64,000 nt of DNA from Candidatus Cloacimonadales bacterium (GTDB taxonomy: Bacteria; Cloacimonadota; Cloacimonadia; Cloacimonadales; JAIOQZ01). A model generated the notes under the pieces. It was not told where the DNA came from, did no database searches, and saw only the letters and a list, made by a program, of their open reading frames with translations. The stretch is from positions 1,728,001 to 1,792,000 of the forward strand of contig CAXXTU010000002.1 of the NCBI GenBank assembly GCA_963662655.2. The letters run 5' to 3'. Positions 1 to 64,000 of this stretch are shown here, piece by piece. Position 1 is the first letter of the stretch; every line of letters starts with the position of its first letter. The translations under genes were made by a program, and so were the position numbers.

Positions 1-2796
1 CGTCATGCCCAGAGGAACCGTGACCGAGGCCGGATGAACAAACGGGAAATCCGCTGCGCCGGAAGCCCAGTACGACGACTCTCCCAGCGTTCCGTTCAGC
101 GCGAAACCGTTGTAACGGTTACCCGTACCGCGATTGCCCGTGTATGAAATCAGCCGACAGCTGTTGAGGTAAATGCCGTAGCTTCCGTTATTGTCGCAAA
201 CATTGTCTGTCAGGTGCGTAACCGTTGTCGTTCCGCTTGAATAAATGCCATTTAAGCTGTTGTTCGAGCACACGTTGTTTTCCAGCCACGTCACGTTCCC
301 GAGATTATGAATTCCGTTCGATGAGCTGAATTCGATGATTGAATTCCGTACATAGCAGGAATCGCTGTTGGAAAATTTCAGATTGGCATCGGCAGTTCCG
401 GCTGTGTTCCCGCCATAACGCACATAACACCACTCGTACCGTCCAATTCCCTGATTGTTGCTGGAACCGTCATGCAACACCCCATACCAGTTTCCCGCTG
501 CCGGGGATGTCGTAGCGTTATCCGTATCCCCGGAAAACGTATCGTCGTATATCGAGGTGAATACAATCGGGTCCTCTTCCGTTGCGATCGCGTTAATTTC
601 CCCGTACACAGACATCTGTCTAGAATCCTTGAACTTGAGCGTCGTGCCTGGGGAGATGTTCAGTACACTGTCCGCTTGCACGGTAATATTGGCATCAGCA
701 ACATAAGGGAAGCTCGGGTGCGATTGCGTCCAGACTGAACCGTTCGCCACAATACCGCTTATACCGACACCATCGATGCCGTTGCCCGATCCGCTGTATC
801 CCTCGAGAGAGTGCAGTAGAACATTGTTGAACAAAGCTCCATGCTGTCCGTTGTCATAGAACTCGCAACCGTAAACGTAAGGGTTTGTGTTGGTTCCGCT
901 CAAGTATACACCGTTCAACAGGTTGCCACGGAAGACGCTGTTTTGTATATTGACGTCGCAACCAACTCCCCTGATACCTTGCGTAGAGCTGTATTCGATC
1001 CAGCCGTCGTTGAAATGGAAATCATCGCAGTAAAAAAGGTAAATATTCGCGTCCGGAATGCCACTGCTGTTACCGCCGTATCGGATCCGGCAGTAGTCGA
1101 AATGACCAATCCCCTGATTTTCGTTAACGCCATATACATAGATGCCTTGCCAATCTCCGGTTGAGGGATCGACTCGTGCCCCGTCCGTGTTACCGCCAAA
1201 GCTGTCGTCCCGGATGGACGTTATCACGACCGGTGAAACGGAGGTTCCATTGGCGTCCAGCGTGCCATAGCAAGTGAGAGAAGAATTCATTTCCGCTTTT
1301 ATAATGGTTCCCATCAGGAGCGTAAGACTTGCCCCCTGCTGGACCGTGTTGGAAGCATTTAAAATGAATGGAAACGACGCCTGCGGGTGCGACCACTCGA
1401 CATCGCCGAAGATATTGCCATACACGGCGAAACCGTTGTATTGATTACCGGTTCCCGTGTTACCGCTGTAATCCATCAAGTGGCAGCCATTCATGAATGC
1501 GGCATAGTTCTGATTATCGGTAAATGTACAGTTGGTTACGACAGGCTCGCTGTCGCTTCCGGTCACGTACAACCCGTTGTGGAGATTCCCGGTGAAATGG
1601 CTGTTCGTGATGATCGGAGCGCATTGGTTGGCTCTCAATCCCCGCATCGCGCTGTACTCGATGTGGCTGTTGTTGAAAATAGCGCTTGGGGAACTGCTGA
1701 AATAGAGGGCGCAGTCATAGGACGAACTCGTGTTTCCTGCATAACGGATTCTGCAATAATCGAATTCCCCGTTTCCGGGGGAGTCAACCGAACTATATGC
1801 ACATTGAATTCCCATCCAATCTCCGTGAGAGGGGCTTGTTGCGTCCTCGTTGTTGTTTGTGTCGCCGCCGTACGTATCGTCATGAATCGATGTGATGACG
1901 ACCGGCCGAGCGGAGGTTCCGTTGACATCGATACTCGAATAGATATTGAAGTTAGCGCCTCCGAGTCCCTTGATGACGGTTCCTTCATGTATCGTTAAGG
2001 GCTGCCCCTCAGAGAATATCAGGCCGCCATTGACGACAAACGGGAAATCTTCGTTGTCTTGAAGATGGCTCGCGCTGAACCCACCGGTCAGAACAATGCC
2101 GTTGATTCCGTTGTTGTCGCCGGAGTTCTGGATAACGGAATTGTATCCGATCTGGCTTCCCGTTGTTATATAAGCCGCATAGCTTCCGTTGTTCTCGAAA
2201 GTGTTGTCAATAACCGTGACAACCGCGTTCTGGTTGATGTAAAGTCCATACTGTCCGTTATCGGAAAACGAACAATGCTGAATATCGGGAGAGCACTGAT
2301 AGGTCTGCAAACCGTGGTTCTGACTGAGACCAATGGTGCAGTAGTAGAATGTACACCAGTCCCCCGCAACCCGGATGTTGGAATCGTAAACGCTCAGGGT
2401 GTTTCCTCCGTAGCGCACAATCGCATAGTTCATCGTGCAGGTACCGTCGATATTGATGCCATACCAGTCACCCGGCTGGGGATCGCCGCTCGAATCGCCG
2501 ATACTCTGGCCAACGGAGTCGTCGTTCTTCGAGGTTATGTAAACGGGACTCATGGACGTTCCCTGTGCGACAATGTCTCCGTAGCAATTCAAAACGGTGC
2601 TGCCGTTGAACTTGACAACCGCCCCGGCAGCAATGGTCAGCGTTGAGCCCTCGTTGACTGTCGCGTTGGATGTAACATACCACGTGTTACCGCCCGTAAG
2701 CGTCATTCCTGAAATATCGCCCGAAAGAACGCTGTATGATAATAGCGCACCGGGCAATAGCAAAGCAAGGAAAAGAATCATCGGAATTATCTTCAT
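1..2796 (-). CDS. Large secreted repeat protein, right-handed beta-helix/adhesin-like (partial, runs off the left edge; missing from the ORF track)
   Basis: Manual translation from ATG 2796 (RBS AGGAGG just upstream): MKIIPMILFLALLLPGALLSYSVLSGDISGMTLTGGNTWYVT. No stop seen in frame towards position 1. Signal peptide; a module with G[DN]W.G[IV] (followed by RYGGN in at least three copies) recurs about every 660 nt; Asn/Gly rich. Confidence 0.85.
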   Translation of the reverse strand, partial: MKIIPMILFLALLLPGALLSYSVLSGDISGMTLTGGNTWYVTSNATVNEGSTLTIAAGAVVKFNGSTVLNCYGDIVAQGTSMSPVYITSKNDDSVGQSIGDSSGDPQPGDWYGINIDGTCTMNYAIVRYGGNTLSVYDSNIRVAGDWCTFYYCTIGLSQNHGLQTYQCSPDIQHCSFSDNGQYGLYINQNAVVTVIDNTFENNGSYAAYITTGSQIGYNSVIQNSGDNNGINGIVLTGGFSASHLQDNEDFPFVVNGGLIFSEGQPLTIHEGTVIKGLGGANFNIYSSIDVNGTSARPVVITSIHDDTYGGDTNNNEDATSPSHGDWMGIQCAYSSVDSPGNGEFDYCRIRYAGNTSSSYDCALYFSSSPSAIFNNSHIEYSAMRGLRANQCAPIITNSHFTGNLHNGLYVTGSDSEPVVTNCTFTDNQNYAAFMNGCHLMDYSGNTGTGNQYNGFAVYGNIFGDVEWSHPQASFPFILNASNTVQQGASLTLLMGTIIKAEMNSSLTCYGTLDANGTSVSPVVITSIRDDSFGGNTDGARVDPSTGDWQGIYVYGVNENQGIGHFDYCRIRYGGNSSGIPDANIYLFYCDDFHFNDGWIEYSSTQGIRGVGCDVNIQNSVFRGNLLNGVYLSGTNTNPYVYGCEFYDNGQHGALFNNVLLHSLEGYSGSGNGIDGVGISGIVANGSVWTQSHPSFPYVADANITVQADSVLNISPGTTLKFKDSRQMSVYGEINAIATEEDPIVFTSIYDDTFSGDTDNATTSPAAGNWYGVLHDGSSNNQGIGRYEWCYVRYGGNTAGTADANLKFSNSDSCYVRNSIIEFSSSNGIHNLGNVTWLENNVCSNNSLNGIYSSGTTTVTHLTDNVCDNNGSYGIYLNSCRLISYTGNRGTGNRYNGFALNGTLGESSYWASGAADFPFVHPASVTVPLGMT

Positions 2797-3069
2797 CAGA
2801 ACCTCCTGACAGGTTGTTCAATTCATTTGTATCACGTATTTTCGAGAATATATTGTTGTACTTGAAAAGTAAACATGTCAAGTAAAACGCAATTTAAAAA
2901 TACATTAATCGAGCAAATGTGTTGAGGCAACTATTAATTTCGCGAAGGAATCGAGGGTAAAAGATAATCCTTGCCAAAAAAAACGGGATGCAGGTTTTCT
3001 CGACGAGAATATTGTCATGTGACGATTTCAGAGTAAATTGAGCAATAAAATGTTATTTGGAGGTTTGAA

Positions 3070-3294
3070 ATGGATAGAGAATCCGTCGAAATGGTACTCG
3101 ATAAAGTACGTCCGGCCATCCAGGCTGACGGTGGCGATGTTGAATTGATCAATATCCGCGCGGATAACGTGATTGAAGTACGCCTCAAAGGCGCATGCGG
3201 AAGCTGCCCGATGGCGACTCTCACTCTCAAGGCCGGTATTGAACGCGTCCTGAAGGAAGAAATTCCTGAAGTGAAAGAAGTTATCTCCGTATAA
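3070..3294 (+). CDS. NifU/NfuA-type Fe-S cluster scaffold domain protein
   Basis: VRPAIQADGGDVEL...LKGACGSCPMA (CxxC); GGAGG RBS. Confidence 0.92.
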   Translation: MDRESVEMVLDKVRPAIQADGGDVELINIRADNVIEVRLKGACGSCPMATLTLKAGIERVLKEEIPEVKEVISV

Positions 3295-3312
3295 TCGACA
3301 TTGAAATAGCTT

Positions 3313-3338
3313 AAGAGAGGCTATGCCTCTCTTTTTTT
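3313..3338 (+). terminator. Intrinsic terminator after nifU-like gene
   Basis: aagagaggc-tat-gcctctctt followed by a T run. Confidence 0.75.
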
Positions 3339-3441
3339 CTATCTGATACACTTTCCGTTTTACATGCCATGACACGGAATATGAAAAGATGCGGAAGTTG
3401 TTCTTTGAGGTGATTTTTCATTTGAAATGGCAGAATAGCAC

Positions 3442-5376
3442 ATGGCATTTCAAACGAAAAACCGCATGAGAAGAAATATGAAAAACGTTTTGCGAATTTA
3501 CAAGATAGCGAGCCGGTATTGGGAGTTTCTGGTCGGTGGCGTGATAACCATGATCCTCTACGCGATGTTCAGCGGTGTCAGCGTGACCATGGCCATTCCC
3601 CTGTTCGATTATGTCTTTGCAGTTGATAAAACCAATGTTGTATACTCCGATGTTTCGTCCTTGTTGAACGCATTGATGGAGCAGATCAGGTTGTTTAACG
3701 AGGCGAATCCGAGTATCGGAACGTGGACCGATATGGCCGAGCTAAAGCCGCTGTTTGCCAATTTACAGGAGATCATGGCGGTATCGGATTCCTATGTGCT
3801 GCTCCAGATTATCGCTGTCGCCACGGTTTCCCTCTATTTTCTTCGCAGTCTGTTTTTCTTTTTGAACAAAGTCATGTTCGTGAATCTTCGCGGGAAAACC
3901 ATCCGCGACCTGCGTAACATGATGATGGAATCGTATCTCCGGCAGAGCATCGCTTTTTTCGGAAAAAATCGCTCCGGTGACTCACTTGTTCGCATGGTGA
4001 ACGATGGCGAGATTGTGAGCCGGCAGTTCCTCGATCAGATATTCAACATCCTCCGGAACGCGATAACCGTATTGATTTTCTTACGTATCGCGCTTTTCCT
4101 CAATGCGAAACTCTTCTTGATCAGCATCGTGATCCTGCCGGTATTCTCAGGCTCACTCAACTACCTCGGCAACAAGATACGCAAGTACGCCAAGCGTGTA
4201 CAGAAACAGTTTTCCAATATGTTCTCGGCGATCGAAGAGATCATGCGAAACATGAAGATCGTCAAGGCTTATGCCCGTGAAGAATATGAATACAAGCGCG
4301 TGAAGGATATCAACAAGAAGCATTTCAAGTACTGGCGGAAATCGGAAGTCTACAACTCGATGGGCATGCCTTTCTCGGAGATCAATAGCGCGATAACCGG
4401 AATGATCGTGCTGCTGATTGGCGGAAGAATGGTTCTCAGCGGAGACGGCAGTTTCACGTTCGGTGATTTCTCGGCCTTCCTTTTCGCCATATTCTCCATG
4501 CTGCATCCCGTGAAGGAGATCGCCAAGGCTTACATGGAAATCCGCAGAGCCGCGGTTTCCCTGGAACGCGTTTCCTACGTCCTCGACCTCGATCCGGAAA
4601 TCATTGACGATCCTAACGCCATTCACAAGACCTCATTCGATGGCAGCATCAAGCTCGAGAATGTCCGTTTCAGCTACGATGAATCCAAGGAGATTTTGAG
4701 CGACATCAACCTGACAATCAAGAAGGGCGAGAAGGTGGCGCTTGTCGGTTCGAGCGGATCGGGCAAGACCACGCTTGTCAACCTGCTGTGCAGGATGTAC
4801 GATGCTTCTTCGGGCGTGATCCTGGTTGACGGTACGCCGATCAAGAAGATCAAGCTGACGGATCTGAAGCGTCTCTTCGGGTACGTTACGCAGAATTCGA
4901 TCCTTTTCTCCGATACTGTCGAATACAATATCCGATACGGCTCGCTGGAGGAAGTCTCGATGGAGCAGGTGGAAAAAGCCAGCAGGATCGCCCATGCGGA
5001 GGAGTTTATCGTTCAGATGGACAAGGGGTACGAGACGCTTCTCAACGCGGGAGGTTCCAACCTCTCCGGCGGACAGCAGCAACGGCTTTGCATCGCCCGA
5101 TCGATCGTCGGCGATCCTCCGATCCTGATATTCGATGAAGCGACCAGCGCGCTCGATACGGAATCCGAACGTAAGGTTCAAGAGGCCATGGACAACGCCA
5201 CGCGCAACCGCACCGTGATCATGATCGCCCACCGGCTTTCAACCGTTCTCGCGTCCGACCGTATTTACGTGATGGACAAGGGCAAGATCGTTGGGGCGGG
5301 AACGCACGGCGAGCTTCTCGAAACCTGCCCACGCTACAAGACACTGTACGACATGCAGTTCGCGGATCAGCGATAA
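3442..5376 (+). CDS. MsbA-like ABC exporter (fused TMD + NBD)
   Basis: Multiple TM helices, GSSGSGKT Walker A, LSGGQQQR signature, ILIFDEATSALD Walker B, IAHRL; start may be 3466 or 3478. Confidence 0.92.
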   Translation: MAFQTKNRMRRNMKNVLRIYKIASRYWEFLVGGVITMILYAMFSGVSVTMAIPLFDYVFAVDKTNVVYSDVSSLLNALMEQIRLFNEANPSIGTWTDMAELKPLFANLQEIMAVSDSYVLLQIIAVATVSLYFLRSLFFFLNKVMFVNLRGKTIRDLRNMMMESYLRQSIAFFGKNRSGDSLVRMVNDGEIVSRQFLDQIFNILRNAITVLIFLRIALFLNAKLFLISIVILPVFSGSLNYLGNKIRKYAKRVQKQFSNMFSAIEEIMRNMKIVKAYAREEYEYKRVKDINKKHFKYWRKSEVYNSMGMPFSEINSAITGMIVLLIGGRMVLSGDGSFTFGDFSAFLFAIFSMLHPVKEIAKAYMEIRRAAVSLERVSYVLDLDPEIIDDPNAIHKTSFDGSIKLENVRFSYDESKEILSDINLTIKKGEKVALVGSSGSGKTTLVNLLCRMYDASSGVILVDGTPIKKIKLTDLKRLFGYVTQNSILFSDTVEYNIRYGSLEEVSMEQVEKASRIAHAEEFIVQMDKGYETLLNAGGSNLSGGQQQRLCIARSIVGDPPILIFDEATSALDTESERKVQEAMDNATRNRTVIMIAHRLSTVLASDRIYVMDKGKIVGAGTHGELLETCPRYKTLYDMQFADQR

Positions 5377-5413
5377 AGCTTCCCGGATTTCTTCTCATTG
5401 GACCGGGTCGGCA

Positions 5414-5498
5414 ATCCGATGCACCTTCGCCCGATCGCACCACTCCGTCGTGGATATAACACGCCTGCGCGCCGGATCGAACGAATCTGCTATCGGAT
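5414..5498 (-). repeat. Dispersed hairpin element copy A (truncated or hybrid)
   Basis: Minus strand: atccgat-A-gca-GA-ttcgttcgatc ... gtgttatatcc ... gatcgggcgaa-GG-tgc-atcggat; lacks the GGTGTT-CAC inner arm. Confidence 0.8.
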
Positions 5499-5587
5499 GG
5501 CTTAGGCTTTTCTACCCAACTCAGCTAAACATTCTGTAACCCATCATTACAAAGCTTAATTTATAAATGAAATTTAATTTAATATTC

Positions 5588-5615
5588 TTGACATAGCGCT
5601 CCTTTTTCGTACATT
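5588..5615 (+). promoter_or_regulatory. Putative sigma70 promoter of the terS-terL-portal operon
   Basis: TTGACA (5588-5593), 16 nt, TACATT (5610-5615); very AT-rich UP-like tract upstream. Confidence 0.6.
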
Positions 5616-5633
5616 CATACGCGGAGGGTGTAT

Positions 5634-6056
5634 ATGTCAGAAAAGAAAGCAGTCGAATTCGATCCCAATCTTCATCCGCATCTGGTGTATCTATATCGCG
5701 ACCGCGGGTACACGCAGAAGAAGATCGCTGAAGCTCTTGAGATCAGTGTTGGGCAATTGATGAGCTGGATCAGGATGTATCCTCGGGTCAAGCAGGCTTA
5801 TCAGATTGTTCCGGAGAAAATGGACATCGTCATCGAGGAAGCGCTCAAGAAGATGATGGATGGCTACGAGAAGAAAGAAACCATCGAGACGTACAAGACG
5901 AACAAGGAGGGTCAGGAGGAGCTTGTGGAGCGCAAGGTCACGACAAAGCACGTCGATGGTAACCCAACTGCGCTGAAGATATGGGTGGAACGCTTCCTCA
6001 AGGACAACGACGAGGACTTCGGCGAGGACTACGAAGAGGCGGAGTTTTCCGAGTGA
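5634..6056 (+). CDS. Phage terminase small subunit-like protein (HTH)
   Basis: N-terminal HTH (GYTQKKIAEALEIS..QL..W), then IEEAL..MMDGYE..ET...TKHV.GNPTAL..W pattern seen in TerS proteins; directly upstream of and overlapping terL. Confidence 0.75.
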   Translation: MSEKKAVEFDPNLHPHLVYLYRDRGYTQKKIAEALEISVGQLMSWIRMYPRVKQAYQIVPEKMDIVIEEALKKMMDGYEKKETIETYKTNKEGQEELVERKVTTKHVDGNPTALKIWVERFLKDNDEDFGEDYEEAEFSE

Positions 6057-7288
6057 ACCTGAGGCTCCGGCGCAAGGATTTCCTCCCCCACCAGTGGGAA
6101 TTCCTGACCAGCGAGAATCCGATCAAGGCGCTGGTTTCCGGATTCGGCGGCGGCAAGACGCATGTGTTCTTGCGGGAAACGCTGTTGAACCACCTCTTCA
6201 TGAGAAACCGCAGGGGAAAATCCAACGGCTGGATTGTGTATCCCACCTACGCATTGGCAGAAGAGCTGTTCTGCGAACCATTCCAGGAGCTGCTTCGCAA
6301 GTACCGTATCCGCTTTGATTATAAGGCAACTCGACTTCGCTTCGAGAGCAAGTACGGCGTGATCCGCGTCTACCAATTGCAAACACCTGCGCGCATGGTG
6401 GGGAGCGAACTGACCTACATCGGTTTCGACGAGTTCGACATCGGTAGCTACAAGAATTGCGAAATCGCCTATCAGAAGGCGATCGGGCGACTCAGAGGCT
6501 GCGAGAACGCCAGGCTGTACATTGTAACAACGCCGGAAGGCTTCCATTATACCTACAAACTCTTCAAAGAGGAAGGGGCGGCCAAACATCTCATACAAGC
6601 AAAGACAACTGATAATCCCCACCTTCCGGCGAGTTACATCCACTACCTGAGAAGCCAGTACGACGAGAACCTCCTCAGGCGCTACATGAACGGGGAGTTC
6701 GTCAACCTGAACACCGCGCAGGCGTACTACAACTTCGAGCGTGAGCGGCACGTGAAAGAGGTCGAATGCACGTACGCGCCGGAATACTACGTCGGCATGG
6801 ATTTCAACATCGACCCGATGACGGCGGTGGTCGGCGTGTTCCGCGACGACAGGTATGAGGTATTGAACGAGTTCTGGCTCAAGAACAGCAACACCGAACG
6901 CATGTGCAAGGTTATATCGCAGGACTTTGATCCGAACCGGATCGTCGTGTACCCGGACATGACGGGCATCAAGCGTTCCACCAGCGCCGCGGTGGGACTC
7001 ACGGACATCAAGATTCTCAAATCGAACGGATTCCGCGTCAAAGCGACACGCAACCCGCTGGTGAGAGACCGCATCAACGCGGTCAACAACGCGCTCGCGA
7101 AAGGCAAGCTCCTGATCCATCCGCGATGCAGGCACCTCATCCGCGACCTCGAGCAGGTCAGTCGCGACAAGCACGGCGAGCTGGACAAGTCCAGCCCCGA
7201 TTTGACCCACATATCCGACGCGATGGGATATGCGGTCTGGAACCTGTTTCCCATCGTCAGTCAACCCGACTGGCGGACATCAGCATAA
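6053..7288 (+). CDS. Phage terminase large subunit (ATPase + RNase H-like nuclease)
   Basis: FLPHQ adenine-binding motif, SGFGGGKT Walker A, IGFDE Walker B, TTPEG motif III, VGMDFN and HISDAMGY nuclease acidic residues. GTG start overlaps the terS TGA (GTGA) with a GGAG RBS; the ORF-track start 5981 is probably too long. Confidence 0.92.
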   Translation: MNLRLRRKDFLPHQWEFLTSENPIKALVSGFGGGKTHVFLRETLLNHLFMRNRRGKSNGWIVYPTYALAEELFCEPFQELLRKYRIRFDYKATRLRFESKYGVIRVYQLQTPARMVGSELTYIGFDEFDIGSYKNCEIAYQKAIGRLRGCENARLYIVTTPEGFHYTYKLFKEEGAAKHLIQAKTTDNPHLPASYIHYLRSQYDENLLRRYMNGEFVNLNTAQAYYNFERERHVKEVECTYAPEYYVGMDFNIDPMTAVVGVFRDDRYEVLNEFWLKNSNTERMCKVISQDFDPNRIVVYPDMTGIKRSTSAAVGLTDIKILKSNGFRVKATRNPLVRDRINAVNNALAKGKLLIHPRCRHLIRDLEQVSRDKHGELDKSSPDLTHISDAMGYAVWNLFPIVSQPDWRTSA

Positions 7289-7306
7289 CAAAAAGGAGAG
7301 GCATGA

Positions 7307-8683
7307 ATGGAAACGATGATCAGAAACATGCAACAGGCTTCGCGCTGGAACGAAGACATCCAGCGCAGGCTGCGCACGAGAAAGTACCTGGATTATTACC
7401 GCAACCGGTGCAAGGAATACATCGCGGAGCGGATCGACAGCATGGTCGATGGCGAAGAGGCGAAGGAGCTCAAGAAGTACATCGAGCACGACAACATCAC
7501 CGAGCGTTTCGTCGATGAGATCAGCCTGGTCTTCGCCGAGAAGGTGAAAATCACCGCGAGGCGAAGAAAGCCGGACGGCTCGCTCGTCGAAGACGCGGAA
7601 GCCCAGAAGGAGATCGAGCGGCTGCTGCGGCAGACCCGGTTCCAGGTCACAATGAAAGAGGTTGAACGCCTCACCAAGCTCATCTTCGACGTCGCCGTAC
7701 TGCCGCAGGTTCGCGACGGCAAGGTAGAGCTGGATATCATTACCGGGGACAAGGCGTTCGTAATCCAGCAGATCAAGAACACGGTCAAGGCCGAGCAGTT
7801 CTATTATCAGGTCGGACTCAGGGAAAATACCGCGCTCGCGGAACGCGTAGATATCTTCCACTTCTGGACGGCTGATGGACGCAAATACCAGTGCGAGATC
7901 ATGGCCAACGGTCAGCCGGACCCGCAGAGCGTCACCCATCTCAACCACATTGCGTATCCGAACATGCCGGTCGTCATGTTCCGCAACTATCTCCCCATCG
8001 ATACCTTCTGGTTCGACGGCGAAAACGCCATCGTTGAGAAGAATATCGCCATCGATCTCAAACGCACCGACCTCGCCATGGCCGAGGCCTACAACATACC
8101 GCAGCTCTTCACAACAGGCACGCGCGAGAATCAGGACATGAAAAAGGGCCGCACCTTCAAGATCGATATCCCACGCAACGACATGGGAGAAGCCGTAGGA
8201 GATGCCAAGTATCTCTCTCCCAACGAACCGCTGAAGGAACTGAACGAGATGATTAACAGCCGCATCGAGCAACTCGGGCTTTCAAAGGGTCTCTCCAAAT
8301 CGCTGATAAGCGGGACGACGGTTTCCTCCGGCTACGCGCTTGCGCTGTCGAAATACGAGATCGTCGAGAGAAACCGCAGACAGCGCGACTATTACTACGA
8401 TTCCGTTCTGGAACTGGTCGAAAACATGATCATTACCGCGAATCGGGGACTTGGGTGGGAAATCCCGGAAGACCTGGTTCTCGGAGTCGATTTCGGGGAA
8501 ATCCGCTTCGGCGTTTCGGATCAGGAGAAGGAAGAAATCCGTCAGATGAAGCTTCAAAACGGCACGATCTCGCGCATCGATATCATGCTGGAAGACAATC
8601 CCGAACTGGATCGCGATATGGCGATCGAACAAGCGACACGCATCGATTCCGAAAACCTGCGATTCGCACAGACAGCTTCGTAA
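7307..8683 (+). CDS. Phage portal protein (SPP1 gp6-like)
   Basis: 458 aa directly after terL; LDYY, NITERFVD, PVVMFRN, SSGYAL, GTISR motifs characteristic of portals; AGGAGAGG RBS. Confidence 0.75.
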   Translation: METMIRNMQQASRWNEDIQRRLRTRKYLDYYRNRCKEYIAERIDSMVDGEEAKELKKYIEHDNITERFVDEISLVFAEKVKITARRRKPDGSLVEDAEAQKEIERLLRQTRFQVTMKEVERLTKLIFDVAVLPQVRDGKVELDIITGDKAFVIQQIKNTVKAEQFYYQVGLRENTALAERVDIFHFWTADGRKYQCEIMANGQPDPQSVTHLNHIAYPNMPVVMFRNYLPIDTFWFDGENAIVEKNIAIDLKRTDLAMAEAYNIPQLFTTGTRENQDMKKGRTFKIDIPRNDMGEAVGDAKYLSPNEPLKELNEMINSRIEQLGLSKGLSKSLISGTTVSSGYALALSKYEIVERNRRQRDYYYDSVLELVENMIITANRGLGWEIPEDLVLGVDFGEIRFGVSDQEKEEIRQMKLQNGTISRIDIMLEDNPELDRDMAIEQATRIDSENLRFAQTAS

Positions 8684-8697
8684 CAATAGCAATCTCA

Positions 8698-9091
8698 GGC
8701 ATGAGCAGATTCGTTCGATCTGCCATGAAGACGGGGTGTTACACGTCTAATTTCGGCTTTCGCATAGCGGAAACGAAATCACGAGCGTTGTGATTTCATG
8801 CAATGAAATCATGTTAGCGGATTTTCGGCTTTCGCATAGCGGAAACGAAATCACGAGCGTTGTGATTTCATGCATTGAAATCATGTTAGCGGATTTTCGG
8901 CTTTCGCATAGCGGAAACGAAATCACGAGCGTTGTGATTTCATGCATTGAAATCATGTTAGCGGATTTTCGGCTTTCGCATAGCGGAAACGAATACTTGA
9001 GCGTAAGCCTTTCGCTACGCGAAAGGCGAAAGCGCATAATTAGACGTGTTATATCCCCTTCTCAGGGTAGATCGGGCGAAGATGCCATGCC
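8698..9091 (+). repeat. Dispersed hairpin element copy B, loop expanded by a tandem array
   Basis: ggcatg-A-gca-GA-ttcgttcgatc...ggtgtta-cacgtctaatt [array] aattagacgtg-ttatatcc...gatcgggcgaa-GA-tgc-catgcc. Confidence 0.88.
8751..8993. repeat. 72-bp tandem repeat, 3 full units plus a 27-bp partial, each unit built from short palindromes
   Basis: Units start at 8751, 8823, 8895, 8967: tttcggctttcgcatagcggaaacgaaatcacgagcgttgtgatttcatgcaWtgaaatcatgttagcggat; one substitution among units. Confidence 0.95.
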
Positions 9092-9104
9092 GGGAATCGA
9101 AAGG

Positions 9105-9953
9105 TCAATTGACCATCATGTCCCCATATCCCCGGTAGTAGGTCTCCCCAACCTTTATATAGTAATACAATCGCAGCAGCTCCCCTGCCTCCGCCTCGAT
9201 ACCCGTTGCGGTAACCGTATGCCACCCCGCGTTTACCTGAGAATCCACGATCCCTCGTACGAGCTCGCCATCCTCATCAATAAGGACGATTACCACCCAG
9301 GCCTGGGAGTTGACAGTGAATCCGATCGTAAACGAATCGTGGAACGAATTGGGGTATGCCGGAAAGACTCTCGGGTAACTCGCCGGCTCTGCGATCTCCC
9401 CGAAATCGATCGAAGCGGGACCTGTTATCTCCGGTGTTTCAACTCCATCCGTGTAGGCGAGTAGCCAGTAGTAATAAATGAAACCCTCGTGCAATCCCTC
9501 ATCCATATAGCTGTACAAATGCGATTCCGTGTAATTTCCGGAAGGAATGATGTCGAACGTGATAGGAATCGATGTCTCATAGGCCGGTTGGAGACTTCTT
9601 CGCAGGTGATACCCAAGCATATTGTTTTCGTAATCGGTTTCCCAGTGTATCGAGCAGTTGTCTTCCGAGAACTGATAGACATAGAACGAATCGACATACA
9701 CATACCGGCCACCGGCATTCACTCCCCGTCCGCTGACCATCTCCATGTGCCAGTCGAGGCTGTCGATCGGAGTCAGGAGATCGCCATCAGCGCCCATGTG
9801 GGTGTAACCATTGAAATCGCCGATGTACGCTTCGAAATCATAGCCATCGATCTCCACCCACTCCTTCTTCTCGGGCGAAGTCGAATCGTCATCGCATCCG
9901 GCAAACATGATCAGCATCACGATGCCGAATATCAAAATTGCACCTTTATTCAT
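9105..9953 (-). CDS. Lipoprotein with Ig-like domain and degenerate FlgD/T9SS-like C-terminal domain
   Basis: FAGC lipobox; WET..ENN.LGYHLRRS...YSY.D...YYYWL; PAYPNSF. Confidence 0.75.
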   Translation of the reverse strand: MNKGAILIFGIVMLIMFAGCDDDSTSPEKKEWVEIDGYDFEAYIGDFNGYTHMGADGDLLTPIDSLDWHMEMVSGRGVNAGGRYVYVDSFYVYQFSEDNCSIHWETDYENNMLGYHLRRSLQPAYETSIPITFDIIPSGNYTESHLYSYMDEGLHEGFIYYYWLLAYTDGVETPEITGPASIDFGEIAEPASYPRVFPAYPNSFHDSFTIGFTVNSQAWVVIVLIDEDGELVRGIVDSQVNAGWHTVTATGIEAEAGELLRLYYYIKVGETYYRGYGDMMVN

Positions 9954-11938
9954 CGCTCATCCTCTTTATATGGATTTCCATAATCAATAACCCTGTGAAT
10001 CTCTCCTGTCTTGTCAAACAATATCCACTCCCCGGATCGCATCCCATTGACGTAATCGCCCTGAAGCTTGCTCCCATCGGGTGTCCACTCTGTCCATCGC
10101 CCCTGACGTAAACCAGCCTCTATATTGCCTTCCGCCACCGGGCTGTTATTGCAGCCGAAGAAACGCCACACACCTTCTCGGTTGCCCAGGTCATACGAAC
10201 CGACAGCATAATTCCCGCCCGGATACTGCTCCAGCCATACGCCGTCCTTAAGGCCCGAACGATACTCGCCCTCCGAAACGATATTCGCCTGACTATCGAA
10301 AAACTGCCAGTGCCCTTCTCGATTTCCATCTCGTATCACTCCCTTCATAACAAGCCTTTGCCCTGCGTCAAACACTCTCAGATTGCCTGAGTGACTCCCG
10401 TTCTTGTATTCTTGCGCATACAAGTTGTCATCACCACGACAACGACTCACCCACCATCCGATGCGCTTCCCCGAATATTCGATTCCATACTCGGACGTCC
10501 CGTCATCAGACGTGGTAAAGAAAAGCCCCTTTGGCTCTCCATTCAAGTAAAGCCCTTTTGTATAGATACCGGTTTCTTCGTCCCAAGATTCGCATAGGCC
10601 GTTCAACCTGCCGTTCTCAATTGTACACAGGCAATACGAGCCATCTTGATCCTGCCGAAAAACGCTCCCTTCAAGAGTCCCCATATCGTACTGCGCAGTC
10701 ATCCGAACTCGTCCATCCCCACTGTAAAACTCAGCAACGCCATCTCGTGAGCCGCTTCGATACGTAACGCGCGAACAAACCGAGCCATCCACACGACACA
10801 CAATTGAAAAGCCCTCTTCCACCGGTAGTTGCTCCTCATCGAGATAAAAATCCTCAAATGGATCGTACATTCGATAGCGATGAACCTCTCTTAATACTCC
10901 TCGTCCATCGTAAATCAGTCTTTCTCCGACTTCCTGTCCATTCGTAAAGTGGCTTTCCCTGCTAAGCGTTCCCTGTTCGTCGAACCATGTCCATTTGCCT
11001 TCACGTAATCCCTTTCGGACATCGCCCTCACACCAGGAGCCGTCCGCAAAATAATCCACCCAGCGCCCGTCGGGGATCCCGCGCTTGTATCCATGCAACC
11101 AATCGAGCTTTCCATCGCTGCCGCGTGCGCTCCAGTTGCCGATCCTCAGATTGTTGTTGAAACTGCCCTGTACCGTTTCGCCTCCGGAATAATAGAAACG
11201 CCACTTGCCTTCCATCTTCCCCTGCTTGTACTCCCCCTCCGAGCGCATCGCGTCGGTGGAATCCCAGCTTGTCCAGTAACCGGTTCGAAGATCGTTGGTG
11301 TACTCACCCTCGAAACGCACGCCCTGCTCGTCCCATTCCTTCCAGATGCCCTGCTTCCGCTCGAAGCGGATAACACCCTCCGAACGCTTCGAACCGTCCG
11401 GGTACCACATAATCCACTTTCCGTCCGCGTAATTGTTGGCGTAAGCGCCCTGACCCTCCGGTTTCCCGTCGGGATACCATTTCTTCCACGCGCCGTTGAG
11501 CTTTCCGTCCACGTAGAAACCTTCGCTACTCATGATACCATTGGGATGCCAGGTAATCCACGCCCCGTCCTGCTTTCCATCCTTGAAAGCTCCCTGGGCC
11601 TGCTTTTCCCCGTTTTCGTGGTAAACCACCACCATCGTATCCACAAACACATCGGGATCGACCGATTCCAGTCGCGTCCGCATCCGCAAACTCCCCGAAC
11701 GATAATAATCGCTCACGAATCCCTTCGGTTTCCCGTCCTCGTATTCGAGCTCACGATAATAGACGCACCCTTCCTCTCGCTTAACCGGCTTCCAGTAGCG
11801 ATCGAACCAGTGAATCCATTTCCCGGTGCGTTTCCCATTCGCATCTAACTGATTCGGAGCCCCGGGAAGCTCTGCATATAGGGCGTACAGGCTGAAAAGC
11901 GCCAGCAGAAGAAAAAGAAATTTCCTTGGTTTCATCAT
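9950..11938 (-). CDS. Secreted MORN-variant repeat protein (YwqK-like repeats)
   Basis: Signal peptide; many EG.Y..GK..G.W..(W/Y)..DG repeats. Confidence 0.85.
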   Translation of the reverse strand: MMKPRKFLFLLLALFSLYALYAELPGAPNQLDANGKRTGKWIHWFDRYWKPVKREEGCVYYRELEYEDGKPKGFVSDYYRSGSLRMRTRLESVDPDVFVDTMVVVYHENGEKQAQGAFKDGKQDGAWITWHPNGIMSSEGFYVDGKLNGAWKKWYPDGKPEGQGAYANNYADGKWIMWYPDGSKRSEGVIRFERKQGIWKEWDEQGVRFEGEYTNDLRTGYWTSWDSTDAMRSEGEYKQGKMEGKWRFYYSGGETVQGSFNNNLRIGNWSARGSDGKLDWLHGYKRGIPDGRWVDYFADGSWCEGDVRKGLREGKWTWFDEQGTLSRESHFTNGQEVGERLIYDGRGVLREVHRYRMYDPFEDFYLDEEQLPVEEGFSIVCRVDGSVCSRVTYRSGSRDGVAEFYSGDGRVRMTAQYDMGTLEGSVFRQDQDGSYCLCTIENGRLNGLCESWDEETGIYTKGLYLNGEPKGLFFTTSDDGTSEYGIEYSGKRIGWWVSRCRGDDNLYAQEYKNGSHSGNLRVFDAGQRLVMKGVIRDGNREGHWQFFDSQANIVSEGEYRSGLKDGVWLEQYPGGNYAVGSYDLGNREGVWRFFGCNNSPVAEGNIEAGLRQGRWTEWTPDGSKLQGDYVNGMRSGEWILFDKTGEIHRVIDYGNPYKEDER

Positions 11939-12051
11939 TGTGATTCTTGATTCATCATTTGTTATTCGTCAAGGAGATTCATTTTCACGCATTCATATCG
12001 TGAGGGGTAGTAACATCGCGAGAGTGAGCAGTTCAATTATGGAATGGCTCG

Positions 12052-12624
12052 TCAGAAGTTCAAGCCGAAGGTCATTTGCCATGCGGCGATATCGACGTAA
12101 TCGCTATCGTTCCAGTAATGTACGTTCTCATTCGGGGTCATGCTTGTCGCGAAATACTTCACTTGCACCTGGAAAACAGAACTCTGGAAGCCAAGAAGAA
12201 AATGGAGCCCGTACGAAGCGCTGGTCTGGGTGCTGCTGCCATCGGTCGTTTCGCCCTTCCACTCGGCATGCTCCCAATGAAAGTAATATCCGGTTCCGAC
12301 CCCCATATAGACATAGGACCAAACGCCACCTTCACGTACCAGGAATGTGGTTGTTAGTGGAATCAAGCGATAGTAGTAATCCATGTCGCCCAGTGCGTTG
12401 TTCCCACTTGACGAACTCTCGCTATAGATATAGTCGATATTGATTTCCGATCCGTAACCTTCTTCTCCCCACTTACGAATCTCCATCCCGAACGAATACG
12501 CGTCGTCGTAGGCATTGTCGAATTGATGCTGCGGAATCAGGTAACCAACGTGAAAACCGACAATCGCCGGTATTTCAACGATAGCAAGGCAGAGAATTAT
12601 CATCGACAGTAGCCGTTTTCTCAT
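12052..12624 (-). CDS. Small outer-membrane beta-barrel protein
   Basis: Signal peptide, alternating aromatic/hydrophobic strands (YVYMGVGTGYY), terminal FGLNF. Confidence 0.75.
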   Translation of the reverse strand: MRKRLLSMIILCLAIVEIPAIVGFHVGYLIPQHQFDNAYDDAYSFGMEIRKWGEEGYGSEINIDYIYSESSSSGNNALGDMDYYYRLIPLTTTFLVREGGVWSYVYMGVGTGYYFHWEHAEWKGETTDGSSTQTSASYGLHFLLGFQSSVFQVQVKYFATSMTPNENVHYWNDSDYVDIAAWQMTFGLNF

Positions 12625-12632
12625 CGATTCCC

Positions 12633-13250
12633 CTATATCATCTCATGGGCGCTTTCTTCCGGCTCTTCCGATTCTTCCTGCTCGTGGACACCAACTTCTT
12701 GCAAATCCACCCTATCGGGAATCAACCGCCAACCGTACGCTGTGTCAATGATTTGTGGAATGGTCAACATGAACTTCTTACCGCTGTATTCGAAACGAAT
12801 CTCCATCCGCTGGACATCCTGATGAAAGAAACGCTGATCAACCGGCGATGCCTTCATGATCGCCCTTTCGACAGCATTCCAATTGATCCGGTAGTTATTC
12901 TCGCCGATGTTCTTCACCGTCCAGAACTCCGTCTCGAACTGATCATCGAGCTGCTGAAGCAACTGAGTTGTCCGGTACACTTGAATATCGTATTCCTTCT
13001 TCTCCTGAGCGCTCAAAGCGGAGTAGTTTTCCTCCAGCTTCTTCATCATGATCATCCTGTGAAGCTGAACCGGCGTAAGTACATTCAGCCGCATCCGATC
13101 GTAATCGCTTGCTGCAATGGCTTCGATGATCGAATCGGCCAACGCCTGACGGGTCGAATTGCGCTTCTCTATCGAGATGTCTTTCGCGGCACATCCGGAG
13201 AGTATCATTACAGCTAAGATCAAATATATAATCGCTTTACCGTTCATCAT
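12633..13250 (-). CDS. Hypothetical lipoprotein
   Basis: LSGC lipobox; operon spacing. Confidence 0.7.
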   Translation of the reverse strand: MMNGKAIIYLILAVMILSGCAAKDISIEKRNSTRQALADSIIEAIAASDYDRMRLNVLTPVQLHRMIMMKKLEENYSALSAQEKKEYDIQVYRTTQLLQQLDDQFETEFWTVKNIGENNYRINWNAVERAIMKASPVDQRFFHQDVQRMEIRFEYSGKKFMLTIPQIIDTAYGWRLIPDRVDLQEVGVHEQEESEEPEESAHEMI

Positions 13251-13633
13251 GGAATCTTCACGTCTTCCTTTTTCCGTTTGAAGAAATACTTCTCGCCAAA
13301 CACGTTGGTGATTTCCATCTCGTCCCGACGCAGGAAGACGTAATCCATACGCTCCACAGGCTTCTCCATCGGGTGGAAGATCATGGTTTTGTAATCGTAC
13401 TGGAAGAAGCCTTTGTTCAGCTCCGATTTCACGTTACCGTCAATGTCCGATTGAACGAGCATGGAATAGGTGCTGTCCGCGTGCAACTCCAGACGAATCA
13501 GGTCGCCGTTTTGCCGGGGACTCGCCCACTCCCAGGTACCGTATATCGTTGTCGAGTCCTGTCGGGAATTCTCTTTTGAGCATGCCCCGAGCAGAATCAT
13601 CGTTACCAGAAACGTAAATAGCCAATACTTCAT
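13247..13633 (-). CDS. Lipocalin-like lipoprotein
   Basis: LGAC lipobox, IYGTW motif; start set at MKYWLF. Confidence 0.65.
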   Translation of the reverse strand: MKYWLFTFLVTMILLGACSKENSRQDSTTIYGTWEWASPRQNGDLIRLELHADSTYSMLVQSDIDGNVKSELNKGFFQYDYKTMIFHPMEKPVERMDYVFLRRDEMEITNVFGEKYFFKRKKEDVKIP

Positions 13634-14091
13634 CAGTATTTCCCAACAACTCCCCGTACCCATTCAACGATGGCGGTTTCATCTTTAAGCGGCGTCTTCA
13701 CACTGATCGTGTCCAGAACCGTAGCGGACGGGAAGAGCGCTTTCATCTGTTCGAGCGTGCGTCCCGGTTTGTCCGCGCATGTGCAGAAGAATGCTACCTT
13801 CTTGCCTGCCATCGGATACGAAGCCCCAAGAGAATTGATCATCGGGGCGGCGTGGCCGGCCCAGACGGGGCCCCCCACAAAGATCAAATCGTACTCGGCG
13901 GGATCGATCGCAAGTGGCTCCATATCGGGTGCCATTTTCATCATCGCTTGAAAACCCGCGATGATCACAGGCTGCAATTTTTTCCCTTTCGGTACAAGCT
14001 TGATCATGTCTCCAGCTGTCACCGAATGAATCACCTCAGCAATCCGCTCTGTTTTTCCTGTAGCAGAGAAATAAAGTACCAGTGTGTTCAT
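13633..14091 (-). CDS. Flavodoxin family protein
   Basis: YFSATGKTERIA, YDLIFVGGPVW, GKKVAFFCT. Confidence 0.88.
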   Translation of the reverse strand: MNTLVLYFSATGKTERIAEVIHSVTAGDMIKLVPKGKKLQPVIIAGFQAMMKMAPDMEPLAIDPAEYDLIFVGGPVWAGHAAPMINSLGASYPMAGKKVAFFCTCADKPGRTLEQMKALFPSATVLDTISVKTPLKDETAIVEWVRGVVGKY

Positions 14092-14243
14092 GTGCAACCT
14101 CCCTGATATACCGGAATTTATGGACGATGATTTTGTTGTCAACCAAAGAGTGACCTCGCTTCATTCTGCCGAAAAAAAAGATTCTTGACATCTTTCGATT
14201 CAAGTGGATACTTAATGTAGATTTACACGACAACAAAGCAGGT

Positions 14244-14771
14244 ATGATGAAAGCGCTCGGAATTGTTTTTTGTATCGTTATGGTATGCTCCGCCTTAGCA
14301 GCCAGCGAACTGAATCCGCTACAGGAAATCGGGGACATCTACTGGGGAATCTCAGCCGACACCCTGAGTAATCGGTATGAGGACTCGGTGATCGATTTCA
14401 ACGACATCGCGATTGTTTGCAACGGGACCTATCAGGAATTTCCAGCGTACATCACCTATATTTTCTACGAAGAGGGCCTGAGCATGGTCACCTTCAACCT
14501 GCAGATTACCGGCGAAGACCGGGATCAATTCTTTACAGCCTACCAACATATCTATTCTCATTTAAAAAATTCTTATGGCCGCCCCATCGAAGATCAAGAA
14601 ATCGGAACAGATATTGCAAATGAACAAGTTTATAATGAAATCAGTAGCGGCCAACGGCAGATCAGCTCGTTCTGGGTTGTCGGCGATACGCGGTTAATAC
14701 TGAGTTTGAAGAAGAGCCGGTTATCCGAATATCCGGTTTCAGTGGTGGTCCTTTACTCACACAATCAGTAA
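14244..14771 (+). CDS. Hypothetical exported protein
   Basis: Signal peptide; first gene of a + strand operon. Confidence 0.7.
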   Translation: MMKALGIVFCIVMVCSALAASELNPLQEIGDIYWGISADTLSNRYEDSVIDFNDIAIVCNGTYQEFPAYITYIFYEEGLSMVTFNLQITGEDRDQFFTAYQHIYSHLKNSYGRPIEDQEIGTDIANEQVYNEISSGQRQISSFWVVGDTRLILSLKKSRLSEYPVSVVVLYSHNQ

Positions 14772-14795
14772 GCGGCATCTGATAAGGAGCGTATT

Positions 14796-15335
14796 ATGAA
14801 ATGGATACTGGCAGGATTGTTGTGCCTTCTTGCGTTAACTTCTCTATTCACGGAAACGATGGTCGTCCATACACAGGAGCAAGATTACTCGTTCGATGTC
14901 GATGATGTTAACATCATTACCATATTTCACGATACCAATATTCTGTCGATCAACACACCGGACGGCGACTTCGATTTTCACATGCTGGACGACATCATAT
15001 CGATCGATTTCGAGGGAACCGCGGTTGATCCCGGACTCGAAGAGATCGGCCAGCACGTCCCCATTCAGTTCTTGAAGAACTATCCGAATCCATTCAATCC
15101 CGAGACAGCCATCCGTTTTTCCACGGGTGTCAGCGCGAAAGTGAACCTCACGATATACAATGTGAAGGGGCAGAAGGTGAAGACGCTGATCAACGAACGC
15201 CTCGACCAGGGAGAGCACTCGATCAAATGGCAGGGAACGGATGAAGTGGGAAAGAAAGTCGGTGGAGGGAACTATTTTTATCGGTTGAAAGTCGGTGATG
15301 AAGTAAAAACTCGTAAAATGCTGCTGCTGAAGTAG
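14796..15335 (+). CDS. Small secreted protein with FlgD/T9SS-like C-terminal sorting domain
   Basis: NYPNPFNPET.I.F...IYNVKGQKVKTL...W.G.D..G..V..G.YFYRL...KMLLLK. Confidence 0.85.
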   Translation: MKWILAGLLCLLALTSLFTETMVVHTQEQDYSFDVDDVNIITIFHDTNILSINTPDGDFDFHMLDDIISIDFEGTAVDPGLEEIGQHVPIQFLKNYPNPFNPETAIRFSTGVSAKVNLTIYNVKGQKVKTLINERLDQGEHSIKWQGTDEVGKKVGGGNYFYRLKVGDEVKTRKMLLLK

Positions 15336-15344
15336 GAGGAAGCC

Positions 15345-16544
15345 ATGAGAAATGCAATGATTGCTCTGATGCTCGCTTTGTGCCTGAGTCTCACCGCTAC
15401 AAGCATGATCATCGAACGCGGAGAGCAGGCGCGTATCATCGTCCCCATCGATAACGTCGACAGTCTTTATTTCGCGAACGAAACAGCCGGCGAACAGGTC
15501 ATGCAACTACGGTTCGAATACCAGGAATCGTTTTCGCCTCTCGGTAATTATTTGATCATGGTCGAACTGATGGATTCATACGGTAATCTTGTGCTCGATG
15601 CTCCACCGGTTACCTTCTCTTTCGTCTACGATCCTCCCGGAGGCGCCAGCATCAACGGGGAAGTTTACACGGTAGACGATTCGCTGACCGTGGATTCAGT
15701 CAACGGCGTTGCCACCGCGCACCTCCTCGGCCATAACGAAAACGGACTCGCCGTATTGCGTGCCGCCGTGGAAAGCAATGGAATGATCATTTCCGAGACC
15801 CATTCTTTCGTGCTGCACTGCGCCCCCGTCGAGAACATCACCATTCAAGCAGGGAACGCGACCTACAATGTGGGTAGCGGCTATTGGGCACTACCCGTCA
15901 GCGCGCTTTGTACGAGTTCCGACGGAGAAAACGCTCAGTACGGCGTGGCAGCCTGGTACTCGATCGCCGATGACGACATCGAATGGTGCAGTATCGTTGC
16001 CGAGACCTATATTGGAAACCATACAACTTACTCGGATTCATTGCAGGGAGTGGCCAGTTCGGTTCTGACGTACGACGGCTCGTACTCCCTCCGGGAAGTG
16101 CCTGTTCGCGTCATGTGCGGTAACTGCGATGTTACCGAATACATCCAGCTTCCTATCGGTGAGCCGCAAGTAGAAGTGCTGCCAGTACCCGGCCATCTGG
16201 ACTGGACTGAAGATAACGTGGATGAATCGCTGGTTGGAGAATTTCTCGTGTCCGTGACCGACGGGCAGGGAAACCCGGTCGATGGAGCCGTTCTTTCTTT
16301 TTCCTCCACCCGAGGTGAGTTCATCGAACCTGAAGAGCAGTATCAGGTACCGGATGAAGAATGGTGGGTCGTTCAAACGGTTAATGGGATATCGTATGCG
16401 AGGATCGAATTTCAGCCGTACGAATGTCCACCGGTTGAGAATCCGCCGAACGAAGTTTTTGTCGAGGTTACAGTCACTTTACTGGAGACTTATGTAACCG
16501 ACATGACCGCATCATTTCTCATCAACTACAACGAGCCGGAATAA
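15345..16544 (+). CDS. Secreted Ig-like (Big_1/invasin-type) protein, paralog 1
   Basis: Signal peptide; VTDGQGNPVDGAVLSFSSTRG; colinear similarity to the next gene. Confidence 0.75.
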   Translation: MRNAMIALMLALCLSLTATSMIIERGEQARIIVPIDNVDSLYFANETAGEQVMQLRFEYQESFSPLGNYLIMVELMDSYGNLVLDAPPVTFSFVYDPPGGASINGEVYTVDDSLTVDSVNGVATAHLLGHNENGLAVLRAAVESNGMIISETHSFVLHCAPVENITIQAGNATYNVGSGYWALPVSALCTSSDGENAQYGVAAWYSIADDDIEWCSIVAETYIGNHTTYSDSLQGVASSVLTYDGSYSLREVPVRVMCGNCDVTEYIQLPIGEPQVEVLPVPGHLDWTEDNVDESLVGEFLVSVTDGQGNPVDGAVLSFSSTRGEFIEPEEQYQVPDEEWWVVQTVNGISYARIEFQPYECPPVENPPNEVFVEVTVTLLETYVTDMTASFLINYNEPE

Positions 16545-16555
16545 TGGAGCAGAAC

Positions 16556-17755
16556 ATGAAACTCACAAGCTGCATAATTCTTCTCATTGCCGTTGTCGCG
16601 CTCTCGGCTGTCAGCATTGTAGTGGAACGGGCAGGGCAACCCAACATCGCCGTATCCACATCCGATATCGTTGATATCAGCTTCACGGATTCCGCTGTGG
16701 GCGTTGAAGTCGGCTCAATCGATTTCTTCAACACCGAACAATACATGACGAGCAATGCGTCGATGACGCTGAATCTTGCAATCCTCGATATCTACGGCAA
16801 CACGGTGGACAACAATCAGAACGTGGATTTCTATTTCGCAATGAGTCCACCAACCGGTGCGAACCTGAACGGTCAGGTTACAGAGCCGCTTGTTCCCGTT
16901 ACCGTAACACCGGATAATGGAATCGCATCGATAACGCTCAACAGCGGCGAGGGCGGTGTCGCGGTCGTCAGCGCAAGCATGACGGATTTTCACGGCAGCG
17001 CGCTCGAGCGATCGCACGTGATTACGATTTACAACTCCGCAGTTACCACCGCGGGAATCGTCAATCTGATGGGGGTTGGAACGAATTACGGCTCCGGTCA
17101 ATGGAGAAGCACCGCTTCAGCGATCTGTTCGTGCGATCAAGGCTTTGCGTCTCCCGACGGCCTCCCCTGCACTTTTTCCATCGTTGATCAGAGCATCGAT
17201 TGGGCAAACATCGAGGGCAACACCGAAACAGGCGCGGAAAACTATCATGGATTCGCCGCTACAGGTTGCGCCTACACGAATCTTGTGTATCATGGAAGCC
17301 ACTCGCTGGAGACCCTCCTTCTTCAGTTCAGCATCCTGGATGTGACCGTGCAGGGAGAGATCGTTCTCCCGCTGAACGGCTCACAGATATCCATGGTGAT
17401 CGATCCGACCAATCCAGCCTGGACGTACGGAATGGATGCAAGCGAACCGGTAATCGCCAACGTTATCATCTACGTCCAGGACGGCCAGGGCTGCGACGTC
17501 TCCCATGCCGAGTTCAGGCTCGCGTCAACCCGAGGAACGTTCATCGAGGCGGAGGAGCAGTACCAGGTTGAAGGCGCGGAAAACAACCGCATCAAGAGCG
17601 TTGACGGAGTTGCGATCGGTCGCCTGCAATTTATCTGGGCAGAATGCCCTCCCGTCGTGCCGCCCCCCAACGAGGTTAACGTGACGGTTTCCGCCATTCT
17701 CGAGTACGACCAATCAACGACGTGCGCCACGCTGAACCTCCTAAATTATAATTGA
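16556..17755 (+). CDS. Secreted Ig-like protein, paralog 2
   Basis: Shares VQDGQG..STRG.FIE.EEQYQV...ECPPV..PPNEV with the upstream gene. Confidence 0.75.
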   Translation: MKLTSCIILLIAVVALSAVSIVVERAGQPNIAVSTSDIVDISFTDSAVGVEVGSIDFFNTEQYMTSNASMTLNLAILDIYGNTVDNNQNVDFYFAMSPPTGANLNGQVTEPLVPVTVTPDNGIASITLNSGEGGVAVVSASMTDFHGSALERSHVITIYNSAVTTAGIVNLMGVGTNYGSGQWRSTASAICSCDQGFASPDGLPCTFSIVDQSIDWANIEGNTETGAENYHGFAATGCAYTNLVYHGSHSLETLLLQFSILDVTVQGEIVLPLNGSQISMVIDPTNPAWTYGMDASEPVIANVIIYVQDGQGCDVSHAEFRLASTRGTFIEAEEQYQVEGAENNRIKSVDGVAIGRLQFIWAECPPVVPPPNEVNVTVSAILEYDQSTTCATLNLLNYN

Positions 17756-17773
17756 CGTATTCAGGCTTGCTAC

Positions 17774-17815
17774 AACAATGTCTTTGGGAGAAAATTTTCT
17801 CCCAAAGACATTGTT
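17774..17815. terminator. Perfect 42-bp palindrome, probable terminator
   Basis: aacaatgtctttgggagaaaa|ttttctcccaaagacattgtt followed by ttt. Confidence 0.7.
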
Positions 17816-17844
17816 TTTAACCTGATAACTCGTACGGAGGAATC

Positions 17845-18153
17845 GTGAGTATCTCGAAAAAATACTTGAAATCCAAATCTATCTGCAAGGTGACATTCAA
17901 GTTACCTCACCAGGCTTGCGGCCCCGCCACTAAAGTCTGCATCGTGGGCGACTTCAACAATTGGGATGTGCAGGCAGACCCCATGTTGAAGCTGAAAAGC
18001 GGCGACTTCAAAATCGTTTTAGACCTCGAGCCGGGTAATTCCTACCAGTATCGCTATCTCATCGATGGCAAGAAGTGGGAGAACGACTGGAAGGCGGACG
18101 AGTATGTCCATTCTCCGTTTGGAAATTGCGAAAATTCGGTTGTGATCATATAA
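17845..18153 (+). CDS. Isoamylase early-set/CBM48-like glycogen-binding protein
   Basis: VGDFNNW...YQYRYLIDG..W.ND; GGAGG RBS. Confidence 0.85.
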   Translation: MSISKKYLKSKSICKVTFKLPHQACGPATKVCIVGDFNNWDVQADPMLKLKSGDFKIVLDLEPGNSYQYRYLIDGKKWENDWKADEYVHSPFGNCENSVVII

Positions 18154-18285
18154 TCCGAAGCGAATAGAATCCTGAAACCTTCAGCGAGAATCTACGCTGC
18201 AAGTCTCTTTATATTTTACTCACGCTTTATTGCGAGTTGTTTATAAATCCCTGATTAACAAAGCATTAGGATTGGCGGAAGTCAA

Positions 18286-18915
18286 ATGAAACATGACATC
18301 GAAGATGTAGTTATTCGTGGAGAGATGGTAGAACTCAAACCTATCCGGGATCGTCATTTCAAGCAGTTCACACAGTGGTATGAGAAAAAGCGCATCCGAA
18401 GGCACCTACTGCGCGACGACCTGCCCGGATTGAGAAACAGCCTGAGGCGCTTTTTGATCAATTACAGGCTCCGACCCATCATACAATCGATCTACCAGTA
18501 CTGGCTGGACAACGGTATCGGCTTCATGATCAAAGTGAGGGACGAGAACATCGGAACGATCTGCGCTTGGGAGATTCAGCCGGGCATCTTCCGGCTGCAA
18601 GTGATGATCGGGCGAAGAAAGCACTGGGGGCAGAAGTTCGGCACCGAAGCGATCCATATCCTCACCCAGTATCTCTTCACCGCACATTCAACCAAAGCGG
18701 TAATATGCGCCGATATCCATCCCCTGAACAAACGCTGCACAAAAGCATTCGCAAACTGCGGATTCTCCCTTTGTAACGATGAGCAGTCGGACGCGTACCG
18801 CGAGATGACCAGGTATCCAAAACACCTGATCAACTACCCCCTCACGGATTCCGGCAAGGAAAGACTTCAAACCTACGAACTCACAGAAGCAATGTGGAAC
18901 GACATCAGAAAGTGA
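18286..18915 (+). CDS. GNAT (RimJ/RimL-like) acetyltransferase
   Basis: IG.RKHWGQKFGTEAI...N....KAF..CGF. Confidence 0.75.
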   Translation: MKHDIEDVVIRGEMVELKPIRDRHFKQFTQWYEKKRIRRHLLRDDLPGLRNSLRRFLINYRLRPIIQSIYQYWLDNGIGFMIKVRDENIGTICAWEIQPGIFRLQVMIGRRKHWGQKFGTEAIHILTQYLFTAHSTKAVICADIHPLNKRCTKAFANCGFSLCNDEQSDAYREMTRYPKHLINYPLTDSGKERLQTYELTEAMWNDIRK

Positions 18916-18920
18916 AAGCC

Positions 18921-19673
18921 ATGAAGAACCTCTTGGAATACTCGACCATCTTGATTGTTCTAACCGCGTTGCTCACGGTAGCAGGATGCCAACCGAAAAA
19001 CGCGCCTGCCGTAGCCGAAACGGTAAAAGTCGATTCAACAGCCGTTAAATCGCTGGTGATGCACCTACCGTTCGATGGCTCGATCAGTGACTCAAGCATG
19101 TACCGCCAGATTGTGAGCGGCCACAACATCCAGTTCTGCACGGATCGGTTCGGCAATGCGAATTCCGCAATCGATCTGAACGGAAAATCATCCTGGCTCG
19201 ATATCGAATCGGACTCGCGCCTCGATTTCCACGACAAGCAGAGCTTTTCGGTTACGTGCTGGGTGAAAGTGGATCGCTTCACCATCGACTGGAGCATCTT
19301 GCGCAAGAAGGGAAACCCGGTGCAATACTTCTTCGGGTTCGAGGACGATCGCGTGGCCTTCGGCCTGGACAGCGACGAATCGACAACCTACTCGCAAACC
19401 ACACTTTTCCCGGATACCTGGTACTTCGTGGCAGGTGTTTACAACGCTGAGGACATGCAGCTTTCGATCTACATCAACTCGCTACTGGATTCCCGGATTC
19501 AGGTGCTTAGCCTGTTCAAGAGCAAGCCCGGAGACCTCGAGACCGGACGGACATCCACCAGAAAGCACGTCTATTATCTTGATGGAGCGCTGGACGAACT
19601 GAGGGTATATAATCGTCCTCTCAGCGATGAAGAACTGCAGGAACTCTATCACGCAAAAGGATGGAACCTCTGA
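18921..19673 (+). CDS. LamG/ConA-like lipoprotein
   Basis: VAGC lipobox; DRFGNANSA, WYFVAGVY, G.LDELRVYNRPLS..E. Confidence 0.85.
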   Translation: MKNLLEYSTILIVLTALLTVAGCQPKNAPAVAETVKVDSTAVKSLVMHLPFDGSISDSSMYRQIVSGHNIQFCTDRFGNANSAIDLNGKSSWLDIESDSRLDFHDKQSFSVTCWVKVDRFTIDWSILRKKGNPVQYFFGFEDDRVAFGLDSDESTTYSQTTLFPDTWYFVAGVYNAEDMQLSIYINSLLDSRIQVLSLFKSKPGDLETGRTSTRKHVYYLDGALDELRVYNRPLSDEELQELYHAKGWNL

Positions 19674-20010
19674 TCCAACCTGCATCAAGAACGAACAATG
19701 CACATATACCATTTCGGCTTTGGCGCTACATCAATCAGAGAGATAGAGAATACAAAAAGGGTTCATCAGGCGGAAAATCGTATTACATTGATTAAACATT
19801 CCAACAGATAGCGTCACCATTTGTTCGAAACGACATTCAAGATAAAGCAATAGATTGAATAATAATAATTGTGAAAGATTGGAATTTGCGCATGGCTATA
19901 TTTCCAAAGAAATTTTCCCGGAAATACAGCCACTATTACAAGTTGTTATCAGTCAGTTCAATTATTGAGAGATACAGCGTAACACGTTATGATTAAAGAG
20001 GCTCTACCCT

Positions 20011-20493
20011 TTAGTCATCAAGAAACGCAATACTCAGTGCGCTTTCGACAGTTGCAGTTCCAGATTTGATCATCTTGATGATCTCTTGAACTTTCTTATT
20101 GTAACCTTCGCGCAATTTGATGTTCATCGAAATTTGATCCACCAGCTTGTTCTGTGTTTCAGTAAGGCGAATCAGTATCGCTCTCATATCGGCTTCCATT
20201 TCCTCGTCATTCTCATAGGTGATTTTCTGAGGTTCGCGGACAGCGCCGTAATAAAGAGGGCGATCAGCAAGCTCTTTCGGGAAGTCGACAAACATGTCGC
20301 CCTTATCGGAGTACAACCAGTTGAGGTTGATTTTGAAACGGGCCATAAGGTTTGCCGTCGTTTCTGCTCTCGGACTGCTATGATCAGACTCAATTTTTGA
20401 TAGTGCTGCTGAGCTGATATCCAGTTCTTTTGCGAATTCGGCCTGGGTCATGCCGATGGCATGTCGGATAGCCTTGAATTTTTTTCCGAACAT
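20011..20493 (-). CDS. XRE-family HTH regulator (CI-like, with C-terminal coiled coil)
   Basis: IRHAIGMTQAEFAKELDISSAALSKIE...INLNWL...G.MF. Confidence 0.88.
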   Translation of the reverse strand: MFGKKFKAIRHAIGMTQAEFAKELDISSAALSKIESDHSSPRAETTANLMARFKINLNWLYSDKGDMFVDFPKELADRPLYYGAVREPQKITYENDEEMEADMRAILIRLTETQNKLVDQISMNIKLREGYNKKVQEIIKMIKSGTATVESALSIAFLDD

Positions 20494-20528
20494 AGTACCT
20501 CCTTGACGTTATATATCTCTAGCACGAG

Positions 20529-20765
20529 CTAATGTTTATTTGGGGGCGATTTCTCGTCAAGAAATATACTGCCTTTACCGCTGATGAACCAGTTCAAATT
20601 CACATTCAGCTTCGTTAATAGATTCGCGTGAACACTTGCGCTTGGGGAATTTATGTTTGCCTCAAGCTTGGATATCGCCGCCCCAGATACCCCCAATATT
20701 TTCGCCAATTCTTTCTGTTTAAGCCCAGTTAAATTTCTGATAGTTTTCAACCGCTCGCCGTACAT
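20529..20765 (-). CDS. XRE-family HTH regulator (HTH only), paralog of the neighbour
   Basis: GERLKTIR...GLKQKELAKILGVSGAAISKLE...VNLNWFISGKGSIF. Confidence 0.88.
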   Translation of the reverse strand: MYGERLKTIRNLTGLKQKELAKILGVSGAAISKLEANINSPSASVHANLLTKLNVNLNWFISGKGSIFLDEKSPPNKH

Positions 20766-20781
20766 GACGTACCTCCTTCGC

Positions 20782-20885
20782 GTTAACTTAAGTTAACTAA
20801 AAGCTTGACAAATTACTCATATTCCTGCATTATTTGCTTCAAATACAGCCAGTGTTAATTATACTTAAACTCGTTTAAGTGTCAA
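20782..20885. promoter_or_regulatory. Face-to-face promoter pair with palindromic operators
   Basis: Leftward TTGACA(20885-20880)-16nt-TATAAT(20863-20858) with palindrome acttaaac-tc-gtttaagt over the spacer; rightward TTGACA(20805-20810)-17nt-CATTAT; perfect palindrome gttaacttaagttaac at 20782-20797. Confidence 0.7.
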
Positions 20886-20906
20886 ACAAAATTTCGGAGG
20901 TATAGT

Positions 20907-21134
20907 ATGGTACAGATTTTATCAGGAAAGCAAGTACGGTTGAAACGCATCGAGCACGACCTGTCCATGAATGAATTGGCAAGGCGTCTGAACGTAACGC
21001 CGACATGGATGTCGCTTGTGGAAAACGGCAAACAGTGCGGTGAACCGGTTCGATCGAAGGCGACCGTATATTTCCAGCAAATCGAGATGGAAAGCCTACG
21101 TAACCAGATTAATCAGAATAACAACGAACAATAA
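20907..21134 (+). CDS. Cro-like small HTH protein
   Basis: RIEHDLSMNELARRLNVTPTWMSLVENGK; divergent from the XRE pair; GGAGG RBS. Confidence 0.82.
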   Translation: MVQILSGKQVRLKRIEHDLSMNELARRLNVTPTWMSLVENGKQCGEPVRSKATVYFQQIEMESLRNQINQNNNEQ

Positions 21135-21200
21135 TCCATGATCTGGCTGTATTCAGGAATGGATGAAGGCATATTTGGGGATGTGAAATTCAATTGAAGG

Positions 21201-21629
21201 ATGAAGAAAATGACAGAAAGGCAATGGATGTATCAGATAAGAGAACGGATCAACAGATTCAAGTCGATCCCCGGCGTTAGGATACCGATTTACGAGTCGC
21301 ATGCCGGCGTTGATTTTGGAAGATACCTTGGGATCATCAGAGAAGACGGGCTTTGGAGAAGCATCGATGTCGACTTCTCCCGAAGCGATTACTCTCCTCT
21401 GGCAGAAGAGCGCTCGGAGATAGCTCAGCACGTCGTACAGAGCGTTCAGGAGATCGAGGAGCTGTTGAATATCATCGAGCGCCTCTATACGGAAAACCAG
21501 ATACTGAAGGGGAAATTGCGTTTCCTGTATGGGGAGATGCACAACATCTGTCAGAATCGAACCGTGATCAAAGAGGATATCGAGGAATACAGCTTCTCTC
21601 CAAGGCTTGGCATTCAGCCTTCGTTCTGA
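21201..21629 (+). CDS. Hypothetical protein with coiled coil
   Basis: 142-aa ORF after the cro-like gene, followed by a terminator hairpin. Confidence 0.6.
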   Translation: MKKMTERQWMYQIRERINRFKSIPGVRIPIYESHAGVDFGRYLGIIREDGLWRSIDVDFSRSDYSPLAEERSEIAQHVVQSVQEIEELLNIIERLYTENQILKGKLRFLYGEMHNICQNRTVIKEDIEEYSFSPRLGIQPSF

Positions 21630-21636
21630 TGCAAGG

Positions 21637-21666
21637 AAGCGTCCGGGATCTATCCGGACGCTTTTT
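21637..21666. terminator. Terminator between convergent genes
   Basis: aagcgtccgg...ccggacgctt ttt. Confidence 0.65.
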
Positions 21667-21675
21667 GAATAGGAC

Positions 21676-23619
21676 CTATTCTTCCGGTTTGATATTCACT
21701 TTGAAACTGAAAACGGAACCCTTTCCGGGCTGGCTATTCACTGAAATCATTCCACCCATCAACTCCACAAGTCTTGCACAGATCGTTAGACCAAGCCCTG
21801 TTCCGCGGTAACGGCGAGTCGTGGATTTCGATAGCTGCTCGAACGCCGCGAAGATTTTCTCCCGGTCCATCTCGCTAATGCCGATACCGCTATCCTCGAT
21901 CTTCACGTCAAGCCATCCGTCCTCGTAATCGCACTTCATCAAGACAAAGCCCGAGCTCGTGAATTTTATCGCATTGCTCAAAAGATTCCAAATAACCTGG
22001 CTTATCCTTCCATCGTCGCCGACAGCGATCTCGGGAACGTTTCTGGAGATGTACAGATCGTACTCGATACCCTTGGCCTGGGCAATCTCCTTGTGCATAT
22101 CAAATACCGAGCGAAGCAATCGCGGAAGGTTGATAATATGCTTCTCGATGTGCAGCGTATGCGTCTCGATTTTAGAAAAATCGAGAATCGTGTTCACGAT
22201 GTTCATCAGCTGCTTTCCGGAAGAATTGATCGCCTCCAGCTTCTCACGCTTCTCATGGTTTTCTTCTTCTGCGAGCAAGATTTCGGCGAATCCGATAACC
22301 GCGTTCAAAGGCGTCTGTATCTCATGACTCACGTTGGTGAGAAACTCGTTCTTGCTTCGATTGGCCGCTTCGGATGTTATGATTGCATCCTGCAACTGTA
22401 CAACCGTATCCTTGTGGCTTTTAATCTCACGAGAGAGGGCCATCGTGCGCTTCTCGACAATTGATTCGAGGTCGTCGTTGATATCGATGATGGCCTTCTC
22501 CTTTTCATCGATCTGCCGCTGCATGAACAAGATGTTGTTGGAGATTTTCGTCAGCTCGTCCTTTTCTGTAAGATCGAGCTTCTCTTCCCGGCTTCCACTC
22601 GCAATACGGTTCAGCGCATGGTTGATCACGGTGATCCTGTCGATTATATTCTTGCCGATATAGCCAGATACGATGAAGTACGTAATGACGATGGAAAGCA
22701 TGGCGATGACGATGGAAATGATCAGGATCATCCGCTGATGAACGTGAATGGAAGAGAAATCGAAGACGATCTTGATCCACAGGTCGTCTTCCGGCACGGA
22801 GGATTTCACCACGCGAAACGCTGAAGGATAATAGCTTTCAACGAATCCATTGTTCTCTATGGTGAACGGGCGCTTGTTTTTCACCATTTCGTAAATCTCA
22901 TCGCTCATCTGCGTCTCTTCGCGGATCAGCGACCACTGTCCAACGGGATTGACCGAATAGATGTCGAGCTCGATAATAAAGGAGCTGTTATCGGCAACCT
23001 CCTGGAACAAATCGCCGGACAGGTAGCCGCCCAACGCTTCGGAGAAATACATGCTTATATACTCTTGCAAACTGATGGAAACTTCGATAATGATGTCGGA
23101 ATCGATGGGGCTGTAATAAGCGTATTTCTTGATCGTGCCTGTTTTACTCGATATCGAAATTCGTTCTGTCTGCACAATCCCCTGATTCAAGATTTCCTGC
23201 AAGAAGCGATTGAAGGTCTTGGATATTTTACGAAGATTGAAATTCAAGTCGGGCTCGAATGTCGTGTTGAAAATCAGACCGTCCTGATCGATCAGATAGA
23301 GGTCGTTAAAACCGTACTTGTTCAGGAGAGCCTTCATGTCCCGTTGCGAAAGGTTATTCAAATCGTTCTTTGAAGCCAGTAATTCGGTAGCCAATCCCGG
23401 GAGCTCTTGTTCAATCTTCAGATCCATCCGCTTCTCAATCTCGAACATCAGCATGTCATATTCATTCAATCTGGATGCGATTGACCGGTGCGTGTCATTG
23501 ATGATCGAATCTTTCAATAATCCCGAGTAGTAGAACGAAGCCAGATAGATGCAGCCACTAACCAGAATGATTGAAGATGCAATGATAATGAGGAAGTAGC
23601 GCGTCAGCTTTTTTTTCAT
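21676..23619 (-). CDS. Membrane sensor histidine kinase (periplasmic sensor, HAMP, HisKA, HATPase)
   Basis: FLTNVSHEIQTPLN H-box, NLLSNAIKFT N-box, DSGIG, GTGLGL. Confidence 0.93.
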   Translation of the reverse strand: MKKKLTRYFLIIIASSIILVSGCIYLASFYYSGLLKDSIINDTHRSIASRLNEYDMLMFEIEKRMDLKIEQELPGLATELLASKNDLNNLSQRDMKALLNKYGFNDLYLIDQDGLIFNTTFEPDLNFNLRKISKTFNRFLQEILNQGIVQTERISISSKTGTIKKYAYYSPIDSDIIIEVSISLQEYISMYFSEALGGYLSGDLFQEVADNSSFIIELDIYSVNPVGQWSLIREETQMSDEIYEMVKNKRPFTIENNGFVESYYPSAFRVVKSSVPEDDLWIKIVFDFSSIHVHQRMILIISIVIAMLSIVITYFIVSGYIGKNIIDRITVINHALNRIASGSREEKLDLTEKDELTKISNNILFMQRQIDEKEKAIIDINDDLESIVEKRTMALSREIKSHKDTVVQLQDAIITSEAANRSKNEFLTNVSHEIQTPLNAVIGFAEILLAEEENHEKREKLEAINSSGKQLMNIVNTILDFSKIETHTLHIEKHIINLPRLLRSVFDMHKEIAQAKGIEYDLYISRNVPEIAVGDDGRISQVIWNLLSNAIKFTSSGFVLMKCDYEDGWLDVKIEDSGIGISEMDREKIFAAFEQLSKSTTRRYRGTGLGLTICARLVELMGGMISVNSQPGKGSVFSFKVNIKPEE

Positions 23620-23645
23620 AAGATGTTTTTCCGCGAAACAGGCAA

Positions 23646-23885
23646 TTACATGTAGTATTTTTTCTTTCTGCGGTGCCCCTTTTTACCGCCTTTCCGCATC
23701 TTAATTTCCCGTTTTTTGTCTTTTGTAATTCTTGCGATAATCAGGCCAATAACAGGCGTCAGAACTAACGATAGAATGAAACCGGTCCCGAATCTGTTCC
23801 CACGTTGGTAATTATAGTACGCCACGACTAAACACAATGCAAAGTAAACAAGAAAAACGAGTACGCTAATGAATCCCATGCTCAT
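23646..23885 (-). CDS. Small membrane protein
   Basis: Two TM segments (GFILSLVLTPVIGLII) and a basic tail. Confidence 0.6.
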   Translation of the reverse strand: MSMGFISVLVFLVYFALCLVVAYYNYQRGNRFGTGFILSLVLTPVIGLIIARITKDKKREIKMRKGGKKGHRRKKKYYM

Positions 23886-24047
23886 TATAAGAACTCCATC
23901 CGGATAAAAAGTCAGAATTTATTAATAAGCTAAAACTAAATGAAGAAATAGCAAAAAATAAAGCTCGCTCATTTTGTGAAGATGGCCATGTCCATGAAAA
24001 TGAAGGCTCCACGCCTAGCGCGAACCGTCAGAAGTGCGAAGGTTCCG

Positions 24048-24929
24048 TTATTTTCTTGTTACCGTGTATCCGCGATCCTGAAGCATCTTGACCAGACCAC
24101 GCTCTCCAAACATGTGCCCGACTCCAATAACAACGAAGTATTTGTTAGCGGAAGAGAGGAATCGCGACATTTTCTCAATCATCGCGGGGTGACGATCGTA
24201 GATGATTGCATCGTATAGCGGCTTCATCTCCTCAGAATTGACTTCACTCAAGAACATCTCTTTGATAACTTTGTCATCGCCGCGTTTCCAGGCATCCGTT
24301 ATCTTTGAAATGTTCTGATAAATCTCTGTTTGGGTTGTCATAGCATCCACCAGCTGAAGCTCTTGAAGGGAATCGGGGAAGGAATTGAACAGGTTGAGCT
24401 GGTAGATCAAGCCTTCCAGCTCGATGATCCCTTTTCCTTCCCTGCGTGCCTTGTTCATGAAGTATAGATCGATGCCGTGCTCTCCCGTAAAACCTGCCTT
24501 CGCGATCTCGCTCATTTGAATGGTCATCGAAACGAGCCAGGGTTTGTAAACCTGTATGGAGGCCAGGTTCATGCCGTACTCGGTGAGCCTATCGCTCAGC
24601 AGCTTGATCGTACCATTCGAGAGGTGATCCTTGATCGATTCACCGTATGGGTAAGATGCGAGCTTGATCATCTCCTGCTGGATGCTTCCCTGGTTTTGCG
24701 TATCGAGATCCGCTTCCACCACCAGGCTGTCGCATCCTTCAAAGGCTTGTTCGATCTTGGGTTGCAATGGATAGAAATCCTTGTTCGCCACGTGAATGGA
24801 TCCGAGAAGGTACATCGTTGTCGTTTCGGATTTGACTTCCCAAAGAAATCCGGTCGATTGTCCAAACAGCGACGGGATTATCGTTATTAAGGCAAGGAAC
24901 GTTAGCGCTTTAAGAGATTTATTTCTCAT
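24048..24929 (-). CDS. TraB/GumN family protein
   Basis: LWEV...YLLGSIH, GID.YF, LE....Q, FVVIGVGHM.G..G. Confidence 0.9.
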   Translation of the reverse strand: MRNKSLKALTFLALITIIPSLFGQSTGFLWEVKSETTTMYLLGSIHVANKDFYPLQPKIEQAFEGCDSLVVEADLDTQNQGSIQQEMIKLASYPYGESIKDHLSNGTIKLLSDRLTEYGMNLASIQVYKPWLVSMTIQMSEIAKAGFTGEHGIDLYFMNKARREGKGIIELEGLIYQLNLFNSFPDSLQELQLVDAMTTQTEIYQNISKITDAWKRGDDKVIKEMFLSEVNSEEMKPLYDAIIYDRHPAMIEKMSRFLSSANKYFVVIGVGHMFGERGLVKMLQDRGYTVTRK

Positions 24930-25118
24930 GGTTTCCTCCAACTGCAAGTTACTTGTTCGCAAGATAGCATGATAGCGAGTTTTGTCAATCTCGCTTTTGG
25001 GGATATCATCCCAATTCTTTTTTTCTGGACGGAAATTTCATTTTGCGTAATTTTTACAATATACTCAGAATTCATAGATTGGAACCGGCATCAGAATGCT
25101 TTACCACATGGAGGAACA

Positions 25119-26033
25119 ATGCGTCTAATCACCCGTTCGGATTTCGATGGACTCGTCTGCGCAGCCTTGCTGGAAGAATTAAACATTATTGATGAAATTC
25201 TTTATACCCATCCAAAGGATATTCAAGACGGCAAAGTTCCCGTCACTCAAAACGACATTCTTGCAAATGTTCCGTACAGCAGCGGATGCGGTATATGGTT
25301 CGATCACCACCTCAGCGAACACGAAAGGCAGCAGCTCGATTTCGAATTTGATGGCGCAAGCGAAAACAAGCCCAGTTGCGCACGTGTGATATTCGAATAT
25401 TACCATCCGAAGTTTGGAAATCAGCTCGAGCGTTTTCGCGAGATCATCGACGCGGTGGACATTGCAGACAGCGGTCGTTACACCAAAGAGGACATCATCG
25501 ATCCGCAGGGTTGGATGATGCTGGCTTTCATCGCGGATCCCCGTACCGGATTCGGTTATCAGCGAACCTTCCGCATCAGTAATTTCGAGCTGATGAAGTC
25601 GCTTCCCTCAAGATTACGCAACCAGACGATCGAAGAGATACTCGGCTCACCGGATTTCATGGAGAGGATCGACACATACCGAGAGCAGATCGAAGAATAC
25701 AAGAAATTCATCCAAGAACACGGCAGGGCCGAAGGAGACGCGATCATTCTTGATTTCAGGGGCATTCACGATATTCCGACCGGCAATCGATTTATCGAAT
25801 ACGTCTTGTTCCCGGAGCAAAACATCTCCGTGCGGATGGTCGATTCGCGCGATCGCCATCGCGTAATGATATCCGTAGGCCACAGCACGATCAATCGTAC
25901 ATCGAAAGTGAATGTAGGATCCATGCTGCTTCAGTTTGGCGGAGGGGGACATTTCCGGGTTGGGACATGCCAGGTGATGGCAGGAGAGGCTGGAATTGTT
26001 CTGAACCGAATATTACACGACATCAACAAATAA
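25119..26033 (+). CDS. DHH-family phosphoesterase (exopolyphosphatase-like/nanoRNase)
   Basis: MRLITRSDFDGLVCA, FDHH, GGGGH. Confidence 0.88.
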   Translation: MRLITRSDFDGLVCAALLEELNIIDEILYTHPKDIQDGKVPVTQNDILANVPYSSGCGIWFDHHLSEHERQQLDFEFDGASENKPSCARVIFEYYHPKFGNQLERFREIIDAVDIADSGRYTKEDIIDPQGWMMLAFIADPRTGFGYQRTFRISNFELMKSLPSRLRNQTIEEILGSPDFMERIDTYREQIEEYKKFIQEHGRAEGDAIILDFRGIHDIPTGNRFIEYVLFPEQNISVRMVDSRDRHRVMISVGHSTINRTSKVNVGSMLLQFGGGGHFRVGTCQVMAGEAGIVLNRILHDINK

Positions 26034-26044
26034 TGGGGTAATTT

Positions 26045-26386
26045 ATGGAAAGAATTATTGCTCGATGCGGGTTATTTTGTGACGAGTGCGGCGCATACAA
26101 GGCGACACTCGCGGATGACAATGAGCTCAGGGCTCAAGTCTCGCAGGAGTGGTCGAAGATGTACGGCGTCGACATCAAGCCGGAGAATATCCATTGTCTT
26201 TCGTGCCAGGATGAAAGGGTGCTTTTTCACCATTGTACCGTCTGCGAAATGAGAAAGTGCGCAGTCGAGAGAAATCTCGCCAATTGCGGACTTTGCGCCG
26301 ACTACCCTTGCGAGATCATTGCGAAGTTCTTCGAGTTTGTTCCTGATTGTAAAACCGTTCTGGACAAGATTCACTCGGAGCGATAG
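26045..26386 (+). CDS. Cys-rich protein (DUF3795-like)
   Basis: CGL.C..C...C.SC...C..C..RKC......CG.C.DYPC. Confidence 0.82.
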   Translation: MERIIARCGLFCDECGAYKATLADDNELRAQVSQEWSKMYGVDIKPENIHCLSCQDERVLFHHCTVCEMRKCAVERNLANCGLCADYPCEIIAKFFEFVPDCKTVLDKIHSER

Positions 26387-26404
26387 AAGAAAAAGTTTTT
26401 TTTG

Positions 26405-26434
26405 ACACCGGACACCTGTCCGGTGTTTTTTTTT
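26405..26434 (+). terminator. Intrinsic terminator
   Basis: acaccggaca-cc-tgtccggtgt followed by a T run. Confidence 0.8.
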
Positions 26435-26465
26435 GCTGCAAACTCAAGTCTGCTGGCTAGCTCCT

Positions 26466-26646
26466 GCGGCGGGACGGCGCCCGAAACCATTCATCCAGCG
26501 CACATTCGCAAGAATTGGAGGGTCTGCGGATGCATGGGAATGTGCGCTGGATTTCATAAGGGTTTCGGTAAAAGCATTGGGAAGCTGTTTTTCGCCAACA
26601 GCTTCCCAATGCTTTTGTGCGCGAAGCGCACGCGCCGTCCCGCCGC
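26466..26646. other. Highly structured intergenic four-way-junction element
   Basis: Perfect 15-bp closing stem enclosing three hairpins (see findings). Confidence 0.75.
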
Positions 26647-26796
26647 GCGGATGGTGCACAACGCAAGGATTGGGACTCGCTGATTTCTCACCTTGGGGCA
26701 CACCAGGGAGAGTCCGAACAATTTTTATTGACAACGATCTTTAAGTAATCGATAAATCATGTCATAAGGGAAAAAGTAAAAAATGAGGATAAAGAC

Positions 26797-29700
26797 ATGA
26801 GAAAAACGCTTTCATTTTTGACGCTTTTTGCGCTGGTATTGCCCATGCTGGCAATAGCGCTGAACGGAGACCCCAAGAGTTGGGATTCGAATGATTTCAT
26901 CGGCTTCGACCAGATTGGCGACAGCGATTTTGCGGATATCTCGTCAACGTATGCGCGAATCGAGGATGGCAGACTCTACTACCGCATCACGTTTGTGAAT
27001 ATGTCGCAGCGTAGCGATAACCGAATGACGGGCGACAGATTTGCCGACTCCGATGCAAGCTTGTCGCTGATGATAACGGATAACGCCCTGACTCAGGAAC
27101 TCAGTGTTCCGCTGTCGGATATCACGGTAAGAAACGGGCAATATCACTCGGTCAGAACGCCTCAGAACAACATGCTCGAGATCGAAATGCCGTGGAGCGG
27201 ATCAAGCAGCACTGAAACCGTTCGCTTCGATTGCTGCATTGAGCATGACGGCCGGATCGTCGAAAAGTTCACCGATCCATTGACCGATAGCGGTCGAGGT
27301 GGATCGCGCGGAGGCAATGCTGCGTTCGTTCATCACGGTAACCAGGGACTGACCTATACCGAGGTGTTTTACGGACAGTACCCGCAGGAAACCAGCGGAT
27401 TCGACGAGGTGCTGGAAGTCCACCAGGCAACGGGCATACCCGGTAATTTCCACATGTCTGGCACCCTGATGCCTGCCGCCGAATGGCACAATCCGGAGTT
27501 CAACGACTGGCTGGTAAACGGGGTCGAGAACGGCTACTGCGCCATGCTCTCATCTGCATTGGGACAGCACATCATGCCGTTCGTTCAGAATGAGATGAAC
27601 AACTGGGCCGTATCGGTCGAGAGCGATATGGTAGCGTACCGCTACGGATACGAACCGCATGTCGCCTGGGTTCCCGAACGCGTTTGGCTGAACCCGGGAG
27701 AATATCCCGAAGCCGGCGTTATTGACTGGCTTGGCGATAACTGGGTCCAGCATGGCGTCAATGCCGTGATCCTGGACGATAGCCCGCACCTCTGGTCCGG
27801 CGACAACCATAAAATCCACTGGATGAACAACAATCAGGGTATCACCCTCCGCTGCATACCCATCGATAACGAGTTCGTCGGATATATGCATTACGACGCA
27901 GGTAGCGCCATGAACCGCATCAACAGCACCGGCCAGTACGGAATCTGCGTTTACGGTACCGACTGGGAAGTGGCGGCCGAGATGAACGAACATCACGACT
28001 CCTCCTTCCTGGACAACTACGAAAGCGTCCTCTGGTACTGCCACGACAACTACCCTGCAGTCAATATCTGGGCGTTGGATTCCGCCATCAACAACAGCGA
28101 TTTCAACGGAAACGGCATCGACATCACGCCCGGAACGTACGGCCTTTGCGGAGGCGGGGACGGCTATGGCGGAAGCAACAACTCCTGGTACACCAACTGG
28201 GCGGGAACGGGATCGCACTCCGATCAGCACAGCCCACAATGGAACTACGGAACCGTATGGAACAACGCCTACGAAAACATCATGGCGAGCCCGGACAATA
28301 CCCTCTCGCAGCTCGCGTGGTATGTGCTTATGATCAACCTTCACGAAACCGCGTGGCACACAAGTGGAGAAATCGCAGACTGGGAGCACCGCTACTCGGC
28401 ACACATGAAGAACGCTAACGTTTACGCGGAAGCGTCTCGCTGGGCCAATGGGGACTACGAGCATACATCGGCGGCCTATCTCTCCGATATCGACAGAGAC
28501 GGCGTTGACGAGTTGGTGATGCACAACGATAAAATCTTTGCCGTTTTCGAATCGATCGGAGGACGCGCCCAGTGGATGTTCTGCAAAGACGGCAACGGAA
28601 ACGCTACATCCGTGGTCGGATCAGACGTAGCATACTACTCGGAAACGGACGGCGATTACAACGAAGGCTCCAGCAACCACGTCGCGGCTTTCTCGGATGT
28701 ATCGCCCAACTACCAGCACAGCCTGTACGCTTTCGATATTCTTCAGGGAGAAGGCGACCAGTTGATCGTTACTTTCACACATGAAGGAGTCTTCCGTTAT
28801 TGCACCCTCGATACAGGCAACAGTTACATCGATGTGAGCAACACTATCAATACCGGCGACCTCTACACCAAATCCGGCTGGACACCCGATCTGCTGGACA
28901 TTATTTGGTCCGGTAAATCACATATCCAACGCATGTGGGGAGATGACGCCTCCTACGCGGGACGGCGCAACAGCGCTACCGGCGCAACGGCAGCTTACGT
29001 GTTGGGAACCGCCGGCGCTTCGCACAACGGAACGTTTGAGGGCACCCTCGTGATGGGTGATGAAATCAAGGGCAGCGGTACTTTCCGTTACTTCCTTTAC
29101 GCCGGCTATACTTCCGATCCTTACGACGAATACTACACCAAGGTTACCGAGCTGGACAACCTCGCCACCCAGCTTGCTGACGATATCCCGCCGCAGATCG
29201 TGAACAGCGCTGCATATCATGCGGGAAACAATGTACTTCAGATCGTCTTCAACGAAGACGTGAGCCAGGCAACGGCGGAGAACGCAGACAACTACTCACT
29301 CAACGGATTCAGCGGCACGTACGAGGTTAGTGACGTGATGCTCTCCCACAGCCGCAAGGTCACCTTATGGCTCGATGGCACAATCCAGCCCGGAGACTCC
29401 GGCAACGTCATCGTAAGCGGCGTGGAAGACCTCAACGGAAACGTCATTCAGAACGGAGCAAACCAGGCAGCTCTCACATCCATGGTCATGCCCCACCTGG
29501 TTGGCACGATGAATAGCTGGACCCCTTCGAACCTCGACTACGATTTTGAAATCGTGGCAAACGGTCTGTGGAAACTCACGACCACCCTTCCGGCAGGATC
29601 CAATGAGTACAAGGTGATCGAATCCAACGATTGGGACAGTAACGACTGGCCGTCGGAGAACCAGATCATCGAGCTCGACGTCGATACGGAAATTACTTTC

Positions 29701-30375
29701 TGGGCGAACTGCGGGATGATGCCTCAGGTGAAATCGGGTGACGAATACGTTTGCCACAGCCCCAATCCACCGACTGTGGTCGGAGATTTCCTTTCCGAGA
29801 TCGGCGGTACCGACTGGAACCAGGAAACGACACTTACAAGCATGAACGACAACGGAACCGACGGTGACGAAGCTGCCGGAGACGGTCGTTTCAGCCTTCT
29901 GGTGAACATTCCAGGCGGCGATTACGAGTTCAAGGTAGTCCTCAATAACAACTGGGATCAGAACACATCCGGAAATGTAAACCTCCACATACCTTCGGCA
30001 GGATCGGAAGTGCTTTTCGTATACGAGATGTTCCAGAACCTTGTGTTCGTAAATGTTTTCAATGATGTTACGGAAGATCAGGCTGGCGATGTACCGGCGA
30101 TCCCGACAATCCAGTCTGTTTACCCGAATCCATTCAATCCGGACGTGAACATACGTTTCTCGCTTCCACACTCAGCGCATGTGGAAATCGACGTGTACAA
30201 CGTTGTTGGCCAGAAGGTTAAGAAACTCGTCAACGACATGATGGACGCAGGTAAACACAGCATTGTATGGCATGGCGATACCAATGAAGGGAAAACGTCA
30301 TCGTCCGGCGTGTATTTCTTCGTGTTGAAGACAGGCGACCAGAAATATGTGAAACGGGCGGTCATGATAAAATAG
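26797..30375 (+). CDS. Secreted multidomain GH57-like alpha-glucan-active enzyme with starch-binding-like modules and FlgD/T9SS-like CTD
   Basis: HHGNQ (variant of HxHQP), WVPERVW nucleophile, GTDWE acid/base; VG....W...YE(Y/F)KV modules; YPNPFNP C-terminus. Confidence 0.8.
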   Translation: MRKTLSFLTLFALVLPMLAIALNGDPKSWDSNDFIGFDQIGDSDFADISSTYARIEDGRLYYRITFVNMSQRSDNRMTGDRFADSDASLSLMITDNALTQELSVPLSDITVRNGQYHSVRTPQNNMLEIEMPWSGSSSTETVRFDCCIEHDGRIVEKFTDPLTDSGRGGSRGGNAAFVHHGNQGLTYTEVFYGQYPQETSGFDEVLEVHQATGIPGNFHMSGTLMPAAEWHNPEFNDWLVNGVENGYCAMLSSALGQHIMPFVQNEMNNWAVSVESDMVAYRYGYEPHVAWVPERVWLNPGEYPEAGVIDWLGDNWVQHGVNAVILDDSPHLWSGDNHKIHWMNNNQGITLRCIPIDNEFVGYMHYDAGSAMNRINSTGQYGICVYGTDWEVAAEMNEHHDSSFLDNYESVLWYCHDNYPAVNIWALDSAINNSDFNGNGIDITPGTYGLCGGGDGYGGSNNSWYTNWAGTGSHSDQHSPQWNYGTVWNNAYENIMASPDNTLSQLAWYVLMINLHETAWHTSGEIADWEHRYSAHMKNANVYAEASRWANGDYEHTSAAYLSDIDRDGVDELVMHNDKIFAVFESIGGRAQWMFCKDGNGNATSVVGSDVAYYSETDGDYNEGSSNHVAAFSDVSPNYQHSLYAFDILQGEGDQLIVTFTHEGVFRYCTLDTGNSYIDVSNTINTGDLYTKSGWTPDLLDIIWSGKSHIQRMWGDDASYAGRRNSATGATAAYVLGTAGASHNGTFEGTLVMGDEIKGSGTFRYFLYAGYTSDPYDEYYTKVTELDNLATQLADDIPPQIVNSAAYHAGNNVLQIVFNEDVSQATAENADNYSLNGFSGTYEVSDVMLSHSRKVTLWLDGTIQPGDSGNVIVSGVEDLNGNVIQNGANQAALTSMVMPHLVGTMNSWTPSNLDYDFEIVANGLWKLTTTLPAGSNEYKVIESNDWDSNDWPSENQIIELDVDTEITFWANCGMMPQVKSGDEYVCHSPNPPTVVGDFLSEIGGTDWNQETTLTSMNDNGTDGDEAAGDGRFSLLVNIPGGDYEFKVVLNNNWDQNTSGNVNLHIPSAGSEVLFVYEMFQNLVFVNVFNDVTEDQAGDVPAIPTIQSVYPNPFNPDVNIRFSLPHSAHVEIDVYNVVGQKVKKLVNDMMDAGKHSIVWHGDTNEGKTSSSGVYFFVLKTGDQKYVKRAVMIK

Positions 30376-30503
30376 GAACTGAGTTTGAAAAAGAAGGTTC
30401 GGAGGCGATAATCCGAAACCAGAATATACGGGGGTTGCATCGAGGATTGATCATGCGACCCCCGAAGCTTTGAGAATTGAGAAAATTGATCTTGCAGTAT
30501 GCC

Positions 30504-30628
30504 GCACGGGGCATCTTCGCCCGATCCCCGCTCCGGTGTGTATATACCACATCTTTGAACTATCGAACAAAATAATAAGATGTGGAACAACACACCTCCG
30601 CAGCGATCGAACGAATCTGCTCCCGCGC
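30504..30628 (-). repeat. Dispersed hairpin element copy C
   Basis: Minus strand: gcgcggg-A-gca-GA-ttcgttcgatc...gt-tgttc-cacatctt..aagatgtg-gtatat-ac...gatcgggcgaa-GA-tgc-cccgtgc. Confidence 0.88.
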
Positions 30629-30661
30629 TTGTATTGTAAGCACTCACGAGAAGGAGAAATC

Positions 30662-30976
30662 ATGCAAGACATCCATGTAATATGCGAGTTGGTCGTTGTC
30701 ACCTACGACATAGGACCGAGCCTCTCGCCGTTTGTATCGCGCGTTGTGAAGCTGATCAAGGAAGATCGGAGGGTTGAGCATCAGCTCTGTCCTATGGGGT
30801 CGGTAATCGAAGGCCGTTGGGAGGATGTGATGAATCTTGTGGATCGCATCATGAGGACCTTCGCGCCGGATTTCGAGCGCGTGGGGATAACGTTGAAGGT
30901 CGATTATCGCCGGAGCAAGAAGGATCGGATCAGGGGTAAGGTGCAGTCGGTCGAAGAGAAGATGTCGAAGCTGTAA
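30662..30976 (+). CDS. MTH1187/YkoF-like thiamine-binding protein
   Basis: SLSPFV...L.PMGSVIEG.W..V...RV...LKVDYR...KVQSVEEK. Confidence 0.85.
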   Translation: MQDIHVICELVVVTYDIGPSLSPFVSRVVKLIKEDRRVEHQLCPMGSVIEGRWEDVMNLVDRIMRTFAPDFERVGITLKVDYRRSKKDRIRGKVQSVEEKMSKL

Positions 30977-31084
30977 TCGATTTTGCTGGTCACAATGGCG
31001 AATGAAAATAAAATTTGATTGACGAAATAGCAATTTGAGAACGTGTTACATAAAATATTAATTTCAACGATCGAGAGGAATAGT

Positions 31085-33154
31085 ATGAAGTATCGATTAC
31101 TGGCAATTTTTCTGATTCTCATCGCTTGCTTATCTGCACAGGAATTATCGGAGATGCGTGTAGTCGGCAATGCTCAGCGACTCGGCAATGAGATGGTGAG
31201 TCACAGCATCACGGACGCCAACGGCGAGATTTGCGCGGGTGTGGTGATCGTGTCGGATCTCATCGGTTTAACTTTCGACTCGTACAACGGCGTTGTGAAA
31301 GTCGATCAGTCCAAGCCGGGAGAAAGCACGCTTTACGTATCTCCGGGCGAGCGCGTGGTGCAGGTGTATAAAACCGGCTTCAAGCCTCTGAAGATCATGC
31401 TGTACGATTCGGGAATCCGGACACTGGAGAGTGGCCAGGTATGGAAGATCGAGATAACCGGCACCGTAAAGCTCGATATGATTCCGATCGTGATCAACAC
31501 AGATCCAGAGGGAGCATCCATATTTCTCGACGATGAGAATATCGGTACGGGAACGACGTTCAAAGCTGTTCCCGGAAAGCATAGACTGCGGGTGGAAATG
31601 CAAGGCTACGCGACCGGCGAGAAAGAGATCGAGGTCGATGTGGATCACATCCTGTTCGACATCAAGCTTCAGGAAATCTCGCAGCAGATCGTGACCATCA
31701 AATCCGTTCCTCCGGGAGCGACGATCTTTCTCAACAACATGCAGGAAGGCCAGACGGACAAGCAACTCCTGCGCTATCCGGGCATCTACGATCTGCGCCT
31801 CATGCTGGAGAAATACCGCACGGTGGAAGAGAAGATCACCATCTCCGAGAACGGCCCGAATACCTTTGCTTATACGCTGGAGAAGCTCGCGGCGACCCTG
31901 ACGGTTCAGGTCGTGCCGGCGGACGCCGAAATCTATCTGAACTCGCGGAAGCTTGATAGCAACGTCGTGGAGATATCTCCCGGAATGCACAAGCTGGAAG
32001 TGCGACACGGATCCTACGAATCCGAGTCGCGAACCATCACCGCACCGAAGGGTCAGGACATCATCGAGCGTTTCACCCTCAAGGCGAAACAGGGCCGCTT
32101 CATCGTGGTTGTCGAGCCGATGGACGCGTCCGTTACCATGCTCTCCGGTCAGAAGATCGTAAGCTCGTGGACGGGATCAAAGGAATTCGATCAGATTCTT
32201 ACAGGAGAATATCAACTCGTGGTGAACAAATCGGGCTACAAGGAGCAAACGCTTCTTGTGAGAATCGACGAAGATCAGACCAAATCCATGACGGTTGTTC
32301 TGGAAAAGGGTGAATCCACTCCGGGAACAGCCGCTCAGGAGAAGCCCAAAACCGCCCCGAACATCCAGATTCGCGGTTCCGAAGGCAATATGGTTTTCGT
32401 TCAGGGCGGAAAGTTCATGATGGGGGATGAATTCGGCGACGGCGTCAACAACGAGCGTCCGGTGCACGAACTTACGATCAAGAGCTTTTACATGGGTAAA
32501 TTCGAGGTCACGCAGCAGGAATGGGAAAGCCTGATGAGTTCCAACCCATCCAGTATCAAGGGACCCCAATTGCCGGTTACGAACATCACATTCCTCGAAA
32601 TGCTCGTTTTCTGCAACAGACTCAGCGAACAGCACGGGCTTCAACCCGTTTATAAAATGGACACGAACAAGGTAACCTACGATTGGAGATCGCGCTCCGT
32701 TCAACGTATGGAATGGGAGTACGATGAATTCGCCAACGGCTACCGTCTGCCACTCGAGAAAGAATGGGAGTACGCTGCGAAAGGCGGCGCCATGGCCACG
32801 CATACAAAATACAGTGGAAGCAACAACATTGATGACGTCGCGTGGTTCTCCACAAACTCGCAACGCAAGACACATCCGGGCGGTGAGAAGCAGCCGAACG
32901 AACTCGGGATATACGACATGAGCGGAAACGCCTGGGAGGCATGCTACGACTGGTATGACCGCGCTCATTACACCCGTCAGAGCAAAGCCCCGGATAAATA
33001 CCCGCAAGGCCCGACCCGCGGCAACCGGAGAATCCGGCGCGGCGGCGGGTACTCCGACAAGGGCAACACATGCACCGTCTCGTACCGGCACAGCTTCAGT
33101 CCCGCCAAGCCAAGCAATGTCGTGGGGCTCAGGGTAGTCCGCAACGCGGAATAG
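31085..33154 (+). CDS. PEGA-repeat + FGE-sulfatase (SUMF1) domain protein
   Basis: PEGA repeats (TDPEGASIFLD, SVPPGATIFLN); C-terminal F.MG...EVTQ...RLP.E.EWEYAAKGG...PNELGIYDMSGNAWE. Confidence 0.88.
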   Translation: MKYRLLAIFLILIACLSAQELSEMRVVGNAQRLGNEMVSHSITDANGEICAGVVIVSDLIGLTFDSYNGVVKVDQSKPGESTLYVSPGERVVQVYKTGFKPLKIMLYDSGIRTLESGQVWKIEITGTVKLDMIPIVINTDPEGASIFLDDENIGTGTTFKAVPGKHRLRVEMQGYATGEKEIEVDVDHILFDIKLQEISQQIVTIKSVPPGATIFLNNMQEGQTDKQLLRYPGIYDLRLMLEKYRTVEEKITISENGPNTFAYTLEKLAATLTVQVVPADAEIYLNSRKLDSNVVEISPGMHKLEVRHGSYESESRTITAPKGQDIIERFTLKAKQGRFIVVVEPMDASVTMLSGQKIVSSWTGSKEFDQILTGEYQLVVNKSGYKEQTLLVRIDEDQTKSMTVVLEKGESTPGTAAQEKPKTAPNIQIRGSEGNMVFVQGGKFMMGDEFGDGVNNERPVHELTIKSFYMGKFEVTQQEWESLMSSNPSSIKGPQLPVTNITFLEMLVFCNRLSEQHGLQPVYKMDTNKVTYDWRSRSVQRMEWEYDEFANGYRLPLEKEWEYAAKGGAMATHTKYSGSNNIDDVAWFSTNSQRKTHPGGEKQPNELGIYDMSGNAWEACYDWYDRAHYTRQSKAPDKYPQGPTRGNRRIRRGGGYSDKGNTCTVSYRHSFSPAKPSNVVGLRVVRNAE

Positions 33155-33162
33155 AGGGCTGA

Positions 33163-35004
33163 ATGAGACGTCTCACGCTGATTCTGCTGATCATCGTCCT
33201 GCCGTTTATCATGGCTGCACAGACCATCCAGGAGATAAAGGCCGGAAGCGAGTACTACTGGGGCGACGCTACCGCAGATAGCGAGCAGCAGGCCTCTGAC
33301 GCGGCCTTGCGGCGCTTGATGAATCAGATATCGGTTCGAATCGTCTCATCCTATCAAGGCAAGCTTAAAGAAACCGACGGCAGCGTTGAGGAATCGGTCG
33401 AATCAATCGTGAACACGCATTCCACAGCGACGCTTCGCAATGTGGAAACGATCAAGACTTCTCTTCCTGAAGGCATTTACGTCCTTCACTACATACACCG
33501 TGGCGAAGTCCAGAAAATCTGGGACAACCGCAAAAAACTCATCTACGACATCTTCAGTCAGGCCAGCGAAATGGAAGCGTCCGGAAACCTGGGCAACGCC
33601 CTCAAATGGTACTACTTCTGCACCGTGCTGATCAACTCGCTGCCCGAAGAAACCGTCAGATATCAAGAACACAATTTCAGCATCGAAGCGCCGGCGAGCA
33701 TCAACCGCATTCTGCAGGGGATCAACTTCAGTTTCGATAGCGAGCAGCTTTATACGGACAACGAACGCATCATCGATCTACGTATCGACTACCGGGGCAA
33801 GCCGGTTTCCTACCTCGAATTCTCCTTCTGGGACGGCTACGACCAGATACGCGTCACCGGAAAAGACGGTAAGGCAACCGTTCACCTGCTCGGATCCAGC
33901 AAGGACTTCGACAAGCTCGATATCGAGACGCGATACGCCTTCCCGGAGTGCCGCAACGAATACAAGACCGTGAGCGACCTCTGGGATCTGGTCAACAAGC
34001 CCACCTTCAAAGATCGCAAGCGTGTGATGCTCGATAGACCGGGCGAACCCTCCCGGCATGCGCAGAAAATGAAGAGGGGAAAGATGAGCGAACGAGTAAC
34101 CTCGGTCGACCAACTCGACATCACGTTCCATGACGAGACGCCGTGCCCGGTCAAGGAAACCATCGAACAGCAAACACTTGACGTGCTGCCGCTGTTCAAC
34201 GTGAAGGACCGCTTCGAGGCGGCGAGTCATTTCTCCAGCGATCCCTTCCTCAGCAGCAAATTCAAGAGAATCCTGCGCTACAACCAGCCCAGCGTTGTCC
34301 ATACCGAGTTCGAGGCAGAGATCAATCCCACGGCAACCGGATGGGAAAGCCGCAAGTTTACGGTGCTCAACGAGTATCCCACCCTCAAGAAGCAGGTCAC
34401 GGAACACCTGGTGTACGATTACACTCCGGACGGCATGCTCGAGGACATCAACTACAGCATTCTCGACGACCTGTATCAGGACTTTGTTGCAAAAAGCAAG
34501 CTGGGGAACGACTGGGAGAACCGGCAGGTGATCATCAAGTTTGTTGAGAAATACCGCACCGCCTACATGAATCGCGATTCCGAACTGCTCGAATCGATCT
34601 TCTCCGACGACGCGGTGATCATCGTCGGAAGGATACTGACTCCCGCAGAAAAAACCCGGGACTACAAGTACGACAAGCTCAACGAAGATCAGCCGGATGT
34701 GGAATACATCCGCATGACCAAAGACGAATACATGCAACGCCAGAAAGCGACATTCGCGAAGCAGCAGGATATCTACCTGGGATTCTCGACCTTCCGCATC
34801 ACACGAAAGAACAACCTGCAAGGCGTTTACGGCGTCAGCATGCGACAACACTACAACTCAACTGGCTACTCGGACGAAGGCTACCTCTTCCTGCTTATCG
34901 ATTTCAACGACGCAGAACCCAAAATCTACGTCCGCTCCTGGCAACCCCAGGAATGGGAAGAAGAAAAGCTCATCCAGCTCTCCAACTTCAGGATACATAA
35001 GTAA
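33163..35004 (+). CDS. Secreted protein, LPP20-like N-terminus and NTF2/SnoaL-like C-terminus
   Basis: Signal peptide; YYWG.A......A...AL..L; FVEKYRTAY..RD...L..IFSDDA.IIVG. Confidence 0.65.
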   Translation: MRRLTLILLIIVLPFIMAAQTIQEIKAGSEYYWGDATADSEQQASDAALRRLMNQISVRIVSSYQGKLKETDGSVEESVESIVNTHSTATLRNVETIKTSLPEGIYVLHYIHRGEVQKIWDNRKKLIYDIFSQASEMEASGNLGNALKWYYFCTVLINSLPEETVRYQEHNFSIEAPASINRILQGINFSFDSEQLYTDNERIIDLRIDYRGKPVSYLEFSFWDGYDQIRVTGKDGKATVHLLGSSKDFDKLDIETRYAFPECRNEYKTVSDLWDLVNKPTFKDRKRVMLDRPGEPSRHAQKMKRGKMSERVTSVDQLDITFHDETPCPVKETIEQQTLDVLPLFNVKDRFEAASHFSSDPFLSSKFKRILRYNQPSVVHTEFEAEINPTATGWESRKFTVLNEYPTLKKQVTEHLVYDYTPDGMLEDINYSILDDLYQDFVAKSKLGNDWENRQVIIKFVEKYRTAYMNRDSELLESIFSDDAVIIVGRILTPAEKTRDYKYDKLNEDQPDVEYIRMTKDEYMQRQKATFAKQQDIYLGFSTFRITRKNNLQGVYGVSMRQHYNSTGYSDEGYLFLLIDFNDAEPKIYVRSWQPQEWEEEKLIQLSNFRIHK

Positions 35005-35024
35005 AACCTTCATACCTCACAAGA

Positions 35025-35147
35025 GTGAAGCAGATTCGTTCGATCGCCGTCTGTGCAGGGTGTTTCACAGCCTTGCTACTTTATTCTCTTTGATTTGCAA
35101 GGCTGTGGTATATCCCTGTGCAGACGGCGATCGGGCGAAGATGCCAC
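35025..35147 (+). repeat. Dispersed hairpin element copy D (best-paired exemplar)
   Basis: gca-GA-ttcgttcgatc-gccgtctgtgcag-gg-tgttt-cacagccttgc[20 nt]gcaaggctgtg-gtatat-cc-ctgtgcagacggc-gatcgggcgaa-GA-tgc. Confidence 0.9.
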
Positions 35148-35203
35148 GAAGCTGCAAAAGGAACGAAAACACACCGCCTGCAGCCTCCCCTCTCTCCATC
35201 CCT

Positions 35204-35243
35204 ATCCTGTATATCCTGCGAATCCTGCAAATCCTGATTCTGA
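35204..35243. repeat. 9-bp period short repeat (ATCCTG core)
   Basis: atcctg at 35204, 35213, 35222, 35231, then attctg. Confidence 0.75.
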
Positions 35244-35263
35244 CATCTCCCAGCTTCATTCAC

Positions 35264-35296
35264 AAAAAAAAGCCCCCACCTTATCGATGGGGGCTC
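35264..35296 (-). terminator. Intrinsic terminator of the kor-mce-mmd operon
   Basis: aaaaaaa-agccccca...tgggggct. Confidence 0.75.
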
Positions 35297-35311
35297 ACAG
35301 TATATAATCGT

Positions 35312-36424
35312 CTATCCCAAAATACCCAGCAGCACACCGGCAGCCACAGCGGAACCGATCACACCGGCCACGTTGGGCGCCATCGCGTGCATAAGCAGGT
35401 AATTCGATTTGTCGTAGGCCCTACCCACATTGTGAACAACGCGAGCGCTGTCCGGAACAGCCGAAACGCCGGATGCTCCAATCATGGGATTGAGCTTTTC
35501 CTTGAGGAAGAGATTCATCAGCTTGGCGAAAAGCACGCCACCTGCGGTAGCAACGCAGAAAGAAAACGCGCCAAGCGCAAAAATCTTCACCGAGTCGACC
35601 TTCAGGAATACGTCGGCCTGCGTACTTGCGCCCACGCTGAATCCCAGGACGATGGTAATGATATCGATCAACGCATTGCGAGCGGTATTCGCCAAACGCT
35701 CGGTAACGCCACTCTCTTTGAGCAGATTCCCGAAGAAAAGCATGCCTAAAAGCGCGGATGCGCCCGGAGCGATGCAGATCGTAACGATACCGGCAATCAG
35801 CGGGAAGAATATCTTCTCGCGCTTGCTGACAAGTCGCGGGGTTTTCATCTTGATGAGGCGTTCCTTACGGGTGGTCAGCGCTTTGATAATGGGCGGCTGA
35901 ATCACCGGAACGAGCGCCATGTAGGAATACGCCGCAATCGCGATGGGACCCACCAGATGCGGAGCCAGCTTCGATGACAGGAAGATCGATGTCGGGCCGT
36001 CCGCCCCACCGATGATACCGATCGCGCCGGCTTCCCCAATGGAGAATCCAAGCATGATCGCGCCGAAGAACGTTGCGAAGATACCCACCTGTGCCGCCGC
36101 GCCGAGAAGAATCAGCTTCGGATTCGCAATGAGAGTAGAGAAGTCGGTCATAGCACCAATTCCGAGGAAAATCAGCGGAGGATAAATTCCGCCGGTCACC
36201 CCGAAGTACATTTGGTTGAAAACCGATCCTAAATCATACACGCCCAAGCTGCCCGGAATGTTTCCCAGGATGATACCGAATCCGATCGGCACCAGCAGAA
36301 GCGGTTCGTAGTCTTTGGCGATTCCCAGATATATGAACGCCAACCCCACGACGATCATCACGCCGTATTGCCAGGTAAACTGGGCAAAAGCGGTTGTCCC
36401 GATAAAGTGAAGTAGTTCCGCCAT
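35312..36424 (-). CDS. mmdB: Na+-translocating decarboxylase beta subunit (MmdB/OadB)
   Basis: EPLLLVPIGFG, IGIIGGADGPTSI, AAYSYMALVPVIQPP, GVSAVP. Confidence 0.93.
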   Translation of the reverse strand: MAELLHFIGTTAFAQFTWQYGVMIVVGLAFIYLGIAKDYEPLLLVPIGFGIILGNIPGSLGVYDLGSVFNQMYFGVTGGIYPPLIFLGIGAMTDFSTLIANPKLILLGAAAQVGIFATFFGAIMLGFSIGEAGAIGIIGGADGPTSIFLSSKLAPHLVGPIAIAAYSYMALVPVIQPPIIKALTTRKERLIKMKTPRLVSKREKIFFPLIAGIVTICIAPGASALLGMLFFGNLLKESGVTERLANTARNALIDIITIVLGFSVGASTQADVFLKVDSVKIFALGAFSFCVATAGGVLFAKLMNLFLKEKLNPMIGASGVSAVPDSARVVHNVGRAYDKSNYLLMHAMAPNVAGVIGSAVAAGVLLGILG

Positions 36425-36425
36425 A

Positions 36426-37172
36426 TCAGTCTCCCAATTCGACTAATATATCGTGTTCCTGAACGGTATCGCCTTTCTTCACACGAACGGCTTTCACCTT
36501 GCCGGCCCACGGGGTAGGCACTTCGGATTCCATCTTCATCGCTTCCAGAATCACCACGGTATCTTCCGCTTGAAGCACGTCGCCTTCCTTCACCAGGACG
36601 TCGAGAATGATGCCAGGCATGGGAGACGTGATGTTCTTCGCACCGGTCGGCTGCGGTTTTGGTTGCGGCTTGCTTGCCGGAGCTGTTTTACCGCTGATGC
36701 CTTCGCCAACGGGTTTCGCAGGCTTGGCAGGAGCTGGTTCGGCTGGTTTTTCGAGGCTCTCTATCAGGATGAGTGTTTGACCTTCCTGAACGGATTCGCC
36801 CTTGGAGCACCGTATCTTCGTGATCGTGCCGTCAAACGGCGCTACGATCTCCGATTCCATCTTCATCGCTTCGAGAATCACCAGCACATCGCCGGCTTTC
36901 ACCACATCCTTTTCCTTCACGGGAATGGAAATGATGACGCCAGGAAGCGGCGCTGAAATCTCGCCGTTCGATCGGGATCCCGAAGAAAGCTTCGGAACGC
37001 TCGCTGCGGAAGTGCTGGAGCGGACAAGCTTCGGTGAATGGCTCACCTCATCCTGTTCGAGCTCGACGAAATATTCGAGATCGTTGACGGTAACTTTTGC
37101 CGTCAGCCCATCGTACGTGCGAACACGCGCATTGTAGGTCTGACCGTTTATTTTCATTCGATATGTTTTCAT
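36426..37172 (-). CDS. mmdC: Biotin carrier subunit with two biotinyl domains
   Basis: LEAMKME occurs twice, joined by a Pro/Ala/Lys linker. Confidence 0.88.
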   Translation of the reverse strand: MKTYRMKINGQTYNARVRTYDGLTAKVTVNDLEYFVELEQDEVSHSPKLVRSSTSAASVPKLSSGSRSNGEISAPLPGVIISIPVKEKDVVKAGDVLVILEAMKMESEIVAPFDGTITKIRCSKGESVQEGQTLILIESLEKPAEPAPAKPAKPVGEGISGKTAPASKPQPKPQPTGAKNITSPMPGIILDVLVKEGDVLQAEDTVVILEAMKMESEVPTPWAGKVKAVRVKKGDTVQEHDILVELGD

Positions 37173-37768
37173 GATCTCCCCTTCGCCTGGAAATAGGTTT
37201 GGTTCGGCATTGCAGATCTGGATGAACCACGCCACAGGGAAAGCGGTGCGCGTTTCCAGGTCAAAAGAAGTTTCTGACGTTCTTCCGCTTCGGCGATGTG
37301 CAAATGAAGCGCTGTTATCACGGCAATGATTGCATTGGTGCTGATATCGGGTTGTGGCCCGGTTACCTTGCCAATAGAGGTCTTGACCGTTTGCTCGGGT
37401 GTGTTGACCTTTTTCGGCTTCTGGTTGATATGCTTGATCTGTGAGATGATGACGCCCGTCACGATCAGACTCAGGAACACCACGAGCATACCCGTGATCG
37501 TGATGGACGTACAGAAAGCCATTAAATTCCCGTGGAAATCCTTATGGACTTCCTCGAGCTGTTCCTTCGTAATCCCCAATTCACCGATTGTGGATGTTCT
37601 CGGGGTCTCGTGAGGAAGTTCCAGCTTCTGAACAAGCTTCTTCACCGGCATCTTCATCGCTCTGGCAGTCTGCAACAGCGTCATGTCGCCAGTCACGGAA
37701 AGCTTGTCTTCCGCCCATACAGCCGAAGCAATCAATACAATCAGGAGAATCGACAAGAAGGTTCTCAT
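37169..37768 (-). CDS. OadG/MmdD-type membrane anchor subunit with exported N-terminal domain
   Basis: ITGMLVVFLSL TM, AIIAVITALHLH, C-terminal SLW; operon position. Confidence 0.78.
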   Translation of the reverse strand: MRTFLSILLIVLIASAVWAEDKLSVTGDMTLLQTARAMKMPVKKLVQKLELPHETPRTSTIGELGITKEQLEEVHKDFHGNLMAFCTSITITGMLVVFLSLIVTGVIISQIKHINQKPKKVNTPEQTVKTSIGKVTGPQPDISTNAIIAVITALHLHIAEAEERQKLLLTWKRAPLSLWRGSSRSAMPNQTYFQAKGRS

Positions 37769-37780
37769 GTCATCTCCTTC

Positions 37781-39331
37781 CTATAAAGGCATGTTGCCAT
37801 GTTTTTTAGGCGGATTGCTGTCCTTCTTGGTGGCCAGCATCTCCAGCGCGCGAATAACTCTGAAACGGGTTACAGATGGCTCGATCACGTCGTCGACGTA
37901 ACCTTTCTCCGCCGCGGCATAAGGATTGGCGAATTTATCGCGATATTCCTGTTCTTTCTCGGTGAGTACCTTGTCGGGATTGGCAGATTCCTTGGCTTCC
38001 TTACGGAAGATGATCTCCACCGCTCCCTTGGGACCCATCACAGCGATCTCCGCCGACGGCCATGCGTAGACGACATCCGCACGCATGTGACGGCTGTTCA
38101 TCACGCAGTACGCGCCACCGTAAGCCTTGCGCAGGATAACGGTGATCTTTGGCACCGTCGCTTCCGCGAAAGCGAACAACAGCTTCGCGCCGTTGCGGAT
38201 AATTCCGTTGTGCTCCTGATTCGATCCCGGAAGGAATCCGGGAACGTCCTCCAGCACGAGAATCGGGATGTTGAACGAATCGCAGAAGCGGATGAATCGC
38301 GCCGCTTTGATCGATGCGTCGATATCCAGAACGCCGGCAAGGAACTTCGGCTGATTTGCGATGAAACCGACCGAGTAACCGTTCATGCGACCGAAGCCCG
38401 TGACAATATTCTGCGCGAAGTTTCTGGCAACTTCCAGGAATTCGCCGTCGTCAACCAGCAGGCTGATGACATCAAGAATGTTGTATGGCTTGTTCGGGTT
38501 GTCCGGGATGATCGAGTTGAGCTCGTCGCTCTTGCGATCGATCGGATCCGTCGTGGGAACGTAAGGCGGGTCTTCCAGGTTGTTTGAGGGCAGGTAGCTC
38601 AGCAGCTTCTGGATCAGCAGGATGGTTTCCTGCTCGTTATCCGTGATGAACTGTGCCACACCGCTCTTGCTGGCGTGGATTTGAGCTCCGCCGAGACCTT
38701 CCGTCGAAATGTCTTCGTTCAGAACGGTCTTAACCACCTTGGGGCCCGTAACGAACATATAGCTGGACTCGCGGTCCATAATGATGAAATCGGTGATGGC
38801 GGGGGAATATACCGCGCCACCGGCACACGGGCCGAGGATCGCCGATATCTGCGGGATCACGCCGGAAGCCTGCACGTTGCGCCAGAAGATTTCTGCGTAA
38901 CCGGCAAGCGCGTCAACGCCTTCCTGAATACGAGCGCCACCGGAATCGTTGAGACCGATAACCGGAGCTCCCACCTTCATCGCCATGTCCATGATCTTGC
39001 ATATCTTGTCGGCGTAGGTTTTGGAAAGCGATCCACCAAAGACGGTGAAATCCTGCGCAAAGATGTAAACCAGACGCTTGTTGATGGTAGCGCAACCGGT
39101 AATTACACCGTCGCCGGCAATACGGCTTTTCTCGAGTCCGAAGTTGTGACTCTGATGTTTTACAAACATGTCGAACTCTTCAAAGCTTTCAGGGTCAACC
39201 AGCGCTTTGATTCGTTCACGGGCAGTCATTTTACCCTTGGCGTGTTGATCGTCAATTCGTTTCTGACCGCCGCCAAGCTCTGCTTCTTCTCTCATTGCGC
39301 GAAGCTTGGCGATCTGGTTATTCATTTCCAT
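37781..39331 (-). CDS. mmdA: Methylmalonyl-CoA decarboxylase alpha / acyl-CoA carboxyltransferase subunit
   Basis: [39 protein letters not shown]. Confidence 0.92.
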
Positions 39332-39746
39332 GATTCTCCTCGTGATGATCCTTATCCTTGCACAGCTCCAAGAGGACGCCGTTGGTCGATTTCGGATGCA
39401 GGAAAGCTATGTCTGCTCCATGGGCTCCAGGACGCGGCACTTTATCGATCAGTTGCAAGCCCTTCTTCTCGGCTTCTTCAAGCTCCTTGGGAAGGTCGTC
39501 CACCGACAATGCCAGATGCTGGATTCCTTCGCCTCGTTTCTCGATGTACTTGGCGATGGGGCTGTCCTCCGAGGTGGCCGAGAGCAGTTCGATGCGAACG
39601 TCTCCCACGGTAATGAAAGCGACCTTCACCTTCTGAGATTCAACAACCTCGGTGCTATCCACTTTCAAGCCCATCTTCTCGTAGAATTTTGCAGCCTCGT
39701 CCAGATCCTTTACCGCGATTCCGATATGACTGATTTTCTTTATCAT
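39318..39746 (-). CDS. mce: Methylmalonyl-CoA epimerase
   Basis: [34 protein letters not shown]. Confidence 0.93.
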
Positions 39747-39758
39747 TGTATTTCTCTA

Positions 39759-40316
39759 TTATTCGTTGTCCGCTAATTCAAAGCCGATCTTCATCGCTTT
39801 GAGATTGATATCAACATAAGCCGGTTTCACGCTCTCGCGGATGCCCTTTTCCAGCGATTCGGCCGTGACGATTCCCGTCTTTCTCACCAGGAACGAAAGC
39901 GACAGAATGTTGGTTGAAAGCGGAGAACCGAGTTTCTCGATGGCGATTTCCGTGAACGGCAATTCATAGGATGAGGAATTGAGCAGCGAGATGTTCTTGA
40001 CGTATGTCGTATCCGCGATCAGGATTCCGTCATCCTTCAGGTCGAAGAGATACTTATCGCAGGCTTCCTGGGTGAGCGCCATGAGGATATCGAAATTGGT
40101 CGCTTCCGGGTAGAAAACCTCTTCGTTGCTGATGATCACGTCGGCACGGCTTGCACCGCCGCGAGATTCCGGTCCGTAGCTCTGGGTCTGCGTAACGCGA
40201 TATTTCTCGTACATGGCTGCCTTGGCAAGAATGATGCCGGCAAGGATGAGTCCCTGGCCGCCGCTTCCGCTCAGGCGAACTTCGCTACGAAAATATTCTT
40301 CTTTCTTACTTTTCAT
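39759..40316 (-). CDS. 2-oxoacid:ferredoxin oxidoreductase gamma subunit
   Basis: SGSGGQG, QSYGPESRGGAS. Confidence 0.92.
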   Translation of the reverse strand: MKSKKEEYFRSEVRLSGSGGQGLILAGIILAKAAMYEKYRVTQTQSYGPESRGGASRADVIISNEEVFYPEATNFDILMALTQEACDKYLFDLKDDGILIADTTYVKNISLLNSSSYELPFTEIAIEKLGSPLSTNILSLSFLVRKTGIVTAESLEKGIRESVKPAYVDINLKAMKIGFELADNE

Positions 40317-41154
40317 CTTTAGCCTCCTTGCCAGTAAGGTTGGCGATGAGGTTTGCGTATCTTTGCGTATATTCGAGTGATTCTCTTTGTCTCAGGATGC
40401 CGCGGATGATCTTCCCGTCTCTTTCTTCTTCGGGGATTTTCTCGGCGGCCTTCATGGTGATCGAATTCTCCTGCAGATACTTCAGCATCTGGGGGGCGCT
40501 TCCCTTCTTGTTCAGCCGTCCGAAGATGACCGGGCAGGTGCTGGCGATCTCGACCAGCGAGAATCCCTTGTGCTGGATCGCCTTTTTGAGGAAGTCCTGG
40601 GTCTCGTTCGTGTGGAACGCGGTGGTGCGTGCAACGAATGACGCGCCGGCTCCCATCGCGAGTTCGCAGATATCGAAGTTGGGATCGATATTGCCGTAAG
40701 GGGTTGTCGTCGAGATGCTCTCTTCCGGTGTCGTCGGAGAGTACTGACCGCCGGTCATACCGTAGATGTTGTTGTTTATCAGGATCACGGTGATGTCGAT
40801 GTTTCTGCGTGCGGCGTGGATAAAATGGTTTCCACCGATCGCCGTCGCGTCCCCGTCACCGGTTACAACGATCACGTGAAGCTCCGGACGGAACATCTTG
40901 ATACCGGTCGCGTAAGCGATTGCGCGGCCGTGTACCGAGTGAAGCGTATTGAAATCAACATAGACCGGCATACGGCTCGAACAGCCGATTCCGGATACCA
41001 TTACGATATCGTCGCGATCGAGGCCAAGCTCGGATGTCGCGCGGATGATGTCGCCAAGGACGATGCCGTTACTGCAACCCGAGCACCAGACATGCGGAAA
41101 CTTCTTGTTATGTCTGAGATAGCTGTGAATGGTTTTTTGCGGTATGGCTGCCAT
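40306..41154 (-). CDS. 2-oxoacid:ferredoxin oxidoreductase beta subunit (TPP-binding)
   Basis: WCSGC, SGIGCS, HGRA, GDGD...IGGNH, YGMTGGQYSPT. Confidence 0.93.
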   Translation of the reverse strand: MAAIPQKTIHSYLRHNKKFPHVWCSGCSNGIVLGDIIRATSELGLDRDDIVMVSGIGCSSRMPVYVDFNTLHSVHGRAIAYATGIKMFRPELHVIVVTGDGDATAIGGNHFIHAARRNIDITVILINNNIYGMTGGQYSPTTPEESISTTTPYGNIDPNFDICELAMGAGASFVARTTAFHTNETQDFLKKAIQHKGFSLVEIASTCPVIFGRLNKKGSAPQMLKYLQENSITMKAAEKIPEEERDGKIIRGILRQRESLEYTQRYANLIANLTGKEAKDEK

Positions 41155-42350
41155 TAGAACACCTCCTTGATCTTACTGAGGATTCGACGTGGTGGGATCA
41201 TTTCTCCATCGAAGCGCTGCATCGGGATAATCGCGCTGTCGCTCTTCTCTTTCGCAAGGCGCTCGATTTCGTGAATAAACTGTCCCTGGTTGAGCTCGGG
41301 AACGATGACGGTTTCAACGTTCTTGAGCATCTTGCGCACTGCGTCGTCCGGGAACGGCCAGATTGTCAATGGGCGAAGCAGACCGACCTTAAGTCCCTCT
41401 GCGCGCGCCATATTGACCGCGGCTTTTGCCGAACGGGCAACGATACCGGCGGCGAAGACCGCCACTTTCGCGTCGTCCATCATATAGCTTTCGATCTGAA
41501 CGAGGTCGCGGATATTGCGCGTGATTTTCTTCTTCAGACGATTCATCATGTCGTCGACTTCTGTCGGACGGTTGGTCGGGAATCCCTGCTGATCGTGCGC
41601 AAGGCCCGTCACGTGGAAGCGATATCCTTCACCGAAGCTCGCGAGCGGTGAGAGGTACTTCTGGTTTTCGTCGTAGTGTTTGTACCACTCCGGCGGAACG
41701 GTTGGCTTGATGCGGTTGATGATGCGATAGCGATTCACATCGGGAAGCTTCACGGCTTCGCGAAGATGGGCTATCACCTCGTCCAGAAGCAGCACGACGC
41801 AGGTGCGGTACTTCTCGGAAAGGTTGAACGCGCGGATCGACAATTCGTAGATTTCCTTCACCGAATCCGGGTAGAGTACGATCGCGGGAGCATCACCGTG
41901 CGAGCCCCAGCGGGACTGCATGATATCGCCCTGAGAAGGACGGGTCGGCAGGCCGGTGCTTGGGCCTCCGCGCTGTACATTGATAACCACGCACGGCGTT
42001 TCGGTGATCTTCGCGAACCCGATACTCTCCTGCATAAGAGAAAAGCCCGGACCGCTCGTTGCTGTCAAGGCTTTGGCTCCCGCAAGCGATGCGCCGATCA
42101 CAGCGCCGATGCTGGCAATCTCGTCTTCCATCTGGATGAACTTGTGACCACGCTTGGGAAGCTCACGGGAAAGAATCTCCGCGACTTCGGTTGAAGGTGT
42201 AATCGGGTAACCAGCGAAGAAATTGACTCCGGCGGCCAGCGCGCCGAACGCTGCGGCCTCGTTACCCTGCATCAGAACGTACTTCTCTTCTGCTTCCGGT
42301 TTATCTATGGTTTCCTTCATTTCCTTGTTGGTTTTGACTGTTTTTGGCAT
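41154..42350 (-). CDS. 2-oxoacid:ferredoxin oxidoreductase alpha subunit
   Basis: AGYPITPSTE, QMEDE, TATSGPGFSLM, QRGGPSTG. Confidence 0.93.
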   Translation of the reverse strand: MPKTVKTNKEMKETIDKPEAEEKYVLMQGNEAAAFGALAAGVNFFAGYPITPSTEVAEILSRELPKRGHKFIQMEDEIASIGAVIGASLAGAKALTATSGPGFSLMQESIGFAKITETPCVVINVQRGGPSTGLPTRPSQGDIMQSRWGSHGDAPAIVLYPDSVKEIYELSIRAFNLSEKYRTCVVLLLDEVIAHLREAVKLPDVNRYRIINRIKPTVPPEWYKHYDENQKYLSPLASFGEGYRFHVTGLAHDQQGFPTNRPTEVDDMMNRLKKKITRNIRDLVQIESYMMDDAKVAVFAAGIVARSAKAAVNMARAEGLKVGLLRPLTIWPFPDDAVRKMLKNVETVIVPELNQGQFIHEIERLAKEKSDSAIIPMQRFDGEMIPPRRILSKIKEVF

Positions 42351-42362
42351 GCTCTCCTCCTA

Positions 42363-42662
42363 TCAACGCTTTGCGCCCGTTATAGCAAAATCAGGGCAAA
42401 GCCGATCGCAAGTACCACAATGAATGCATTTTTCCGGTTTCTCCACGTAGGGAGCGCCATCCGGTTTCCGACTCAATACTCCGGTGGGACAGAAAGCAAC
42501 ACAAATGCCGCAACGCTTGCACCATTCGTAGTAAATATAAACAGGCGACTTACGATAGTCGCCAGCTGTATTCACCTCTGTTACTTCAACTTCCATCTTT
42601 TCAGGAGAGTCTTCCTCCAGGATGATCGTTCCTTCGCGATGTTTCTCCAGTTTTTCTTTCAT
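42363..42662 (-). CDS. 2x[4Fe-4S] ferredoxin-like delta subunit
   Basis: CKRCGICVAFCP and CIHCGTCDRLCPDFAI. Confidence 0.92.
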   Translation of the reverse strand: MKEKLEKHREGTIILEEDSPEKMEVEVTEVNTAGDYRKSPVYIYYEWCKRCGICVAFCPTGVLSRKPDGAPYVEKPEKCIHCGTCDRLCPDFAITGAKR

Positions 42663-42901
42663 CTGAAGCTCCTCCGCCTTAGAATTGTGCCAAACCTAGG
42701 AGGCTTACTTTTTTGTACAAGATATTTCTGAAAAAAGTATTTCGCCATTTTTGCAGGTAAATGAAAGCGACTCAATAATGTAGATTCGCAATTACCCGCA
42801 GTACCTATTATATGGGCAATCCTGGGAAATGAAACCGGTTCATTTTCAAGCGATAAATGATTGTTAACGGCCATGAGAAAACTTTATATCATAGTCCATG
42901 A

Positions 42902-43056
42902 GTCGTGAGGAGATTCGTTTGATATCACGCGAAAACGTGGTGTTACACATCGAAAAGCGGATTGCAAATCAAAATGAATACAACGATTATCGAGTGTCCG
43001 CTTGAAGATGTGTTATATCCACGTTGGAGCGGGATATCGGGCGAAGATTCCACGAC
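42902..43056 (+). repeat. Dispersed hairpin element copy E
   Basis: gtcgtg-A-gga-GA-ttcgtttgat...gg-tgtta-cacatc...gatgtg-ttatat-cc...atcgggcgaa-GA-ttc-cacgac. Confidence 0.85.
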
Positions 43057-43083
43057 GGTAATCGATCCCGATACGAAGAATAG

Positions 43084-44376
43084 CTACTTCTCTTCCTTGC
43101 TCAGTACCTTGCCGTAGAGGAAATATCCGCTGAGGATTGTCGAGAAGGAGATTGCGGAAACGGTGGCGATGGATGCACCGATGATTCCCATCGTCTTGAT
43201 CAGCCAGATATCCAGCAGAACATGTAGAACCGTCGTCGCGATCCCCACGATCAGGTTGAACTTGATCTTGAGCTGGCTGGCGATCGTGTTCCCGAAAGGA
43301 ATCCGGAACGTTCCGCTGATCAGGTACCCGAATGACAGAACCCGGAACGGGGGAACCGCATCGATGTACTGTTTCCCGAACAGAATCGTGATGATATAAG
43401 GCGCAAACGCGACGAGGAACGCGAATATCGCGAGGTTCAATACGCCCAGATACAACTGGAGCTTATTGAGCAATTGCCGCAGGCTGCTATCCTGCTTCCG
43501 CACAAGATACGGAAAAACGAATGTAATCATGGATTTCGGAATGAAGCTGAGCGCAAAGGGAATCACGGTCGCAACTTTATACGTCGCCACGGAATCGGCG
43601 GAAGTAATGAGAAGCCCCACGAGGAAGGTATCGACCATGTACAGAACCTGCGAAACGCTGTTCGTCAGCATCGCGATCGCAGAGTAATTGAGAAATGTCT
43701 TTTTCTCGTCCTTCCCCACAACGACAGCGCCGGGATCGATCCTCAGCTCTTTACGTATGATGACAAGTATGATCGTCGCAGAAACAATGAACGGGAAATA
43801 CCCGAACAACGCGACACCGTCAACCGAGAAAAGCCACGCGCCCGTCAACGCGAAAATTAGCATCATTGCCGAGTTTATAACATTTGCGTAGGCAAACGCG
43901 CGATTCCAGAGCAAGCTCCTGAGGTACTGCATTCCAGCCTGGAACATGTGGAAACACAGGGGCATGAATGCCATGATCCGCAGGATGCGCGTCGAGCCGA
44001 CCACGGACAGATCGATGAAGTGCGTCAGAACGAGAATCCCGAACCCGAGCACAAGCCCGAAGAGAATCTCGATCTTGATACCGAAGCGGAAAAAGGACGC
44101 CCTCTTGCTCGACACGTCCGCACGCGTACAGAATTGCATAATGCCGGATTCGATGCCGAGTCCGCCGATGATGAAAAGCATGTTGATGATATTCTTCGCG
44201 TAGGAGAATTGCCCGAATTCGTCTTTCGTGAGCACACGAACCAGAAAGAACGACACCGAGAACGCGATGATGTTCTGCAGTACGTTCGCGCCAACGATAT
44301 GAAACAATCCCTTCCTGGTTGATTTAACGAAATCGCCCTTGAGCTTCTTCACGTATTTCGATTCCCCCGCGATCAT
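43084..44376 (-). CDS. Oligosaccharide flippase (Wzx/MOP family)
   Basis: About 12 TM helices; VRVLTKDEFGQFSY, DTFLVG, GIIGASIAT. Confidence 0.85.
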   Translation of the reverse strand: MIAGESKYVKKLKGDFVKSTRKGLFHIVGANVLQNIIAFSVSFFLVRVLTKDEFGQFSYAKNIINMLFIIGGLGIESGIMQFCTRADVSSKRASFFRFGIKIEILFGLVLGFGILVLTHFIDLSVVGSTRILRIMAFMPLCFHMFQAGMQYLRSLLWNRAFAYANVINSAMMLIFALTGAWLFSVDGVALFGYFPFIVSATIILVIIRKELRIDPGAVVVGKDEKKTFLNYSAIAMLTNSVSQVLYMVDTFLVGLLITSADSVATYKVATVIPFALSFIPKSMITFVFPYLVRKQDSSLRQLLNKLQLYLGVLNLAIFAFLVAFAPYIITILFGKQYIDAVPPFRVLSFGYLISGTFRIPFGNTIASQLKIKFNLIVGIATTVLHVLLDIWLIKTMGIIGASIATVSAISFSTILSGYFLYGKVLSKEEK

Positions 44377-44494
44377 TTTCTTTAACGCTCATACAGGCGG
44401 AAACAGGATTTTCGGTCAAGGGAATGTTTTCTCAATCCACGCTCCACTAGCCTGAATTGACCGGACCAAGGAGAAATTAGTATCGTTACCGTGG

Positions 44495-45565
44495 CTAATC
44501 AGCATAGCTTAAGCCATAAAGAAATCCTGAGGCGGTCATACCTGTACCGTTAACGTAATTGTAATTGTCTACATAGAACCATCCGGTGACGTTGTGCTCC
44601 GTCCTGACCTTACACCACCTTACATCGTCGGTTGCGATAATTTCAAGTACCGTGAGCGGCTTGATGATTTTTGATGGGCTTTCCGTATCCCGATCCCGAA
44701 AGATCGTTAGTGGGCTTTTCAGATATAAGGTGACATTTGTGCTGTAAACATTGTTCTCGATGGTCTTCAGATGATGGTTTTCATCCAATATGTATAGTTT
44801 TTCGAAAATCCATGTTTGGAGAAAACTTCCTCTTGTGACAATTCGCAAATTCCTGTGTCCGTCAAAGCCAATCCCATCATTGTACAAGCTGTAGGTTTCA
44901 CCTATGATTTCAACGTTGTTATCTCGATATATGAAGAAGTCCGAGCTCGGATCATCGCTCGGGCCGAGTGCGCTGACGACAACTTCCTTTATCCCGTCGT
45001 TAACATCGATATCTACGATGGCGAAGGAATCGACCAGACATTCCGCGTGTCCATGATACGTCGAGCCATTGATCGTGAGTTCGTATTTAAATCGATTGAT
45101 TGTGTACCGGATCGTATCTTGCTTACCGTCGTCGTTCAAATCATAAAGGACATCTTCGTCACGATGAAACGTTGGTGGATGATGCTCGAGACGGTAATAT
45201 TTCCTTATCTTGGTCAGGCAACGCTCATAATACCTGAACAATCCGATATTGTATTCCTCGTATCGATTGAGGTTCGTCGAATCCCTGCTTATCGGCGTGT
45301 ACCACGGTTTGCTTCTGAAATATTCGTCCCACTGCTCCGACTCGAAGATAAAGCCCTTTCGAGCGTAAATCTCGTTTCTTGCGATTGAAAAAGTTTCCAG
45401 TGTTGGCTGTCTGCAGCCCAGACTGTAAAAATCATTCGAGACCAGTTCTCTTAAGTGGCTTTCCGGGAAAATGAAATCCCTGTATGTGAGACTCTCCGGT
45501 TCCTTGAAGGAAAAAAGAATACTTGCGCACAGGAATAGTAGTGCAAAGATTAAATGTTTGTTCAT
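44495..45565 (-). CDS. Secreted YARHG-domain protein, possible C-terminal SH3-like domain
   Basis: IARNEIYARKGFIF....YF..KPWY; WCKV......GW. Confidence 0.82.
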   Translation of the reverse strand: MNKHLIFALLFLCASILFSFKEPESLTYRDFIFPESHLRELVSNDFYSLGCRQPTLETFSIARNEIYARKGFIFESEQWDEYFRSKPWYTPISRDSTNLNRYEEYNIGLFRYYERCLTKIRKYYRLEHHPPTFHRDEDVLYDLNDDGKQDTIRYTINRFKYELTINGSTYHGHAECLVDSFAIVDIDVNDGIKEVVVSALGPSDDPSSDFFIYRDNNVEIIGETYSLYNDGIGFDGHRNLRIVTRGSFLQTWIFEKLYILDENHHLKTIENNVYSTNVTLYLKSPLTIFRDRDTESPSKIIKPLTVLEIIATDDVRWCKVRTEHNVTGWFYVDNYNYVNGTGMTASGFLYGLSYAD

Positions 45566-45659
45566 GACAACACCTCCTTCACCTCTTCAATCCGTAAACA
45601 ATCCTACAGAAATGAACCTGCGTTGTCGAGATAATTCCCCAGAGTACGTTGTGGAAGAA

Positions 45660-45693
45660 AAAGAAAAGGACCACCGTGACGGTAGTCCTTTCT
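45660..45693 (-). terminator. Intrinsic terminator after buk
   Basis: aaaa-gaaaaggac-c-accg-tga-cggt-a-gtccttttc. Confidence 0.7.
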
Positions 45694-45711
45694 ATAAGAA
45701 ATCTATCCGAA

Positions 45712-46791
45712 TCAGCCTTTGTATTCTTTGGCTTCTTCTTTGCCTTTGAGAACCAGAACACCGCCTTCGGAGAGGGCTTCCATCTCTTTTTCACCCGGGT
45801 AGGTGTGAACGGGAGCGATGAACTGAACGTACTTGCTGATTTCCTTCACGATGTACGGATCGTAGACGAGTCCGCCGGTGAGGAATATCGCGTCGACTTT
45901 GCCTTCGAGCGCTGCTGCGTATCCGCCGATTTCCTTCGCGATCTGATAGCACATTGCGTCCAGAACCTGCTTGGCTTTGGTGTCGCCGGCCTTGATGCGG
46001 TTTTCGATCTCGATTCCGCTATCGGTTCCGAGGTAAGCGATGAGTCCCGCAGTCTTGCAAAGCTTGTTTGCGAGCTCTTTCTGTGTGTATTTTCCGCTGT
46101 AAGCGAGGTCGAGAAGGTCACCGATCGGCAATGCACCCGCACGCTGCGGCGAGAACGGTCCCATTCCCAGAAGCGCGTTGTTCACATCCACGACCTTGCC
46201 TTTTTTGATCGCGCCAACGGTGATTCCGCCGCCCATGTGAACGGCGATCATGTTCATCTCGTTGAATTCGCGTTTGACGTCCTTCGCGAGATGACGCGCG
46301 GTATAACGGATGTTCAGCGCGTGGAACAGCGATTTGCGCTCGATCTCCGGAACACCGGAGATGCGGGAAATGTCTTCAAACTCGTCAACGGTTACCGGAT
46401 CGACGATAAACGCGGGGATGTTCAGCTCTTTGCTGATTGAGTTCGCGATGAACGCGCCGAGGTTGGAAGCATGGATGCGTCCCCAGATGCTCGGATCCTT
46501 CAGATCCGCCATCATCTTTTCGCTGACCTTGTACGTTCCGCCGGGAACGGAGCGAACCAGTCCGCCGCGACCCACAACCGCTTCGAGCGTTGCCGGATCG
46601 ACGTCGTTTTCTTTAAGGGCTTCCATCACCAGGTTTTTGCGGAATTCGTACTGATCCAGAATTCCACCGATCTTGTCGAGCTCCGCGGGATCGTGGCGAA
46701 GCACTTTTACGAAAACTTTCTGGTCGTCGTCAAAGACGGCAATCTTGGTTGAAGTTGAACCGGGATTAATGGCTAAAACACGGTAATTCAT
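45712..46791 (-). CDS. buk: Butyrate kinase
   Basis: INPGSTSTKIA, VGRGG, HASNLG, FHALN, HMGGGI, PGEKEM. Confidence 0.95.
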   Translation of the reverse strand: MNYRVLAINPGSTSTKIAVFDDDQKVFVKVLRHDPAELDKIGGILDQYEFRKNLVMEALKENDVDPATLEAVVGRGGLVRSVPGGTYKVSEKMMADLKDPSIWGRIHASNLGAFIANSISKELNIPAFIVDPVTVDEFEDISRISGVPEIERKSLFHALNIRYTARHLAKDVKREFNEMNMIAVHMGGGITVGAIKKGKVVDVNNALLGMGPFSPQRAGALPIGDLLDLAYSGKYTQKELANKLCKTAGLIAYLGTDSGIEIENRIKAGDTKAKQVLDAMCYQIAKEIGGYAAALEGKVDAIFLTGGLVYDPYIVKEISKYVQFIAPVHTYPGEKEMEALSEGGVLVLKGKEEAKEYKG

Positions 46792-46872
46792 TCATCCTCC
46801 ATAGTTTTGAATCTATCTTTTTTCTTCGTAACACGAAACTTGTGGGCCATTTCCTTTGTTTAGCCCGATTGG

Positions 46873-47982
46873 TCAAATCATTTTTTTTAACGCCATCTTC
46901 ATCATCACTTCAATACCTGTCTCGATGGAGCTTTCGTCCGGCAGGAAACGATCGGAATGCAAGTCGCCTGCTGCTTCTCCAGCGCCCAGCCAGAAGAGCA
47001 GGCCGTCGTATCTCGTCGTGAAGAATCCGAAATCCTCGCCCGTCATGGTAACTGCCGCTCCCTCGTGTTGAACACCCTCGGGAAGCTGCTCCAGAAATTC
47101 ACGGTAGAGTCGTCCGGAATTGACAACCGGGTCATACGTGCTGTGCAAAACAACCTCGTACTCGACATCGTGCATTTCCGCCGTGCTCTTCGCAACGCGC
47201 TCCATCAGGTCGTTGATTTCCTTCCAGTTCTCGCGGGAAAGGCTTCTCGTCGTTCCCTTCATCACGCATTCCCTCGGGACGGCGTTGCGTACGTCTCCGG
47301 CGTTCATGGTTCCCACGTAGAACACAACCGATTCGGTCGCCGGAAATCGCTCCAGCATCATCCTGGACATCGCCTGATAGAAGGTCACTCCCGCCGCAAG
47401 CGCGTCTCTTCCCGTCTGAGGGAAAGCGACATGCGCCGATTCGCCCCTGAATATCACGTCGAACTCCTGCGGGATTCCGAAGAAGATTCCCTCCCGGGTG
47501 GAGACCGTGTTGACCGGCAATCCGCCCTTCACATGCAGCGCGTAGGCTTCGGCGATCTCGAACCTGTCCAGCAATCCCGTTTTCAGGATGCGCTCCGCCC
47601 CACCAAGTCCTTCCTCGGCAGGCTGGAACAGAAAAAGATAATTCCGATCCGGCTTTTCTTTCATCAGACGATCGATCAGTCCGAGCAGAACGGTCATGTG
47701 GATATCGTGGCCGCACGCATGCATCTTCCCCATATGGGTCGAAGCAAATTCGCATCCGGTTTTCTCGGCGATGGGCAGCGCATCCATATCCGACCGGAAA
47801 AGTTTGTAGGACTTTTCGTTGCGAGTATACTCCGCTACAATACCGGGGAAATCGAACGTGTGAATCGTCAATTCCATGTGCTGCTTAAGGATATCGAGAA
47901 TGTAATCCTGGGTATTCCACTCGTCGAATCCCAGCTCGGGAATGCGATGCAAGTCTTTGCGGATTTCAGTGAGGCCTTTCAT
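46873..47982 (-). CDS. M20 amidohydrolase (N-acetyl-diaminopimelate deacetylase-like)
   Basis: LHRIPELGFDE, RSDMDALP, MHACGHD, FQPAEEG, GEDF. Confidence 0.9.
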   Translation of the reverse strand: MKGLTEIRKDLHRIPELGFDEWNTQDYILDILKQHMELTIHTFDFPGIVAEYTRNEKSYKLFRSDMDALPIAEKTGCEFASTHMGKMHACGHDIHMTVLLGLIDRLMKEKPDRNYLFLFQPAEEGLGGAERILKTGLLDRFEIAEAYALHVKGGLPVNTVSTREGIFFGIPQEFDVIFRGESAHVAFPQTGRDALAAGVTFYQAMSRMMLERFPATESVVFYVGTMNAGDVRNAVPRECVMKGTTRSLSRENWKEINDLMERVAKSTAEMHDVEYEVVLHSTYDPVVNSGRLYREFLEQLPEGVQHEGAAVTMTGEDFGFFTTRYDGLLFWLGAGEAAGDLHSDRFLPDESSIETGIEVMMKMALKKMI

Positions 47983-48065
47983 AATCTTTCCTGTCGTAGT
48001 GTTATAATAAAACGAAAGCTGCCTCGCGACAGCTTTTCAAAGGATTTATCGTTATCTCATATCGA

Positions 48066-49718
48066 TTACATTTTTTCGGGAGCGGAGATGCCCATCAGAT
48101 CGAGGCCAAGGAACAGCACCGTACGCACGGCGGTGATCAGATACAGCCTTGCCTGCGAAAGCTCCAGGGATTTCGCGTTGACGATGGTGTATTTCTGGTA
48201 GTACTTGTGGAACATTCCCGCAAGCTCCATCACGAAATCCGCCAGGCGGTGCGGCTCTCTCGTTTCGGAAATGGAGATGAGGATGTTGGAGAATTCCAGC
48301 ATCTTCTTGATCATCAGGATTTCATCCTGTTTGTCCAGCCTGCGCAGGCTTTTCGGATCGAAATTCTTGAGCGTGACCTTCTCCTTCTTCGCCTTCTTGA
48401 TGATGCTGCAAATACGCGCATGCGCATACTGGCAGTAATATACCGGATTCTCGCTGGACTGCTTTTTCGCCAGCTCCATGTCGAAGTTAAGGTGTGCGCT
48501 CGGACGGCGATTGATGAAGAAGAACCGTGCCGCGTCCTTGCCCACCTCGTCGATCAGGTCGTCCATCGTGATAATGCGTCCCTCTCGCTTGGACATCTTC
48601 ACGCGCTCGCCCTCCAAGAAAAGATTCACCTGTTGCAGGAACACGACTTCGAGCTTGCTCTCGTCGTATTCCAGCGCGTTGATCGCCGCTTTGAGGCGGG
48701 GAACGTAGCCGTGGTGATCCGGACCCAGAACGTCGATCATCACGTCGAAGCCGCGCTGGTACTTGGTGAGGTGATATGCCACATCCGGCACGATGTATGT
48801 GATGCTGCCGTCGCTCTTCATGAGAACGCGGTCCTTTTCATCGCCAAACTTGCTGGACGCGAACCAGACAGCCTCGTCCATCTCGTAGGTGCAATTGGCT
48901 TCCGCCAGGAAGCTGAGGACTTCCTCGACAACGCCCTGAGCCCTGAGATTCTTCTCTGAAACCCAGCTATCGAACTCCACGCCGAAGCGCTCGAGACTGT
49001 TGATCTGCATTTCGTGTATCTCTTGCAGCGCGAACTCTTTCATCTTCTGCAACCTGTCCCGCTCGGAGACATGCAGAAGCTTGGTTCCTTCAATCGCGTT
49101 CAGGTGCGCGGCGATCTCTTTGATGTACTCGCCGTGATAGGCTTCCACGGGGAACTCGCCGATGTTCTCGTTGTGCAGTTCGCGATAGCGCAGCTCCACC
49201 GACTCGGCCAGAATGTCCACCTGGTTGCCGGCGTCGTTGTTGTAATACTCGCGAACGGGCTGGTAACCGGTGTATTTCATCACGCGGTAAAGGGTATCGC
49301 CATACGCTGCGGCGCGAGCGCTCACAACGTTGAGCGGGCCGGTCGGGTTGGCGCTGATGAACTCGATGAGAATCTTTGTACCGTTGCCATGATCGACCTT
49401 GCCGTAAGTCTCGGGATTCTCGACGATATTGACCAGCTCGTTCTGGAATACCGTATTGGAGAGCTTGAAGTTGATGAAGCCCGGGCCAGCGACATCGACG
49501 GAACCGTAGTAGCGTTTCTTCTTGAGGACTTCCGCTATCTTTTCCGCCATCTCACGCGGTTTCATCTTGTTCAGCTTGGTGCTGACCATCGCAACGTTGC
49601 TCGAGTAGTCTCCGAAATCCACATGAGACGGAATCTCGATGTTGAAATCAGGATTCACCTTGAGTTCGAGTGACTCCATGGCTGCTTGAATATCTTTGCT
49701 GATTTTATCCTTGATCAT
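48066..49718 (-). CDS. argS: Arginine--tRNA ligase
   Basis: FGDYSSN, AGPGFINF, EFISANPTGPL, GPDHHGY, KMSKR, YCQYAHAR, GISAPEKM. Confidence 0.97.
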   Translation of the reverse strand: MIKDKISKDIQAAMESLELKVNPDFNIEIPSHVDFGDYSSNVAMVSTKLNKMKPREMAEKIAEVLKKKRYYGSVDVAGPGFINFKLSNTVFQNELVNIVENPETYGKVDHGNGTKILIEFISANPTGPLNVVSARAAAYGDTLYRVMKYTGYQPVREYYNNDAGNQVDILAESVELRYRELHNENIGEFPVEAYHGEYIKEIAAHLNAIEGTKLLHVSERDRLQKMKEFALQEIHEMQINSLERFGVEFDSWVSEKNLRAQGVVEEVLSFLAEANCTYEMDEAVWFASSKFGDEKDRVLMKSDGSITYIVPDVAYHLTKYQRGFDVMIDVLGPDHHGYVPRLKAAINALEYDESKLEVVFLQQVNLFLEGERVKMSKREGRIITMDDLIDEVGKDAARFFFINRRPSAHLNFDMELAKKQSSENPVYYCQYAHARICSIIKKAKKEKVTLKNFDPKSLRRLDKQDEILMIKKMLEFSNILISISETREPHRLADFVMELAGMFHKYYQKYTIVNAKSLELSQARLYLITAVRTVLFLGLDLMGISAPEKM

Positions 49719-50076
49719 ACTTGGTCTCTATCTTTTTTATTTCAGCGGATTGTTTCTTCCAGATGTCCTCAATATCGTAGTAATTACGGGTTTCCTCACG
49801 GAAAATATGCAGGATCACCATTCCAAAATCGACCAGCACCCAACTGAGGCCTTCCATTCCTTCCTTGCCGAGCAGCTGGTACGGCTTGCCCTTCGTCTCG
49901 TGGGTCACATGATCGTAAATGGCACGCACGTGAAGATCGCTGCTGCCAGTGCAGATCAGCAGGTAATCCGTGTAACCGGATTTTTCGCTCACATCGATCT
50001 GCTCGATGTTTTCCGCTTTCTTTTCCTGAATGGTTTCAGTGAGGAAATCAAGTAATTCTTTTGCTGTATAGTCCAT
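49705..50076 (-). CDS. rsfS: Ribosome silencing factor
   Basis: EKKAENI, WVLVDFG.VILHIF....R.YYDIE.IW. Confidence 0.93.
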   Translation of the reverse strand: MDYTAKELLDFLTETIQEKKAENIEQIDVSEKSGYTDYLLICTGSSDLHVRAIYDHVTHETKGKPYQLLGKEGMEGLSWVLVDFGMVILHIFREETRNYYDIEDIWKKQSAEIKKIETKYDQG

Positions 50077-50091
50077 AAAACCCCTATTACG

Positions 50092-50541
50092 CTAATTTTC
50101 CAGGAATCGCTTGTAGTCGTCGCCGATGATGATTTGAAAAGGCGTTTCCGCCATTTCATCGAGGGCATATACGACCTGATCGATTCCCGTATTGGCTTTT
50201 AGTCTTTCAAGATCATCCTTGTGGTCCTTCCGAACCACGATGATCGATTTGTTGTATATATATTTCTTTGCATTTCCGAATCGGATAACGTCGATGTTGT
50301 GATCGAGCAAACGATCACGCACCTTCCGCGCCACGTCGGGAACTCCGCACCCGTTGAGAAGCTCGATCTGTATCGGAGGCAGGTTCTTCTCGACTTCCGC
50401 CGCTTCCTTCGCCTTCATGCGAGGAGGAATCACGACAAGAGCGATGATCCCTCCGGCCAGAACGATAAGGATCGCCAGCCAGAACCAGATACGAAACTTC
50501 TTCGCGGATGACAAATTATTGATCCCCCGATTGCTTGTCAA
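50092..50541 (-). CDS. LytR C-terminal domain membrane protein
   Basis: TM helix, then IELLNGCGVPDVA...IIIGDDY. Confidence 0.8.
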   Translation of the reverse strand: MTSNRGINNLSSAKKFRIWFWLAILIVLAGGIIALVVIPPRMKAKEAAEVEKNLPPIQIELLNGCGVPDVARKVRDRLLDHNIDVIRFGNAKKYIYNKSIIVVRKDHKDDLERLKANTGIDQVVYALDEMAETPFQIIIGDDYKRFLEN

Positions 50542-51019
50542 ATTGTTCTTTCAAGCGACGATAGGCTCGATCGAAGCTCTCGGGAACGACTCTCGTTCCG
50601 CCGATTGTCGTCATGAAATTACTGTCGCCATACCAGCGGGGTAAAATGTGAACATGGATGTGTTCGTCAATTCCCGCTCCGGCGGCCTTCCCGATATTGA
50701 TACCGACGTTCAGGCCCTCCGGGTGGAAGGCTTCTCTCAACACTTTTTCCGTAAAACGCACCGAAAGGAACAAATCGGCAACCTCTTCCTCGCCGAGATC
50801 GGTGAGTGAGGACACGTGTCGGTAGGGTACGACCATCAGGTGACCGTTGTTGTACGGATATGCGTTCATGATGACAAAACAATGCGCAGCGCGATGGAGA
50901 ATCAGGTGCTTCTCGTCATACGCCTCGTCGCCGGGTCGCTCGATGCAGAAGATGCAGCGATTCTCCTTTTCGGAAAGGATGTAATCGATCCGCCAGGGAG
51001 AATAGAGAATGTCCGACAT
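50516..51019 (-). CDS. HIT family hydrolase
   Basis: PWR..YI, CIFC, N.YPYNNGHLM, HIHVHILPRW. Confidence 0.92.
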   Translation of the reverse strand: MSDILYSPWRIDYILSEKENRCIFCIERPGDEAYDEKHLILHRAAHCFVIMNAYPYNNGHLMVVPYRHVSSLTDLGEEEVADLFLSVRFTEKVLREAFHPEGLNVGINIGKAAGAGIDEHIHVHILPRWYGDSNFMTTIGGTRVVPESFDRAYRRLKEQFDKQSGDQ

Positions 51020-51020
51020 G

Positions 51021-52034
51021 CTACCTGAAGTCCTCGCTGTAATCGAGCTTTGTCGCGGGGCTCATGTATGCGTTGATCACGACGTTGAGTCCCGGGAGGA
51101 TGCAACCCGCACCCAACCGGGCATCTTCGAGGATACACCCCGGCCCGATACGGCATCCGTCGCCAATGAGCGTCTTGCCCCTGATCACGGTTCCCGATCC
51201 GATCTCGACGTCGTTCTCGATCTGAACGTTCTCGCCGATGGTCACCGTTTCGGGATTCTTGATGGTCACACCGTGCGTCATCCAGTGGTCCCGAATCTCG
51301 CTGTGATAATGGTCTTCCAGCTCCGCGAGCTGCTTCTGGGAATTGATCCCGGCAGCCTCGGTCATGTTGTCGAGAATTCTGGAGCTGACGATGTGCCCGT
51401 CGTTACGCAGGATCTCGAGCGTGTCGGTGAGGTAGTACTCGTTCTGCTGGTTGTTGTTGCCGACCCTTGAAAGGGCATCGAAAAGCAGCCTGATATCGAA
51501 GCAATAGATACCGGTGTTGATCTCGTTGATCTTCCGCTGCTCGTCGGTGGCGTCCTTGTACTCAATGATGCTGTGGACGTTGCCTTTCTCGTCGCGAAGG
51601 ATCCTGCCGTAACGGGCCGGATCGTCCAGGATCGCAGTAAGCACCGTGCACGCAGCTCCGATTTCACGGTGCTGTTTGAGTAAGCCGGCAAGCGTTTCCG
51701 GCTTGAGAAGCGGGACATCGCCGCACAGGATGAAAACATCGCCCTCGGTTCCAACGAAATCGTCAGCGGTCATCATCACCGCGTGGCCGGTTCCGTTCTG
51801 TTCCTTCTGCTCGGTAAAGCGCAATCCGTCATAGCTTTCAAGCGCCGCGGTTACATCGTCTTTACGATATCCCACCACAACGACGATGCGATCGCTCTGA
51901 ACCTTCTGCGCTGTATCGACAACATGATTGATCAACGGCTTCTCGCCAAGCTCGAAAAGGACTTTCGCACGATTCGATTTCATCCTGGTGCCTTTTCCGG
52001 CTGCCAGAATGACCGTTCCGATTATTCGATTCAA
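51021..52034 (-). CDS. GlmU-like uridyltransferase with truncated hexapeptide domain
   Basis: LAAGKGTRMKS, EQNGTGHAV, GDVPL, EINTG, EYYLTD; only 337 aa. Confidence 0.85.
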   Translation of the reverse strand: MNRIIGTVILAAGKGTRMKSNRAKVLFELGEKPLINHVVDTAQKVQSDRIVVVVGYRKDDVTAALESYDGLRFTEQKEQNGTGHAVMMTADDFVGTEGDVFILCGDVPLLKPETLAGLLKQHREIGAACTVLTAILDDPARYGRILRDEKGNVHSIIEYKDATDEQRKINEINTGIYCFDIRLLFDALSRVGNNNQQNEYYLTDTLEILRNDGHIVSSRILDNMTEAAGINSQKQLAELEDHYHSEIRDHWMTHGVTIKNPETVTIGENVQIENDVEIGSGTVIRGKTLIGDGCRIGPGCILEDARLGAGCILPGLNVVINAYMSPATKLDYSEDFR

Positions 52035-52120
52035 TTTATTCTCCTCAAAGGTTTTCTACGAACAGAGTCAAGAAATGACAAGCCCCAATAATTAACAAGA
52101 AAATTTCGCTCACTCGTTCG

Positions 52121-52624
52121 CTAATCGGTGTTCTTCACCGGAAATTTCCCGTCGATCCGCTCCATGATGCGCTCGACAATCTTGCCTTCGCTGCCGTCAA
52201 CCGTTGCGCCGGTGATCGCGTCCAGGCCGTTGTAATCCCACTCGAAGTCTTTGGAATCCGCCGTTACGAGCAAAACAACCTTCTCCTGCGGGATTTTTTT
52301 CAGGGCGCGCTTGAGTCGCGAATTCATGTGCATCCAGGCCTCGCAGGCATCCATCACGACAATCGCGTCGTACTTCTTGTTCTCGAGGTCTTTCACGCTC
52401 TTCAGATTCATCACTTCAACCGTGAAGCGGCCTTGCAGCTTTTCTACCAGCTTGTCGGCGATTTTCTGCTTGAAGGGCGTACCCTTACCTGCAATCGCCG
52501 AAATGATAATGGTCGCTTCCGCCTCGGGATTTTCCACCAGGCGGGTCTCAAGAAAATCGCTCGCGCAACCGGCGAGCAGGATAACAATTATACTAATTGC
52601 AGCTATTTTCAGATAATTTTTCAT
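52121..52624 (-). CDS. Hypothetical lipoprotein (flavodoxin-like fold possible)
   Basis: LAGC lipobox. Confidence 0.7.
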   Translation of the reverse strand: MKNYLKIAAISIIVILLAGCASDFLETRLVENPEAEATIIISAIAGKGTPFKQKIADKLVEKLQGRFTVEVMNLKSVKDLENKKYDAIVVMDACEAWMHMNSRLKRALKKIPQEKVVLLVTADSKDFEWDYNGLDAITGATVDGSEGKIVERIMERIDGKFPVKNTD

Positions 52625-52636
52625 GATTCCTCCGGA

Positions 52637-55315
52637 CTACAGGTCCTTCTCCACGTCGACCAGCGAGCTGTGCAGATCGGGTTTGACCGCGAAGCCGCGC
52701 TTCTTGAAAACGTTGATCATCCGTGGGTTGTTGGCGGTGGTTTGCGCCACGATTTTCTTGAGGTTCCAGCGCTGCGTAATCTCCATGCAGAAATCGGTCA
52801 GCAGGGAACCTAGACGTTTGTTTTGCCAGGCGTCGGGAACGAGAACCGCGTACTCGACGGACTCGAGGTCGGGATCGGCCACAAGGCGTCCCACGCCGAT
52901 TAACTTTCGCTCCTTATCTATCTCTACTTCCGCGACAATGCCGATCTCGCGATCGTAATCGATGAAGCAATAGCGGACAGCGACATCGTGCGAATCCCAG
53001 AAGAAGAAATAGCGGAAACGCTGGTAGATCGATTCCTTGGAGCAGCTTCCTAGCATCTCCAGCCACATGGGCTCGTCCTCCGGCTTAATGGGCCGCAGCG
53101 TCACTACCGTCCCGTCGTCCAGATTCACTTTTTTCGTGTATTCTTCCGGATAGGGTCGCAGGGCAAGGTGACTGTACTCTTCGATGCCGCGTTTCGCGGG
53201 ATCGACCACGATGCGTGCATCCAAAGCGACAACGTCCTTCGGAGACACGAGAAGCGGATTGATATCCAACTCCACGATTTCGGGATAATCCGCCGCCAGA
53301 TACGACATCCGGATCAGCACCTCCACCAGTTGGTCCATGTTGACCGGAGGCTTCCCGCGATAGCCCTTCAGAAGCGGCATGATCTTGAGGCTCTCCAGCA
53401 TCCTTCGGGCAAGGCTTTCGTTCAGCGGGGGAAGACCCAACGAGCGATCCTTGAACAACTCGGCATAAATCCCACCCATGCCGGCGAGCATCACCGTACC
53501 GAAGACAGGATCCTGTTTCACGCCCAGAATCATCTCCACGGCATTGTCCCGCCTGATCATCGGTTGGACAGTCACACCTTCGATGCGAGCTTTGGGCATC
53601 ATTTCCCGGGCGGAATTCACAATTGTCTGGAATCCCTTTCTGACAGCTTCCTCGCTATCGATGTTGAGAAGAACGCCTCCGACATCGGTCTTGTGGGTGA
53701 TGTCCGGCGAGAATATCTTGAGCACGACCGGGTAACCGGCCTCGTTCGCGAACTGGACCGCCTCGTCCTCCGTACTTGCGGGGACGGGCTTCGATGTCGG
53801 AATACCGTAGCTTTCCAGAAGCGATTTCGAAATCTCTTCGGAGAGGATGCGGCCATTCTGGTTCAGCGCCTGGTCGAACTGCTTGCGAAACTCCTTGCGA
53901 TCCACCTTGAACTCCACCGGCACATCCTTGGGCGTCTCGTACAGAGCCCTCAGATTGCGCGCGTAATCCACCAGCGTCATGAACGCGCCGATAGCCTGTT
54001 CCGGTGTGCTGTATGTCGCGACCCCCACTTCCGTGAGAATCTCGATGCCTTCTTTCATGCTGGCTCCTCCGAGCCACGCTGCGAGAATCGGCTTCCTGGC
54101 TTTCTCGGCGATCTTGCCCACTTCGCGAGCAGTCCCCGCCGGGTTCGTCATGGATTGCGGTGTCAGAATAACCAGCACCGCGTCGACGTTATCATCGTCC
54201 AGGACGATGGATACCGTCTTGGCGATGCGCTTGGGACGCGCGTCTCCCAGAACATCCACGGGATTACCGTGCGACCAGATGGGCGGGAGATTCAGATTGA
54301 GCTGTTCCATCGTGTCCTCGGATAGCTTGGCGAGCTCGCCATTCGCCGCAATCAACGCATCCGTGGCCATCACGCCCGGGCCACCCGCATTGGTGACGAT
54401 CGCGAGACGTGAACCTTCGGGGGCCTTTTTCCTGCCCAGGAGTTCCGCTACATCGAATATCTTGCCGATATCGAAGATTCTGGCGATCCCGGCGCGGCGG
54501 AATACCGCGTCGTAAACCGCGTCCTCCGCAGCCATCGCTCCTGTGTGAGACGCCGCGACCTCCGCCGATTCGGGGAAGCGTCCCGCCTTGTATGCGATAA
54601 TCGGCTTGGTACGGGCAAAAGCGCGGCTGGCGGTCATGAACTTGCGCGCCATCGCGATGGACTCTATGTACAGGATGATGAATTTGGTGTCTTCGTCCTC
54701 GCCCAGGTAGTCGATCAGATCACCGAAATCGACATCGAGCGTGTTGCCGATGGAAATGAAGTAGGAGAAGCCGATCTTTTCCTCGATCGCCCAGTCCAAA
54801 ACCGAGGTGCAGAGTGCGCCGGACTGCGAAACGAATGCGATGTCCCCTTTCTTGGGCATGCCATCGCCAAAGCTGACGTTGAGCTTGTTCACCGGTGAGA
54901 TGTAGCCAAGGCAGTTCGGCCCCATGATGCGCATTCCCGGGTATTTGCCGCGAACATCGCGAATCTGCTGCTCCAGCTCCCTGCCTTCCTCGCCGGCTTC
55001 CTTGAATCCGGCGGAGACGACGATGATCCCCATGGTTCCCGCTGCACCGCAGGCATCGATGTAGGTCGGAACCTGTTCGGGAGCCGAACAGATAATGCCC
55101 AGCTCCGGAGAATTGGGAAGCGATTTCACATCGGGGTAACACTGGATGCCCATAACGGCTTCCAGGTCGGGATTCACAGGGTAAACGACCCCGCGAAATC
55201 CGCTGGTCACGAGGTTGCTGAGGATTTTCCCTCCGACACTGCGCGGATTGGCGCTTATGCCGAGAAGGGCGATTCGATTTGGCTTGAAAATGTTGTCGAG
55301 ATTATGTATGCTCAC
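52637..55315 (-). CDS. ADP-forming acyl-CoA synthetase family protein fused to C-terminal GNAT (Pat/YfiQ-like)
   Basis: GPNCLG, SQSGAL, SHTGA, TNAGGPG, NPVD, HKTDVGGV, ELDINPL, WQNKRLG. Confidence 0.92.
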   Translation of the reverse strand: MSIHNLDNIFKPNRIALLGISANPRSVGGKILSNLVTSGFRGVVYPVNPDLEAVMGIQCYPDVKSLPNSPELGIICSAPEQVPTYIDACGAAGTMGIIVVSAGFKEAGEEGRELEQQIRDVRGKYPGMRIMGPNCLGYISPVNKLNVSFGDGMPKKGDIAFVSQSGALCTSVLDWAIEEKIGFSYFISIGNTLDVDFGDLIDYLGEDEDTKFIILYIESIAMARKFMTASRAFARTKPIIAYKAGRFPESAEVAASHTGAMAAEDAVYDAVFRRAGIARIFDIGKIFDVAELLGRKKAPEGSRLAIVTNAGGPGVMATDALIAANGELAKLSEDTMEQLNLNLPPIWSHGNPVDVLGDARPKRIAKTVSIVLDDDNVDAVLVILTPQSMTNPAGTAREVGKIAEKARKPILAAWLGGASMKEGIEILTEVGVATYSTPEQAIGAFMTLVDYARNLRALYETPKDVPVEFKVDRKEFRKQFDQALNQNGRILSEEISKSLLESYGIPTSKPVPASTEDEAVQFANEAGYPVVLKIFSPDITHKTDVGGVLLNIDSEEAVRKGFQTIVNSAREMMPKARIEGVTVQPMIRRDNAVEMILGVKQDPVFGTVMLAGMGGIYAELFKDRSLGLPPLNESLARRMLESLKIMPLLKGYRGKPPVNMDQLVEVLIRMSYLAADYPEIVELDINPLLVSPKDVVALDARIVVDPAKRGIEEYSHLALRPYPEEYTKKVNLDDGTVVTLRPIKPEDEPMWLEMLGSCSKESIYQRFRYFFFWDSHDVAVRYCFIDYDREIGIVAEVEIDKERKLIGVGRLVADPDLESVEYAVLVPDAWQNKRLGSLLTDFCMEITQRWNLKKIVAQTTANNPRMINVFKKRGFAVKPDLHSSLVDVEKDL

Positions 55316-55389
55316 CGTGCACCTCTTTATACATTATTCGGTTCCTACGCTTTTTCATCCCGAAATCAGGTCAAGGATTTTCTGTAACG

Positions 55390-56223
55390 TTATGGAAGGA
55401 ACCAGATTAGAAGCAGTAGAATCACCATGTCTATCTTTATCCATGCAGAGAGTAAACGGTAGCGTCGCGCGCTCGCGGATCGCAGACTCATCGCGATGGC
55501 AACGATCGACGGAACGTGAACGAGCAATCCGAGAGCCGCCACCTGATACGTCGAGAGAAGATCGTTGAGAAATCCATAAACGGTCACGCCGCACAGCAGG
55601 AGTGCAAGCGCAAGGTTCAGCGCCATCGTTGTCCGATGCCCCGCCTTTATGGCAAAGGTGTTCGCCTTGATGAGGCTATCGCCTTCGATGTCCTCCAGAT
55701 CCTTTACAAGCTCACGTATGAGTGTGTAGATAAATGCATACGCCGCGATCAGCCACACATTCTCCAGATTACCGGCGACAATCCCGCCATACACGAAGGT
55801 CGATGCGGACGCGTAGGCGACGCTCAGGTTGCCGAGCAGAAAGGAGGTTTTCAGCTGGCGCGCGTAGAAGAACAGCAGAAGCAGATTGAACATCGCCATG
55901 AAAACAGCCAGGAAGGTTCCTGTCAGGAAGCTCGCCTGCAAGCCGGCAACGAAAAGCACGATGGTGTAGATATAGGCGGTCCTGGGCTGCATCTGGCCAG
56001 ACGGAAGCACGCGTTTGGGACGGTTGACACGGTCGATGGGGAGATCGAAATAGTCGTTGATTACGTACCCACCGGCTCCGATCAGCGTTGCCGAAAGGAT
56101 CCCCCACAGGAAGGGAAGCGTGAAGCTGGCATGGTTTTGAAAAAAAAGCCCGAACAGGACTGTCAGTGCGATAAACAGACAGTTGAACGGGCGGATTATT
56201 TTAAAATACGCTTGAATTTTCAC
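55390..56223 (-). CDS. UbiA prenyltransferase, DGGGP-synthase-like
   Basis: IIRPFN, GYVINDYFDLPIDRVNRP.R.LPSG, RELVKDLEDIEGD. Confidence 0.8.
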   Translation of the reverse strand: MKIQAYFKIIRPFNCLFIALTVLFGLFFQNHASFTLPFLWGILSATLIGAGGYVINDYFDLPIDRVNRPKRVLPSGQMQPRTAYIYTIVLFVAGLQASFLTGTFLAVFMAMFNLLLLFFYARQLKTSFLLGNLSVAYASASTFVYGGIVAGNLENVWLIAAYAFIYTLIRELVKDLEDIEGDSLIKANTFAIKAGHRTTMALNLALALLLCGVTVYGFLNDLLSTYQVAALGLLVHVPSIVAIAMSLRSASARRYRLLSAWIKIDMVILLLLIWFLP

Positions 56224-56258
56224 TATGGAATTTATCGAGCGGCGTGAAGCCCCGTGTT

Positions 56259-57146
56259 TTACGGAAGCCGCTCGCGAATCATATTGATGAATTCAACAAG
56301 AACATCGTTGTTTTTCATGCTCTTGATCAGCTTATAGGAATCGTCGAGAAGCTTCTCAGCGGTTTTCTTCGATTTCTCCAGGCCTATCAGAGAGGGATAG
56401 GTTGTCTTGCGGTTTTTGTGGTCCTCGTAGGGTTCTTTGCCCAGCATCTCGAACGCTCCGACATCGTCAAGGATATCGTCGATGATCTGGTAGGCAAGCC
56501 CGAGGTTCAACGCGTAATTGCCCAATGTGATCGTAAGGTTTTCCTCGGCGCCGTACATGATACAGGCCATATCCATCGCCGCTTGCAGGAGGGCTCCGGT
56601 CTTTTTCAGGTGGATATATTTCAGTACGTTGACCCGTATTCTCTTTTTCGTGGAGAGGATATCGACCGCTTGGCCGCCGATCATTCCGCGGGTCGACACC
56701 GCGCGCGCAAGCGTGTTGACGCACTTGAGCGCTTTCTTCTTGTCGCGAATTTCCGTTAACGCTTCAAAAGCCTTGGTAAGCAGGGCGTCGCCTGCGAGGA
56801 TCGCCATCGCTTCGCCGTACTTCTTGTGAACCGAGGGCACTCCGCGGCGTTCATCGGAATTGTCAACGCTCGGAAGGTCGTCGTGAATCAACGATGCCGT
56901 GTGAACCAGTTCCAGTGCACAGGCGCATGGCTGCAACGACTTGAGTGTGCTGATGTTCTTACGCCCACGAAGCATCTCGTAAGCGGAGATCATCAGGATC
57001 GGGCGCAGGCGTTTACCACCGTTGAACAGCGAATAATTCATAGCCTCATAAAGCTTCGTTGAGCCTTTCTTCGGCTTCGTGACGTATTCTCTCAGAGATT
57101 CCTCGATAATATCTTTTCGCGAATCAAAATAGCGTTGAATCAGCAA
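56259..57146 (-). CDS. Polyprenyl diphosphate synthase (FPP/GGPP family)
   Basis: GGKRLRP, SLIHDDLP..D....RRG, GQ..D, KTGAL, YQIIDDILD. Confidence 0.93.
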   Translation of the reverse strand: MLIQRYFDSRKDIIEESLREYVTKPKKGSTKLYEAMNYSLFNGGKRLRPILMISAYEMLRGRKNISTLKSLQPCACALELVHTASLIHDDLPSVDNSDERRGVPSVHKKYGEAMAILAGDALLTKAFEALTEIRDKKKALKCVNTLARAVSTRGMIGGQAVDILSTKKRIRVNVLKYIHLKKTGALLQAAMDMACIMYGAEENLTITLGNYALNLGLAYQIIDDILDDVGAFEMLGKEPYEDHKNRKTTYPSLIGLEKSKKTAEKLLDDSYKLIKSMKNNDVLVEFINMIRERLP

Positions 57147-57241
57147 TCTTCACCTCACAATTCCATTTTCGTACCATTTATTTATAAACGTCCTGCTGTC
57201 AATCATTTTTCGTGCATTGAGCTGGAATATTTGCCGGTTGC

Positions 57242-58033
57242 CTAATTCTCTTTCATCGCGGTCCGGCAAAGGCGCAAACCAGTATTGAAACTTCGGCAGT
57301 CTGCGCACCAATCGCCGCGTCGGCTTACACGGCTCCCCTCGGCACCGATATTCCACGTTCCACCGCGTATTATACGGGTTTCTCCATCTTGCGGCCCACG
57401 TGGATCAACCTGAGCTCCTTTCGGGTATTCGGCATACCAGTCCCAGCACCATTCCCATTGACCTCCGCTCATATCGAAGAATCCAAGCTCGTTCGAGCGC
57501 TTGAGTCCGATAGCATGCTCCGTTCCCTCGCAGTTGTCATGGTACCATCCGACCTCGTCCAGGCTGTTGCTGCCTGCGTAACGGTATCCTTTACTCGCGT
57601 TGCCGCCACGGGCGGCAAAAGCCCATTCAGCCTCGGTTGGAAGTCGGTAACCGTTAGCCGCGAAATCGCAGGTCACGATCTCGCCCATCCCCGAATAACA
57701 AGGTGTCAGCCCGTCCCTCTTGCTCAGCATGTTGCAAAATCGCACCGCATCGTACCAGCTGACCATCCCCGCAGCAAACGCGGGGTTCTTGTTCTCCGAA
57801 GGGTTCGAGCCCATCACAGACTCCCATAACGCCTGCGAGACCTCAGTACGTCCAAGATAGAAGCTCGACACCCCCACCCCGTGCACGGGCTCCTCATCCT
57901 CATTGCCGTCTTCGGAGCCCATCGTGAACTCGCCTCCCGCCACAAGGATCATGTCAGGCTCAATTCTATCCTGCGAAACAAGACCAGTACTTGCAATCAA
58001 TATCATCAAAGAAATCCATATCCACTTTCCCAT
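57242..58033 (-). CDS. Secreted FGE-sulfatase (SUMF1) domain protein
   Basis: F.MGS..E.PVH, YRLPTEAEW..AARGG, NELG..DMSG..WEWCWD. Confidence 0.9.
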   Translation of the reverse strand: MGKWIWISLMILIASTGLVSQDRIEPDMILVAGGEFTMGSEDGNEDEEPVHGVGVSSFYLGRTEVSQALWESVMGSNPSENKNPAFAAGMVSWYDAVRFCNMLSKRDGLTPCYSGMGEIVTCDFAANGYRLPTEAEWAFAARGGNASKGYRYAGSNSLDEVGWYHDNCEGTEHAIGLKRSNELGFFDMSGGQWEWCWDWYAEYPKGAQVDPRGPQDGETRIIRGGTWNIGAEGSRVSRRGDWCADCRSFNTGLRLCRTAMKEN

Positions 58034-58078
58034 GTTAAAACTCCTGTTATCTATCGCATTACCCGAAACTCGTACTGA

Positions 58079-58204
58079 GGCGTGAGTAGATTTGTTCGTT
58101 CAGCCGCGTTGACGTGGTGTTCCACACCTTATTCTTGCGCTCGATAGTCTCAAAGGTGTGGTATATCCACGTTAACGCGGCTGATCGGGCGAAGATGCCA
58201 CGCC
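58079..58204 (+). repeat. Dispersed hairpin element copy F
   Basis: ggcgtg-A-gta-GA-tttgttcgttc-agccgcgttgacgt-gg-tgttc-cacacctt..aaggtgtg-gtatat-cc-acgttaacgcggct-gatcgggcgaa-GA-tgc-cacgcc. Confidence 0.88.
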
Positions 58205-58225
58205 GGTCGGACATCACCATACAAC

Positions 58226-59014
58226 TCACATCTCATCGATGTTCATCACTTCCGGCTTAGGTAGAAAATCCTGATCGAACATCCGCGCCGTGAAGAGCCG
58301 AAGCACAAGAAACACCGTCAGCGTAACTGCGGAGACAATCGCCAGCATAATCATGATCTGATACTTGATTGCCGTTACCGGACTCGCCCCGCTCAGTATC
58401 TGGCCGCTCATCATTCCCGGTAGCGCGATGATCCCCATCGCGGAGATATTCATGATGCGAGGCATCAGCGACATCTTCAACGCCTTCTGGCAAAAACCGA
58501 AGGTCGCTTCCCGGGGAGTTGCACCCATGGTGATATACGTGTAGTATTCCTTCCAGTTCGTCTTGATATCGCTGTGGAAACGCTCCAGTGCAAGCGCCGA
58601 GCTGTTCATGGAGTTCCCGAGCACCATCCCGAAAAGTGGAATAATGAAACGCGCGTTGATGAGCGGTTCGGGACGCACGATGACAATGATAACAAATGGC
58701 ATAATCAATAGCGTGGTGATCAGAAGCGGATAAGCGACCACCGGCAATAGAAAGCGCCAGTTGATGTCCAACCGCGAAATAATGGTGTGCACCGCGGCGA
58801 TGATCATGACCGCCATCCAGCCAATTGTGCTGCCCGGGTGATTCCACTTGAAAAGATATTCCAGAATCAAGCCGATCATGGCAAGCTGTACCACCATGCG
58901 CGATACCGACTTGAGCAGCGTCTTGATCAAATCGAGTTTCTTGAAACGAGAAATCACGATCGGAATCGCGAGCAGCAAGAAACTCAACACAAGACCGGTC
59001 CAGCGAATATCCAT
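58226..59014 (-). CDS. ABC permease, YbbM/FetB (UPF0014) family
   Basis: RMVVQL..IG..L, IP..GMVLGNSM, LPGMMSGQILSGASP..A..YQI. Confidence 0.9.
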   Translation of the reverse strand: MDIRWTGLVLSFLLLAIPIVISRFKKLDLIKTLLKSVSRMVVQLAMIGLILEYLFKWNHPGSTIGWMAVMIIAAVHTIISRLDINWRFLLPVVAYPLLITTLLIMPFVIIVIVRPEPLINARFIIPLFGMVLGNSMNSSALALERFHSDIKTNWKEYYTYITMGATPREATFGFCQKALKMSLMPRIMNISAMGIIALPGMMSGQILSGASPVTAIKYQIMIMLAIVSAVTLTVFLVLRLFTARMFDQDFLPKPEVMNIDEM

Positions 59015-59016
59015 GC

Positions 59017-59661
59017 CTACCCCCTTACCTTGATCAAACGCAAGTTCTCGATAGCATAGTGGATCGGAAACGCCTCCTGCCAAACAGGATCGTGGCTGAT
59101 ACATAAAACTGCTGCCGGGCAACGATGTAGGATGAAATCAAGCACCATACGGGAAATGTCCTTGTCCAGCGCTGACGACGGCTCGTCCAGAAGAAGAACC
59201 TCCGGCTGCAACATCATGGCACGCACCATTGCCACTCGCTGCTTCTCACCACCCGAAAGCTTTTCGGTGGATTGATTCAGAATCTCTTCCGGAAGCTTGA
59301 AGGAGTTGAGCAACAGCTTCAGCCGATCCTCGGAAAACTCGCGTTGCCGATTCGCACGAAAGTCAAACGGCTTACGCATCGAATCAATAACCTTGCCCCG
59401 CCCCAGGAACGGTTCCTGCATCACCTCGACAATCCGGTGCCGGATATCGATGGGATTCATCTCCCTGACATCCTCGCCATGAAATTTTACTGCGCCGTTC
59501 CAGCCCATCGTCATTCGGTTAAGCGTGTGTATCAGGGAAGTCTTCCCGGAACCCGTTTCTCCGCTGAGCACGACCTTGCCTTCCGGAGGTATCTCGAGCA
59601 GGACATTCTCCAGAAGCGTCCTTGCCCCGTGAAACAAGCGATCCAACCTGATCTCAATCAT
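59017..59661 (-). CDS. ABC ATPase, YbbL/FetA-like
   Basis: GETGSGKT, LSGGEKQR, LLLDEPSSALD. Confidence 0.9.
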   Translation of the reverse strand: MIEIRLDRLFHGARTLLENVLLEIPPEGKVVLSGETGSGKTSLIHTLNRMTMGWNGAVKFHGEDVREMNPIDIRHRIVEVMQEPFLGRGKVIDSMRKPFDFRANRQREFSEDRLKLLLNSFKLPEEILNQSTEKLSGGEKQRVAMVRAMMLQPEVLLLDEPSSALDKDISRMVLDFILHRCPAAVLCISHDPVWQEAFPIHYAIENLRLIKVRG

Positions 59662-59683
59662 ACCTGTCCTTTATCACTCAATG

Positions 59684-60739
59684 TTATAACCATTTCTTGC
59701 GCTTGAAAAACAACAACATCACGACAACCACGATTACCAGAATGAACAGCACGGCCGGATAGCCCCAGTGGAACTCCAACTCCGGCATGTAACGGAAATT
59801 CATGCCATACAATCCAACAATGAAGCTGAGTGGAATAAATATGGTCGAGATGATCGTGAGCGTCTTCATGACTTCGTTCATGCGGTTGCTTATGTTCGAC
59901 ATGTACAGCTCGATCAAGCTGGTGATGCTCTCGCGCAAGGCATCCACAGAGTCTCGTATCATGACGGCATGCTCGAAAAGGTCGTGGTAGTACATGCTCA
60001 AATCCGTGCCGTTGCTGAGACGTATTTCCTTGTCCAGGCGGTTCATCATCTCATATACGTGTCGCGAATCCTTTCGGAGCTCGAGAACGTCCGAACGATA
60101 ACGATAGATATCGCGGATCGTCCCGGTACTTGGACTTTCAAGCACCGCATTCTCTGATTCTTCGAGGCGCTGCGTAATGTCTTCCAGAACCGGGAAATAA
60201 TAATCGAGCACGATATCCATCAAGCAGTAATACAGATAACAGACGCCCTGCCGTCGGATGCGCCCACTTCCCTCCATGATTCGCTTGCGTAAGGGTTCCA
60301 GAAACGACCGGTCTTCGGACTCCTGCATGGAGATCACCGTGTTTCCGGTCATGATGAGGCTGATCTGCTCCTTCTTCAGGATATCCTTCTCGTACTCGTA
60401 GCGATTCAGCAGGGAGAACACGTAATTGTCTTCTTCATAAATGCGGCAGAACTGCACCGTATGGAGGATGTCCTCCAAATGCAGCCCATGAATCCCGAAG
60501 CGTTGACCGAGATGCTGAACGAGATGCTCATCCACGGCCCTCGTGATATGAATCCAGTGAACCCGCTCCTTCGTCTCCGACCACGTCAGGATGTCTTTGA
60601 TCGTATCGATGTCGATATGCTCGGCATTATATGAAATGCACTCGACATCAGCAATCCCATCCCTTTTCTCACCTGTGTAAGCAAGACTCCCGGGAGCTGT
60701 CCCGATCTTCTTCCTGTTGTTTCTCTTGATTCGATGCAT
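59684..60739 (-). CDS. corA: Magnesium/cobalt transporter CorA
   Basis: G..PGSL, MNEVMKTLT, YGMNF..MPEL. Confidence 0.95.
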   Translation of the reverse strand: MHRIKRNNRKKIGTAPGSLAYTGEKRDGIADVECISYNAEHIDIDTIKDILTWSETKERVHWIHITRAVDEHLVQHLGQRFGIHGLHLEDILHTVQFCRIYEEDNYVFSLLNRYEYEKDILKKEQISLIMTGNTVISMQESEDRSFLEPLRKRIMEGSGRIRRQGVCYLYYCLMDIVLDYYFPVLEDITQRLEESENAVLESPSTGTIRDIYRYRSDVLELRKDSRHVYEMMNRLDKEIRLSNGTDLSMYYHDLFEHAVMIRDSVDALRESITSLIELYMSNISNRMNEVMKTLTIISTIFIPLSFIVGLYGMNFRYMPELEFHWGYPAVLFILVIVVVVMLLFFKRKKWL

Positions 60740-60748
60740 GCTCCCTTC

Positions 60749-61102
60749 TTACAGCTTCTTGTGGGTTTCGTTGATAAAAAAAGGTGGGGTGGTCTCATCA
60801 TTTTGTTTGAAAATGAAATCCAGCCGATTCCAAACAACAATTACGATCAAGGTCAGGGCCGGCAACAGTATCCAGTCGTCCCAGAACATCCTCTCTGAGA
60901 CACGCAACAACACTACGATGATGTAGGCGATCATCGCGGCAATCAACAGAAATCCGATGATCCACATCAATTTGTACCGCTTTCTCCAGGAAACCGGTAT
61001 ACCGTCGAGCTTTTTCACAGGATACAAATAGAATATCCCGCGTAAAAGGAAATAGGTTATCACCAGCAAAGGAATCAACAGGTAAACCCACAGCATGATC
61101 AC
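60749..61102 (-). CDS. Hypothetical membrane protein (3 TM)
   Basis: Hydrophobic ORF directly upstream of corA. Confidence 0.65.
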   Translation of the reverse strand: MIMLWVYLLIPLLVITYFLLRGIFYLYPVKKLDGIPVSWRKRYKLMWIIGFLLIAAMIAYIIVVLLRVSERMFWDDWILLPALTLIVIVVWNRLDFIFKQNDETTPPFFINETHKKL

Positions 61103-61240
61103 CTCGAAGTTTTTTTCTTACTATTCTCTAAGCTGCGTAATATTGTCAAGCTCGAAGAGGTTGAGACTGTTTCTCGCGATATCGATGATTTTTCGGATCA
61201 AAAAAAATTTTCCATTGACAAGAAAACGATTATACTGTTT

Positions 61241-62966
<1,726 letters not shown>

Positions 62967-62987
62967 ACCATTTCGCATTAGATTACG

Positions 62988-63014
62988 AGCCCCGAAGAAA
63001 TTCGGGGCTTTTTT
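62988..63014 (+). terminator. Intrinsic terminator after groL
   Basis: agccccgaa-gaaa-ttcggggct-ttttt. Confidence 0.85.
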
Positions 63015-63064
63015 CATAACATCCTTTTTTTAGCTATTCACAATGATTGACACAAACATTGAGG

Positions 63065-63928
63065 TTAATACCAAGCCTCATAAAACATTGATGTTGATGA
63101 AATTTTGCCGGATTTCTTCGTATTGCATCTGTGACACAGTAATTGCATATTGGTGACATCATTAGTTCCTCCCTTTACTAAAGGGACCATGTGGTCGAAG
63201 TACTCCTTATTGTTTAAACTAACCAAATTAGTCAAATCCTTGTTGCACAGAACACATCGACCACGATCTCGAAAAAAAACAGCTCTTTTAACCCATCTTG
63301 GTATATACACTCTTTTCAATCTGCCATCCGATGAAAAGTTGACTTTTTTATCACCAGCCATTTCATCAATCCTTTCCGTTGAAATCACTTCAGCAATAAG
63401 TGAATTGAAATCCAAAAGGATTTTTCTGTTCGAAAACAGCAGAAAAAAAACTTCACTTACTAACCTATCTAATAAACCGTAATAGAGCCCCGACTCTTGC
63501 AGATAAGAATAGTAATCATTGGCAATATCTATCTCAACTTTGTCATAGCTAATACCATAGTCCGATAACCATTGTAAAAATCCAATATGCACCATTCCGT
63601 ACTCTCTTAGAGCACCATTAATTGGAAGTTCTCGAATTAAGTCAGCATATGGATGAACATCTTTTACACGATTGTATTCATTTGATTTATTTTGAAAGTC
63701 TATTCTATATAACTCTTCGTAAAATAATCTATCGACTATAAATTCGATAAATTCATGGAGTATTGAAAATTTCTGATAGGGCTTATAGAAAAATAAGTTC
63801 ATTGGTTCCCCATAGAATTCATCAATAGCCCTACAATAATCCATTGTATTCTCAAGAACATTCTTAATAACACCAGCATAATAGTAAGTATATGAATATC
63901 GAATCTCGATGCTTTGCCTCTTGATCAT
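63065..63928 (-). CDS. HNH endonuclease domain protein (AT-rich, likely acquired)
   Basis: R..IP.WVKRAVFFRDRGRCVLC...DHMVPL.KGGTND..N.QLLC..CN.KKS. Confidence 0.88.
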   Translation of the reverse strand: MIKRQSIEIRYSYTYYYAGVIKNVLENTMDYCRAIDEFYGEPMNLFFYKPYQKFSILHEFIEFIVDRLFYEELYRIDFQNKSNEYNRVKDVHPYADLIRELPINGALREYGMVHIGFLQWLSDYGISYDKVEIDIANDYYSYLQESGLYYGLLDRLVSEVFFLLFSNRKILLDFNSLIAEVISTERIDEMAGDKKVNFSSDGRLKRVYIPRWVKRAVFFRDRGRCVLCNKDLTNLVSLNNKEYFDHMVPLVKGGTNDVTNMQLLCHRCNTKKSGKISSTSMFYEAWY

Positions 63929-64000
63929 AGCCTCTCCAAGAAACCAGTAATTACCTTATTCAATATATAAACATCTAAAAAAATTCACCTCAACAACATT

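Follow-up and report, generated by a model that had tools for sequence, protein, structure and literature searches.

The packaging operon and its flanks

The DNA analysed here, referred to as the window, is a stretch of 64,000 nt from the forward strand of contig C2 of Candidatus Cloacimonadales bacterium (JAIOQZ01; assembly GCA_963662655.2, CAXXTU010000002.1:1,728,001-1,792,000; genome G000). It carries an operon of phage-type genes encoding the small terminase (TerS), the large terminase (TerL) and the portal protein (Table 1). All three genes are full length with zero internal stops, and the GTG start of terL overlaps the terS stop as GTGA. TerL has the Walker A motif GFGGGKT at residues 30-36, and its D126/E127, D250, D302 and D389 are invariant in all seven TerLs aligned; by its sequence it is an ATPase and RNase H-like nuclease, probably of the headful type, with its nearest cultured relatives (35%) in Dhillonvirus-type coliphages such as HK578. 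In the G000 genome terL is the sole match to Terminase_6N, and neither terL nor the portal gene has a second copy. A PDB sequence search gave zero matches for portal and TerL, and the identity of the portal was therefore confirmed by fold instead (AlphaFold model pLDDT 76; best Foldseek match among solved portals E 3e-12). A preliminary description of the window had reported an intact operon with these motifs and a composition like that of its neighbours; both points are borne out, the GC3 of the three genes (0.70-0.77, the 77th-98th percentile of 2106 genome ORFs) being host-like.

Table 1. Features of the packaging locus (window positions) and of the partner operon (positions on C2)
Feature	Position	Strand	Basis and remarks
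sigma70-type promoter TTGACA-16-TACATT, predicted	5588..5615	+	Both hexamers invariant in G000, G001 and G003
Shine-Dalgarno GGAGG before terS ATG	5623..5627	+	Sequence; kept in 3/3 congeners
terS, small terminase	5634..6056	+	140 aa from ATG; phrog_309 E 3e-14; Pfam HTH_23 E 1e-5
terL, large terminase	6053..7288	+	411 aa; Terminase_6N, Terminase_6C, phrog_2 E 2e-41
Portal protein	7307..8683	+	458 aa; phrog_533 E 7e-6; fold match to solved portals
72-bp tandem repeat, x3.4	8751..8993	.	Dispersed host intergenic repeat, outside the module
Partner operon, whole	C2:1,345,012-1,353,855 (L029:5013-13856)	-
TTGACA promoter of partner operon, predicted	C2:1,354,128	-
Scaffold		-	Match
Major capsid		-	Pfam GP7; best PDB sequence matches 3j4u and 3j40, also 8cjz, no others
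Putative decoration protein, 151 aa		-	Named from gene position only
Putative adaptor, 245 aa		-	Named from gene position only
Putative tail terminator, 150 aa		-	Named from gene position only
Tail tube		-	Match
Putative chaperone, 133 aa		-	Named from gene position only
Tape measure, 361 aa		-	Match
LamG-like putative tail-tip protein, 591 aa		-	Tail-tip role from gene position only
149-aa protein		-	After the tail-tip gene
Putative holin, 58 aa		-	Named from gene position only
M15 endolysin		-	Match; last in the order listed

The operon had also been credited with a promoter of its own and with clean boundaries. The promoter stands as a prediction: as a match to the consensus the site is not above chance (2 found against 2.7 expected), though its two hexamers stay invariant in the three congeners while the spacer varies, and G006 also has a similar promoter-like site upstream of terS. 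The boundaries are an ABC transporter gene on the left and the 72-bp repeat with a lipoprotein gene on the right. Right-flank synteny holds across genus g1, that of G000, while upstream neighbours differ, and in g4 a convergent MORN gene flanks the module. The repeat has copies at 18 further places in the genome. In two congeners, G001 and G003, it is missing from this site and the portal gene directly adjoins the same lipoprotein gene, with zero prophage between, so that no prophage is concealed by mis-assembly. Logan contigs of one run, probably from the source sample, have even depth over the packaging region and break at the repeat. A mis-assembly at the repeat that hides the rest of a prophage, against which the preliminary description had warned, is ruled out by the congener junctions and the even contig depth.

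A distant operon for head, tail and lysis proteins

None of the 51 other ORFs in the window matched integrase, capsid, tail or lysis families (E<=1e-5). The earlier statement that no other phage genes were present thus holds for the window but not for the genome, and the term orphan was wrong at genome scale: the genome-wide search for capsid and tail genes then suggested has found a scaffold-capsid-tail-lysis operon on the same chromosome, 380 kb away. The distance between the two loci is 0.38 Mb in G000 and at least 1.57 Mb in G001. Each is present as one intact copy throughout the family and evolves under purifying selection; searches beside them turned up neither integrase nor replication genes, and the longest repeat common to the flanks is 12 bp. 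A TTGACA promoter is predicted upstream of the scaffold gene in the family genomes examined and is absent in three of three phage loci, and inspection by eye revealed no clear operator common to the promoters of the two operons. The scaffold leader carries a conserved hairpin, to which Rfam gave no match on 10 loci (one chance row, E 0.98). The content of the operon varies: an 84-aa and 296-aa gene pair follows the 149-aa gene in three congeners and not in G000, a Neck1-type gene is present in G006 and G011 and not in the g1 operon, and the tail-end genes differ between species.

Because the host keeps cognate capsid, tail and lysis genes, two readings of the preliminary description, a stand-alone packaging hijack and an anti-phage decoy, lose weight. 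Its other proposal, a domesticated module forming one locus of a multi-locus gene transfer agent (GTA)-like system, is supported by the partner locus, the family-wide occurrence, the purifying selection and a portal tree that fits the host tree. It is very improbable that the genes are instead a conflict tool against co-resident transposable (Mu-like) prophages, in which the host's proteins would compete with the prophages' virion assembly, divert it or cause mis-packaging, or would be borrowed by the prophages. Six Phage_Mu_F matches occur in G000 and at least one in each of the five family genomes searched, and homologues of the putative holin, the endolysin, the 84/296-aa pair and the end of the tape measure lie in Mu-like prophage regions; these common genes may, however, merely reflect the same host surface and cell wall, and the host holds a full separate head-tail-lysis set, with terL and portal single in the genome.

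Conservation and selection across the family

The family sample comprises eight genomes, most or all of them metagenome assemblies, in which kin are non-independent. The capsid gene occurs in all eight and in 10 of 232 genomes of the phylum, with identities of 89-91% within the genus and 64-77% across genera, and the portal in 6/8 and 9/232, respectively. Seven family genomes have a large terminase, of one type in G000, G001, G003 and G006 and of another in G004, G005 and G007; the terminase of g2 and g3 escaped the phrog_2 and window-TerL searches and was picked up by reading the locus and by a later search. No large terminase was found in G002, where the flanking MORN gene is missing too, which indicates an assembly gap.

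The checks of conservation, synteny and selection in relatives that had been proposed agree with a maintained module. Within the genus, dN/dS (rows with saturated dS left out) is 0.08-0.16 for terS, 0.06-0.12 for terL, 0.06-0.11 for portal and 0.03-0.05 for capsid. In a comparison with 210 host orthologues drawn from 400 kb of G001, the conservation of terL and portal exceeds that of 73-75% of them and that of the capsid 94%, and the pS of the module (0.63-0.76) straddles the host median of 0.73. Between G004 and G007 the module pS is 0.39-0.81, mostly above the local median of 0.64, and exchange may therefore have occurred.

A decaying prophage remnant or an assembly artefact is scarcely credible as an explanation: the gene pair missing from G000, the Neck1-type gene that the g1 operon lacks and the kindred elements with phage-like extra genes in G011 and G135 would fit it, but against them stand reading frames kept intact in four genera, a dN/dS well under 1, conserved flanks, an even contig depth, and pS and GC3 values like those of host genes. 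A recent prophage is excluded by purifying selection, host-like pS and the remoteness of its phage relatives, the best IMG/VR TerL being ~48% identical over full length and that of the best cultured phage 35%. A strain-specific locus or one close to an intact phage, either of which the preliminary description would have taken as evidence against domestication, is thus not what was found.

Phage relatives and proposed origin

The family portals form one clade (support 97/95) that excludes phage portals, and their topology, (g2,(g1,g4)), agrees with a four-marker host tree. For TerL, the protein for which such a comparison had been suggested, the g1+g4 clade was not recovered; this tree and the two TerL types in the family indicate that the terminase has not been inherited in a purely vertical manner. 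Capsid and structural-gene trees have poor resolution between genera, and the tube tree places g2, g3 and g4 together at 90/89, unlike the host tree. Inheritance has been mostly vertical, co-diversifying with the host, as seen in the portal topology, the host-like pS and the capsid in 8/8 genomes, the terminase being the exception (replaced).

Five metagenomic loci (L160, L162, L163, L166 and L169), probably viral by their gene content, resemble the family genes in portal (36-40%), scaffold (32-36%), capsid (39%), TerL (up to 48%) and gene order, and the TerL of L163 is 58% identical to that of g2. They differ from the host loci in being contiguous, in carrying a ~250-aa head-morphogenesis gene and in lacking a TTGACA upstream of the scaffold gene. 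The order terS-terL-portal-(head morphogenesis)-scaffold-capsid is unbroken in L160, L162, L166 and L169, where the gene between portal and scaffold matches 'head morphogenesis'. It was not found in any of the five host genomes searched (E<=0.001), and the hosts' break in the phage gene order falls at this gene. In g2 both halves are joined in a single locus of ~13 kb, with a circularly permuted order and a different terminase. Related elements with phage-like extra genes were also seen in G011 and G135.

A phage genome would have become fixed in the family ancestor, been opened between portal and scaffold, where the head-morphogenesis gene lay, and lost its early genes. The g2 lineage would retain the permuted single locus, whereas in the other genera a split presumably occurred where the lysis genes met terS. 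At least one replacement of the terminase pair from the phage pool would also have taken place. The putative donor phage family and opening point, together with joined and split states and two terminase types, can be seen within one family.

Proposed particles and comparison with known systems

With somewhat better than even confidence, the terS-terL-portal operon represents the packaging genes of a phage domesticated by this Cloacimonadales family. Combined with the second locus it likely builds small non-contractile tailed particles, which likely take up fragments of the host's chromosome and likely pass them on to related cells in the manner of GTAs. It is probably part of a new, independently domesticated GTA-like system. 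The two promoters would fire in a subpopulation, and the portal would nucleate a procapsid with scaffold and capsid protein. With no replicated genome of the element to load, TerS-TerL would cleave the chromosome and fill heads from it by the headful mechanism, from starts that would be loose or locally biased. A short tail would be added, holin and endolysin would lyse the cell, and the particles may finally inject DNA that recombines in kin. In the literature searched no report of a GTA in Cloacimonadota was found, and the candidate would represent an independent domestication in that phylum; GTA prevalence and how GTAs choose DNA are described as open questions (PMC11841831).

PICI-type satellites carry an integrase and a primase or replicase on a mobile island; no integrase, primase or replicase was found in the window, and the right flank is the same across species. 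The contiguous genome, integrase, att sites and replication genes of an inducible prophage are likewise not what the two loci present. GTA viriforms are defined, in the account of PMC9662315, by caudoviricete-derived proteins that form a virion-like particle, full endogenisation that often spans several loci, mostly vertical inheritance with co-diversification, own genes not packaged whole, a cargo of mostly random host DNA and its delivery to other cells. At the level of genes, TerS, TerL, portal, scaffold, capsid, tube, tape measure and endolysin have matches of caudoviricete type, and the system appears fully endogenised, with two loci, host flanks and no integrase in the window. Its own genes would not be packaged whole in G000 and G001, given the distance, while the contiguous ~13-kb locus of g2 might be carried by one head.

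FpGTA of Faecalibacterium, as described in PMC12946183, likewise has two distant chromosomal operons (~125 kb there), conserved across species, with terminase, portal, scaffold, capsid, tail and lysis genes. In that description terS-terL-portal-scaffold-capsid lie in one operon and TerS has no DNA-binding domain, whereas here the break separates portal from scaffold and TerS carries a helix-turn-helix (HTH); particles with a 9-kb cargo are demonstrated there, and the likeness to the genes found here is one of organisation. BhGTA/VSH-1 of Brachyspira, from another phylum and compared by description, has a single conserved terL outside its structural cluster and so shows that a terminase gene apparently standing alone in a GTA host is not without precedent; only terL is described there, its role unvalidated (PMC9662315), whereas the present locus comprises terS, terL and portal as a complete operon behind a predicted promoter of its own. 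RcGTA-like elements of Alphaproteobacteria are similarly multi-locus and vertical, with a headful terminase, producer lysis and no replication genes described, but with packaging genes in the core cluster and a TerS described as without HTH (PMC6854486, PMC11841831). Judged without direct alignment to RcGTA genes, homology and gene order of the Rhodogtaviriformidae are not seen here, the packaging genes lying apart from a capsid gene of Pfam GP7.

PBSX of Bacillus subtilis has a contractile tail, and a contractile sheath is a mark of PBSX-like or R-type tailocins. The sheath family PF04984 was found in none of five family genomes, while control genomes including B. subtilis were positive. It is quite unlikely that the particles are PBSX-like killers, in which host DNA is head ballast and which act as bacteriocins against related strains with no gene delivery. 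That the head-morphogenesis gene, whose SPP1 counterpart aids ejection, was not found in the five host genomes fits such a role, as does the variation of tail-end genes between species. PBSX itself is described as a conserved defective prophage that packs 13.4-kb chromosomal fragments but works as a tailocin, the DNA not being injected (PMC12946183). The missing sheath and the spread of the genes over two loci set the present system apart, and capsid, portal and TerL are better conserved than the tail-tip genes, which fits selection on a DNA cargo.

TerS and the choice of packaged DNA

The HTH of TerS spans about residues 14-50 (three-helix model, pLDDT 81-91); HTH_23 is above cut-off in the G000 protein, with weaker HTH matches in G001, G003 and G006, and a fold search with TerS gave zero matches at E<=0.001. 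GTA-type TerS is described as lacking an N-terminal HTH (PMC6854486, PMC11841831), unlike that of these four genomes, and an HTH-bearing TerS challenges the sole proposed sequence hallmark of GTAs, a TerS without DNA-binding domain. The retained HTH also keeps a lateral-transduction reading viable, though an unlikely one: TerS would read a pac site located within terS or close to it, and successive headfuls would run one way from this fixed locus, as permanent lateral transduction without a phage. The terminase of P22 and staphylococcal pac phages acts on a chromosome-embedded terS locus, the P22 pac site lying inside terS and packaging being one-directional, but these prophages excise and replicate (PMC8575938), whereas integrase and replication genes are absent near the element studied here. 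One of the Dhillonviruses, the type with the nearest cultured TerLs, is reported to package by headful from a pac site (PMC13348001), and g1 keeps the downstream genes while the upstream neighbours vary.

The HTH of g1 and g4 evolves at dN/dS 0.14-0.31, still below 1 but about three times faster than the TerS core at 0.04-0.10 (Fisher p 0.006-0.03, three non-independent pairs), which argues against a pac-anchored start. So do the lack, by eye, of any stretch of unusually low synonymous change within terS, the lack of a replication origin found to amplify the region, and the few particles per cell that cutting within terS would yield. In g2 the gene at the terS position has no HTH match and is ~33 N-terminal residues short of its G005 homologue, which likewise counts against such a start. 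The G005 protein is itself a putative TerS named from position only; a search of 1.84 billion representatives gave it a single weak relative, and it has no family match that would indicate an HTH. A GTA lineage in the course of losing packaging specificity is an unlikely reading of these differences: g2 would have shed the DNA-binding helices and pack at random, while g1 and g4 would keep a pac-reading TerS at a fixed site and move the same chromosome arm in ordered headfuls. If true, lateral transduction in this family would be host-owned and independent of any phage life cycle, and the genera would form a natural series in which to ask whether loss of the TerS HTH makes a GTA. For the DNA inside the particles, the loose-start GTA-like reading predicts flat coverage of the chromosome and the pac-anchored one a step at terS.

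Packaging operon and partner locus

The packaging operon is real and intact, and is one half of a domesticated virion system found across the family, here eight Cloacimonadota genomes including the source genome G000 (3.81 Mb, two contigs, 99% complete). In G000 coordinates the window spans C2:1,728,001-1,792,000. The three-gene terS-terL-portal arrangement is borne out by full frames and family matches (see the table), and a structure model of the portal (18-sequence alignment, pLDDT 76) matches solved portals including those of 80alpha, SPP1 and T7 (best E 3e-12). The intact Walker and nuclease acidic residues reported for TerL were confirmed: 7/7 aligned TerLs share an invariant Walker B and the same three aspartates of the nuclease. 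The promoter assigned to the operon stands in part: its hexamers are invariant across three species, but the pattern itself is no commoner than chance. Likewise, the preliminary description of an orphan operon without other phage genes is right for the window, where a family search found no integrase or virion families among the 51 other ORFs, but not for the genome. In the two genomes of genus g2 (G004 and G007), the portal comes after genes whose G000 orthologues lie at C2:1,345,012-1,353,855. This partner locus, flanked by host genes, has the capsid and tail genes for which a genome-wide search had been proposed.

Genes of the packaging operon (window coordinates) and of the partner locus in G000
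Feature	Location	Strand	Basis
terS	5634-6056	+	intact; phrog_309 and HTH_23 family matches
terL	6053-7288	+	intact; phrog_2, Terminase_6N and Terminase_6C matches
portal	7307-8683	+	intact; weak phrog_533 match
scaffold	partner locus		phrog_194; PF06810 below cut-off
major capsid	partner locus		GP7, E 5e-23
tail tube	partner locus		PF18906 below cut-off
tape measure, 361 aa	partner locus		
M15 endolysin	partner locus		
putative decoration, adaptor, terminator, chaperone, tail tip, holin	partner locus		gene position

By the usual rule of 0.15 nm per tape-measure residue, the length of the tape measure suggests a predicted tail near 50 nm. A 591-aa protein of the partner locus resembles viral LamG-domain proteins, which is a lead only. 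The scaffold gene has a conserved 5' leader (13,900-14,070, minus strand, of the excerpted partner locus L029, and homologues), in which a CCGGTG/CACCG hairpin precedes TAAAAAATGA and a GCTGAC...CAGC element; it carries an insertion in G000, and no Rfam match was found for it. In the three congeners G001-G003, a pair of genes of 84 and 296 aa, the latter LRR-like, closes the tail module (L043:12646-13806, L044:12556-13704, L045:6287-7444); the G000 operon is without this pair, homologues of which occur in G000 prophage regions (C2:345,259-346,391 and 3,388,668). G006 (genus g4) has a different endolysin (phrog_315; L047:11194-11787) from the peptidase M15 of genus g1, to which G000-G003 belong.

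Distribution and inheritance

The capsid gene was matched in 10 of 232 phylum genomes and in 8/8 of the family, the portal in 9 of 232 and 6/8, and a large terminase is present in 7/8 family genomes, as type A in G000, G001, G003 and G006 and as type B in G004, G007 and G005 (genus g3), the last copy being cut by a contig end. In G002 (90% complete), the flanking MORN gene is also missing. TerL and portal are carried by two congeners at 81-83% identity, with the same right-flank genes as G000 and different left flanks, while the closest IMG/VR TerLs (best 80 of 599) reach about 48% over full length and the closest cultured phages 35%; the element is neither strain-specific nor recent, and not close to an intact phage. 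Outside the family, short contigs of G011 and G135 bear versions that are more divergent and in part phage-like; the G011 element, which may be a true prophage belonging to the donor family, has two tail-tube-like genes in tandem along with a longer tape measure, and a DNA methyltransferase precedes its terS (L048:3927-5862, L005). The second capsid match of G004 lies in a separate, prophage-like region.

Within the genus of G000, pairwise Nei-Gojobori dN/dS (rough ratios, since dS is near saturation) was 0.08-0.16 in terS, 0.06-0.12 in terL, 0.06-0.11 in portal and 0.03-0.05 in capsid. The range of 0.06-0.16 for the packaging genes speaks against the relaxed selection considered earlier, and that they are a mere remnant is extremely improbable. 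Compared with 210 host genes having a unique G000 orthologue (from 287 ORFs in 400 kb of G001), capsid ranks as more conserved than 94% of these genes, terL than 75%, portal than 73% and terS than only 18%; pS of the module (packaging and partner genes) is 0.63-0.76, a range that includes the 0.73 median of host genes. A host tree from four markers reads (G011,(g2,(g3,(g4,g1)))), with 84-92% bootstrap on inner family branches. The TerL tree, suggested earlier for comparison with the host tree, does not resolve g1+g4. The portal tree places g2 outside g1+g4, and in it the portals of the family group with unplaced close homologues in a clade (97/95) that excludes phage portals. The tail-tube tree departs from the host tree at 90/89, and structural-gene trees do not resolve between-genus branching. 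Between the close species G004 and G007, divergence is patchy in host and module genes alike, synonymous difference ranging from 0.08 to 0.81 between adjacent genes (L198-L217, L022, L023, L030, L031), a mosaic suggestive of frequent recombination.

Proposed origin from a phage

When metagenomes were scanned with the alignment of portals, 318 pattern matches yielded 13 loci, and gene order was read in seven of these. Portal, a gene of about 250 aa and scaffold are consecutive in 4/7, and the phage-like locus L160 reads terS-terL-portal-[81 aa]-[248 aa]-scaffold-capsid. Its 248-aa gene has a 'head morphogenesis' match, and no homologue of it turned up at E<=0.001 in 5/5 host genomes searched (one G007 row elsewhere, E 0.045). 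Within this phage group, three TerL types stand next to homologous portals, one of them sharing 58% identity with the TerL of g2. In g2 the genes run scaffold...tail, lysis candidate, two lipoproteins, terS, terL, portal; this order is a circular permutation, such as would arise if the ancestral phage genome had been opened at the head-morphogenesis gene with loss of its early region. Those family genomes that were inspected have a TTGACA promoter upstream of scaffold, and none was seen there in the shorter stretches covered of L160, L166 and L169; a hairpin-TAAAA scaffold leader is common to g1, g3, g4 and phages.

The two small g2 lipoprotein-like genes between lysis candidate and terS have their own promoter-like site (L022:7123-7949, L023:6762-7587), and one has a faint Cor superinfection-exclusion match (E 0.07). 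Homologous host genes (38%) of about 680 aa lie a few genes past portal in G006 (L024:9197-11233) and immediately before scaffold in G005 (L046:5701-7752); the pair may be a relic of one common ancestral site, with orientations that mismatch a simple insertion.

Comparison with known systems and possible function

Judged by gene content and inheritance, the module is like a gene transfer agent (GTA), and a GTA-like particle system is its most likely reading, a fairly probable one on sequence grounds. Three of the six viriform criteria of PMC9662315 describe the module, which makes it a candidate GTA viriform, not a filed member; it is not RcGTA-like, nor, with no integrase found in the window, is it a prophage or satellite. 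Precedents for a split system are FpGTA (PMC12946183) and the lone terL of Brachyspira (PMC9662315); the main accounts of both, as accessible, do not describe a portal/scaffold cut, and their supplements could list further candidates. No report of GTAs, or of terminase and portal, in Cloacimonadota/Cloacimonetes was found in the mostly open-access literature, main texts only.

The TerS described here has a helix-turn-helix (HTH), whereas small terminases of described GTAs are without a DNA-binding domain in the portions available of PMC6854486, PMC11841831 and PMC12946183. This HTH evolves at about three times the rate of the TerS core and is nonetheless under purifying selection. The HTHs of phage TerS are also variable, so that fast change is no proof of relaxation. 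In g2, the gene that takes the place of terS misses about 33 N-terminal residues of its G005 counterpart; with an HTH present yet fast-changing, random and pac-anchored packaging are both possible. Transfer anchored at a packaging start site is nevertheless unlikely, its support being the HTH kept in TerS and the precedent of P22, with pac located in terS (PMC8575938). A tail sheath is missing in 5/5 genomes, which rules out an R-type tailocin and speaks against a PBSX-like killer particle, a reading that is less likely still. A role against co-resident prophages, presumably Mu-like, is very doubtful; in its favour are six Phage_Mu_F matches in G000 (near C2 362,900; 502,600; 2,732,700; 3,297,700; 3,382,900; and C1 11,900), which point to several related prophage-like regions within this single genome, and at least one match in 5/5 family genomes searched.

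Additional observations

The 72-bp repeat at window 8751-8993, which we take to be REP-like, is one of the dispersed intergenic repeats of the host and recurs at 18 further places in the genome (74-88% alike), and contigs of run X1, which may be the source sample, cover both its sides at depth 4-7. Proteins with FlgD_ig/Por_Secre_tail C-terminal sorting domains are encoded at window 14796-15335 and 26797-30375, and the flanking loci, too, have many homologous ends. At G000 C2:3,266,307-3,266,403, ARAGORN reports a tRNA of 97 bases, possibly tRNA-Sec, whose four-base anticodon is unassigned.
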